Origin: a virus
Reading direction: 5' to 3' (one strand)
DNA: 14,092 bases
Virus genome (UHGV): UHGV-0124555
The position numbers were made by a program, and so were the translations under genes. The notes beneath the pieces were generated by a model that saw only the letters and a list, made by a program, of their open reading frames with translations, did no database searches and had not been told where the DNA came from. How positions within the stretch are numbered: position 1 is the first letter of the stretch; each line of letters begins with the position of its first letter. Shown here piece after piece: positions 1-14,092 of the stretch.

Positions 1-113
1 ACCAGCAATGGGTTCGCCGTTACGACATGACGGTGCGACTGCGCCGGAAGGTTGTGCGCGAGTACGGTATTAAATCGCTGGTGGAAGCACCAGTCATCTT
101 TTTCGGAGATTAA
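1..113 (+). CDS. 3' end of an upstream phage gene (partial; ...VREYGIKSLVEAPVIFFGD*), function unknown, possibly a tail completion or head-tail joining protein
   Basis: Open frame from the window start to TAA at 111-113, read by hand. GGAG at 105-108 then serves as the RBS for the next gene. Function is guessed from position only. Confidence 0.35.
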   Translation, partial: QQWVRRYDMTVRLRRKVVREYGIKSLVEAPVIFFGD

Positions 114-116
114 GCT

Positions 117-1262
117 ATGGCACAGGGCTTGCCTGTATCAAACGTTGTTAATGTTGATGTGATCATGTCGCCGCGTGCAGCATCAGGGCGAAATTTTGGT
201 GCATTACTCATTCTCGGCCCGTCCACAATCATTCCGGTAAGTGAGCGCATTCGTCGTTATTCTGCCGCGGAAGATATTGGAAAAGATTTTGGCGTGGAAT
301 CACCAGAATATAAGGCTGCGCAGGTGTTTTTCTCTCAATCACCGAAACCTCAGGAGGTTTTTGTTGGTCGTTGGGTGAAAACGAAGGGAGACAGCGAACA
401 GGCCACGCCTGAGACGCTGGAGCAGGCTGTGAATGCCATGCTCGATTATACTTCATGGTATGGGCTGGGGATTGCAGACGATGCAGATATTCCGGATGCA
501 GACTGGCTGAAAGTGGCTGCGGCGATCGAATCCTCTTCTGTAAGCCGTATTCTGGCGATTACGACAAGCGATGAGAAATGCCTGCAGACTGCATCCAGCG
601 ATGATTTGGCATCAAAACTGAAAACCGCCGGATATTCACGCAGTTTTATTCAATATTCATCGGGTAATAAATACGCTGCGTTATCTGCATTTGGCCGGGC
701 ATTCACGGTTAATTTTAATGGCAGTAATACCGCGATTACGCTCAAGTTTAAGCAGGAGCCGGGCGTCGGGTATGAAACACTGACAGTCAGCCAGGCATCG
801 GCACTTGATGCAAAAAACTGCAATGTATTCGTGTACTACCAGAATGATACGGCTATCCTCCAGCAGGGAGTGATGGCTAACGGCGATTTCTTTGATGAAC
901 GCCACGGCCTGGACTGGTTACAGAATTATGTGCAGACCAACCTCTATAACCTGCTTTATACCAGCACCACGAAAGTTCCCCAGACTGAAGCCGGTATTAC
1001 CCGACTGTTATCAAGTGTTGAAAAATCACTGGATCAGGCCGTTCAGAATGGACTGATTGCTCCGGGCGTATGGAACGGGGGCAACCTTGGTCAGTTGTCA
1101 TCGGGTGACACGCTGCCCAAAGGTTATTACGTATACGCCCAGCCGCTGGATGAACAGGCACAATCAGAACGTGAAGCCCGTAAGGCTCCGGTGATTCAGG
1201 CTGCAATAAAACTTGCAGGCGCGGTTCATTACGCTGACGTACAGATTAACGTTGTTCGCTAA
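117..1262 (+). CDS. Putative contractile tail sheath protein (DUF3383-like)
   Basis: 381-aa ORF with GGAG RBS 8 nt upstream of ATG. It is the first gene of a sheath-tube-chaperone-tape measure series. Size and position fit the short DUF3383-type sheath proteins recalled from memory; no similarity search was run. Confidence 0.6.
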
Positions 1263-1272
1263 GGGGAAGTGA

Positions 1273-1713
1273 ATGTCTACCTATTCTTTTATGGATGTCA
1301 CTGCGACGCTGACCGGGCCGACCGGTTCGATTGACCTCGGGTACGGTTCTGCAAGTTCTGAAGAGGGGATTGTGGTTGCGATGGGCGGTCCTAAAAACAC
1401 CATGACCATCGGTGCTGATGGCGAAGTGATGCACAGTCTCCATGCAGATAAAAGCGGGACGATTACCGTTAACCTTCTGAAGACATCACCGACAAATAAA
1501 AAATTGTCGCTGGCGTATAACGCACAGAGCCAGTCTTCTGCCACATGGGGGAATAACGTTATTGTGATCCGAAACAAGGTCAGCGGCGACATCATCACGG
1601 CACGTAGTGTTGCGTTCCAGAAACAACCGGATAATGCCAACGCTAAAACCGGTAATACGATGCCGTGGGTGTTTGACTGCGGCAAGATTGACCAGGTTCT
1701 CGGGGAGTTTTAA
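1273..1713 (+). CDS. Putative tail tube protein (DUF3277-like)
   Basis: 146-aa ORF starting 10 nt after the sheath stop, with AGGGGAAG RBS. Size and position match a tail tube between sheath and chaperone. Confidence 0.6.
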   Translation: MSTYSFMDVTATLTGPTGSIDLGYGSASSEEGIVVAMGGPKNTMTIGADGEVMHSLHADKSGTITVNLLKTSPTNKKLSLAYNAQSQSSATWGNNVIVIRNKVSGDIITARSVAFQKQPDNANAKTGNTMPWVFDCGKIDQVLGEF

Positions 1714-1716
1714 TAC

Positions 1717-2169
1717 ATGGAATTCGAAATCAAAGGCGTGAAATATCGCGCGGCAAAACTCAGCGTTTTTGATCAGCTGAAAGTGACCCGCAAACTTCTG
1801 CCGGTGCTGGCAGGAATGATGTCAGATTTCGGGAGCATTCGCTCCCGTTTGCCTGCTGATGGCAAAATCGACACCGTGAAATTCGAGCAGTTAAAACCGG
1901 TGTTTGAAACCATGCTCCCGCGTATCGCTGAGGAACTGTCTTCCCTGACCGAAGATGACACCAGTGCGATTATTCATCCCTGTCTTGCGGTGGTATCGCG
2001 GCGTCATATGGACGGATGGGTTCCGGTATTTACCCAGGGCGAACTGATGTTTGATGATATTGACTTGCTGGTCATGCTGCATCTGGTGGCGCGGGTGGTC
2101 GCCGATTCGCTGGGAAATTTTTTGCCTACACCCCTTACCAGCACGACGCAGAGCCTGCAACAGGGCTGA
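1717..2169 (+). CDS. Tail assembly chaperone (lambda G-like short product)
   Basis: 150-aa ORF immediately upstream of the tape measure gene. Its 3' end overlaps a second open frame and contains a slippery run, the classic arrangement for tail chaperones. Confidence 0.65.
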   Translation: MEFEIKGVKYRAAKLSVFDQLKVTRKLLPVLAGMMSDFGSIRSRLPADGKIDTVKFEQLKPVFETMLPRIAEELSSLTEDDTSAIIHPCLAVVSRRHMDGWVPVFTQGELMFDDIDLLVMLHLVARVVADSLGNFLPTPLTSTTQSLQQG

Positions 2170-2357
2170 CGTTTAACAGCCTGCCTGACGGGCTGTCTTA
2201 CCTTCTCAATCCGGTTGACGCCGGGTTAATTCCTTATACAGCACTTAAAGATGGCTCTGTCGATTTGTACGACATTGCTCTCTTGAATGACCATCTGGCG
2301 GTAAAAGCGGATAACCAGCGGCGCATTGAGAAATGGAGAGAGGATAATGAACGCTGA
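1717..2357 (+). CDS. Tail assembly chaperone, -1 frameshift fusion product (lambda GT-like, about 210 aa)
   Basis: The -1 frame is open from 2064 to TGA at 2355-2357 (hand-translated ...KFFAYTPYQHDAEPATGLTFNSLPDGL...IEKWREDNER*). It overlaps the chaperone 3' end and the first 11 nt of the tape measure gene. Slippery run GGGAAATTTTTTG lies at 2112-2124. Confidence 0.5.
2112..2124 (+). other. Candidate -1 programmed ribosomal frameshift site (overlapping heptamers A_AAT_TTT and T_TTT_TTG)
   Basis: Chaperone-frame codons GGA AAT TTT TTG sit inside an A3T6 run. The heptamers at 2115-2121 and 2118-2124 fit the X_XXY_YYZ pattern and lie within the overlap of the two open frames. Confidence 0.45.
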
Positions 2358-4299
2358 AACTATTAAAGATTTCCTCGTCTCGCTTGGCTTCAGTGTGGAT
2401 GATGCAGGAGCGAAAAAGTTCGGTTCTGTCCTCGCCGGTACAACTGCAAATGTCATCAAAATGGGGCTGGCTGTTGAAGGAGCTGCGCTGTCCGTGGTGG
2501 CCTTCACGGCTAAGATCGCCTCCGGCCTGGATAATCTTTACTGGGCGTCACAGCGCACCGGCGCGACAGTCCAGGGAATTCAGTCTATTGGCTATGCGGT
2601 TTCGCAGGTTGGCGGCAGCGTGGACGCTGCGCGATCTTCTCTGGAAAGCCTCTCCCGGTTTATTCGTAACAATCCCGGTGCAGAAGGCTTTCTGAATCGC
2701 CTGGGCGTACAGACCCGTGATGCCAGCGGTAACATGCGTGACATGGCCGCTATTTTTACAGGTGTAGGCCAGAAGCTCAGCGGCATGCCGTATTACCGGG
2801 CTAACCAGTATGCGCAGATGCTGGGCATTGACGAAAATACCCTTATGGCGATGCGCCGGGGTGTGGGTGATTTCTCCGGGCAGTACAGCGCAATGGCGAA
2901 AGCTATCGGCTTCAATGCTGACGAGGCTGCCTTATCGTCAAACCGGTTTATGACCTCGCTGAAATCGCTCGGTGAAATGGCCGGGATGGCGCGGGACAAA
3001 ATCGGATCGAATCTTGCGGACGGACTGGCGGGGCAGATTGATAACCTGCGCAAAAAGATAATTGAAAATTTTCCCAAAATTGAAGTCACCATCACAAAGG
3101 TCATAAAGGGGATCCTCTGGCTGGGTGAGATAGTCGGGCGGGTAGCATTTCGGATAGTCGATGGTGTCGGAGATATCATCGAGTGGTGGGGGAAACTGGA
3201 TGCCGAAACGAAAACCCTGATAGAGGTTATCGGCGGTCTGGTTGTCGCCATGCGGATACTTAACTCTACTTTCTGGATGTCACCTATAGGGCTGATTACC
3301 GGTCTGATCGTTGCTCTCGGTCTCTTGTGGGAAGACTACAAAACATGGAAAGAAGGCGGTAACAGTCTTATCGACTGGGAAAAATGGCAACCGGCAATAG
3401 ATAAAGCGAAGGATGCGATCACCTGGCTTCGTGATCACCTTCTGGAACTAAAAGATGGTGTTGGCGGCTGGCAAAATGCACTGGAGTTGCTGGCGACTTT
3501 TATCGCCGGAGTATGGATTAGCAAGGTCACAGGAGCATTTTCACGACTTGCAGGGATACCGGTCCCGCCGTGGTTAAAAGGCTGGATGGCTTATGCTGCG
3601 TATTTGTACTCCGATCGCGAAAATATTGGTGCCAGTGCGAAGTCATCCTGGGATTACACGAAACAAAATATTGGAGATTCATTGCGCTGGCTTGGCATTG
3701 ATACCGATTTTGGTCGTAATCCTCATATCGTAAAAGGCGCAAATATTCAGTCAGATATTCCAGGTGCTGAGCCGGAACAACATGCACAGGCTACGAAGCG
3801 TACTTTAGCCGATCGGAATAACAATCCAGGGAATATTCGCCCGGTGAGCGGCAAAGGGTTCCGGTTTTTCGAATCAGCTCTTGAGGGCTGGGAGGCGATG
3901 AAAAAACAGCTCATGCGTTACTTTACCGGGAAAACAACCGGACGGGCATTACAGACTATTCAGGATATTGTCAGTACCTGGGCCCCGGCAGGTGATAACA
4001 ACGATCCGAAAAAGTATGCACAGGATGTTGCGAAATGGATGGGAGTATCACCGAATGCAATATTGAATCTTACAGATCCCCAGACTATGGGTGCATTGAT
4101 GCAGTCGATGGCGCGAAAAGAAGGTTATTCAAACTGGAACAGCCCGCTGGCGTATCAGGCCGCCGCTGGCAGCCTTAACCAGCAGACTGTTATAAATGTT
4201 CATGGAGTTAACAACCCTCAGGAGGCGGCTAATCTGATCGCTGACAAGCAGGGGGCTGTAAATGCCAGGGCGGTACAGCAATTGAAAGGACCTGCGTAA
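2347..4299 (+). CDS. Tail tape measure protein
   Basis: Longest ORF in the module (650 aa from ATG 2347), directly after the chaperone pair. GGAGAGAGG RBS sits 5-6 nt upstream of ATG 2347; the ORF-track TTG at 2326 lacks an RBS. Long hydrophobic segments in the middle (for example LIEVIGGLVVAMRILNSTFWMSPIGLITGLIVALGLLW) are typical of tape measures. Confidence 0.8.
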   Translation: MNAETIKDFLVSLGFSVDDAGAKKFGSVLAGTTANVIKMGLAVEGAALSVVAFTAKIASGLDNLYWASQRTGATVQGIQSIGYAVSQVGGSVDAARSSLESLSRFIRNNPGAEGFLNRLGVQTRDASGNMRDMAAIFTGVGQKLSGMPYYRANQYAQMLGIDENTLMAMRRGVGDFSGQYSAMAKAIGFNADEAALSSNRFMTSLKSLGEMAGMARDKIGSNLADGLAGQIDNLRKKIIENFPKIEVTITKVIKGILWLGEIVGRVAFRIVDGVGDIIEWWGKLDAETKTLIEVIGGLVVAMRILNSTFWMSPIGLITGLIVALGLLWEDYKTWKEGGNSLIDWEKWQPAIDKAKDAITWLRDHLLELKDGVGGWQNALELLATFIAGVWISKVTGAFSRLAGIPVPPWLKGWMAYAAYLYSDRENIGASAKSSWDYTKQNIGDSLRWLGIDTDFGRNPHIVKGANIQSDIPGAEPEQHAQATKRTLADRNNNPGNIRPVSGKGFRFFESALEGWEAMKKQLMRYFTGKTTGRALQTIQDIVSTWAPAGDNNDPKKYAQDVAKWMGVSPNAILNLTDPQTMGALMQSMARKEGYSNWNSPLAYQAAAGSLNQQTVINVHGVNNPQEAANLIADKQGAVNARAVQQLKGPA

Positions 4300-4949
4300 T
4301 GGACTTTTTATCTGTTTTACTGCAGCAGCGAACCCGCTCAATAGGAATCATTATTCCTGATGTGGTTATTACCGAAAAGCACACTGACGCCCTGGAAATT
4401 ACGGAACATCCGGTTGAACAGCCCACGAATGCTGGTGCCAGTGGTGAGGGCGCTGGTTATATATCAGAACACGCATTCAGGCGCCCTTCTGAGGTTGTGA
4501 TGGAAACCGGTTTTTCCGGAGGCGGATCGCTGCTTGATTTTGCCAGTAACCTGACGGCTACCAGTTTACTGGGTCTGAGCCCGAAAGAACTGTATCAGGA
4601 ACTGCTTAACCTGCAGCGGAATCGTATTCCTTTCGATGTGACAACCGGCAAGCGTATTTACAACAATATGTTGATAAAAACGCTGGAGGTCACGACCGAT
4701 AAGAGTAGTGAAAATGTGCTTCTGGCGACCCTTACCCTCAGGGAGGTGATTATTACCTCCACGCAGTCAATCAGGGTTGCCTCGAAAAACAATATGACCG
4801 AGGGAGTCGGAACGTCTGCTGTGCAGAATACAGGCACCAAAACAACGGTGCCGCCGAATAATTCCATTCTGAAATCGCTGCCACAGATAGCGCAAAAAGG
4901 TGTCACCACTGTCGATGGGTATCTGAGCAATTTATTTCTGGGAAGGTGA
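4299..4949 (+). CDS. Tail/baseplate protein in the position of Mu gp43 (DNA-circularisation-like); function not established
   Basis: 216-aa ORF whose ATG overlaps the tape measure stop (TAATG). The position matches the Mu gene order Y-N-P-Q-V-W-R-S-U; no recognisable motif was seen. Confidence 0.45.
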   Translation: MDFLSVLLQQRTRSIGIIIPDVVITEKHTDALEITEHPVEQPTNAGASGEGAGYISEHAFRRPSEVVMETGFSGGGSLLDFASNLTATSLLGLSPKELYQELLNLQRNRIPFDVTTGKRIYNNMLIKTLEVTTDKSSENVLLATLTLREVIITSTQSIRVASKNNMTEGVGTSAVQNTGTKTTVPPNNSILKSLPQIAQKGVTTVDGYLSNLFLGR

Positions 4950-4952
4950 TTC

Positions 4953-5255
4953 ATGGAGGCCGTAGAAATCCCACTGGTTGCTGACAATCAGACTTTTGCC
5001 ACCACAATTAACGGTACGGTTTATCAGCTGTCTGTCATCTGGCGCGGAGAGTATTGGGTTCTGGATCTTGCTGACAGCAATGGTTCCGCCATTATCTCAG
5101 GCATTCCGATGATTACGGGGGCTGACCTGCTGGCGCAGTATCGATATATGAATCTCGGGTTTTCGCTGGTGGTACTCTGCGACGTGGCAGGGCAGGAAAA
5201 CCCGACGCAATTCGATCTTGGAACGCTCTCACACCTCTATGTTTTCACGGAGTAA
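4953..5255 (+). CDS. Small hypothetical tail/baseplate protein
   Basis: 100-aa ORF starting 4 nt after the previous stop, with GGAAGGTGA RBS. Tightly packed within the tail operon. Confidence 0.45.
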   Translation: MEAVEIPLVADNQTFATTINGTVYQLSVIWRGEYWVLDLADSNGSAIISGIPMITGADLLAQYRYMNLGFSLVVLCDVAGQENPTQFDLGTLSHLYVFTE

Positions 5256-5257
5256 CA

Positions 5258-6292
5258 ATGTCGAAAAACTGGATGCGTCACTTTGAATTATTGCTTGTTG
5301 ATGATAAGGGCGACGGGATAAAAATTTCTGAGCTTAAAGTCACTTTCAATATTCAGAAAATGCCTGCGAGCATATTTAATGGATTCGTTGGAAATTTTAA
5401 GGTTTATAACCTGTCCCCTACCACTCAGAACCGGATTATGCAAAAGGAGTTTTCGCGTATACAGGTTATTGCCGGATACAAGGGGCAACCGGATGCAGCA
5501 GGTAATTATCCTGATGAAAACGTTGGTATGATATTCAATGGAGATATCCGTTTTACTGTCACTGGTAAAGATAATGCCACAGACAGTTGGATCATGTTGC
5601 AGTGTATTGACAGCTGGGAAGGTCACCTGAACGCAAGTGTGAAAACCACAGTGGCAGCTGGCTGGAAGTACAGCGATCTTTTCAGTCTGGGTATGAAATC
5701 ATTCGAACCATATGGCATCGAATCCGGTGCAGTTCCTGACATGCCGGAAACGGTATTTCCCAGAGGTCGCGTTGTTTATCAAAACACATCAAGGTTGATG
5801 AATCATATCGCAGGGCAGTGTAAAGCTAACTGGTGGTATGAAAATAATCTGGTAAATATTGTTCCTGAAGATAAATATATTGGTGTTGCTACGGTGTTGA
5901 ATGCTAACACCGGGCTTATCGGTATGCCACAGCAGACGATGGGAGCTGGCGTAAATGTCAGATGTCTGATTAATCCAAATATTAAGCTCGGTGGGCTTAT
6001 TCGTCTGGATCAGGCATCTGTATACCGTGCCTCTTTGAGTAATGACCAGGTAGCGAAATCGCCAGCACGACTGGATGAGTCTGAAAGCGACGGTAATCTC
6101 TACGTTAACGGTCTGCCAGGCATGTCACAGCCTGCCAGCATTAATACTGACGGTGATTACATTGTGGGCAGCATTGATTATACTGGCGACACCCGAGGGC
6201 AGGCGTGGTATATGGACCTGCTTTGCCTGGCTAAAGGTGGCAAAGAACTATTGGCAAAAGGCACTTTGGACAAAGTCGGAGATGTAGAGTGA
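5258..6292 (+). CDS. Putative baseplate hub protein (Mu gp44/P2 gpD-like) by synteny
   Basis: 344-aa ORF starting 3 nt after the previous stop. Size and position match the hub gene that precedes the spike in Mu-type tails. The 5' portion looks AT-rich relative to flanking tail genes, so a mosaic origin is possible. Confidence 0.45.
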   Translation: MSKNWMRHFELLLVDDKGDGIKISELKVTFNIQKMPASIFNGFVGNFKVYNLSPTTQNRIMQKEFSRIQVIAGYKGQPDAAGNYPDENVGMIFNGDIRFTVTGKDNATDSWIMLQCIDSWEGHLNASVKTTVAAGWKYSDLFSLGMKSFEPYGIESGAVPDMPETVFPRGRVVYQNTSRLMNHIAGQCKANWWYENNLVNIVPEDKYIGVATVLNANTGLIGMPQQTMGAGVNVRCLINPNIKLGGLIRLDQASVYRASLSNDQVAKSPARLDESESDGNLYVNGLPGMSQPASINTDGDYIVGSIDYTGDTRGQAWYMDLLCLAKGGKELLAKGTLDKVGDVE

Positions 6293-6624
6293 AAAAAGTA
6301 TTTTTTTGTTTATTCTTGGCCCTGCCGTTAACAGTTTCGGCGGCAACGCAGTGCGGACCATTCCGCTTTGATGCTGGTAATGATGGCCTCATGCACATCA
6401 ATGGTCAAAAGCCAGAAACACAAAAAATGACCTTTTTGAAACAAAAAGACGATTTCGATAATGTCATGATGCAATGGATGTTACCTGATCCTAATACTGG
6501 ACGTTGGTTAGGTATGGACTACATCAAACGAAACAAAAAAGCGATCCTCAACGTTGAAGTTATCCGCAAAAATATGGACGAGCCTCGGGAGTTCTGGACG
6601 TATGATTGCCGGAAGGTTAAATGA
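6289..6624 (+). CDS. Secreted/periplasmic protein of unknown function (accessory 'moron'); signal peptide MKKVFFCLFLALPLTVSA|ATQ
   Basis: 111-aa ORF with a GTG start overlapping the hub stop (GTGA). The N-terminus has a basic n-region, hydrophobic core and VSA cleavage motif, with no lipobox. The mature part has Cys near each end. The gene is visibly AT-rich and has its own terminator. Confidence 0.55.
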   Translation: MKKVFFCLFLALPLTVSAATQCGPFRFDAGNDGLMHINGQKPETQKMTFLKQKDDFDNVMMQWMLPDPNTGRWLGMDYIKRNKKAILNVEVIRKNMDEPREFWTYDCRKVK

Positions 6625-6639
6625 TCTTGCCCTCTCCGT

Positions 6640-6667
6640 AACCCACCGTCAGGTGGGTTTTTTGTTT
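6640..6667 (+). terminator. Rho-independent terminator after the signal-peptide gene
   Basis: Perfect 8-bp stem AACCCACC/GGTGGGTT with loop GTCA, followed by TTTTTTGTTT. The stop codon and last four codons (KKPT) of the convergent Mnt-like gene are encoded inside the hairpin and T-tract. Confidence 0.6.
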
Positions 6668-6969
6668 AGCAGTTCTCTCAACTTTTCGTTCTGCTCTCTG
6701 AACTTTTCCTGTATTTCTTTTTGCATGGCGATAACCTGGGCTTGAAGTTGAACTAGCGCATCAACATTTAGCGGAACCGAGACGCTGTTGATTTTGTCTG
6801 CTATTTCCCCAAGAGTATTTTCTGCATTCAAGGCATCTTCCAGTATCTGCACAATCTCTGAGTTCATTGATCTGCCGTTACGTTTAGCTCGTTCAGCTAT
6901 AGCATCTCGCATTCCGTCAGGAAAACGGAGGTTGAACTTGTCGTAGTCTTTTACTTGTTTTTCGGCCAT
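6649..6969 (-). CDS. mnt: Mnt-like ribbon-helix-helix (Arc/MetJ family) repressor with a C-terminal coiled-coil-like extension
   Basis: FNLRFPDGMRDAIAERAKRNGRSMNSEIVQILEDAL closely matches the P22 Mnt/Arc beta-strand and helix motif (FNxRxP ... NGRSxNSE), recalled from memory. The start is placed at ATG 6969 (MAEKQVKDYDKFNLRFP) rather than the ORF-track 6993. The C-terminal 60 aa are rich in Q/E/K/L. The gene is divergent from the arc-like gene, as in P22 immI. Confidence 0.7.
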   Translation of the reverse strand: MAEKQVKDYDKFNLRFPDGMRDAIAERAKRNGRSMNSEIVQILEDALNAENTLGEIADKINSVSVPLNVDALVQLQAQVIAMQKEIQEKFREQNEKLRELLNKKPT

Positions 6970-7076
6970 TGCAAATCTCTCAAAAAAAATCATGGTGCCA
7001 TATTGCCATATGATTTCAATGGTGGCATTATGGCCTTCATGGTGTCACTTTGGCACCAAATAAAGGAGATTAGATA
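6970..7076. promoter_or_regulatory. Divergent promoter/operator region between the mnt-like and arc-like genes (candidate Pant and Pmnt)
   Basis: Rightward candidate promoter: -35 TTGCCA (7003-7008), 17-bp spacer, -10 CATTAT (7026-7031). Leftward candidate -10 CATAAT sits on the - strand at 7027-7032. Repeats present: tandem TGCCATAT x2 (6996-7011), ATGGTG x3 (6992, 7019, 7039), and inverted pair GGTGCCA (6994-7000) / TGGCACC (7051-7057). AAGGAG RBS at 7063-7068. Confidence 0.4.
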
Positions 7077-7250
7077 ATGCAAGATACACTTTTCACTGAG
7101 CGCAAAAATATCAAACTCAACCTTCGCCTTCCATCACGGCTGAATGAAGACCTTCGCCGCCTGGCGGAAATGGACTGTATATCTCTGAACTCTGCAATTG
7201 TTCGTTTGCTGGCAAAAGGTGTTAGGGAAGAGGTGGCGAATGGTCGCTAA
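7077..7250 (+). CDS. arc: Arc-like ribbon-helix-helix repressor (57 aa; absent from the ORF track)
   Basis: Hand translation gives MQDTLFTERKNIKLNLRLPSRLNEDLRRLAEMDCISLNSAIVRLLAKGVREEVANGR*. AAGGAG RBS lies 8 nt upstream. The NLRLP beta-strand and SLNSAI helix follow the Arc pattern, and the gene sits directly upstream of the antirepressor-like gene as in P22 arc-ant. Confidence 0.7.
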   Translation: MQDTLFTERKNIKLNLRLPSRLNEDLRRLAEMDCISLNSAIVRLLAKGVREEVANGR

Positions 7251-7321
7251 AAACAGCGAAGCCCCGACAGCGGGAACTGGCGAGGCTTCTACATCAACAA
7301 ATCTGATCGGGAAATATTGAC
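7251..7321 (-). ncRNA. Candidate sar-like cis-antisense small RNA covering the antirepressor RBS and start codon
   Basis: Minus-strand candidate promoter inside the 5' end of the antirepressor gene: -10 TATACT (complement of 7328-7333), 17-bp spacer, -35 GTGAAA (complement of 7351-7356). Minus-strand terminator: stem GAAGCC (7258-7263) / GGCTTC (7284-7289) followed on the - strand by GCTGTTTTT. Predicted transcript is about 70 nt, analogous to P22 sar. Confidence 0.3.
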
Positions 7322-8200
7322 ATGAAAAGTATAGCAAAGACACAAAACGATTTCACCATCTTCAAATTCGGCGACAGTGAAATCCGCGTCATCAACAAGT
7401 GCGGTGAGCCGTGGTTTGTAGCTAAAGATGTTTGTGATGCTTTAGCTTTGACTAACTCACGCAAGGCGCTTACTGCACTTGATGACGATGAAAAGGGAGT
7501 AACTTTAAGTTACACCCTTGGTGGTGAGCAGAATTTAAGCATTGTGAGCGAATCAGGTATGTATACATTGGTTTTGCGCTGCCGCGATGCCGTCAATAAA
7601 GGTTCAGTCCCGCACAAATTCCGCAAGTGGGTAACAGCAGAAGTTCTGCCTTCAATTCGCAAATATGGCGAGTATGTGAAAGGCAAGAAAACCACAGTTG
7701 AAGAAAGAACACCGCTACGCGATGCAGTAAACATGCTGGTAGGAAAGAAAGGACTTCGCTATGACGATGCATACAATATGGTTCATCAGCGTTTTGGTAT
7801 TGACAGCATTGATGAACTTTCAATTGAACAAATCCCGCTGGCCGTAGAGTACATCCACAGGGTGGTGCTTGAAGGTGAGTTCATTGGCAAGCAAGAGAAG
7901 AAAGCAAACGAGCTTTCTGCAAAAGAAGCAAACAGTCTTGTATGGTTATGGGATTATGCCAACCGCTCACAGGCATTATTCCGCGAACTGTATCCGGCAT
8001 TAAAACAAATTCAATCGAACTATTCCGGAAGATGCTACGACTACGGTCATGAGTTTTCGTATGTTATCGGAATGGCGAGAGACGTTTTAATCAACCACAC
8101 ACGAGATGTTGATATCAATGAGCCAGGCGGACCAACGAATCTTTCCGCATGGGTAAGGCTTAAGAACAAAGAGTTGCCGCCTTCACTGCATCGCTACTGA
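7322..8200 (+). CDS. ant: Bro-N domain protein, putative antirepressor (P22 Ant-like); a KilA-N-type abortive-infection protein (BstA-like) is an alternative
   Basis: 292-aa ORF. The N-terminal about 110 aa carry the Bro-N signature ([32 protein letters not shown] ... LDDDEK). The C-terminal about 180 aa have no motif I recognise. The gene lies directly downstream of the arc-like gene and is visibly AT-rich. Confidence 0.6.
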
Positions 8201-8216
8201 CAATTGACAACTTAAC

Positions 8217-8242
8217 AAACCCAGCTTCTGCTGGGTTTTTTA
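8217..8242 (+). terminator. Rho-independent terminator after the antirepressor-like gene
   Basis: Perfect 8-bp stem AACCCAGC/GCTGGGTT with loop TTCT, followed by a T-run. The stem is nearly identical to the terminator at 6640-6667. Confidence 0.6.
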
Positions 8243-8260
8243 CTTTCTGGAGACATATGA

Positions 8261-9016
8261 ATGCCCGTTTCTTTAATCGCTCAACTTGGTAGCAAAGAAC
8301 AGGCCGATGTAAGACTTGCTGGCTCTGTCATGTCGGCGCTGCGTGTTTCTATGCCCGGCATCGTCCAGTCATTTGATCCGGACACGGTAACAGTGGTTGT
8401 TCAACCTGCGATTAAAGGCTATGAGCCGGACTCAAATGGAATCAACCAGTCGACGACATTACCCCTGCTGGTGGATGTACCAGTGGTATTCCCGCGCGGC
8501 GGAGGCTGTACGTTGACTTTTCCGGTTAAAGCCGGGGATGAATGCCTGGTGATTTTCGCCGACCGCTGCATCGATTTCTGGTGGCAGAACGGCGGGGTGC
8601 AGGAGCCTGTCGACGACCGGGTGCATGATTTATCGGATGCTTTCTGTATCGTCGGGCCGCAGTCTCAGGCGCAGAAAATAAGCGGAATAAGCACCAGTGG
8701 CGCGCAGCTGCGTACTGATGATGGCGCTGCGTTTGTGGAAGTGGCCGCAGGCCATAACATCACGGTTAAAACTCCCGGCGCGTTGACGGCGACAGCAGAA
8801 GGAGGAACCACGATCACATCACCCACCATCACGCTAAACGGCAACGTGACAATAAACGGGAATCTCTCTCAGGGGATGGGCGAAAGCGGCGGCACCGCGA
8901 CGATGCTTGGCCCTGTCACGGTGACTAACGATGTAAAAGCTGGTGGTAAGAGCCTGATGACGCACACGCACGGCGGAGTACAGACCGGCGGCGGTAACAC
9001 AGGAGCGCCTAACTGA
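8261..9016 (+). CDS. Baseplate central spike / assembly protein V (Mu gp45 / P2 gpV-like)
   Basis: 251-aa ORF with GGAGA RBS 7 nt upstream. The C-terminal half is Gly/Thr-rich and repetitive (TVKTPGALTATAEGGTTITSPTITLNGNVTINGN), like a beta-helical spike. It ends with an H-x-H motif (MTHTHGG), matching the metal-binding apex of gpV-type spikes. Confidence 0.7.
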   Translation: MPVSLIAQLGSKEQADVRLAGSVMSALRVSMPGIVQSFDPDTVTVVVQPAIKGYEPDSNGINQSTTLPLLVDVPVVFPRGGGCTLTFPVKAGDECLVIFADRCIDFWWQNGGVQEPVDDRVHDLSDAFCIVGPQSQAQKISGISTSGAQLRTDDGAAFVEVAAGHNITVKTPGALTATAEGGTTITSPTITLNGNVTINGNLSQGMGESGGTATMLGPVTVTNDVKAGGKSLMTHTHGGVQTGGGNTGAPN

Positions 9017-9369
9017 TGCGATACAGACGTGAAGACGCCGATGGCGATTATACCTTTGGCAGCGGTGATGACACCTGGCTGATTAACTCACCGGAGGCCG
9101 TGGCGCAGGCGGTAAAAACGCGATTCGAATTGTGGTATGGGCAATGGTTTCTCGATACCACCGAAGGGACTCCGTGGATCCAGTCCGTACTCGGTAAGCA
9201 GAAGCCGGAAACCTACAACCTGGCGATCCGTAAGCGCATCCTCGAAACGCGGGGCGTTAAATCAATCCTCTCTTTCAATACGACGGTGGATACCACGACC
9301 CGACGTGTCATGTTTTCCGCTGAAATCGACACTCTTTATGGAATAACGACTGTTACATCGGAGGCGTAA
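9016..9369 (+). CDS. Baseplate wedge protein, gp25/GPW-like (Mu gp46 position)
   Basis: 117-aa ORF whose ATG overlaps the spike stop (TGATG). Size and position between spike and baseplate J fit gp25-like proteins; no motif was checked. Confidence 0.55.
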   Translation: MRYRREDADGDYTFGSGDDTWLINSPEAVAQAVKTRFELWYGQWFLDTTEGTPWIQSVLGKQKPETYNLAIRKRILETRGVKSILSFNTTVDTTTRRVMFSAEIDTLYGITTVTSEA

Positions 9370-10568
9370 TGGCTCTGAACCTTGATTCTCTTGGTTTATC
9401 TGCAAAGGTAACCGCAGAGGGGATTAGTGCGCCTGATTATCAGACGATACTCAGCACCCTGATTAGCTATTTTCAGCAGATTTATGGCAGTGATGCCTAC
9501 CTCGAACCGGACAGCAAAGACGGCCAGATGGTGGCTCTGATGGCGCTGGCGATTCATGATGCCAATAATATGGCGATAACTGTCTACAACTGTTTTTCAC
9601 CGGCAACCGGCTATGGGGCTGCACTGACCAGCAACGTGAAAATAAATGGTATTTCACGTAAAGGCGCGACGAACTCTACGGTTGATTTGCTTCTTACAGG
9701 AACTGCCGGAACAACCATCATTAATGGCAGCGTGAAAGACAGTAATAATGTGATATGGCGTTTGCCTGCTTCAGTGGTGGTCGGCGTGGATGGTACAGTG
9801 ATGGCGACCGCAACATGTTCCGTCAGTGGTGCAGTGGCGGCGCTGGCTGGAACTATCACTGAAATTAATACGCCAACCCGTGGCTGGGTTTCGGTAACTA
9901 ATCCTGCTGCGGCTACTGTTGGCTCTCCGGCAGAAACTGACGCGGAGTTACGTATCCGTCAGTCACAAAGTGTTGCGTTGCCATCAATAACCCCATTTGA
10001 AGCACTGGATGGTGCTGTTTCTAATGTTACCGGTGTAACCCGCCACAAACTCTATGAAAACGATACTGGTTCGGAGGACGGTAACGGGTTACCGCCACAC
10101 TCTGTTGCTGTAATTGTGGATGGCGGTGATGTGACGGATATTGCTCAGGCTATCAGAGGAAATAAAGGCCAGGGGACAGCCACTCACGGTACAACATCCG
10201 TTACGGTTCCGGATAAATACGGCAATCCCCATGTAATCAAATTCTCGCGTTCCAGTGATGTGCCTGTTTATGCCCGGATTAAATTAAAAGTTTTTACGGG
10301 TTATACCTCACAAATAGGGCAGCAGATCCAGCAGGCTATTTCCGACTATATCAATAGTCTGATGATTGGTGATTCGGTCCTTTTAAGTCGCATTTACTCA
10401 CCGGCGAATCTTGGCGTGGTGAGTGGCGGGAATGCACGCTATTACGATATTCAGGAACTGACGATTGGGAAATCCCCGGTGGCTTTGTCGTCATCAAACA
10501 TTGATATCAGATATAACGAATCTGCGTCCTGTACCCCGGAAAATATCGTTATAACGGTGGAGTCATGA
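9369..10568 (+). CDS. Baseplate J-like protein (Mu gp47 / P2 gpJ family)
   Basis: 399-aa ORF overlapping the preceding stop (TAATG). Size and position are typical of baseplate J proteins in Mu/P2-type modules. Confidence 0.75.
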   Translation: MALNLDSLGLSAKVTAEGISAPDYQTILSTLISYFQQIYGSDAYLEPDSKDGQMVALMALAIHDANNMAITVYNCFSPATGYGAALTSNVKINGISRKGATNSTVDLLLTGTAGTTIINGSVKDSNNVIWRLPASVVVGVDGTVMATATCSVSGAVAALAGTITEINTPTRGWVSVTNPAAATVGSPAETDAELRIRQSQSVALPSITPFEALDGAVSNVTGVTRHKLYENDTGSEDGNGLPPHSVAVIVDGGDVTDIAQAIRGNKGQGTATHGTTSVTVPDKYGNPHVIKFSRSSDVPVYARIKLKVFTGYTSQIGQQIQQAISDYINSLMIGDSVLLSRIYSPANLGVVSGGNARYYDIQELTIGKSPVALSSSNIDIRYNESASCTPENIVITVES

Positions 10569-11245
10569 GCAAATACACCGAACTAATCACAAACTACCAC
10601 GCCACCAAACCTAAATTTCTTTCACATGTTGATCTGATGACCAGGCCGCTTATTGATGTTGCGGCTGCCACCAGAGGGCTGATTACTGCATTTGATATTG
10701 ACTCTGCGGTTGGTGTGCAACTTGACATTCTGGGATTGTGGATCGGACGTAGCCGTGTTGTCAGCCAGCATATCTCAGGTGTCTATTTCAGCTGGGATAC
10801 CGACGGGCTTGGATATGATCAGGGGGTATGGCAGGGACCATACGATCCTGATTCAGGATACATGTATCTCAGCGATGAAACTTATCGTGTCATTCTTAAA
10901 GCGAAGATTGCGATTAATAACTGGGACGGACGGAATGATTCGCTTCCGGCAATTCTTGACGCGGCAACAGCAGGATCCGGGCTGCGAATGCAGATAGTCG
11001 ATAACCAGGACATGACGATATCGGTCTGGGTCTTTCCTGATACTGATATTTCAGATGTATCGCGTGAGTTAATTGCGGCAATTAAACAGGGGTATCTAAC
11101 AGTAAAAGCCGCCGGGGTATGGGCGGGGGGCATTGAAACACCTTCGGTGGAAACTCCATCGGAAGGTTCAAAATTTTTTGGTTTTGATATGGATAACGAA
11201 TTCATCAGTGGTTTTGATGTAGGGGCATGGGGAGTATTACTCTGA
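10565..11245 (+). CDS. Tail protein I-like (DUF2313/YmfQ-like, Mu gp48 position)
   Basis: 226-aa ORF overlapping the J-like stop (ATGA). It lies between baseplate J and the tail fibre gene, as gpI/gp48 does. Confidence 0.65.
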
Positions 11246-12021
11246 TGGCGAAAAATGACTTTAAAGCGTTTGCAACTGATCGGAATGCCAATGTTATGTC
11301 GCAGGAGGAATGGGAAGCGTTGCCTGCGCTTTTATCCGGATTTACAGCAGGGAAAGCATCCAGTGCGCAAGTCAATAAGGTTATTCGGCAGGCCAGCTTT
11401 ATTGCTGCAGCTCTGGCCCAGTTTGTAAGTGACAAAACGCAACGGGATGTGCTTGATAATGGTGATCTGCCCGGTTTTGTTGAATTGCTGGGATCGGGGT
11501 TTGCTGTTGAATACCTGAGCCGCAAGAATCCGTTTGGTGATATCAAATCGGATGGCACCGTAAATACGGCTCTCGAAAACCTTGGTCTGGGAGAAGGGTC
11601 AGCGCTGCCCGTCGGCGTCCCGGTTCCATGGCCGACAGCGACGGCTCCGGGTGGCTGGTTAAAATGCAATGGAGCTGCCTTTACTGCATCGCAATATCCG
11701 AAGCTGGCGCTGGTATACCCGACGCTAGTTTTGCCTGATTTGCGCGGCGAATTTCTTCGAGGATGGGACGATGGTCGTGGCGTGGATAGCGGTCGAACGT
11801 TGCTGAGTACGCAGGCGGGGTCCGTCATCCGACAGTCCGCGGGTCCAACCGCGTCATCACCAGCGAACCCGGCGAATGTCTGGGATAACGAGAGTTTCGA
11901 CAGCATTACATCTCAAACGCTGTGGGGTTCAATTAACGCCACTGTGCAGGTTGCCGGCGGTCGGGTTGGTACGGTTCGCCCGCGCAACATCGCATTTAAC
12001 TACATCGTGAGGGCCGCATAA
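11245..12021 (+). CDS. Tail fibre protein with C-terminal phage tail collar domain
   Basis: The C-terminal motif [39 protein letters not shown] ... [24 protein letters not shown] matches the conserved tail collar signature (W-x-x-CNG ... YP-x-L ... LPDLRG). Start is placed at ATG 11245 (TGATG overlap, GGGGAG RBS); the in-frame ATG at 11227 is an alternative. Confidence 0.8.
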
Positions 12022-12623
12022 TGACGCAGGCAAAATTAAACAGTGAGCTCATTGCCACGGAAGCCGGTGATATTACTGTGTTTAACTACAATGGTGAAAC
12101 GCGGGAATATATTTCCACATCAACTGAATATCTCGCTGTCGGCGTCGGTATCCCGGCATGTTCCTGTCTGGATGCACCAGGTACACATAAAGCTGGTTAT
12201 GCAATCTGTCGCTCTGTAGATTTAAATTCATGGGAATATGTGCCAGACCATCGCGGTGAAATCATCTATAGCACCGAAACAGGAGAATCGAAAGAAATCA
12301 CAGCTCTGGGTGATTACCCTGAAAATACAACCACTATCGCCCCGTTAACGCCATATGATAAATGGGATGGTGAGAAATGGGTGACGGATACCGAGGCACA
12401 GCATAGCGCCGCAGTAGGCGCGGCAGAAGCACAGCGTCAGTCACTGATTGATACTGCAATGGCCTCCATTAGTCTGATTCAACTGAAATTACAGGCCGGA
12501 CGGAAGTTGACGCAGGCAGAAACAACCCGGCTTAACGTTGTGCTGGATTATATTGACGCGGTGACGGCAACAGATACCAGCACAGCGCCGGATGTCATCT
12601 GGCCTGAACTGCCGGAGGCGTAG
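12021..12623 (+). CDS. Tail fibre assembly chaperone (Tfa / Mu gpU-like)
   Basis: 200-aa ORF whose ATG overlaps the fibre stop (TAATG). Placement immediately after the fibre gene and the C-terminal ending (VIWPELPEA) are typical of Tfa proteins. Confidence 0.75.
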   Translation: MTQAKLNSELIATEAGDITVFNYNGETREYISTSTEYLAVGVGIPACSCLDAPGTHKAGYAICRSVDLNSWEYVPDHRGEIIYSTETGESKEITALGDYPENTTTIAPLTPYDKWDGEKWVTDTEAQHSAAVGAAEAQRQSLIDTAMASISLIQLKLQAGRKLTQAETTRLNVVLDYIDAVTATDTSTAPDVIWPELPEA

Positions 12624-12661
12624 GCCATTCAATATCTGGCACACAGGACAAAACTGAGACA

Positions 12662-12695
12662 CACAAAGCTTTGCACTTGATTGCAAGGCTTTGTG
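12662..12695. repeat. Imperfect 14-bp inverted repeat with 6-bp spacer (CACAAAGCTTTGCA cttgat TGCAAGGCTTTGTG)
   Basis: Arms match at 13 of 14 positions. It lies in the 96-bp gap between the convergent tfa and int genes. No strong T-run follows on either strand, so it may be a protein-binding site or a weak bidirectional terminator. Confidence 0.4.
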
Positions 12696-12719
12696 CTATT
12701 CGATAGTGTTTAAGGTGGA

Positions 12720-13877
12720 TCACTCCACCTTTTCATCAATCCAATCCGCCCACCATTGCATCATTTCTCTGCGTTTATCGAGATACTGCGCATGGTTGTA
12801 AATCCCGCGCACAGAACCGCCGTTGGCATGTGCCAGTTGCACTTCAATAGCGTCAGCAGGCCATTCGTGCTCGTTCATAATCGTGCTGAATTCATGCCTG
12901 AATCCGTGACCGCTTTCCAGACCTTCATAGCCGATTTGTTTGATCACAAGCAATACCGCGTTCTCGCAGATTGGCTTCTTCTTATCGTTGCGCCCGGCAA
13001 AAACAAACTCTGAGACTGGTTTGGTGATTGAGCTTAGCGTAGTGAGAAGTTCAACCACCTGGTCTGACATCGGGACCACATGAATTTTGCGTCCCTTCAT
13101 CACACTGGCGTCGATGGTGATAATCCTGTTTTCAAAATCGACGTTCTTCCATAGCATGGAACGAAGCTCTTTCGTTCTTAGGGCTGTATAACGTAAAACT
13201 TTTGTCGCAATGAGCGATACGATACTTCCTGAAAATGTTGCCAGTGCTTTGTTGAATGCAGGCACCTGGTCTGCTGGAAGGAACGGGAAGTTCTTCTTGC
13301 GGTATCCTTTCATGGCGTCTGCAAGGTCAGGTGCCGGGTTATATTTAGCCCTTCCGGTGACAATAGCGTAACGAAAAACCTCGCCGCATCTTCTGCGGGC
13401 TTTGTTGGCTCGCTCCATTGCACCGCGATCTTCAAATCTGCGGATTACTTCCAGCAGTTGCATCGGCTCAATATCCTGAATCTCAAGACCGCCGATGATG
13501 GGTAAAATGTCGTCATCAAACATTTTGGCAAGTTCAGTTGCATAGCCTACTGACCAGACTTGCTTCTTGTGCTCGTACCATTCCTTGTAAATCGCACTAA
13601 ATGAATTGTTGTTAGACGAAGCCTTTTTCGCCTTTACCGGATCGATGCCAACCGAGATGTCTTTCCTCGCAGTCCATGCCTTATCCCTTGCTTCCTGCAA
13701 AGTCATAAGCGGATATTTTCCGACGGTCAGGATTTTCTCCTTACCGTCAATCTTGTAGCGAAGCTGCCATACCTTTTTCCCGGATACAGGAACATAAAGG
13801 TACAGGCCATTACCATCGAGAAGGCGGTATGGTTTTTCTTTCGGCTTTGCTGCTTCAATCTGCTTAACGGTGAGCAT
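12720..13877 (-). CDS. int: Tyrosine recombinase / phage integrase (P4-type)
   Basis: The N-terminus MLTVKQIEAAKPKEKPYRLLDGNGLYLYV matches the P4-type integrase arm-binding signature. The C-terminus has HGFRHEF ... LAHANGGSVRGIYNHAQY, consistent with the catalytic H-x-x-R and Tyr. It lies next to a tRNA gene. Start is placed at ATG 13877; the ORF-track GTG at 13913 is an alternative. Confidence 0.9.
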   Translation of the reverse strand: MLTVKQIEAAKPKEKPYRLLDGNGLYLYVPVSGKKVWQLRYKIDGKEKILTVGKYPLMTLQEARDKAWTARKDISVGIDPVKAKKASSNNNSFSAIYKEWYEHKKQVWSVGYATELAKMFDDDILPIIGGLEIQDIEPMQLLEVIRRFEDRGAMERANKARRRCGEVFRYAIVTGRAKYNPAPDLADAMKGYRKKNFPFLPADQVPAFNKALATFSGSIVSLIATKVLRYTALRTKELRSMLWKNVDFENRIITIDASVMKGRKIHVVPMSDQVVELLTTLSSITKPVSEFVFAGRNDKKKPICENAVLLVIKQIGYEGLESGHGFRHEFSTIMNEHEWPADAIEVQLAHANGGSVRGIYNHAQYLDKRREMMQWWADWIDEKVE

Positions 13878-13913
13878 GGGTAAAAATCCGGTGGGTAAAA
13901 TTATTTTATCCAC

Positions 13914-14038
13914 TTTTTACCCGTCATGGAGTGCGGCTGTCAACGATCTGAGGCGAACCATGACGAACTGTGAATCTACGGGAGGCTTGATATTCAGGTG
14001 ATTTTGCGGACTGGTACGGATTGGAGCGAACTGATAAA
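13914..14038. promoter_or_regulatory. int upstream region / presumed att arm region between integrase and tRNA
   Basis: This 125-bp gap lies between the int start and the tRNA 3' end. It contains the inverted pair CCGTCATGG (13921-13929) / CCATGACG (13957-13964). The int promoter and integrase or IHF sites are expected here; none is proven. Confidence 0.3.
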
Positions 14039-14092
14039 TGGTGTCCCCTGCAGGAATCGAACCTGCAATTAGCCCTTAGGAGGGGCTCGTTA
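14039..14092 (-). tRNA. argW: tRNA-Arg (anticodon CCU), 3' 54 nt; the 5' part lies beyond the window edge
   Basis: The reverse complement reads TAACGAGCCCCTCCTAAGGGCTAATTGCAGGTTCGATTCCTGCAGGGGACACCA. It shows an anticodon stem AGCCC/GGGCT with loop CUCCUAA (anticodon CCU), a T-arm GCAGG-TTCGATT-CCTGC, and acceptor 3' strand plus CCA. This matches enterobacterial argW from memory. Confidence 0.85.

Follow-up and report, generated by a model that had tools for sequence, protein, structure and literature searches.

The segment 6642-8242 of virus genome UHGV-0124555, within a window of 14,092 nucleotides (the whole stretch of DNA analyzed here), is by its sequence a full and apparently intact immI-type ('second immunity') module. 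Sequence comparison identified homologues of P22 mnt, arc, ant (over its C-terminal half) and the ant terminator, together with a probable sar homologue, and the module is accordingly made up of a Mnt-like gene, a promoter/operator region, an Arc-like gene, a sar-like RNA, Ant and a closing terminator (Table 1). We consider it likely that the slightly longer stretch 6625-8242 is immI-type cargo, which a lambdoid temperate myovirus prophage carries in a variable slot of its late tail operon. This is a known P22 module in a new location and not a new kind of system. The underlying biology is that of textbook P22 immI, which annotations of hundreds of E. coli prophages already include, and the value added here lies in the context. 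The initial annotation had proposed a portable, P22 immI-like secondary-immunity cassette that uses a tail operon as an insertion hotspot. This proposal is borne out by a slot that is empty or refilled in relatives and by copies in other phages, and it is further backed by the sar-like RNA and the P22-homologous ant terminator.

Table 1. Features of the cassette and of its flanking genes (window coordinates).
Feature	Coordinates	Strand	Evidence
Baseplate hub gene, conserved left flank outside the cassette	5258-6292	+	E217_GP41 1.8e-7; PHROG 196 'baseplate hub' 2.8e-80
111-aa signal-peptide protein, conserved core neighbor of the hub, immediate left border of the slot	6289-6624	+	
17-nt junction filler, from the stop of the 111-aa gene to the cassette	6625-6641	.	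Matches neither tail relatives nor Stx-phage copies
Terminator T1, left boundary of the module	6640-6667	+	Terminator scan; hairpin AACCCACC/GGTGGGTT and T-run
Mnt-like ribbon-helix-helix (RHH) repressor, 106 aa	6649-6969	-	Pfam Arc 1.8e-20; longest ORF start would be 6993
Divergent promoter/operator region (putative function)	6992-7058	.	Repeats, promoter-like sites, palindrome
Arc-like RHH repressor, 57 aa, first gene of the ant operon	7077-7250	+	Pfam Arc 1.4e-4
sar-like antisense RNA between arc and ant, with its end at the ant ribosome-binding site	7255-7320	-	Rfam RF00262
Ant antirepressor, 292 aa, Bro-N and P22AR_C	7322-8200	+	Pfam Bro-N 7.5e-20, P22_AR_C 3.6e-29
Terminator T2, right boundary of the module	8217-8242	+	Terminator scan; homology to the ant terminator of P22
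Baseplate central spike gene, conserved right flank	8261-9016	+	PF18352 N-terminal domain 1.1e-43; GpV Apex motif 4.4e-8

The three open reading frames of the cassette and the two flanking tail genes are arranged as originally described, with the Mnt-like gene on the minus strand and divergent from the arc-like gene. All three cassette frames are intact, and profile searches assigned their products to RHH/Arc or Bro-N/P22 antirepressor families. Over its RHH domain the Mnt-like protein shares 49% identity with P22 Mnt (1e-12), and it matches PDB entry 1mnt (1.4e-7), while its C-terminal half and that of P22 Mnt are unrelated; the 106-aa form is the one annotated by RefSeq in relatives. The Arc-like protein, whose Pfam Arc score of 22.1 bits exceeds the cut-off of 20.4, is 30% identical to P22 Arc (7e-6), and its gene lies 72 nt upstream of ant. 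Ant itself matches PHROG 245 'anti-repressor Ant' at 1e-110. More specifically, its C-terminal 171 residues (122-292) are 85% identical to residues 130-300 of P22 Ant (8e-113), and its N-terminal domain, a Bro-N (PF02498) covering residues 20-110, gives no alignment with P22 Ant and is unrelated to it. Since the C-terminal half of Mnt and the N-terminal domain of Ant are non-homologous to their P22 counterparts, these proteins may depart from those of P22 in their oligomeric state and in target specificity.

The region between the divergent repressor genes carries a cluster of candidate operators. The motif TGGTGNCA occurs 11 times in the whole window against 2.2 expected, a count reached in none of 200 shuffles, and four of these 11 matches fall inside 66 bp, at 6993, 7020, 7040 and, on the minus strand, 7051. 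A palindrome, TGGTGTCACTTTGGCACCA, is located at 7040-7058, in the same place relative to the arc start as P22 Omnt. Two promoters are predicted at the level of consensus matches: a Pant-like promoter with its -35 at 7003-7008 and its -10 at 7026-7031, and a Pmnt-like promoter with its -35 at 7056-7051 and its -10 at 7032-7027, so that the two -10 hexamers overlap. The terminator scan predicted no minus-strand terminator for the mnt transcript.

The sar-like RNA gave a full-length match to RF00262 at 30.2 bits (E 0.0021), which is below the gathering score of 43. It is preceded on the minus strand by a promoter-like site (7356 to 7328), contains a hairpin/T-run at 7278-7260, and folds into two hairpins with a z of -4.0. 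This fold is common to P22, a Hafnia locus and LWY24, and an alignment of five sequences, JLK-2012 included, contains four compensatory pairs. No sar match came up in Rfam searches of the Hafnia locus at E <= 0.1; the spacer there takes on the same two-hairpin fold.

The cassette lies between two terminator hairpins on the plus strand. Both were found where the initial annotation had placed them; they are not near-identical, as it had held, with 20 of 26 positions shared, a common AACCCA...TGGGTTTTTT and a different stem interior and loop. The mnt stop codon falls in the T1 loop, and in nearly all of the matches listed (294 genomes) E. coli homology to this mnt allele begins at 6639-6642. On the right, the DNA match to P22 extends to 8241, across the annotated ant terminator of P22. 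Homology to tail relatives ends at 6624 and resumes at 8233, inside the T2 T-run, which sets the insert proper at 6625-8242, from the stop codon of the 111-aa gene to the T-run at 8233-8242. Each of the five E. coli carriers has the same short filler at the left junction; among the 40 matches listed, one of the five carriers matched. No source for it was found among the tail relatives and Stx-phage copies compared, the latter being homologous from 6639-6642 onward.

The surrounding operon is tightly coupled, as first noted, with gaps of -19 to +10 nt and two exceptions, the 1,636-nt slot and a gap of 156 nt. The latter precedes the tape-measure gene (a long-ORF call), and a relative has a small gene annotated there. 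The tail had been called Mu-type. Its components, a DUF3383 sheath, a KPP10_Orf10 tube, an E217_gp41 hub and a PF18352 spike, instead make it SEN34/E217-like, with the same set present in Salmonella phage SEN34 and in Klebsiella prophages. The closest relative, 98.5% identical over 3.9 kb, has a lambdoid backbone with a LexA-family repressor, cII, O/P, a nin region and Q. Neither the primary repressor nor Q is present in the window itself, and both are inferred from this relative, whose LexA-family CI-like repressor is a plausible target of Ant.

Two lines of the original description were given up. The 111-aa secreted protein had been counted as part of the cassette; its gene overlaps the hub stop (GTGA) and follows the hub in most relatives, including those with other cargo (most of the 50 loci from other Enterobacterales, 25-74% identity), and it is a conserved core neighbor. 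The low GC content had been read as a mark of insertion. The dip already begins in the hub gene (44.7%) and is not specific to the cassette (44.3%), compared with 49.5% in the remaining upstream tail. Since the hub and the 111-aa gene (42.0%) are equally AT-rich, GC content is weak as evidence of insertion.

The comparison of relatives at the hub/spike junction, by contrast, found the cassette absent or replaced by unrelated genes in almost all of them, and the cassette is therefore cargo. The tail module is present in 373 of 5,426 complete E. coli genomes, and the ant-to-spike junction in five. Searching with the hub gene yielded 50 related loci from other Enterobacterales. Across 42 loci of other species the slot measured 8-2,820 nt, and in four loci of other genera (L017, L033, L046 and L048) it is essentially empty, with 8-91 nt between adjacent flanking genes. 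Elsewhere it holds DUF4282, a YafO toxin, an Mrr nuclease, Fic, a PD-Lambda-1-like protein, Imm_superinfect, Phd, or nothing, and a Hafnia prophage has a divergent immI there. Near-identical E. coli prophages differ in their content, with at least four cargo types among them; the cargo counts are approximate, since the cargo ORFs were called by a crude greedy pick. Each cargo variant examined has its own predicted hairpin/T-run directly before the spike ribosome-binding site, and the present cassette has predicted promoter-like and terminator-like sites of its own. An Ant cassette found in a tail operon should be annotated as cargo and not as a mis-assembly.

Copies of the cassette, bounded by the same hairpins, also occur in other phage settings. 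Stx-type phages have a copy of about 94% identity in their nin region, and further cassettes are found in the P22-like ejection-protein/tailspike slot and in a tape-measure/baseplate slot (E. coli KCJ3K291 prophage and Edwardsiella phage GF-2). The mnt-arc-sar-ant unit acts as a self-contained mobile block between terminator hairpins, found at no fewer than four different positions in the antiterminated operons of unrelated phage backbones.

These occupancy patterns may have a wider meaning. We tentatively suggest, at somewhat less than even confidence, that SEN34-like temperate myoviruses across Enterobacterales use the slot as a general accessory-gene hotspot, in which recombination at shared 'AACCC...GGGTTTTTT' terminator hairpins would exchange cargo that includes both defense genes and, with immI as an example, offensive regulators. 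Family matches are lacking for many of the cargo proteins, so the slot could be mined for new defense or counter-defense systems, as the P2/P4 hotspots were, if this reading is true. In a limited literature search we found general hotspot papers and no prior description of this slot, which sits in a widespread group of enterobacterial myovirus prophages and may be worth a defense-gene survey.

How the module might work can be proposed by analogy with P22, with the promoters and operators standing as consensus-level predictions. The P22 switch is built from Mnt, Arc, sar and Ant, and termination between ant and gene 9 is overridden by late antitermination. In a lysogen, Mnt made from Pmnt would bind the TGGTGNCA operators and keep Pant off, and thus no Ant would be made. 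Upon entry of the phage genome into a Mnt-free cell, or upon loss of Mnt, Pant would fire, and the resulting Ant could bind and inactivate the CI/LexA-family repressor of its own or of co-resident lambdoid prophages, favoring lytic growth. Arc would subsequently shut Pant down, and the sar RNA would pair with the ant ribosome-binding site and block ant translation. T2 would keep Pant transcripts out of the spike gene, and T1 would keep unmodified upstream transcription out of the cassette. Q-antiterminated late transcription is expected to pass both terminators, and this read-through would allow a terminator-flanked cassette to sit in the tail operon without polarity.

The same parts could serve mainly as an offensive or competitive device, in which Ant delivered on infection induces heteroimmune resident prophages or hampers rival phages, and in which presence in the slot reflects selection by inter-phage conflict and not control of the phage's own lysogeny. 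The defense-type content of the slot in relatives (the PD-Lambda-1-like protein, Mrr nuclease, YafO toxin, Fic and Imm_superinfect) and the movement of the cassette among unrelated backbones point this way, as does the action of P22 Ant on several lambdoid repressors. We find it rather unlikely that this is the main role; the idea overlaps with the preferred reading of an immI-type lysogeny module carried as cargo.

It is improbable that the cassette is an inactive relic of recombination that hitch-hikes and regulates nothing. Its rarity at the slot (five of the 373 module-carrying E. coli genomes) and the mosaic ant gene, whose middle part is unlike the Stx-phage copies, would fit such a relic. 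However, the three reading frames are intact, the Mnt-like and Arc-like proteins are 100% identical to those of Stx-type phages such as JLK-2012, the sar-like fold, the candidate operators and the two terminators are all preserved, and 294 E. coli genomes keep the mnt allele at 95-100% identity. Far less probable still is a module of the toxin-antitoxin or partition-like kind, in which RHH antitoxins would be paired with a toxic effector in place of an antirepressor switch, and we dropped this reading. The RHH proteins do also match FitA and HicB antitoxin profiles, the toxin-antitoxin genes YafO and Phd occur in the slot of relatives, and some PHROG names read 'partition protein ATPase'. The matches to the Arc/Mnt and Ant families, including the C-terminal half of P22 Ant, are much stronger, the sar-like RNA and the P22-type ant terminator are both specific to immI, and 'partition ATPase' is a RefSeq name borne by P22 mnt. 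Vertical inheritance as a native part of the tail operon, for which co-orientation with the operon and nothing further speaks, is refuted by the five-in-373 occupancy and the four empty loci.

A direct comparison with P22 immI (NC_002371, 14.2-16.0 kb) confirmed the gene order and orientation noted at the outset, mnt(-)/arc(+)/ant(+)/tail gene(+), with two RHH repressors in both. Both have overlapping divergent promoters and a palindromic operator just upstream of arc (predicted here), an antisense RNA in the arc-ant spacer (here sar-like and below the gathering score), a shared C-terminal half of Ant and a homologous ant terminator. Both also lie in a late operon that is antiterminated (predicted here), just upstream of a tail gene whose product contacts the host surface. 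In contrast, the operators are unrelated (TGGTGNCA here; in P22, AGGTCCACGGTGGACCT and the Arc operator), Mnt has 106 aa against 83 aa in P22, and Ant begins with Bro-N where P22 Ant has an unrelated N-terminal half; P22_AR_N was detected in the Hafnia locus. The cassette has no sieA or orf59a, and its host phage is a contractile-tailed myovirus, whereas P22 is a podovirus.

The nin cassettes of Stx/lambdoid phages (JLK-2012, phage 2851 and Stx2a_WGPS8) are the same cassette with the same boundary hairpins, 94% identical over 6642-7337 and 91% over 7867-8242. They differ in the central part of ant and in sitting early, between ninE and roi/ninG, instead of in the tail operon. Phage GF-2 and the KCJ3K291 prophage likewise carry Arc-family repressors and Ant inside the contractile-tail operon of a lambdoid temperate phage. 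The GF-2 annotation, with mnt/arc/ant in the tail operon, precedes ours, and the arrangement is less novel than the initial annotation assumed. In these two the cassette is flanked by the tape-measure gene and the baseplate Dit-like/plug genes, unlike the hub/spike slot here, and GF-2 has its hub and spike genes directly next to each other. The description of Edno5, a relative of GF-2 (PMC6372524), names an ImmI region that comprises Ant, Mnt and Arc, in passages that state no position for it. Finally, the slot resembles the P2/P4 hotspots (Rousset et al. 2022, PMC9122126) in that conserved core genes flank content that changes between close relatives, and in that the cargo, known defense genes among it, brings its own promoter and terminator (predicted here), as morons do. 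Unlike those hotspots, it belongs to another phage lineage and another slot, and its cargo here is a lysogeny regulator and not a defense system.

The 14-kb window is the late, tail-encoding end of a temperate myovirus prophage. Its structural genes are tightly packed, with spacings of -19 to +10 nt and two exceptions. The first is a stretch of 156 nt ahead of the long-ORF call for the tape measure, occupied in the closest relative by a small annotated gene; the second is a lone gap of 1,636 nt (6624 to 8261) that holds the P22 immI-type cassette. The tail had initially been described as Mu-type, but its type is that of Salmonella phage SEN34, Klebsiella prophages, and Hafnia phage yong1. The closest complete relative, in E. 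coli 5CRE51 (98.5% identity over 3.9 kb), is a prophage with a lambdoid regulatory backbone made up of a LexA-family CI-like repressor, a cro-like gene, cII, O/P, nin genes, and the Q antiterminator. It carries IntS, and its integration site adjoins a tRNA-Arg gene. In the closest relative (NZ_CP021175.1), the region beyond the DUF2612 gene (26378-32481) is unlike that of the window and contains a second, partial DUF2612 gene, an integrase gene fragment, and additional fibre genes, so the distal tail-fibre region there may be rearranged or composite.

Features of the tail operon and the immI-type cassette, in window coordinates
Feature	Coordinates	Strand	Description
Sheath, tube, tail chaperone, tape measure			In that order; DUF3383 (sheath), KPP10_Orf10 (tube)
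Dit-like protein, plug, hub	5258-6292 (hub)		After tape measure; E217_gp41-like (hub)
Signal-peptide protein gene	6289-6624		111 aa; between hub and cassette
Terminator T1	6640-6667	plus	Hairpin at left edge of cassette
Mnt-like	6649-6969	minus	Arc-type RHH domain (1.8e-20); 106 aa in RefSeq relatives
Arc-like		plus	57 aa; above Pfam Arc threshold; 30% identity to P22 Arc
sar-like RNA	7255-7320	minus	Rfam sar model; coincides exactly with arc-ant spacer
Ant	7322-8200	plus	292 aa; Bro-N (7.5e-20) and P22AR_C (3.6e-29)
Terminator T2	8217-8242	plus	Hairpin at right edge of cassette
Spike, baseplate wedge subunit	8261-9016 (spike)		After cassette; PF18352 N-terminal domain and apex motif (spike), PHROG 120 (wedge)
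Baseplate J, DUF2612, tail fibre, fibre assembly protein			After wedge subunit; collar domain (tail fibre)
Integrase	after fibre assembly protein	opposite	

The initial annotation described the three regulatory genes correctly. Profile searches returned Arc/RHH matches for both repressors, and the two domains listed in the table for Ant. The Mnt-like protein is 49% identical to P22 Mnt across the RHH domain and also matched PDB 1mnt. Over residues 122-292, Ant shares 85% identity with the C-terminal half of P22 Ant. The N-terminal domains are unrelated, so the target range may differ from that of P22 Ant; among solved structures, no sequence-related protein was found for Ant.

The regulatory DNA likewise resembles that of P22. 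Four TGGTGNCA sites lie within 66 bp of the mnt-arc intergenic region, and the whole window has 11 against 2.2 expected by chance, a count reached in no shuffle. One pair of these sites forms the palindrome TGGTGTCACTTTGGCACCA, located 18 nt upstream of the arc start codon, compared with 16 nt for the Mnt operator of P22. The predicted Pant-like and Pmnt-like promoters, for the ant operon and mnt respectively, are divergent with overlapping -10 hexamers. Both plus-strand hairpin terminators were found, although they are not near-identical as had been proposed (20/26 identity), and DNA comparison identified T2 as a homologue of the annotated ant terminator of P22. The mnt stop codon lies inside the loop of T1. 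Because the T-run of this hairpin is on the plus strand only, no intrinsic terminator was predicted for the minus-strand mnt transcript; if unterminated, this transcript would continue antisense through the 111-aa and hub genes.

In P22, sar is an antisense RNA that blocks ant translation. The sar-like RNA of the window matches the Rfam model over its full length, with a score of 30.2 bits (E 0.0021) that is under the gathering score of 43. A minus-strand promoter-like site (7356->7328) places the predicted transcription start at the ant start codon, and a hairpin with T-run (7278-7260) marks the predicted end. The RNA folds into two hairpins (z = -4.0), and the same fold occurs in the arc-ant spacers of P22, a divergent Hafnia cassette, and an E. 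coli variant (z -5.0 to -5.3). A five-sequence alignment of the spacer, including that of Escherichia phage JLK-2012, contains compensatory changes at four base pairs.

The cassette occupies a variable slot between the 111-aa gene and the spike gene. Homology to related E. coli prophages extends up to the 111-aa stop codon (6624) and restarts at 8233, within the T-run of T2. The cassette is low in GC (44.3%), as initially noted, but the dip is not its own, because it starts already in the hub gene, and the hub (44.7%) and 111-aa (42.0%) genes are equally low. The 111-aa gene itself had been counted as part of the cassette; instead, its translation is coupled to that of the hub, and a homologue (25-74% identity) follows the hub in most of the 50 loci from other Enterobacterales that a hub-protein scan returned. 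The family (PHROG 3443, 134 homologues) is confined to Enterobacterales prophages and has two invariant cysteines. In some E. coli prophages, a different allele (62% identity) lies within flanks matching at 98-99%. The structure model is a confident eight-stranded beta-barrel with no informative structural neighbour. The baseplate operon here thus includes a gene for a periplasmic protein.

The tail module is present in 373 of 5,426 complete E. coli genomes, only 5 of which have the ant-to-spike junction. Other E. coli prophages with 97-99% identical flanks hold different cargo. One type is a DUF4282 membrane protein, whose junction is present in at least 26 genomes; the others are two unknown proteins together, or a YafO toxin with an unknown protein. 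Among the other Enterobacterales, the 111-aa gene and the spike lie 8 to 2,820 nt apart (median 960 nt, 42 loci), and four slots are essentially empty. Cargo families include YafO, tRNA_anti-like, Mrr nuclease, Fic, Imm_superinfect, and Phd antitoxin. Slot proteins of Dryocola and Erwinia match the C-terminal half of the PD-Lambda-1 profile, and several larger cargo proteins, each scanned singly, gave no match in Pfam or PADLOC. Uncharacterised cargo includes pairs of 266 and 126 aa (L003) and of 243 and 142 aa (L034). All filled slots examined end in their own AACCC...GGGTTTTTT hairpin just ahead of the spike ribosome-binding site. A hairpin of this type persists in one otherwise empty slot, that of a Rahnella prophage (L017, 7418-7482), where the terminator AAACCCGCCTTGTGCGGGTTTTTTT between the 111-aa and spike genes may be a scar of lost cargo; the three other empty slots have no hairpin/T-run terminator. 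A second variable gap separates the spike gene from the next baseplate wedge gene, which overlap by 1 nt in the window. It spans ~3 kb in Klebsiella (L009, 9305-12351) and ~0.7 kb in Dryocola (L044, 9539-10245), and in SEN34 (6647-6888) it holds one small extra ORF.

Across the five E. coli carriers, the left and right cassette junctions are identical, while the 111-aa gene and spike alleles differ. This fits a single insertion followed by homologous exchange. One carrier, E. coli LWY24 (L062, 1747-3325), has a different interior between the same junctions, with other alleles of Mnt (107 aa), Arc (53 aa), and Ant (304 aa) and an operator-like palindrome, AAGGCAATTTGCCTT, unlike that of the window. 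Therefore, more than one immI specificity occurs in one slot.

The same cassette recurs in other phage contexts. In JLK-2012, window positions 6642-7337 and 7867-8242 are matched at 94% and 91% identity, respectively, but there the cassette lies in the nin region rather than the tail operon; many Stx-converting phages also match both blocks. The mnt allele of the window is present in 294 E. coli genomes, and in nearly all matches listed the homology begins at 6639-6642, the foot of T1. Directly upstream of the JLK-2012 cassette is a P1-type antirepressor module (5313-6104) with matches to isrK (76.6 bits) and the C4 antisense RNA (75.1 bits). The ant gene of this module is truncated and joined at its 3' end to hairpin T1, so antirepressor systems of two kinds are direct neighbours. 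Elsewhere, the cassette lies in the classical P22-like position, flanked by ejection-protein genes and the tailspike. A second tail-operon slot, between the tape-measure gene and the Dit-like/plug genes of the baseplate, holds a cassette of this kind both in another E. coli myovirus-type prophage (NZ_CP054407.1, 2343-6393) and in Edwardsiella phage GF-2 (13970-15878). In the E. coli prophage, it is accompanied by a P63C-domain gene and other small genes. The publication on Edno5, a relative of GF-2, explicitly describes an ImmI region comprising Ant, Mnt, and Arc (PMC6372524). A Hafnia psychrotolerans prophage likewise carries a divergent immI in the hub/spike slot, with an extra membrane-protein gene beside it; its Mnt and Arc are 54% and 56% identical to those of the window, and its Ant combines P22_AR_N with P22_AR_C.

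Whereas the cassette parts were found in the DNA, their working is inferred by analogy with P22. In a lysogen, Mnt would keep Pant silent. Where Mnt is absent, Pant would fire and Ant would inactivate CI-type repressors, after which Arc and sar would limit Ant. T2 would keep Pant transcripts out of the spike gene, and T1 would stop transcription arriving from upstream before it enters the cassette; late transcription modified by Q would pass both. Such read-through would explain why operons under antitermination can accommodate the module and repeatedly contain it, as seen in the late operons of this phage and P22 and in the nin region of Stx phages, which depends on N.

Replacement in relatives and recurrence elsewhere uphold the initial reading of a portable P22 immI-like cassette in a tail-operon hotspot. 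As a source of uncharacterised cargo, the slot is the lead most worth following. Annotated genomes already include myovirus tail operons with immI cassettes, and the one described here places a known module in a slot that is new but belongs to a known kind of hotspot.

Follow-up and report, generated by a model that had tools for sequence, protein, structure and literature searches.

The ORF at positions 6289-6624 (plus strand) of a 14,092-nt stretch of virus UHGV-0124555, referred to here as the window, encodes a 111-aa protein that we regard, with a probability of about 0.6, as exported, non-structural, moron-type cargo. The family of this protein is the commonest passenger of a cargo hotspot between the genes for the baseplate hub and the membrane-puncturing spike, where it nearly always occupies the first position. 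As to its function, we tentatively infer, at somewhat less than even odds, envelope-level superinfection exclusion, exerted in the periplasm against the incoming tail-tip or DNA-delivery machinery.

The gene and its neighbors

The GTG start codon of the ORF (6289-6291) overlaps the stop codon of the hub gene (TGA, 6290-6292), forming the tetranucleotide GTGA (6289-6292), and a Shine-Dalgarno motif (GGAG, 6278-6281) is located 7 nt upstream of the GTG, within the hub gene. This agrees with the overlapping start proposed in a preliminary description of this DNA. Among distinct junctions, 54 of 64 overlapped the hub stop codon and the remaining ones were 1-7 nt away from it. The ORF had also been described as markedly AT-rich. 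Its GC content (42.0%) is indeed below that of the window (49.0%), but the adjacent hub gene (44.7%) and the mnt-like gene (41.7%) have close values, therefore the ORF is no outlier among its neighbors and that part of the description is weaker than it was put. GC3 was 0.46 versus 0.44. A base composition distinct from that of the neighboring genes, one of the traits of morons, was not observed for the ORF.

The gene to the left (5258-6292, plus strand) was identified as the baseplate hub by Pfam E217_GP41 (31.1 bits, cut-off 27) and by phrog_196, annotated as 'baseplate hub' (E = 2.8e-80). To the right, the gpV-like spike gene (8261-9016, plus strand) was identified by the Pfam N-terminal spike domain (1.1e-43), the GpV Apex motif and RefSeq annotation. 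A second cargo, an immI-like module (6649-8200), was recognized by Pfam Arc, Bro-N and P22_AR_C and by the RefSeq annotation of a 99% identical prophage. It comprises 6649-6993 (minus strand) for a Mnt-like repressor of the Arc family and, on the plus strand, 7077-7250 for a small Arc and 7322-8200 for the antirepressor Ant. This mnt/arc/ant cassette is about 95% identical to modules of Stx phages. The tape-measure protein carries a lytic transglycosylase domain. Rfam, searched over the window, returned only a tRNA fragment at its far end.

A predicted periplasmic protein with an invariant cysteine pair

The first 18 residues (6289-6342, plus strand), VKKVFFCLFLALPLTVSA, follow the tripartite n/h/c pattern of a signal peptide, with a KK pair, a hydrophobic core (maximum Kyte-Doolittle 10-mer of 2.67) and a predicted signal peptidase I cleavage after VSA; the mature chain begins with ATQCGPF and ends with YDCRKVK. 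No lipobox was found in the N-terminus of the ORF product. Heuristic scoring of the protein of the window and 37 homologues gave the same picture, as all 38 scored sequences (one motif-less row stands outside these 38) had a positively charged, hydrophobic N-terminus and an AXA-type site, without a lipobox. Across homologues the N-terminal segment is kept in kind while its sequence varies freely, and the mature part is conserved, which is the behavior expected of real signal peptides. The cleavable Sec signal peptide proposed earlier, with its VSA-ATQ site, is thus supported, and the product appears to be Sec-exported by means of a typical signal peptide of the signal peptidase I type.

The remaining sequence (6343-6624, plus strand, stop codon included) is predicted to encode a soluble periplasmic protein with a mature chain of about 93 aa. 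The preliminary description had pointed to cysteines near both ends of the mature protein; these are Cys22 (6352-6354) and Cys107 (6607-6609), both of them invariant in an alignment of 36 homologues and in another of 45. The AlphaFold2 model (mean pLDDT 87.3, pTM 0.73) depicts an all-beta barrel of eight strands in which the two cysteines fall in the first and the last predicted strands, and a disulfide between these strands is likely. Structure comparison of the barrel model gave weak and generic matches, none of them informative, and no family-profile or specific structural match was obtained to the MliC/PliC-type periplasmic lysozyme inhibitors, which are also 8-stranded barrels. Two other assignments were considered and rejected. 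Some automatic names suggest a lipoprotein, but there is no lipobox and the cysteine is at +4 from the AXA site. An outer-membrane barrel like Lom was discarded given that the mature chain has only 93 aa, that the strands are short and charged, and that there is a Cys pair.

Family and distribution

It had been stated that no family was recognizable. This holds for Pfam (also at E ≤ 1) and NCBIfam, which gave no matches for the ORF product, and for the known defense and exclusion families in PADLOC (no matches at E ≤ 0.1). It does not hold for PHROG, whose HMMs gave a full-length match to phrog_3443, a family of unknown function (E = 7.4e-48, residues 2-111 against positions 2-114 of 115 of the profile). 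The only PDB matches, obtained by a sequence-profile search at E of about 0.02, were nanobodies and were taken as spurious. Likewise, family-profile matches to very long repeat proteins (P0162 and similar) look like repeat artifacts and were ignored. Literature searches under the RefSeq accession or likely S. Typhi locus tags found nothing relevant.

The family is small: grouping at 50% identity gives 60 clusters in a set of 1.84 billion representative proteins. Its members are nevertheless frequent in public genomes, where they are labeled, for instance, 'hypothetical protein' or 'Secreted protein'. At 90% identity, one cluster was present on no fewer than 1000 E. coli contigs and another on 701, mostly from Salmonella. 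The host phages form a widespread group of temperate phages of E. coli, Salmonella and Klebsiella, and the slot carrying this already catalogued family belongs to temperate lambdoid myoviruses of Enterobacterales. Phage Mulock, where a homologue of 28% identity takes the same place, is temperate and lambdoid; it has an integrase, an excisionase, O/P-type replication proteins, Nin genes, a CII-like activator, a transcriptional repressor in the CI position and a second, small repressor in the Cro position. Two distantly related members stand alone in chromosomes, adjoining LysR regulators and with no phage genes within 5 kb. Besides these two orphans, all the members whose context was examined sit in the tail-tip cluster of one tail-module type. 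A marine relative carries its family member between plug and hub, unlike the usual hub-spike position, and rare lipoprotein-anchored fusion variants occupy the same hub-spike slot.

A cargo slot between hub and spike

The slot spans about 6238-8232, and mapping placed its junctions near 6237, at 6624 and around 8217-8233. Specifically, homology to loci with alternative cargo stops at about 6237, and high-identity matches in many E. coli genomes stop exactly at 6624, the end of the ORF. DNA alignments and blastn break points placed the left recombination junction in the last ~17 hub codons (6238-6288, plus strand), since these codons, which hold the GGAG motif, vary together with the type of cargo.

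Tail modules for comparison were collected through the hub protein (n = 80). An intact homologue of the ORF followed the hub in 70 of them, one locus had a 27-aa remnant and one was too short to assess. In 8 of the 79 assessable loci, with hubs 70-97% identical, an unrelated signal-peptide protein of 80-84 aa with four cysteines took the same overlapping position. The homologue was thus absent or replaced in about 10% of the related modules. Alleles of the ORF were also decoupled from those of the hub, the tape-measure C-terminus and the spike: hubs 98% identical accompany ORFs of 63-65% identity, and hubs 80% identical accompany ORFs of 99%. As in morons, presence varies among close relatives and alleles are swapped independently of the flanks, whereas a structural component would be found in all related tail modules and would co-evolve with its neighbors, neither of which was observed. 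Replacement in eight loci, allele shuffling and lone chromosomal relatives together indicate exchangeable rather than structural cargo. This bears out the accessory secreted gene inside a tail operon that had been proposed, and the conserved tail component present in all related modules, which had been named as the finding that would overturn that proposal, fails on the eight replaced loci.

Among 95 distinct slots, the ORF family was present in 64, in the first position in 63 of these. Other cargo included DUF4282 membrane proteins, other signal-peptide or transmembrane proteins, Arc/Ant modules and ORFs that resemble Doc/Phd by eye. By heuristic criteria, 74 of 93 first-position ORFs resemble signal-peptide or transmembrane proteins. 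In most genomes the ORF was found without an immI module.

Terminators and a candidate promoter

Sequence scanning and folding identified an intrinsic terminator at 6640-6667 (plus strand), which begins 16 nt after the ORF. Its hairpin (6640-6659) has an 8-bp stem with five GC pairs and is followed by the T-run TTTTTGTTT; the folding energy of the 51-nt segment is -16.8 kcal/mol (z = -3.2 versus shuffles). The preliminary description considered it a strong terminator belonging to the ORF. The hairpin is indeed strong, but it travels with the mnt/arc/ant cassette. On the one hand, the Stx-type phage JLK-2012 has the same hairpin and downstream sequence. On the other hand, two loci with an identical ORF and no such cassette (L005 and L001) have no terminator directly after it. 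These comparisons indicate that the terminator was acquired as part of the adjacent cassette, which Stx phages also carry. The real slot terminator is the one just before the spike gene (8217-8238, within the element delimited at 8217-8248, plus strand), which consists of a 9-bp stem and a T-run directly upstream of the spike RBS and marks the right boundary of the slot. In 100 of 106 loci, slots that hold only the ORF among them, an equivalent hairpin with a T-run was located no more than 85 nt before the spike gene, so that the downstream terminator characteristic of morons is provided here by the slot.

A candidate sigma-70-type promoter (6156-6184, plus strand) was found in the 3' part of the hub gene, with ATTACA and TATACT separated by 17 nt and the latter about 105 nt upstream of the ORF. 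With 9 of 12 consensus matches and a weak -35, it is not significant alone, and the whole promoter scan was not above chance (6 sites versus 3.2 ± 1.6 expected). Synonymous constraint was ranked across 66 diverse hub genes. Synonymous codon entropy along the hub gene (mean 0.786, SD 0.064) reached its minimum of 0.586 in the 10 codons from 6155, and the codons TAT (63/65) and ACT (54/56) at 6179-6184 ranked first and second of 146 conserved degenerate codons. If functional, the promoter would drive whichever cargo follows the hub. The constraint at TATACT could also mark another cis element.

Comparison with known systems

Morons are promoter-gene-terminator units within the late operons of lambdoid phages, and one of them, HK97 gp15, is an inner-membrane superinfection-exclusion protein encoded between tail genes. 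The ORF resembles them in being an extra gene between two tail genes, within the late operon of a temperate lambdoid phage, bounded by a candidate promoter and a terminator, variable among close relatives and with an envelope-targeted product. There are differences, however. No sequence or fold relationship to HK97 gp15 exists, and the product is a predicted soluble periplasmic beta-barrel rather than a membrane protein. Moreover, unlike lambdoid morons, the ORF overlaps the upstream structural gene, its promoter candidate lies inside that gene, and its expression from the prophage is putative.

T4 Spackle (Sp), a small signal-peptide protein of the periplasm, is an inhibitor of gp5, the tail-spike lysozyme of superinfecting phage. 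The ORF product is likewise small, predicted to be Sec-exported and periplasmic, and Sp provides a mechanistic model for blocking wall penetration by contractile tails, with the lytic transglycosylase domain of the tape-measure protein as a target that could be equivalent here. However, Sp is helical, is encoded by an early gene of a virulent phage and has no homology to the ORF product. Alleles of the ORF do not covary with tape-measure C-terminal alleles, and an inhibitor role would be assigned here by analogy. Other exported conversion or exclusion proteins encoded next to tail genes are Cor and Llp, which are receptor-blocking lipoproteins, and Lom and Bor of lambda. They share with the ORF product the small size, the export and the location of the gene in or beside the tail module of a temperate phage. 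Nevertheless, they are outer-membrane lipoproteins or integral outer-membrane barrels, whereas the ORF product has no lipobox (rare fusions excepted) and is predicted to form a barrel whose small length and high charge would keep it from spanning a membrane.

Genes for exclusion are frequently found in linkage with the tail or injection genes that carry out the blocked step. An example is P22 sieA, which adjoins immI (mnt-arc-ant) in the interval from the ejection-protein genes to the tailspike gene (PMC10883804). The ORF is similarly an envelope-targeted accessory gene beside mnt/arc/ant within a late structural operon. SieA, however, is an inner-membrane protein of three helices that lacks a signal peptide, and it has no homology to the ORF product. 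Unlike in P22, the proximity to the immI module is here a coincidence of two separate cargo cassettes, because the ORF occurs without immI in most genomes. The hub-spike slot also recalls the Z/fun and old/tin cargo hotspots of P2 (bioRxiv 10.1101/2024.10.15.618418), in that unrelated accessory genes are swapped among similar prophages at a fixed position in or beside the tail genes. It differs from them in the phage group, in the hub-spike position and in its content, as one small secreted family dominates here rather than recognized defense systems (PADLOC: none).

Possible roles of the protein

The architecture of the hotspot is moron-like, with a junction in the last ~17 hub codons, a constrained TATACT and a terminator before the spike, therefore the ORF could be made in two ways. 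During late infection its translation would be coupled to that of the hub on the late transcript, presumably a Q-type antiterminated transcript that reads through the slot terminators. In the lysogen, transcription would start from the embedded candidate promoter and halt at the slot terminator. Lysogenic conversion and superinfection exclusion are both plausible roles, as the preliminary description had suggested. The 54 of 64 overlapping junctions point to selected late co-expression with tail proteins, which counts against a purely lysogenic function, since such a function needs none. The lack of covariation with tape-measure or spike alleles, in turn, makes a tightly cognate interaction with either protein less likely.

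A factor of lysogenic conversion or fitness that does not act in exclusion is an unlikely alternative, in which a periplasmic calycin-like barrel would bind a small ligand or a host envelope protein to the benefit of the lysogen, for instance by making it tolerant to stress or immune to a toxin that acts in the periplasm. The stand-alone chromosomal members beside LysR regulators do imply a phage-free function, and the slot holds other accessory cargo, including the Doc/Phd-like pair recognized by eye. Nevertheless, members are otherwise confined to the tail-tip cluster of one tail-module type, which is unexpected for a generic fitness gene, and the structure matches are weak and generic.

Less probable still is a late helper of the lytic cycle, a protein produced solely along with the tail proteins and exported, as the cell dies, to its periplasm. 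There it would condition the envelope, for instance through effects on lysis timing or peptidoglycan, or by protecting the producer cell and its debris from injection by the progeny. The conserved coupling to the hub, the location within the late operon and the periplasmic action of the tape-measure lytic transglycosylase domain would fit such a helper. Against it, the ORF is dispensable or replaceable beside 92-97% identical hubs, the lysis cassette of related phages is elsewhere, the constrained -10-like element and the slot terminator suggest expression apart from the late transcript, and there are orphan chromosomal copies.

A structural or assembly component of the tail tip, with the N-terminus as an uncleaved membrane-insertion segment of the virion, is highly improbable: it would be compatible with the hub-spike position kept down to 28% identity, the marine member between plug and hub, and the translational coupling to the hub gene, but unrelated secreted proteins replace the ORF in 8 of 79 assessable modules, its alleles do not co-evolve with those of hub, tape-measure or spike, the signal peptide is classical with an AXA site, the invariant Cys pair fits a periplasmic disulfide, and there are lipoprotein-anchored as well as orphan chromosomal versions. 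For the related phage E217, gp41 (hub) and gp43 (tip) are reported as parts of the virion, and gp42, the number between them, is nowhere in the main text of that paper (PMC10329688).

Returning to superinfection exclusion, a broader version is possible, if somewhat doubtful: the phrog_3443 barrel and its unrelated secreted replacements may constitute a new class of periplasmic 'gatekeepers' of temperate contractile-tailed phages, which would be expressed from a promoter hidden in the hub gene and would block penetration by the incoming tail tip or tape-measure protein. If so, the hub-spike slot would be a dedicated docking site for envelope defenses, with promoter and terminator supplied. To our knowledge, few such exclusion factors have been described for temperate myoviruses. 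A periplasmic block of phage entry by these proteins would therefore add a widespread exclusion family, and the slot would mark a place for finding more envelope-acting accessory genes. Whatever the function, the slot is a compact example of a moron-like unit built into a late operon, with a conserved -10-like element in synonymous sites, a junction in the last codons of one structural gene and a terminator before the next. For genome annotation, the message is that the ORF should be labeled neither as a tail protein nor as a lipoprotein.

Genomic context and predicted product of the ORF

The window comes from an E. coli prophage, of which it spans the tail half; it is 99% identical to prophages of strains 2013C-4991 and 5CRE51. 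Genes for the sheath (DUF3383), tube (DUF3277) and a chaperone are followed by those for a tape-measure protein (2326-4299) with a C-terminal lytic transglycosylase (SLT-type) domain, a Dit-like protein, a Pam3_gp18-type plug and the E217_gp41-type baseplate hub (5258-6292, plus strand). The 111-aa ORF (6289-6624, plus strand) and an mnt/arc/ant module separate the hub from the gpV-like spike (8261-9016, plus strand), after which come a gp25-like protein, baseplate J, DUF2612, a fibre and a fibre chaperone. An integrase gene (12720-13913, minus strand) adjoins a 3' tRNA fragment lying at the edge of the window (14042-14092, minus strand), and together they probably mark the prophage attachment site. 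The transglycosylase domain of the tape-measure protein works in the periplasm, where an inhibitor could conceivably target it.

As described previously, the ORF starts with GTG at 6289, and this codon overlaps the stop of the hub gene (GTGA). A GGAG motif precedes the start by 7 nt. The ORF product begins with a Sec signal peptide pattern of charge, hydrophobic core and AXA (VKKVFFCLFLALPLTVSA, predicted to be cleaved before ATQ) and has no lipobox in its N-terminus. The cysteines near both ends of the mature protein, Cys22 and Cys107, were invariant across every aligned homologue, and the product is predicted to be an exported barrel of the disulfide type. The AT-richness attributed to the gene holds against the whole window (42.0% versus 49.0% GC) but not against the hub (44.7%) or the mnt-like gene (41.7%).

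The preliminary description recognised no family, but the product matched PHROG phrog_3443 (function unknown) over its full length (E = 7e-48); Pfam, NCBIfam and PADLOC searches gave no match. A word-indexed search returned 134 clusters of homologues, and all source-named clusters were from Enterobacterales. A near-identical cluster comprised at least 1000 E. coli contigs and a second one, 95% identical, 701 contigs, mostly Salmonella. Their automatic names were 'hypothetical protein', 'Secreted protein' and 'Lipoprotein'. The family is narrow: searching 1.84 billion representative proteins exhaustively with a profile retrieved only 60 clusters. Every member, even among the distant ones, carries a signal peptide of variable sequence, C-G-P-F 1-10 residues past the predicted cleavage site, and Y-D-C near the C-terminus. 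No membership was detected in the characterised exclusion, lysozyme-inhibitor or defence families tested. The product is a member of phrog_3443 and would work like a moron-encoded envelope protein.

Cargo of the hub-spike slot

Homologues of the ORF lie directly 3' of the hub in phages of Klebsiella, Citrobacter, and E. coli, down to 28% identity (phage Mulock). A pattern scan of species-representative genomes found one after the hub in 22 of 22, with an extra gene in between in two and only C-terminal remnants in two. Three collected loci retain just C-terminal remnants (24-50 aa) of the 111-aa gene (L071 5749-5829, L116 3501-3650, L117 3501-3572), a sign that in some prophages the gene has decayed or been displaced by other cargo.

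A further collection, seeded with the hub protein only, comprised 80 tail modules, one of which was too short to assess. An intact homologue was present in 70 and a 27-aa remnant in one, while in eight, with hubs 70-97% identical to that of the window, an unrelated protein took its place. ORFs just 63-65% identical accompanied hubs 98% identical, and an ORF 99% identical accompanied a hub 80% identical. No covariation of ORF alleles with the tape-measure C-terminus or with spike alleles was found.

The replacement protein (80-84 aa) is Thr/Gly-rich, with a signal peptide, four Cys and repeated T-N/G-T-G-T-T-Y-C motifs, and had no match in Pfam, PHROG, NCBIfam or PADLOC. Its gene takes the place of the ORF and likewise overlaps or directly adjoins the stop codon of the hub (5022-5276 in L028, L030, L037 and L040; 4545-4787 in L039; 5028-5270 in L060; 2748-2990 in L068; 4743-4985 in L074), and more ORFs with signal peptides often come next. 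Lipoprotein variants at the same position (L089 6001-6879 and L090 4625-5503, protein P0126; also protein P0135) begin with a lipobox signal and fuse the barrel domain of the 111-aa family to an uncharacterised ~190-aa N-terminal domain. In the distant tail module of a marine relative (metagenome contigs L093 and L094) the homologue lies between plug and hub (371-709 in L093); the same contig carries an Acyl_transf_3 gene 3' of the fibre genes. Two distant members, which share 28-35% identity with the window protein, are lone chromosomal genes flanked by LysR-type regulators (L092 5001-5339, L095 5001-5369), and no phage gene lies within 5 kb of them.

The slot between hub and spike (about 6238-8232) has sharp borders. 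Homology with alternative-cargo loci stops at about 6237, within the last ~17 hub codons, and resumes at about 8212-8233. Many E. coli genomes match the window at 97.9-99.9% through the ORF stop codon (6624) and then diverge, a DUF4282 gene replacing mnt/arc/ant. Among 95 distinct slots, the ORF family occurred in 64, in first position in 63; this census includes loci collected through the ORF itself, so frequencies are estimated only from the 80 hub-seeded modules. Other cargo comprised DUF4282 small membrane proteins (10), Ant (19), Arc (11), further signal-peptide or transmembrane families, and ORFs resembling, by eye, a Doc/Phd toxin-antitoxin pair. A simple heuristic flagged 74 of the 93 ORFs in first position as signal-peptide- or transmembrane-like. 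In the window, a complete immI-like module within the tail operon (6625-8232; Mnt-like repressor on the minus strand, Arc and antirepressor Ant on the plus strand) is ~95% identical to modules of Stx-converting phages, and its location between hub and spike makes this antirepressor switch a second cargo of the slot. The ORF is exchangeable, non-essential cargo, which upholds its initial reading as a secreted accessory gene; it is not, as a refutation of that reading would require, a structural component kept in every related tail module.

Terminators and a candidate promoter

The strong hairpin 3' of the ORF was confirmed (6640-6659 plus T-run, -16.8 kcal/mol, z = -3.2). Together with the downstream sequence it is common to the mnt/arc/ant region of Stx-type phages, e.g., JLK-2012, and in loci L005 and L001, which carry the identical ORF, no terminator comes directly after it. 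Therefore, contrary to what had been proposed, this hairpin is not the ORF's own terminator; that proposal applies to the slot in general. In 100 of 106 loci the slot ends in a strong hairpin and T-run, situated 10-20 nt upstream of the ribosome-binding site of the spike gene (8217-8238 in the window), directly 3' of the ORF where this is the sole cargo. Late transcription must read through this mid-operon terminator by antitermination, or be attenuated there.

A promoter scan identified ATTACA-17-TATACT at 6156-6184, inside the hub gene and ~105 nt 5' of the ORF, with 9/12 matches, unremarkable alone. This candidate lies left of the recombination junction and would thus serve any cargo. Among 66-68 hub genes de-duplicated at 97% identity, the 10-codon stretch from 6155 had the lowest synonymous codon entropy of the gene (0.586 versus a mean of 0.786, SD 0.064), lower even than the translation-start region. 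The codons of TATACT, TAT (63/65) and ACT (54/56), ranked first and second in synonymous constraint among 146 conserved degenerate codons. Surrounding codons vary freely, and at another Thr codon, three positions further along, only 48% of sequences use ACT. This shows nucleotide-level selection on the hexamer, which we infer to be a -10 element.

Expression and possible function

ORF homologues overlap the hub stop codon in 54 of 64 distinct junctions and lie 1-7 nt away in the others, so late co-translation with the hub is also conserved. Since Mulock-type carriers are temperate and lambdoid, an antiterminated late transcript of the Q type could pass the slot terminators, while one from the candidate promoter embedded in the hub gene would stop there. 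Such an arrangement corresponds to the classical moron design (PMC3594210). The ORF would be expressed in the lysogen as well as late in infection, and its product would function in the periplasm.

Superinfection exclusion at the envelope is our preferred, tentative reading (probability roughly 35-40%). It is favoured by a link to the tail-tip gene cluster that persists in distant phages and at two positions, by cassette-like allelic turnover, by the presence of other small secreted proteins in place of the ORF product, and by analogy with T4 Sp, HK97 gp15, Cor/Llp and P22 SieA (PMC10883804). Against it stand the lack of homology to known exclusion or inhibitor families and of allelic covariation with tape-measure or spike. 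Another fitness role in the lysogen is unlikely, and a helper function late in lytic growth somewhat more so. That the ORF encodes a structural tail component, as its conserved position taken alone would suggest, is highly improbable given its replacement in hub-seeded modules, decoupled alleles, sharp break points, fusions and relocation, and lone chromosomal copies.

In the cryo-EM study of Pseudomonas phage E217, hub gp41 and tip gp43 were assigned to the virion, and gp42 is absent from the main text (PMC10329688). Provided that the numbering reflects the order of the genes, baseplates of this type may more widely have a gene for a non-virion product between hub and spike. A constrained -10-like sequence on one side and a terminator on the other delimit the slot, and the modestly new details are this embedded, synonymously constrained putative -10 element and the near-universal slot terminator.

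Follow-up and report, generated by a model that had tools for sequence, protein, structure and literature searches.

Three related candidate operator units overlie predicted divergent promoters in an immI-type control region of an Escherichia coli prophage

Control of an antirepressor gene by two small ribbon-helix-helix repressors, Mnt and Arc, is known from the immI region of phage P22. There, the divergent mnt and arc genes are followed by ant, with the antisense RNA sar, and back-to-back overlapping sigma-70 promoters occupy the spacer of about 100 bp between the repressor genes. The leftward -35 adjoins the -10 of the rightward promoter, Pant, and the leftward -10 adjoins the Pant -35 (offsets of +33 and +10). 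A single Mnt operator of the 6-1-6 type, Omnt, lies directly downstream of the rightward -10, and a distinct 21-bp Arc operator, Oarc, sits inside the Pant spacer. Mnt is a tetramer held together by its C-terminal domain. The operator specificity of Arc and Mnt is set by N-terminal residues, as Knight and Sauer reportedly found in 1989, and the contact triads of the two P22 proteins differ (H/N/R and Q/N/R).

Two further systems bear on the locus described here. AmrZ of Pseudomonas aeruginosa, a chromosomal global regulator that belongs to no antirepressor module, oligomerises further through its C-terminal domain. It binds GGC-AAAAC-GCC as a dimer of dimers; Lys18 reads GG and Arg22 of the partner chain reads the G opposite C, with the A/T linker acting through the shape of the groove (PMC3325190). 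In the OR region of phage lambda, three related sites for the helix-turn-helix proteins CI and Cro lie across two back-to-back promoters, PR and PRM, the lytic-side promoter being repressed at low repressor levels and the repressor limiting itself at high levels.

The DNA analysed here (the window, a stretch of 14,092 nucleotides) is, as judged by sequence search, an E. coli prophage: a 622-bp cassette (6642-7263), comprising an mnt-like gene, a spacer and an arc-like gene, is 100% identical to the chromosome of E. coli strain ES3. The same segment is 97.6% identical in lambdoid Stx-converting phages, where it sits between tail genes L and K with a different ant downstream. Of 5426 complete E. 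coli genomes, 294 (about 5%) contain it, and its carriers include many O157:H7 Stx-converting prophages. In the window, the spacer is flanked by tail and baseplate genes of the contractile-tail type. Unlike P22 immI, the cassette is housed among the tail genes of lambdoid and myovirus-type prophages. Our literature searches, with subscription journals outside their coverage, found no paper characterising the E. coli cassette, and RefSeq names both small proteins solely as Arc family DNA-binding protein.

The Mnt-like gene (6649..6969, minus strand) encodes a 106-residue protein with an N-terminal ribbon-helix-helix domain, β-strand DKFNLRFP and contact triad K11/N13/R15, followed by a predicted long C-terminal helix. 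It matches the Pfam Arc family (PF03869) at 1.4e-20. In the PDB its matches are pArc, a designed Arc variant (1U9P, 5.9e-9), AmrZ (3QOQ, 5e-8, residues 8-53), P22 Mnt (1MNT, 1.4e-7, residues 7-51) and native Arc. All of these fall within residues 7-54, and the C-terminal half gave no PDB sequence match beyond residue 54 and none to the Mnt tetramerisation domain. A single-sequence AF2 model places one long helix at residues 69-102 (pLDDT about 80) in a prediction of low overall confidence (pTM 0.38), and the C-terminal domain is freely swapped among relatives. The label 'partition protein ATPase' that PHROG attaches to this family (795/2685) was set aside, as P22 mnt carries the same label in GenBank and no ParA-type gene lies nearby.

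On the other side of the spacer, the Arc-like gene (7077..7250, plus strand) encodes 57 residues with β-strand IKLNLRLP and triad K13/N15/R17, scores 22.1 bits with Pfam Arc against a cut-off of 20.4 and has a weak PDB match to P22 Arc. Its Shine-Dalgarno sequence, AAGGAG (7063..7068, plus strand), was read from the sequence and is kept in relatives. After a gap of 71 bp follows the antirepressor gene ant (7322..8200, plus strand), with Bro-N (7.5e-20) and P22_AR_C (3.6e-29) domains in Pfam and a match to PHROG 245, anti-repressor Ant (1e-110). A candidate sar-like antisense RNA (7255..7320, minus strand) covers the junction of arc and ant together with the ribosome-binding site of ant; it matches Rfam RF00262 over the full length at 30.2 bits (E 0.0015), under the gathering score of 43, and folds into two hairpins (z -4.2). 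On the minus strand, in the places expected, are a promoter-like GTGAAA-17-TATACT (7356..7328, within the first part of ant) and a sequence resembling a terminator (7278..7260).

Gene order and parts match P22 immI as annotated in the P22 record. Because Pfam Arc is found on both small proteins and Bro-N with P22_AR_C on ant, and because the sar match lies in the equivalent place in the same gene order, we assign the 107-bp spacer as the control region of an antirepressor module of the P22 immI type. The earlier note's description of a divergent control region is borne out, as two genes of the Arc family (73 bits for the Mnt-like and 22 bits for the Arc-like protein with PF03869) flank it. The spacer (6970..7076, without strand) is bounded on the left by the Mnt-like start codon, taken as the ATG at 6969; the frame from an upstream ATG at 6993 is altered in relatives whose A-run is shorter by one base.

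Relatives were collected by searching IMG/VR with the two proteins and one genome per species with an alignment of the Mnt-like N-terminus. The searches yielded about 300 loci and, from these, 122 distinct modules with a divergent ribbon-helix-helix gene pair, which group into at least eight spacer families (A-H).

The repeats that the earlier note had listed in the spacer are all present: a tandem of TGCCATAT (6996-7003 and 7004-7011) that overlaps the -35 TTGCCA at 7003-7008, three copies of ATGGTG (at 6992, 7019 and 7039, spacings 27 and 20), and an inverted pair of GGTGCCA (6994-7000) and TGGCACC (7051-7057). Their division into separate classes of element did not survive. They are instead parts of a single 17-bp unit that occurs three times, ATGG followed by a 13-mer of the form GSC-N5(A/T)-GSC, in which two GSC triplets enclose 5 bp of A/T, the left half of the third copy having GTC. 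Two of the exact copies, the second TGCCATAT and the third ATGGTG, are specific to this strain: in most relatives the former reads TGCCATAC (C at position 7011) and the latter ATGGCG (C at position 7043). The second ATGGTG is ATAGTG in many relatives (A at 7021).

The first unit, S1 (6992..7008, plus strand), consists of ATGG and TGCCATATTGCCA (13-mer 6996-7008, GCC-ATATT-GCC; direct-repeat family D1). It overlies the rightward -35 and the candidate leftward -10, and its position relative to the rightward -35 is kept in eight families. S2 (7019..7035, plus strand), ATGG and TGGCATTATGGCC (13-mer 7023-7035, GGC-ATTAT-GGC), overlies the rightward extended -10 and adjoins the candidate leftward -35; S1 and S2 are almost reverse complements of each other, with 12-nt arms that are 92% complementary. 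S3 (7039..7058, plus strand) consists of ATGG, TGTCACTTTGGCA (13-mer 7043-7055, GTC-ACTTT-GGC) and a trailing CCA, with which the 19 bp at 7040-7058 make up an imperfect palindrome (a manual base count gives 7 of 9 pairs). S3 lies at about +5 to +17 of the predicted rightward transcript, the place of Omnt in P22. As in P22 immI, a candidate Mnt operator of the 6-1-6 type lies directly downstream of the rightward -10. The best palindrome in each of families C, E, F and H is the S3-equivalent site, which is near perfect there; the family C site TGTCACGGTGACA may be compared with the P22 operator GTCCACGGTGGAC.

How far the repeats exceed chance was judged against 2000 dinucleotide-preserving shuffles of the spacer. 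Direct 6-mer pairs were in excess (11 against 3.1 expected, p 0.007), as was a three-copy 16-mer at 12/16 identity or better (p 0.002), and the best three-copy 13-mer set, with 30 of 39 positions, was matched in 3 of 500 shuffles. Inverted 16-nt arms at 13/16 were marginal (p 0.03), and inverted 7-mers taken alone were not significant (3 against 1.7 expected, p 0.26). The 13-mers of the window's family are only 4/6 palindromic, and about 3.6 such sequences are expected by chance per 107 bp. Since this palindromy is near the chance level, the case for the units stands on the direct repeats and on comparison. A scan of the 14-kb window with the 13-mer consensus, a motif derived in part from S1-S3 themselves, gave matches with at most one mismatch only at S1-S3. 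With two mismatches the total over the window was at the chance level, and the GSC-N5-GSC pattern showed no enrichment across the window. An alternative register fits the units equally well, namely TGG elements at a distance of 11 bp, the arrangement of Arc operators.

In each of the eight families, an unbiased search for the best triple recovered a set of three related 13-mers near -7, +19 and +36 relative to the rightward -35, and the same search in P22 found no comparable 13-mer triple. Judged by their start offsets, S2 and S3 are some 13 to 24 bp apart depending on the family, with no sign of a constant phase. That the repeats have no regulatory role, and arose by chance or as a by-product of promoter hexamers, is highly improbable. 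The inverted 7-mers, which alone do not rise above chance, and the strain-specific exact copies speak for such a reading; the direct-repeat and triple statistics, the three-site geometry kept in eight sequence-divergent families, and the covariation of the sites with the repressor N-terminus, described below, all speak against it. A sigma-54 promoter was likewise rejected as the source of the pattern. By manual count, S2 and S3 have the GG-N10-GC spacing but match the consensus poorly (TGGTGG-N5-TGGC against TGGCAC-N5-TTGCW), S1 is one base short, the pattern is absent from families C to H, and the window holds no activator gene.

The best rightward promoter, the counterpart of Pant for arc and ant, spans 7003..7031 on the plus strand. 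It combines the -35 TTGCCA (7003-7008), a 17-bp spacer, the TG of an extended -10 (7023-7024) and the -10 CATTAT (7026-7031), matches the consensus at 9 of 12 positions with the TG, and has the top PWM score on the plus strand (11.7). The predicted start is near 7038-7039. The position of these elements, which the earlier note had also proposed, is kept in six of the seven families scanned: the equivalent place gives the top plus-strand match in families A, B, C, D, F and G, and family E, with an alternative TATAAT upstream, is ambiguous. In the six families the -35 is usually a perfect TTGACA.

A second rightward match, TTGGCA (7050-7055), a 17-bp spacer and GATAAT (7073-7078), would start transcription inside arc and so express ant without Arc. 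It meets the consensus at 10 of 12 positions with a PWM score of 11.1, nearly equal to that of the main promoter, and promoter-like matches occur at a similar place in modules B_L136 and G_L150. However, any half-site TTGNCA will by its nature resemble a -35, and the A/T-rich stretch ahead of the ATG accounts for the likeness to a -10. The match is weaker in a close relative, A' (CTGGCA, 7.3), is not among the top matches of families C, D, E and F, and would give a transcript that lacks the arc start and still faces sar. We regard a functional promoter here as very unlikely; the match, which runs across the start codon of arc, probably arises as a by-product of the half-site.

For the leftward, mnt-like promoter the best candidate lies at 6992..7019 on the minus strand, with the -35 TTGAAA (7019..7014), a 16-bp spacer and the weak -10 CACCAT (6997..6992). 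It is the top minus-strand match, with a PWM score of 9.2, and predicts a start near 6985, within the A-run; CATGAT (6994..6989), at a 19-bp spacer, is an alternative -10. A leftward -35 at +14 to +16 and -10 at -6 to -9 from the rightward -35 give the first or second minus-strand match in all seven of the families scanned. The hexamers at this position differ in other families (TTGCTG/CATAAT, TTTACG/TAGCAT, TTTATT/TATTGT, TTGATT/CATCAT, TTTACA/TATCAT and TTGTGA/TACCGT), and this constancy of place with changing sequence argues for selection on function. TTGAAA with CACCAT is thus the most likely leftward promoter and would be weaker than the rightward one.

The earlier note had set the leftward promoter elsewhere, with divergent -10 elements overlapping at 7026-7032, and had offered the repeats as operator candidates for the two repressors. 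On this layout the leftward start would lie near 7020, and each repressor would have its own set of operators. Both hexamers exist (CATTAT at 7026-7031 on the plus strand, CATAAT at 7032..7027 on the minus strand), and the leftward candidate (7027..7056, minus strand), GTGCCA (7056..7051), an 18-bp spacer and CATAAT, passes a consensus scan at 9 of 12. P22 itself has separate Arc and Mnt operators. However, this candidate ranks only fourth by PWM (7.1 against 9.2), CATAAT is CATGAT, CACTAT or CACTGT in close relatives, and only C_L146 and G_L150 have a low-ranking match in a similar place. In addition, the three repeat classes collapse to one 17-bp unit and no element tracks the type of arc, leaving this layout unlikely.

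The sequence of the sites varies among families together with the N-terminal arm and β-strand of the Mnt-like protein. Relatives with DKFMLRFP (K/M/R), found in Enterobacterales, Rhodobacter and Duganella, have sites of the form GTCAC-N-GTGAC. Those with ERFTVRMP (R/T/R) have GCATCA-N3-TGATGC, those with DRFNIRLP have CCAA-S-TTGG and those with EKFVVRFP (K/V/R) have GGCAT-N-ATGCC, while the window's MAEKQVKDYDKFNLRFP goes with TGSCAT-W-WTGGCC. The strongest evidence that the sites follow the Mnt-like protein comes from natural exchanges. Three modules, L061, L070 and L072, carry the window's Mnt-like N-terminus, MAEKQVKDYDKFNLRFP, beside an unrelated arc (VKTTLRYP), and their S1 and S2 17-mers are identical to those of the window; this arc type is also paired with two other site families. 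Conversely, the window's arc type, Arc-1, also occurs in family B, which includes a Mnt-like protein with MSKYPSQMQDKFNLRFP and whose sites GGCCAACTTGACA, TGTTAACTTAACA and TGTTAACTTGGCC are unlike those of A at most positions. Family C spacers are nearly identical with either of two arcs, SFQLRLP or KFMLRLP.

In partial Mantel tests, S2 correlated at 0.62 with the Mnt-like N-terminus and at 0.20 with the Arc-like one, the strongest result of all segments; as the loci are related and mosaic and not independent samples, these values are descriptive. S1 and S3 correlate about equally with both N-termini and are indecisive by the same test. Taken with the direct-repeat enrichment and the conserved geometry, the covariation with the Mnt-like N-terminus upholds the earlier note's view that the repeats are good operator candidates. 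Its proposal that they serve both repressors stands for the Mnt-like protein and falls for the Arc-like protein, which no spacer element tracks.

Indeed, no motif other than promoter elements and the Shine-Dalgarno sequence followed the Arc-like protein across the families (Arc-1 in A and B; Arc-2 in C, D and F; Arc-3 in some of C; the E-type in A, E and H). No distinct Arc operator was found in the promoter spacer, nor were there boxes of the TAGA type. A right-hand element, TTGGCMCCAAA, was considered as specific to Arc-1 and dropped, as L061 carries it with an E-type arc.

One place for an operator of the Arc-like protein's own would be the outer octamers TGGTGCCA (6993-7000) and TGGCACCA (7051-7058), which bracket the promoters, leaving the inner 13-mers to the Mnt-like protein. 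Families A and B, which share Arc-1, have TGG-NN-CCA at both ends with a central dinucleotide that co-changes (TG/CA in A, GG/CC in B), and for S1 and S3 the correlation with the Arc-like N-terminus is about as good as that with the Mnt-like one. However, L061 pairs the left TGGTGCCA with a different right octamer, TGGCCCCA, in the company of a different arc type, and the right octamer is absent from L070 and L072. The co-change that holds between A and B was therefore rejected as a general rule. The octamers are also 58 bp apart in A and 55 bp in B and thus keep no fixed helical phase, and they overlap S1 and S3, of which they may simply be part. We consider this assignment distinctly unlikely.

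On the simplest reading, the Arc-like protein would most likely act on the units of the Mnt-like protein instead of having a separate operator. The window's two proteins carry an identical K/N/R triad, and partners share the triad at these positions in 11 of 40 distinct pairs where 2.7 are expected, a descriptive figure given the relatedness and mosaicism of the loci. A stricter form of this reading, that there are no separate operators and that both proteins read the same three units through the same K/N/R residues, is possible but tentative. If true, it would explain how arc can be exchanged with no change in the spacer and why partner triads are shared far above random pairing. Only its timing and the oligomeric state of the protein would then set early shut-off of ant by Arc apart from late shut-off by Mnt, a logic unlike that of P22. 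Families A and B limit what the triad can do: K/N/R and Arc-1 are common to both and their S2 sequences agree at only 5 of 13 positions, so specificity must depend on more than the triad, and Arc-1 cannot be equally suited to both sets of sites.

Taken together, we favour, with somewhat better than even confidence, a bidirectional control of the immI type in which the divergent promoters are overlaid by three sites for the Mnt-like protein and form a homeostatic switch. The sigma-70 promoter TTGCCA/CATTAT would drive arc-like and the sar-overlapped ant rightward, and the weaker promoter would drive mnt-like leftward. In the lysogen, the Mnt-like protein would occupy each unit as a dimer of dimers and oligomerise through its C-terminal helix. 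S3 is likely the primary site for silencing arc and ant, because it touches only the rightward start region, occupies the place of Omnt and has its best palindromes in families C, E, F and H. Filling of S3 (and S2) would switch arc-ant off while the mnt promoter stays accessible. Since elements of both promoters lie under S1 and S2, the filling of these two sites at higher levels of the Mnt-like protein would also limit mnt transcription, and hence its own promoter. The outcome would be homeostatic autoregulation along the lines of lambda OR, with ribbon-helix-helix proteins as its parts, and the Arc-like protein, with the same K/N/R triad, would be made after infection. In this scheme we infer binding, stoichiometry, transcription starts, the order in which the sites fill and what the Arc-like protein does.

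Set against P22, the locus shares the divergent mnt-like and arc-like genes, a candidate antisense sar-like RNA and an ant with P22_AR_C in the same order, together with back-to-back overlapping sigma-70 promoters, predicted here, in a spacer of similar length. By gene content and homology the region is of the immI kind, but without a separate Arc operator, one of the features that define P22 immI. Where P22 has one Omnt and the distinct Oarc, we find three related units that lack TAGA boxes and no Arc-specific motif, giving three candidate Mnt-type sites in place of one. The two promoters probably interlock differently as well, the offsets of the best leftward candidate being +16 and -6, and the triads that differ between the P22 repressors are identical here.

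Few solved structures come closer to the N-terminal domain of the Mnt-like protein than AmrZ (DKFVVRLP against DKFNLRFP here), and its operator has the triplet spacing and 5-bp A/T linker of the window's units. In family E relatives (EKFVVRFP), the site GGCAT-A-ATGCC has the architecture of the AmrZ operator. The window's protein has Lys, Asn and Arg at the positions equivalent to the AmrZ contacts. However, the middle contact residue is Val in AmrZ, and the triplets that are inverted in the AmrZ operator (amrZ1) are direct in S1 (GCC..GCC) and S2 (GGC..GGC), S3 having GTC..GGC. The resemblance to lambda OR would lie in three related sites, presumably of graded affinity, across two back-to-back promoters, with repression of the lytic side at low repressor and self-limitation at high. 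Unlike OR, whose CI and Cro are unrelated to the proteins here, the window gives no sign of cooperativity or activation.

The locus would thus represent an ordinary kind of switch in an unusual layout. It leaves the general picture of immI regions unchanged, and its function would not surprise a specialist. The parts that merit experiment are the matched repressor-operator variants and the missing Arc operator. The related modules amount to a natural library of co-changed repressor N-termini and operator sequences, which may be useful for deriving rules of ribbon-helix-helix recognition and for obtaining orthogonal repressor-operator pairs. As the cassette controls an antirepressor in about one in twenty complete E. 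coli genomes, its setting could influence prophage induction and toxin release.

The cassette formed by the mnt-like gene, the divergent spacer and the arc-like gene behaves, judging from sequence comparison, as a mobile, mosaic insert. Its homology ends sharply on both sides (6642-7263 in the window, 7001-7622 in the related locus L001), and 294 of 5426 complete E. coli genomes carry it. In lambdoid Stx phages the cassette is placed between tail genes L and K, and in the window its neighbours are genes for the tail or baseplate of a contractile-tail prophage; the ant genes of the two are unlike.

The Arc-like and Mnt-like proteins encoded by one module share their three β-strand contact residues more often than random pairing would give. 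Among the related loci L001-L306 (122 distinct modules), these residues were identical between partners in 11 of 40 distinct pairs, compared to the 2.7 expected by chance. The matched triads, for example K/N/R with K/N/R, K/M/R with K/M/R and Q/I/R with Q/I/R, come from several bacterial orders. By contrast, the Arc/Mnt pair of phage P22 has unlike contact residues. The N-terminal domain of the Mnt-like protein also matches (E 6e-5) chain G of the recently solved PDB 9PIO, a 79-residue "Arc family DNA-binding protein".

Within the spacer, the outer octamers TGGTGCCA (6993-7000) and TGGCACCA (7051-7058) are exact inverted copies of each other, their non-symmetric centre included. Their counterparts in spacer family B are TGGGGCCA and TGGCCCCA, with a separation of 55 bp compared to 58 bp in the window, which belongs to family A. 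The pattern is broken in L061, L070 and L072, modules that combine the Mnt-like N-terminus of the window with another arc type. A spacer of family C (L073, IMG/VR contig 3300048927_000085) carries about five extra 8-bp repeats resembling ATAAAGCT, which are located between the mnt-like start and the first candidate operator unit, S1; other family C members are without such a run. Inside ant, TGGGATTATGCCA (7949-7961) is similar to the operator 13-mer whichever strand is read, differing from it at two positions in either case; the total of such two-mismatch look-alikes equals the chance expectation.

An A-run (6982-6989) separates the candidate leftward -10 from the mnt ribosome-binding site and surrounds the position at which leftward transcription is predicted to begin. 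It is A8 in the window and A7 in several relatives, and this change in length throws the upstream ATG at 6993 out of frame, showing that the mnt-like gene truly starts at 6969. At the other end of the gene, the stop codon (6649-6651) falls inside the stem of a terminator-like hairpin with a T-run (6640-6659, plus strand), 3′ of the upstream tail gene.

A putative sar-like antisense RNA (7255-7320, minus strand) extends across the gap between arc and ant and takes in the ribosome-binding site of ant. The match to Rfam RF00262 is full length (E 0.0015), its 30.2 bits falling short of the gathering score of 43. The RNA folds into two hairpins (z -4.2), with a promoter-like site at 7356..7328 and a terminator-like site at 7278..7260, both on the minus strand. 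The gap sequence is unchanged in E. coli PK8241 (L225, 3085-3165) despite its different arc type. A second strong rightward promoter-like match (7050-7078, plus strand) consists of TTGGCA and GATAAT with a 17-bp spacer. Its -10 shares bases with the start codon of arc, and the promoter, if active, would yield an ant transcript without arc.

Follow-up and report, generated by a model that had tools for sequence, protein, structure and literature searches.

The DNA analysed here, referred to as the window, is a stretch of 14,092 nucleotides from the virus genome UHGV-0124555 and represents a prophage segment in which contractile-tail and baseplate genes are followed by an integrase gene (12720-13913, minus strand) and by a partial tRNA at the window end. 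This truncated tRNA (14042-14092) was the sole match to Rfam at the gathering threshold when the whole window was searched. From the best E. coli matches, the prophage could be positioned at the tRNA-Arg/IntS (argW/IntS) site, beside yfdC. A cassette of three genes for Mnt-like, Arc-like and antirepressor proteins sits between two baseplate genes, inside the late virion operon and in the same orientation, and the three genes are all intact open reading frames.

The mnt-like gene (6649-6969, minus strand) encodes an Arc-family repressor of 106 aa (Pfam Arc, E = 1.4e-20, and RefSeq annotation) and is divergent from the arc-like gene (7077-7250, plus strand), whose ribbon-helix-helix product of 57 aa (Pfam Arc PF03869, E = 1.4e-4) shows 30% identity over 40 aa with the Arc protein of P22 and is named Arc family DNA-binding protein in RefSeq. 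The arc stop codon TAA occupies positions 7248-7250 and is separated by a spacer of 71 nt from the ant gene (7322-8200, plus strand), the predicted target of the antisense RNA described below. The encoded antirepressor of 292 aa carries the Pfam domains Bro-N and P22_AR_C, and over the C-terminal 171 aa it shares 85% identity with P22 Ant. The ant start codon is the ATG at 7322-7324, the first in-frame start past a stop, and a Shine-Dalgarno-like GGGAAA lies upstream at 7309-7314 (plus strand).

Between the divergent genes, a putative mnt-arc control region (6990-7058) was suggested by consensus matches in a promoter scan and by repeats. By consensus only, the scan delivered a candidate Pant (7003-7031, plus strand), the -10 of which overlaps the -10 of a candidate Pmnt (7056-7027, minus strand), and three ATGGTGNCA repeats within the same region are candidate operators. 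A further promoter match at 7050-7078 (plus strand) was dropped as Pant because it overlaps the Shine-Dalgarno sequence and the ATG of arc. In a terminator scan, terminator-like hairpins were detected on the plus strand at both borders of the moron, on the left at 6640-6659 and on the right, directly past ant, at 8217-8238, and a terminator is annotated at the equivalent place after ant in P22, epsilon34 and Emek. This layout has been described as immI or "ant moron" for P22-like phages (PMC2629481), and the cassette of the window fits that definition, with divergent Mnt- and Arc-like genes, ant, insertion in a late operon and flanking terminator-like hairpins. The order of the genes around the antisense element (Mnt-like, Arc, Ant) is also that of P22.

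The original prediction had placed a sigma70 promoter on the minus strand within the first codons of ant, with GTGAAA and TATACT 17 bp apart, and such a promoter, here called Psar, is indeed present. Its -35 GTGAAA (7356-7351, minus strand; ant codons 10-12) agrees with TTGACA at four of six positions, and after a spacer of 17 nt it is followed by an extended -10 (7328-7336, minus strand) formed by TG at 7336-7335, a C and TATACT at 7333-7328, which falls on ant codons 3-5 (AGT ATA GCA), the hexamer itself corresponding to codons 3-4. Both hexamers together match the consensus at 9 of 12 positions in the promoter scan, although the match alone does not stand above chance, as four promoter-like sites were found in 2 kb where 2.8 ± 1.4 are expected. 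Homology and conserved position raise it above chance. In both the window and P22, TATACT is located at ATG+6 to ATG+11, is preceded by TTGC and keeps a spacing of 17 nt, and the -35 lies at the same offset as that of P22 Psar (GTGTTA). P22 has an identical TTGCTATACT, equally far from the ATG, and the pattern TTGCTATACT..TTCATGT is conserved between the window and P22.

A similar picture was obtained when 56 distinct promoter regions were aligned by anchoring them on CAT, the complement of the ant start. At the fixed offset of the -10, the consensus was T in 47, A in 46, A in 47 and T in 49 of the 56 regions at the first, second, fourth and sixth positions, and the TG directly upstream of it was conserved as well (T in 40/56, G in 46/56). 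For the -35, a position-wise consensus (G/T)TGA(A/T)A with a spacer of 17 nt emerged from the same regions.

As the -10 overlaps ant codons 3-4, conservation of the promoter can be tested against the coding constraint. The codon test covered 62 distinct ant 5' ends with 48 different N-terminal peptides, several unrelated families among them. Codon 3 was ANT and codon 4 was NTA in 52 of the 62 ends (ATA in 28, TTA in 15 and GTA in 9), and NTA was used in 52 of the 54 sequences with I, L or V at this place. Where codon 3 encodes Ser, AGT was found 39 times, AGC twice and TCN never, and codon 5 was GCA 40 times in the 62 ends. The fixation of these mostly rare codons at positions 3-5 is, to judge from codon usage, a constraint on the DNA and not on the protein, and fixed NTA, AGT and GCA codons across unrelated N-termini are to be expected if the opposite strand carries a conserved TAnnnT/TG promoter.

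Downstream of this promoter, an antisense RNA of the sar type, 69-73 nt long, is predicted on the minus strand at 7249-7321, on the basis of the match to Rfam RF00262, our own model R1, the fold and the extent of the P22 RNA. Its 5' end is expected at G7321 (within 1-2 nt), one base from the ant ATG, and its 3' end in the U-run at 7253-7249. The Rfam alignment and the P22 geometry thus support, as a prediction, the claimed antisense transcript of about 70 nt complementary to the ribosome-binding site of ant. The RNA had also been proposed to lie over the translation start of ant, and in this respect the claim holds for the ribosome-binding site and the 5' UTR, which are covered, but not for the ATG itself, which the RNA misses because the predicted 5' end at 7321 abuts the start codon without overlapping it, as in P22.

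Folding of the minus strand over a stretch of 78 nt gave -29.9 kcal/mol and two hairpins (z = -5.4; none of 200 dinucleotide shuffles was as good), and the minimum free energy (MFE) fold of the window RNA was identical to the structure in the Rfam alignment. Stem-loop I (7293-7321, minus strand; MFE fold) has a stem of seven pairs, GUCAAUA/UGUUGAU, and the UUUCCC of its loop is the complement of GGGAAA, the ant Shine-Dalgarno (7309-7314). The predicted RNA as a whole is perfectly complementary to the 5' UTR of ant, ribosome-binding site included. Stem-loop II (7258-7289, minus strand), identified by folding, is the putative terminator hairpin, built as GAAGCCUCG-C-CAGU, a UCCC loop and GCUG-U-CGGGGCUUC; written as a whole it reads GAAGCCUCGCCAGU-UCCC-GCUGUCGGGGCUUC, with 13 standard pairs, one C.U mismatch and a loop of 4 nt. 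It is followed by the terminator tail (7249-7257, minus strand), consisting of GCUG plus UUUUU at 7253-7249, the U-run of which overlaps the arc stop. The GAAGCC/GGCTTC hairpin and the minus-strand T-run that had been pointed out in the arc-ant spacer therefore correspond to the hairpin running from 7289 to 7258 and to this U5. Folding had been proposed as a check of the terminator, and the hairpin proved stable, with -18.8 kcal/mol by itself on the minus strand compared to -13.6 kcal/mol on the plus strand, where the sequence contains no T-run after the hairpin.

The predicted terminator is not an ideal intrinsic one, given that the U-run begins 4 nt past the stem and that the stem includes the C.U mismatch. 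The TTT of the tail is nearly invariant among the relatives, the equivalent in P22 being AACUUU, which is annotated as the sar terminator, and the U-run of the window (U5) is longer than that of P22. The register delivered by the terminator scan (7278-7260, six pairs) is a sub-optimal inner one, and the hairpin was defined without it.

The Rfam sar model (RF00262) aligned end to end (model positions 1-68) with the minus strand at 7320-7255, keeping both helices, with 30.2 bits and E = 5.5e-4, a match obtained by E-value reporting on 701 nt around the site and with an E value that applies to those 701 nt. At the Rfam gathering threshold, the search of the whole window gave no sar match, as 30.2 bits are below the curated cutoff of 43 bits, and this is why standard annotation misses the element. 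Our own covariance model R1, the seed of which includes the window, scored 75.6 bits at 7321-7246, this being its sole match above 11 bits in the window. When the elements found at the same position in other phages were scored with the Rfam model, P22 reached 97.8 bits, epsilon34 95.6, Kapi1 72.4, Emek 61.7, Klebsiella phi6.1 38.6, the window 30.2, JLK-2012 29.5 and Oslo 24.2 bits. The 43-bit cutoff is a curated operational threshold and not a biological feature, and since the scores of the same-position elements range continuously from 24 to 98 bits, it splits one homologous family. The element of the window is, in the light of this continuum, a true but diverged sar member.

The distribution of the element was followed in several collections. 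A sensitive BLAST search with a query of 126 nt found 36 phage records, with hosts in Escherichia, Salmonella, Klebsiella and Edwardsiella, and in all 13 phage loci tested the arc-ant interval held an antisense sar match of 24-98 bits. When IMG/VR was scanned with a pattern in which only the outer stem (GAAGCC/GGYTTY) and a few loop bases were fixed, at least 120 further loci were added. Among the matches listed, CAT, the complement of the ant start, lay 24-45 nt upstream in 128 of 133 hairpin occurrences. Four occurrences without CAT at 24-45 nt (L017, L029, L106 and L116, likewise among the matches listed) were judged by eye to be unrelated. A fifth such locus, L063, is a sar of the JLK type in which the ant start codon is mutated to ATA.

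In a sampling independent of the RNA, loci were chosen by the C-terminal domain of Ant, and 79 of 80 carried an antisense match to the covariance model just upstream of ant, the 80th having no upstream DNA. Among 5426 complete E. coli genomes, the region was present at 80% identity or more in about 455 and at 99% or more in 4. E. coli 2013C-4991, ES3 and 5CRE51 carry this prophage, and over 115 nt of the region 2013C-4991 is 100% identical. No ncRNA is annotated at the site in the three RefSeq records inspected, and the sar-type elements of Kapi1, EC.P3, PhiR12 and the O157 prophages are unannotated in their records too. In the literature search, sar was found discussed for P22 and P22-like phages only, and not outside this group.

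Conservation of the structure was assessed in two alignments, both including the window: A3, a MAFFT alignment of 81 distinct sequences that was not fitted to the structure, and A4, which was fitted to the model. In A3, 98.5% of the cells of hairpin II were paired, a figure to be read with the outer-stem pairing set by the retrieval pattern and with the close kinship of many relatives, so that independent events are fewer than the cell counts suggest. Compensatory changes (e.g. U-A, G-C, A-U) were present at four pairs of this hairpin in which both positions were free (N) in the retrieval pattern, and in the controls, where the 3' partners were slid by 1-3 columns, pairing was always below 50%.

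For stem I, only 72-75% of the cells were paired by columns (A3 and A4), because the stem I of the P22 type is one column out of register. Consequently, stem I was judged by folding each distinct 5' segment and not by columns alone. All 51 distinct 5' segments formed the hairpin, starting 0-4 nt from the base that follows CAT (in most of them right at it), with a mean of -6.6 kcal/mol on the sar strand compared to -2.6 kcal/mol on the opposite strand and with z < -1.5 in 45 of the 51. Changes on both sides were seen at all seven pairs of stem I in A4, an alignment fitted to the model. The loops of stem-loop I in the relatives carry UUCC or CUCC, again the complement of the ant Shine-Dalgarno.

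Both helices paired better on the sar strand than on that of the mRNA, with 98.5% on the minus strand versus 78.7% on the plus strand for helix II, a difference due to G.U pairs, and 72% versus 56% for helix I. This better pairing on the minus strand shows that the structure has been selected in the antisense transcript and not in the mRNA.

We hold with considerable confidence that the minus-strand region 7249-7356 belongs to the P22 sar family as a diverged member, consisting of a constitutive-type sigma-70 promoter (Psar) and of a gene for a small cis-antisense RNA by which translation of Ant would be blocked. The likeness to P22 sar that had been suggested for this DNA is borne out by the end-to-end alignment with RF00262 and by the matching immI layout of P22. 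By analogy with P22, the ends of the transcript, its expression and the repression of ant by pairing are most likely as proposed in the following scheme. RNA polymerase would start one base from the ant ATG, near G7321, move leftwards across the 71-nt spacer and stop at the intrinsic terminator made of the 7289-7258 hairpin and the U-run at 7253-7249, at the arc stop, giving a product of 69-73 nt. The 5' stem-loop would then offer its UUUCCC loop to the ant Shine-Dalgarno, and the RNA, perfectly complementary to the ant 5' UTR, would pair with the arc-ant mRNA and cover the ribosome-binding site, so that Ant could not be translated.

Such an RNA would add a post-transcriptional lock to the repression of Pant by Mnt and Arc, and the importance of this lock would be greatest for mRNAs that run into the cassette from the tail/baseplate (late) operon upstream of it. 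The most plausible role, again by analogy, would be to keep Ant off on read-through transcripts, which escape repression by Mnt and Arc, a proposal based on the position of the cassette in a late operon of the same orientation and on the late transcription of arc and ant in P22-like phages. Convergent transcription from Pant reportedly stimulates Psar in P22, a finding attributed to Liao et al. in 1987. The P22 sar RNA has 68/69 nt, pairs with the ant mRNA and blocks antirepressor synthesis (reviewed in PMC12197685), and small-RNA sequencing has detected it in P22 infection (PMC13397905). In P22-like phages, the late promoter drives transcription of arc and ant as well (PMC12111858).

Other explanations were considered for the same data. 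Psar is oriented head-on to Pant and to the upstream late operon, the candidate Pant being only about 300 nt away, and its sequence is no less strongly conserved than the body of the RNA, so the RNA could be made but act mainly through transcriptional interference or collision, lowering the amount of full-length ant mRNA, with the RNA product as something secondary. We regard this as unlikely, as selection acts on both helices in the sar strand and has left compensatory changes there, which pure interference would not require. Furthermore, sar is said to repress also when supplied in trans (attributed to Wu et al. in 1987). The pairing of P22 sar with the ant mRNA (PMC12197685) likewise speaks against interference as the main mode of action.

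It is more improbable still that the element is an inert remnant, a sar homologue by descent with a dead promoter or terminator in this prophage and no functional RNA. The mnt, arc and ant genes are all intact, and the -10, TG and -35 are equal to or better than those of P22 (GTGAAA versus GTGTTA), which fits poorly with decay, despite the low Rfam score and the rarity of the exact variant (4 of 5426 E. coli genomes at 99% identity or more). As for the C.U mismatch in the hairpin, which could also be taken as a sign of decay, a mismatch is seen by eye in the alignment at the same stem position in Edno5 and Oslo, whereas the changes with respect to the P22/Kapi1 hairpin largely keep the pairing (U-A to A-U, U-G to C-G, G-U to G-C), and the U5 run is longer than the one of P22. 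Finally, the hairpin might serve the plus-strand arc-ant mRNA as an attenuator, a processing site or a stability element, with the promoter arising by chance from the N-terminal codons of Ant, an option for which we see hardly any room. The superior pairing on the minus strand (98.5% versus 78.7%) and the missing plus-strand T-run after the hairpin argue against it, even if the hairpin also folds on the plus strand (-13.6 kcal/mol); a chance promoter would agree with the regional count of promoter-like sites, which is not above chance, but not with rare NTA, AGT and GCA codons being fixed at ant codons 3-5 across unrelated N-termini, and in P22 the homologue has been established by experiment as a minus-strand RNA.

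Taken as a sar gene, the element of the window is what one would expect to find in a known regulatory cassette and an orthodox member of the sar family, not a new kind of element. The mechanism of P22 sar has been textbook knowledge since 1987, and the conceptual gain is correspondingly small, though a missing regulatory gene is added to the annotation of a family of E. coli prophages. Of greater interest are the by-products, namely how broad and mosaic the family is, the N-terminus imposed by the promoter on unrelated antirepressors and the possible specificity classes of stem-loop I.

In a wider reading, which we put forward tentatively and with more doubt than belief, sar could, instead of being a curiosity of P22, be the fixed core of an antirepressor cassette that travels widely among phages of Enterobacterales (Escherichia, Salmonella, Klebsiella, Edwardsiella) and moves between late operons of podovirus, siphovirus and myovirus type. 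If so, the embedded promoter would determine how otherwise unrelated antirepressors begin (M-x-S-[I/L/V]-A), the sar gene would be a recombination joint between the arc and ant modules, and the types of stem-loop I (window/Kapi1, P22, JLK-2012, Klebsiella phi8.1 and others) would represent specificity classes. A resident sar would then silence in trans only the antirepressors of the same class carried by incoming or co-resident phages, constituting a layer of immunity at the RNA level analogous to the heteroimmunity of c4 in P1/P7. Since antirepressors set off the induction of prophages and cross-induction among those sharing a host, Stx phages included, their gating by sar RNAs of distinct sequence classes would be relevant for predicting induction behaviour.

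Regarding other known systems, the element resembles in its design the countertranscript RNAs of plasmids (ctRNA_pGA1, RF00236), with a short 5' hairpin, a long GC-rich terminator hairpin, a U-run and an antisense position with respect to a leader or ribosome-binding site, but genetic context and target are unrelated. Membership in RF00236 was rejected, as the match had 21 bits (E = 0.11), far under the 45-bit cutoff of that family, and the hairpin and terminator design was all that is shared; the resemblance is treated here as convergent design. The c4 RNA of P1/P7 (immI: c4-icd-ant) is a small RNA that blocks the antirepressor by pairing at the region of the ribosome-binding site of the ant operon (PMC12197685). 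The window element is comparable to c4 as a small phage RNA predicted to block antirepressor synthesis, without homology in sequence or structure, and the window contained no match to the Rfam c4 family. The c4 RNA lies upstream of its target and is released by processing of a transcript common to both, and it is not known to be transcribed from the opposite strand.

The similarity to P22 sar is much closer. In both cases the antisense RNA, annotated in P22 and predicted in the window, occupies the arc-ant spacer, with its 5' end one base from the ATG, its 3' end at the arc stop and a length of about 70 nt, and it is preceded by a promoter inside ant with TATACT at ATG+6 to ATG+11 and the TG of an extended -10. 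The RNA begins in both with a 5' segment of 32 nt that forms stem-loop I with the anti-Shine-Dalgarno in the loop and continues with a GAAGCC...GGCTTC hairpin of 32 nt, and the neighbours are Mnt-like, Arc-like and Ant (P22_AR_C) genes. The two RNAs differ in stem I, which is GUCAAUA/UGUUGAU in the window and GUUGGU/ACUGAC in P22 with a register shifted by one base, and in the inner half of hairpin II, where the window differs at five positions and has the C.U mismatch. The Ant protein of the window has a Bro-N domain instead of the N-terminal domain of P22 Ant, and the carrier is a contractile-tail prophage of E. coli at argW/IntS and not a P22-like podovirus.

Other sar-type elements are found in Kapi1, EC.P3, PhiR12 and lambdoid prophages of E. 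coli O157. In O157:H7 EDL933/Sakai, the variant has 84% identity and is located beside the tail gene L. The elements of this group differ from the window in their arc genes and virion modules and in having a hairpin II of the P22 type (CCCTGACTG/CAGTTGGGG), with scores of 64-72 bits, above the Rfam cutoff, whereas they share with it 84-87% identity over Psar and the RNA, an ant N-terminus starting with MKSIAK and an identical stem I.

The first residues of Ant would be dictated by the antisense promoter, judging from the sequences of the window (7322-7336, ant codons 1-5) and of the related loci L002-L134, where the antisense -10 hexamer coincides with ant codons 3-4 and the promoter TG with codon 5. 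The codons AGT, NTA and GCA are used almost exclusively at this start, with NTA at codon 4 in 52 of the 62 distinct 5' ends. This overlap would thus explain why unrelated Ant families share the common start M-x-S-[I/L/V]-A.

The sar gene itself contains internal mosaic joints, as revealed by comparison of window 7258-7360 with loci L003, L004 (Kapi1), L005 and L021. The Psar promoter and stem I are common to the window, Kapi1, EC.P3 and PhiR12, with loop I differing at a few bases, whereas hairpin II of these three phages is of the P22 type, unlike that of the window. In L021, both stem-loop I and hairpin II are exactly as in the window, but the ant N-terminus and the arc 3' end are different.

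Two loci deviate in their antirepressor genes. In L041, a single IMG/VR contig, two antirepressor-type ORFs lie in tandem (~1620-2408 and ~2494-3531), each preceded by its own sar-like element on the minus strand (1626-1700 and 2570-2649; 56.6 and 52.8 bits with R1, the covariance model built here) and a TATACT-type promoter. In L063, a JLK-2012-type locus, a mutation has turned the ATG with which ant would start into ATA and the antirepressor may be silenced, with the sar-like element still intact (3122-3196, 66.7 bits).

Among 5426 complete E. coli genomes, 455 contain a match of at least 80% identity to the 115-nt stretch comprising Psar and sar, and most of these carry a variant of 83-90% identity (e.g. 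O157:H7); identity of at least 99% was reached in only 4 of the 5426.

In the window, the mnt-arc-sar-ant cassette (6640-8238) is located within a contractile-tail baseplate operon, bordered by baseplate genes at 6289-6624 and 8261-9016. The P22 cassette is flanked by gene 16/sieA and the tailspike gene, that of E. coli O157 EDL933 by the lambdoid tail genes L and K. Therefore, one regulatory moron is present in three virion types.

Region 12720-14092 encodes a 397-aa integrase, named IntS in related genomes, followed at the window's end by a 5'-truncated tRNA. A tRNA-Arg adjoining yfdC is annotated at the matching place in related genomes, which identifies this region as the right-hand end of a prophage at the argW site. 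In some relatives, the tail fibre and int genes are separated by glucosyltransferase or acyltransferase genes.

The mnt-arc intergenic region (6990-7058) contains three copies of the ATGGTGNCA motif, with inverted-repeat relations, and promoter-like sites that face each other, with overlapping -10 hexamers (7026-7032). The repeats are candidate operators for Arc/Mnt and the facing sites candidate Pant and Pmnt promoters, in a layout that differs from the arrangement of operators and promoters in P22.

Follow-up and report, generated by a model that had tools for sequence, protein, structure and literature searches.

A probable P22 Ant-family antirepressor with a Bro-N domain in an immI-type late-operon moron, and a palindrome inside its gene

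The window analysed here is the whole 14,092-nucleotide stretch of the UHGV virus genome UHGV-0124555. Between the baseplate-hub genes and a gpV-type spike gene of a contractile-tail cluster it carries a group of genes and regulatory signals that ends with ant, an open reading frame of 292 codons starting at the first ATG past an in-frame TGA at 7304 (Table 1). The tail genes on both sides of the group are intact. A gene for a Mnt-like protein lies on the opposite strand to the left, a gene for an Arc-like protein precedes ant on the same strand, and terminator-like hairpins are found at both ends.

Table 1 Features of the ant module in the window; promoters, terminators, operators and the antisense RNA are predictions
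Feature	Position	Strand	Remarks
Terminator-like hairpin, AACCCACCGTCAGGTGGGTT then TTTTGTTT	6640-6659	+	Left moron boundary; overlaps the 3' end of the mnt-like gene; terminator scan
Mnt-like ribbon-helix-helix repressor	6649-6969	-	106 aa from the second ATG; the mechanical ORF reaches 6993
Divergent promoter/operator region	6993-7076		84 bp; promoter scan and repeat search
Pant-like promoter	7003-7031	+	TTGCCA-17-CATTAT with TG; promoter scan
Pmnt-like promoter	7056-7027	-	Faces the Pant-like site; promoter scan
Arc-like ribbon-helix-helix repressor	7077-7250	+	57 aa; first gene of the ant operon
sar-like antisense RNA	7255-7320	-	Complementary to the arc-ant junction and the ant ribosome-binding site
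sar terminator-like site	7278-7260	-	Followed by TCGCTGTTTT; terminator scan
ant, antirepressor	7322-8200	+	292 aa; intact ORF
Psar-like promoter	7328-7356	-	GTGAAA-17-TATACT, extended -10 TG; within the first 35 nt of ant; promoter scan
Palindrome, AAGGGAGTAACTT-T-AAGTTACACCCTT	7493-7519		27 bp; codons K58-L66; variable loop of the Bro-N domain
Intrinsic terminator after ant, AAACCCAGCTTCTGCTGGGTTT then TTTACTTTCT	8217-8238	+	Right moron boundary; terminator scan

The N-terminal part of Ant is a Bro-N domain (Pfam PF02498, residues 20–110, nt 7379–7651; E = 7.5e-20, 71.8 bits against a cut-off of 25.6), as an earlier note on this DNA had read from a peptide that corresponds to residues 21–57 of the intact frame. 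The same note held that the C-terminal ~180 residues match nothing. That was wrong: the profile search it proposed for this part recovers a known antirepressor domain, P22_AR_C (PF10548, residues 192–264, nt 7895–8113; 3.6e-29, 101 bits against a cut-off of 22.4), and residues 122–292 align without gaps to residues 130–300 of P22 Ant, taken from the annotated P22 genome (NP_059643), with 85% identity (145/171; BLASTP, E = 8e-113). Residues 1–276 match PHROG 245, "anti-repressor Ant" (1e-110), and the temperate phage Kapi1 has an annotated anti-repressor with which it shares 97.6% identity across all 292 residues. The window Ant is also 95% identical to a protein cluster of 1319 members on 740 contigs that carries the source name "phage repressor protein/antirepressor Ant", and RefSeq names the same E. 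coli gene "P22AR C-terminal domain-containing protein".

Other comparisons returned little. A Pfam scan (E ≤ 0.1) found no KilAC/ANT C-terminal domain (Pfam ANT, PF03374) in the window Ant, which does not place it in the P1/KilAC type, and NCBIfam gave no match for the protein. A sequence search of the PDB found no relative. An AlphaFold2 model built on an 18-sequence alignment was poor overall (mean pLDDT 62, pTM 0.32), with pLDDT <50 in the N-terminal domain and ~75–85 in the helical middle and C-terminal parts; the best match of this model to the PDB in Foldseek had E = 0.6.

The genes upstream of ant encode two members of the ribbon-helix-helix class. The Mnt-like protein matches Pfam Arc (1.8e-20) and PHROG 1287 (6e-51, aligned from residue 9) and, compared with P22 Mnt, has 49% identity to the N-terminal part that binds DNA (E = 1e-12); RefSeq carries its 106-aa form as "Arc family DNA-binding protein". 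The Arc-like protein also matches Pfam Arc (1.4e-4, 22.1 bits against a cut-off of 20.4); it shares 30% identity with P22 Arc across 40 aa (E = 7e-6), and its gene has the position and orientation of P22 arc. It is this gene, 71 nt upstream of ant and on the same strand, that corresponds to the small repressor placed upstream by the earlier note, and its product is of the Arc type, not an immunity repressor of the CI type. The control region between the two genes contains an inverted repeat (6993–7008/7043–7058) built from TGGTGNCA motifs, with four TGGTGNCA copies in all. By analogy with Pant, Pmnt, Oarc and Omnt of P22, we regard these repeats as putative operators.

The 71-nt spacer between arc and ant aligns with the sar region of P22. 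At the Rfam gathering threshold only a tRNA fragment is found in the window, and sar surfaces in a permissive 501-nt search, where the sar-like RNA aligns to the full RF00262 model (1–68) with 30.2 bits (E = 4e-4), below the gathering score of 43. P22, phage 2851 and the window all retain the sar terminator stem, GAAGCC...GGCTTC, with compensatory changes on both sides of its inner part. In the window the stem pairs better on the minus strand, where the two odd pairs become G·U or a single mismatch. The Psar-like promoter has the same position relative to the start of ant as the annotated sar promoter of P22 (15097–15125; P22 ant start 15091). With a divergent Mnt-like gene, an Arc-like gene, a sar-like RNA and flanking terminators, the module is, by sequence and arrangement, a part-by-part counterpart of P22 immI.

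ant is thus an already known kind of gene in a textbook mnt-arc-sar-ant module. On the strength of the C-terminal homology to the biochemically characterised P22 Ant, the full-length PHROG 245 match and the complete mnt/arc/sar/ant context, we consider it highly probable that the product is a phage antirepressor of the P22 Ant family, acting as the effector of an immI-type moron under Mnt-like, Arc-like and sar-like control. In the literature that we searched, we found no experiment on any protein with the combination of Bro-N and P22_AR_C.

The boundaries of the module are marked by its hairpins. The left hairpin (6640–6659) is an 83% direct repeat of the hairpin at 8218–8241, and a terminator is found in P22 at the place equivalent to the one that follows ant here. 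Near-identity to phage 2851 starts at ~6643, in the left terminator, and breaks within the sar stem, and the likeness to the modules of Kapi1, Stx phages and epsilon34 stops at ~8242. From the mnt-like gene through the control region to the arc-like gene, the sequence hardly differs from the module of phage 2851 (93% mean column identity for the whole aligned stretch), and the best match for 7258–8241 is the P22-like phage Kapi1, where the module lies ahead of the tailspike gene. Stx phage 2851, in its tail operon, and the P22-like Kapi1 both carry the module, at 93–97% DNA identity. It lies in the late operon, flanked by terminators and with its own control, as a late-operon moron does, and an "ant moron" has been described for P22-like phages (PMC2629481). 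As judged from these DNA matches, the 1.6-kb immI moron occurs in the late operons of phages with three tail types: contractile-tail, lambda-like and P22-like. Part of the region 5900–8600 is present in about a quarter of complete E. coli genomes (1283/5426), and at least 80% of it in only 4 of the 5426, the best being 5CRE51 (100% coverage, 98.6% identity).

Ant itself is modular. Alignment and Pfam scans of its relatives delimit three exchangeable modules with joints at ~residue 120 and at a conserved 10-residue motif. The N-terminal module of ~118 residues is Bro-N in the window, P22_AR_N in P22 and Stx phage 2851, and KilA-N in P0117 and P0118. The middle helical module (residues ~122–186) occurs as two alleles among the relatives, and the C-terminal module, from ~residue 190, is P22_AR_C in the window Ant. 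The exchange of the last module is seen in P0084–P0102, which are 98% identical to the window Ant across the first two thirds and then have unrelated C-termini. In terms of Pfam, P22 Ant is P22_AR_N with P22_AR_C, and the window and Kapi1 proteins are Bro-N with P22_AR_C. P22_AR_N is not found in the window Ant, where Bro-N stands instead, and the two N-terminal profiles compare with an hhalign probability of 6%. Since its N-terminal domain is Bro-N and not P22_AR_N, we class the window Ant as a domain-swapped relative of P22 Ant. The swapped architecture is common and annotated, as the 1319 members of the 95% cluster attest, and the three-module pattern is that of the domain-swapping "Bro network" proteins described previously (PMC10111431). 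The picture is of an immI moron, bounded by two similar terminator hairpins, that moves between late operons and whose ant gene is itself assembled from three exchangeable modules.

At its end the window carries intS and the 3' part of a tRNA gene, and the host of the moron is a lambdoid prophage integrated at argW, with the moron in its late operon. E. coli LWY24 matches 87% of the window at 97.6% identity and contains a complete lambdoid prophage at tRNA-Arg, with the ant moron in the same place. Its genes include cIII, kil, a 242-aa repressor with HTH_3 and Peptidase_S24 domains, a cro-like gene, cII and Q. The prophage's own immunity region lies outside the window, and it is from the HTH_3 and Peptidase_S24 repressor of this LWY24 relative that we infer that a CI-type repressor, of the class inactivated by P22 Ant, is available in this prophage family.

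From work on P22 and Phi24B, a mechanism can be proposed for the module. Ant would bind, non-covalently, an immunity repressor of the CI/C2 type, whether from its own lambdoid prophage or from another one resident in the same cell, and the bound repressor would no longer hold the early promoters. In the lysogen, the divergent Mnt-like repressor would keep the ant promoter closed. Once infection or induction has taken place, this promoter would be closed again by the Arc-like repressor, whose gene is transcribed together with ant, and the sar-like antisense RNA, from its promoter within the start of ant, would block ant translation on read-through transcripts. Repressor binding, the identity of the target and the roles of the three regulators are all carried over from those two systems and are to be read as predictions. 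The antirepressor activity probably resides in the conserved C-terminal ~170 residues (122–292), because this is the part common to Ants with three different N-terminal domains, with Bro-N presumably serving as an exchangeable DNA-interaction module. P22 Ant binds and inactivates P22 C2 as well as the repressors of L, lambda and 21, according to work cited in PMC3121763. The Ant of Phi24B shares 82% identity with P22 Ant in the last 104 residues, and deletion of Phi24B ant lowers late-promoter activity after induction to ~30% of wild type, most of which a plasmid copy restores (PMC3064807).

Two other readings of the module concern its function in the prophage. A protein with the Ant architecture could have its main job elsewhere than on the repressor of its own prophage, either in the trans-induction of other prophages or satellites or in DNA-binding regulation through Bro-N, with P22_AR_C as an oligomerisation or partner-binding module only. 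This is made conceivable by P22 Ant, without which P22 can still be induced and which has several heterologous repressors as targets, so that its natural role is still debated and one in cross-talk has been proposed (PMC3121763); by the free exchange of the N-terminal domain (Bro-N, P22_AR_N or KilA-N) and also of the C-terminal third; and by the frequency of Bro-network proteins in PICI satellites (PMC10111431). We nevertheless think it unlikely, as tight Mnt-like, Arc-like and sar-like control is what would be expected for a protein dangerous to its own lysogen, and the deletion in Phi24B affects the induction of the phage's own prophage (PMC3064807). It is extremely improbable that the module is a decaying, non-functional remnant of the kind suggested for the degraded ant of HK620 and Scho1. 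Ant morons do turn over fast and some are degraded (PMC2629481), but here the frame is full length and encodes a protein 97.6% identical to that of Kapi1, a viable phage, no regulatory part is missing, and the tail genes on both sides are intact.

The earlier note had offered an antirepressor and a BstA-like abortive-infection protein as alternatives that sequence could not separate. The sequence does separate them, in favour of the former through the Ant homology, the PHROG 245 match and the gene context. As a BstA-like protein, the window protein would protect against infection, with a DNA element inside the gene giving the prophage self-immunity, and it does resemble BstA in its length of ~300 aa and its N-terminal Bro-N/KilA-N "network" domain; ant also contains a conserved palindrome that is superficially like aba within bstA. 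BstA has a KilA-N-like domain and is encoded downstream of cI, and the 63 bp of aba, which lie at the 5' end of bstA, are bounded by direct repeats of CCCGCC (PMC8585504). We used as a control the BstA protein of the BTP1 genome record, which is annotated directly downstream of a CI-like repressor. The PADLOC model for BstA matched this control at 1.9e-124 and gave no match to the window protein at E ≤ 1, and BLASTP between the window protein and BstA gave E = 0.47. The C-terminal two thirds are of the P22 Ant type. bstA follows cI in the immunity region, whereas ant follows arc in a late-operon moron and, in the related full prophage of LWY24, lies ~27 kb from the cI-like gene and not directly downstream of it. 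Of the internal self-immunity element that the note suggested looking for, a repeat search found no aba-type CCCGCC direct repeats in ant, whose 5' end holds the Psar-like promoter; what it did find is the palindrome, which begins only at codon 58 (codons 58–66) and has no counterpart at the equivalent place in bstA. The note had also named a C-terminal part modelling as a known antirepressor domain as evidence against BstA, and such a domain is present at the sequence level, the PDB search having found no solved structure of it. A BstA identity is thus rejected on PADLOC, BLASTP and genomic position, leaving the BstA-like reading very improbable. A speculative defence-gene lead is thereby removed, and ant stands as a widely annotated, recognisable antirepressor gene.

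The palindrome is the only strong repeat in ant, and an arm of at least 13 was reached in 5 of 2000 synonymous-codon shuffles of the gene. As the 27-mer is identical in 79 of 80 viral contigs, variation among close relatives is uninformative. First scans with the window Bro-N gave mostly near-identical loci, and diversity was obtained from a genome-collection scan, distant queries and individual phage records. In all, 121 different Bro-N coding sequences were collected. Their sources are enterobacteria, one group of Pseudomonas phages and one of actinophages, and phages of several further bacterial groups. Diverged homologues keep the palindrome in other letters, GTA..TAC becoming GTC..GAC or ACG..CGT. 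In the segment homologous to residues 53–72, the best-hairpin score averages 8.28 over the 121 sequences, with 79 distinct hairpins, compared with a mean of 4.61 and a maximum of 10 in 2850 windows of the same length elsewhere in the same domains. Resampling the codons with the peptide fixed gave a combined p of ~1e-15 for the first 23 sequences, a figure that is indicative only because not every sequence is independent of the others. Among the phages of Firmicutes hosts that were sampled, there is little or no signal.

In 42 sequences that are in register, 84.8% of the cells are paired (Watson-Crick or G·U), against 67% in shuffles and 28–45% with slid partners. The covariation score for these sequences is 0.452 vs 0.12, a value that 0 of 500 shuffles reached, and four inner pairs each occur as three or four pair types. 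The arms match codon by codon, codon i being the reverse complement of codon 10-i, so that residues co-vary by a reverse-complement rule (V/Y, V/D, T/R, T/S, R/P, L/Q). No other loop of the Bro-N domain varies as much as this segment. The palindrome is thus kept by covariation in antirepressor genes of phages of Proteobacteria and Actinobacteria.

Comparable palindromes occur with the other N-terminal domains. P22 ant has CAACTATGTCGAT|ATCGACATGGTTG at nt 180–205; relatives with P22_AR_N (52 distinct sequences) have a hairpin score of 7.06 against a background of 4.12, with co-varying centres GATATC or CATATG; and two ant genes of the KilA-N type have different hairpins at nt 191–214. No palindrome was found at the equivalent place in bstA or P22 rha. 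What the Bro-N, P22_AR_N and KilA-N types have in common is the distance of the palindrome from the start codon, and the likeness is limited to this because homology between Bro-N and P22_AR_N was not shown by the hhalign comparison.

Several simple roles for the palindrome were rejected. As a terminator it would have no T-run on the plus strand and only 4 T on the minus strand, with none in high-GC relatives. As a repeated operator it would be expected elsewhere, and its half-site occurs 4 times in the window against 4.85 expected; the half-site of the P22 palindrome is likewise not above chance across the P22 genome (22 vs 19). A hairpin in the sense-strand RNA is not favoured by the mismatches, among which G·U is not in excess over A·C (14 vs 38), and the RNA folding z-scores are modest (-1.6 and -2.4). 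Because this sense-strand excess is missing and many palindromes are perfect through the centre, symmetry at the DNA level is favoured over an mRNA hairpin.

Our tentative proposal, which we advance with considerable doubt, is that the palindrome is a selected cis element located ~170–215 nt after the start in antirepressor genes with any of the three N-terminal domains, Bro-N, P22_AR_N or KilA-N, and a candidate site for the DNA-binding domain encoded around it. If a self-site were kept within the coding sequence of the domain, recombination in these mosaic genes could not part protein and site. Lambda O with ori is a precedent for a binding site within the gene of its own protein. BstA with aba provides another for an element inside its own gene (PMC8585504). 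The main non-functional alternative to a selected element is a quasi-palindrome in a permissive protein loop, self-perpetuating by template-switch mutation. The literature that we searched, whose coverage is incomplete and leaves the older P22 papers outside, yielded no report of the ant palindrome. If functional, the palindrome would mean that a cis element has gone unnoticed in a very common family of phage genes, and it would give a direct handle on the roles of the Bro-N, P22_AR_N and KilA-N domains in antirepressors. If it is a self-site, the "Bro network" antirepressors would bind DNA site-specifically, with a site of their own for self-marking or autoregulation. It is at present an unexplained observation that may deserve a study of its own.

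Among named systems, the window protein was compared with BstA (BTP1 STMMW_03531). Both are prophage proteins of ~300 aa with an N-terminal domain of the DNA-binding KilA-N/Bro kind, and a cis DNA element within the bstA gene adds to the likeness, but the two have no sequence similarity and differ in the C-terminus, in the locus, which for bstA is after cI, and in the direct-repeat element at the 5' end of bstA. The protein of Kapi1 (vB_EcoP_Kapi1, QOC59581.1) has the same pair of domains at 97.6% protein identity, with 94% DNA identity in the sar region. Kapi1 differs in being a P22-like podovirus with other Arc-family regulators upstream, and the annotation of its gene starts 22 codons further upstream. 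Phage 2851 shares the mnt-like and arc-like genes and the promoter region at ~97% DNA identity, as well as nearly identical C-terminal 107 residues of Ant; its moron, however, lies between the lambda-like tail genes L and K. In the Ants of 2851 and Phi24B the N-terminal domain is P22_AR_N and the middle module another allele. For the Phi24B protein, a role in aiding prophage induction has experimental support (PMC3064807).

P22 itself differs from the window phage in having a podovirus tail in place of the contractile-tail baseplate cluster. Its Ant begins with P22_AR_N where the window has Bro-N, and the operators are different. The window Mnt-like protein is 106 aa long with another C-terminal half, and identity between the Arc-like protein and P22 Arc is only 30%. 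Shared with P22 immI are the order and orientation of the mnt-like gene, arc-like gene, antisense RNA and ant, the location of Psar within the first codons of ant, the terminator after ant, the position as a late-operon moron, and a C-terminal part of 171 residues that is 85% identical.

A palindrome in codon register sits approximately 170-215 nt past the start codon in antirepressor genes whose N-terminal domain is Bro-N, P22_AR_N or KilA-N. Across 42 in-register Bro-N coding sequences, 84.8% of the palindrome cells are paired (Watson-Crick or G.U), as compared to 28-45% when the partners are slid, and the covariation score is 0.452 versus 0.12. The stems are wholly unlike between lineages, and it is covariation that maintains the palindrome. 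When bstA and P22 rha were checked, no such palindrome was found in either.

Positions of the palindrome and of other features discussed here
Feature	Record	Position	Strand	Sequence
Gene for 111-aa protein with N-terminal signal peptide	window	6289-6624	+	signal peptide: MKKVFFCLFLALPLTVSAATQC
Terminator-like hairpin, left edge of ant moron	window	6640-6663		AACCCACCGTCAGGTGGGTTTTTT
Palindrome in ant	window	7493-7519		
Palindrome	P22 (L001)	15270-15295		
Palindrome	Stx phage 2851 (L005)	3349-3375		
Palindrome in KilA-N-type ant	L308/L309	nt 191-214 of ant		
Palindrome	Further loci: L099, L101, L109, L110-L227, L228-L307			
Terminator-like hairpin, right edge of ant moron	window	8218-8241		AACCCAGCTTCTGCTGGGTTTTTT
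Inverted repeat, 14-bp stem	window	12662-12695		CACAAAGCTTTGCA..TGCAAGGCTTTGTG
IntS-type integrase gene	window	12720-13913	-	
tRNA gene, 3' 51 nt, truncated by window end	window	14042-14092	-	

The C-terminal part of the antirepressor varies among its relatives. A common 292-aa variant (P0084-P0102, aligned in A3) is 98% identical to the window Ant from residue 1 to approximately 190, and its C-terminal third is unrelated and gave no match in a Pfam scan. Given a nearly identical N-terminal two thirds and another C-terminus, the P22_AR_C module is swapped as a cassette at a conserved 10-residue joint motif.

The hairpins at the two edges of the ant moron are direct repeats of 83% identity, likeness to the modules of other phages begins and ends at them, and they may be recombination joints that move the moron between late operons. 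The signal-peptide gene and the end of the baseplate-hub gene share 4 nt; the former stops just short of the moron. Its product matches PHROG 3443 (unknown function; 7e-48), with no match in Pfam, NCBIfam or PADLOC, and may serve in lysogenic conversion or in exclusion.

The inverted repeat with a 14-bp stem, which lies between the genes for tail-fibre assembly and integrase, is probably a bidirectional terminator. The integrase gene is followed by the truncated tRNA gene. In a related E. coli prophage (LWY24), the tRNA corresponding to the truncated gene is tRNA-Arg and adjoins yfdC, so the window represents the right-hand end of a lambdoid prophage integrated at argW.

Control of the module also differs between relatives. 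The gene in the mnt position is of the Arc family in the window, whereas in one metagenomic relative (L007 1848-3879; Ant 82% identical) it is replaced by a divergent gene for a 272-aa HTH_3 + Peptidase_S24 (CI/LexA-like) repressor, which suggests that this module is switched on by RecA-dependent self-cleavage. In the window, the mnt/arc intergenic region (6993-7058) contains four copies of the motif TGGTGNCA, at 6993, 7020, 7040 and 7051, the last inverted. Together the copies build two repeats, an inverted one of 16 nt and a direct one of 19 nt, which overlap with both promoter-like sites. We regard them as candidate operators on which the Mnt-like and Arc-like proteins would act; they do not resemble the operators of P22.
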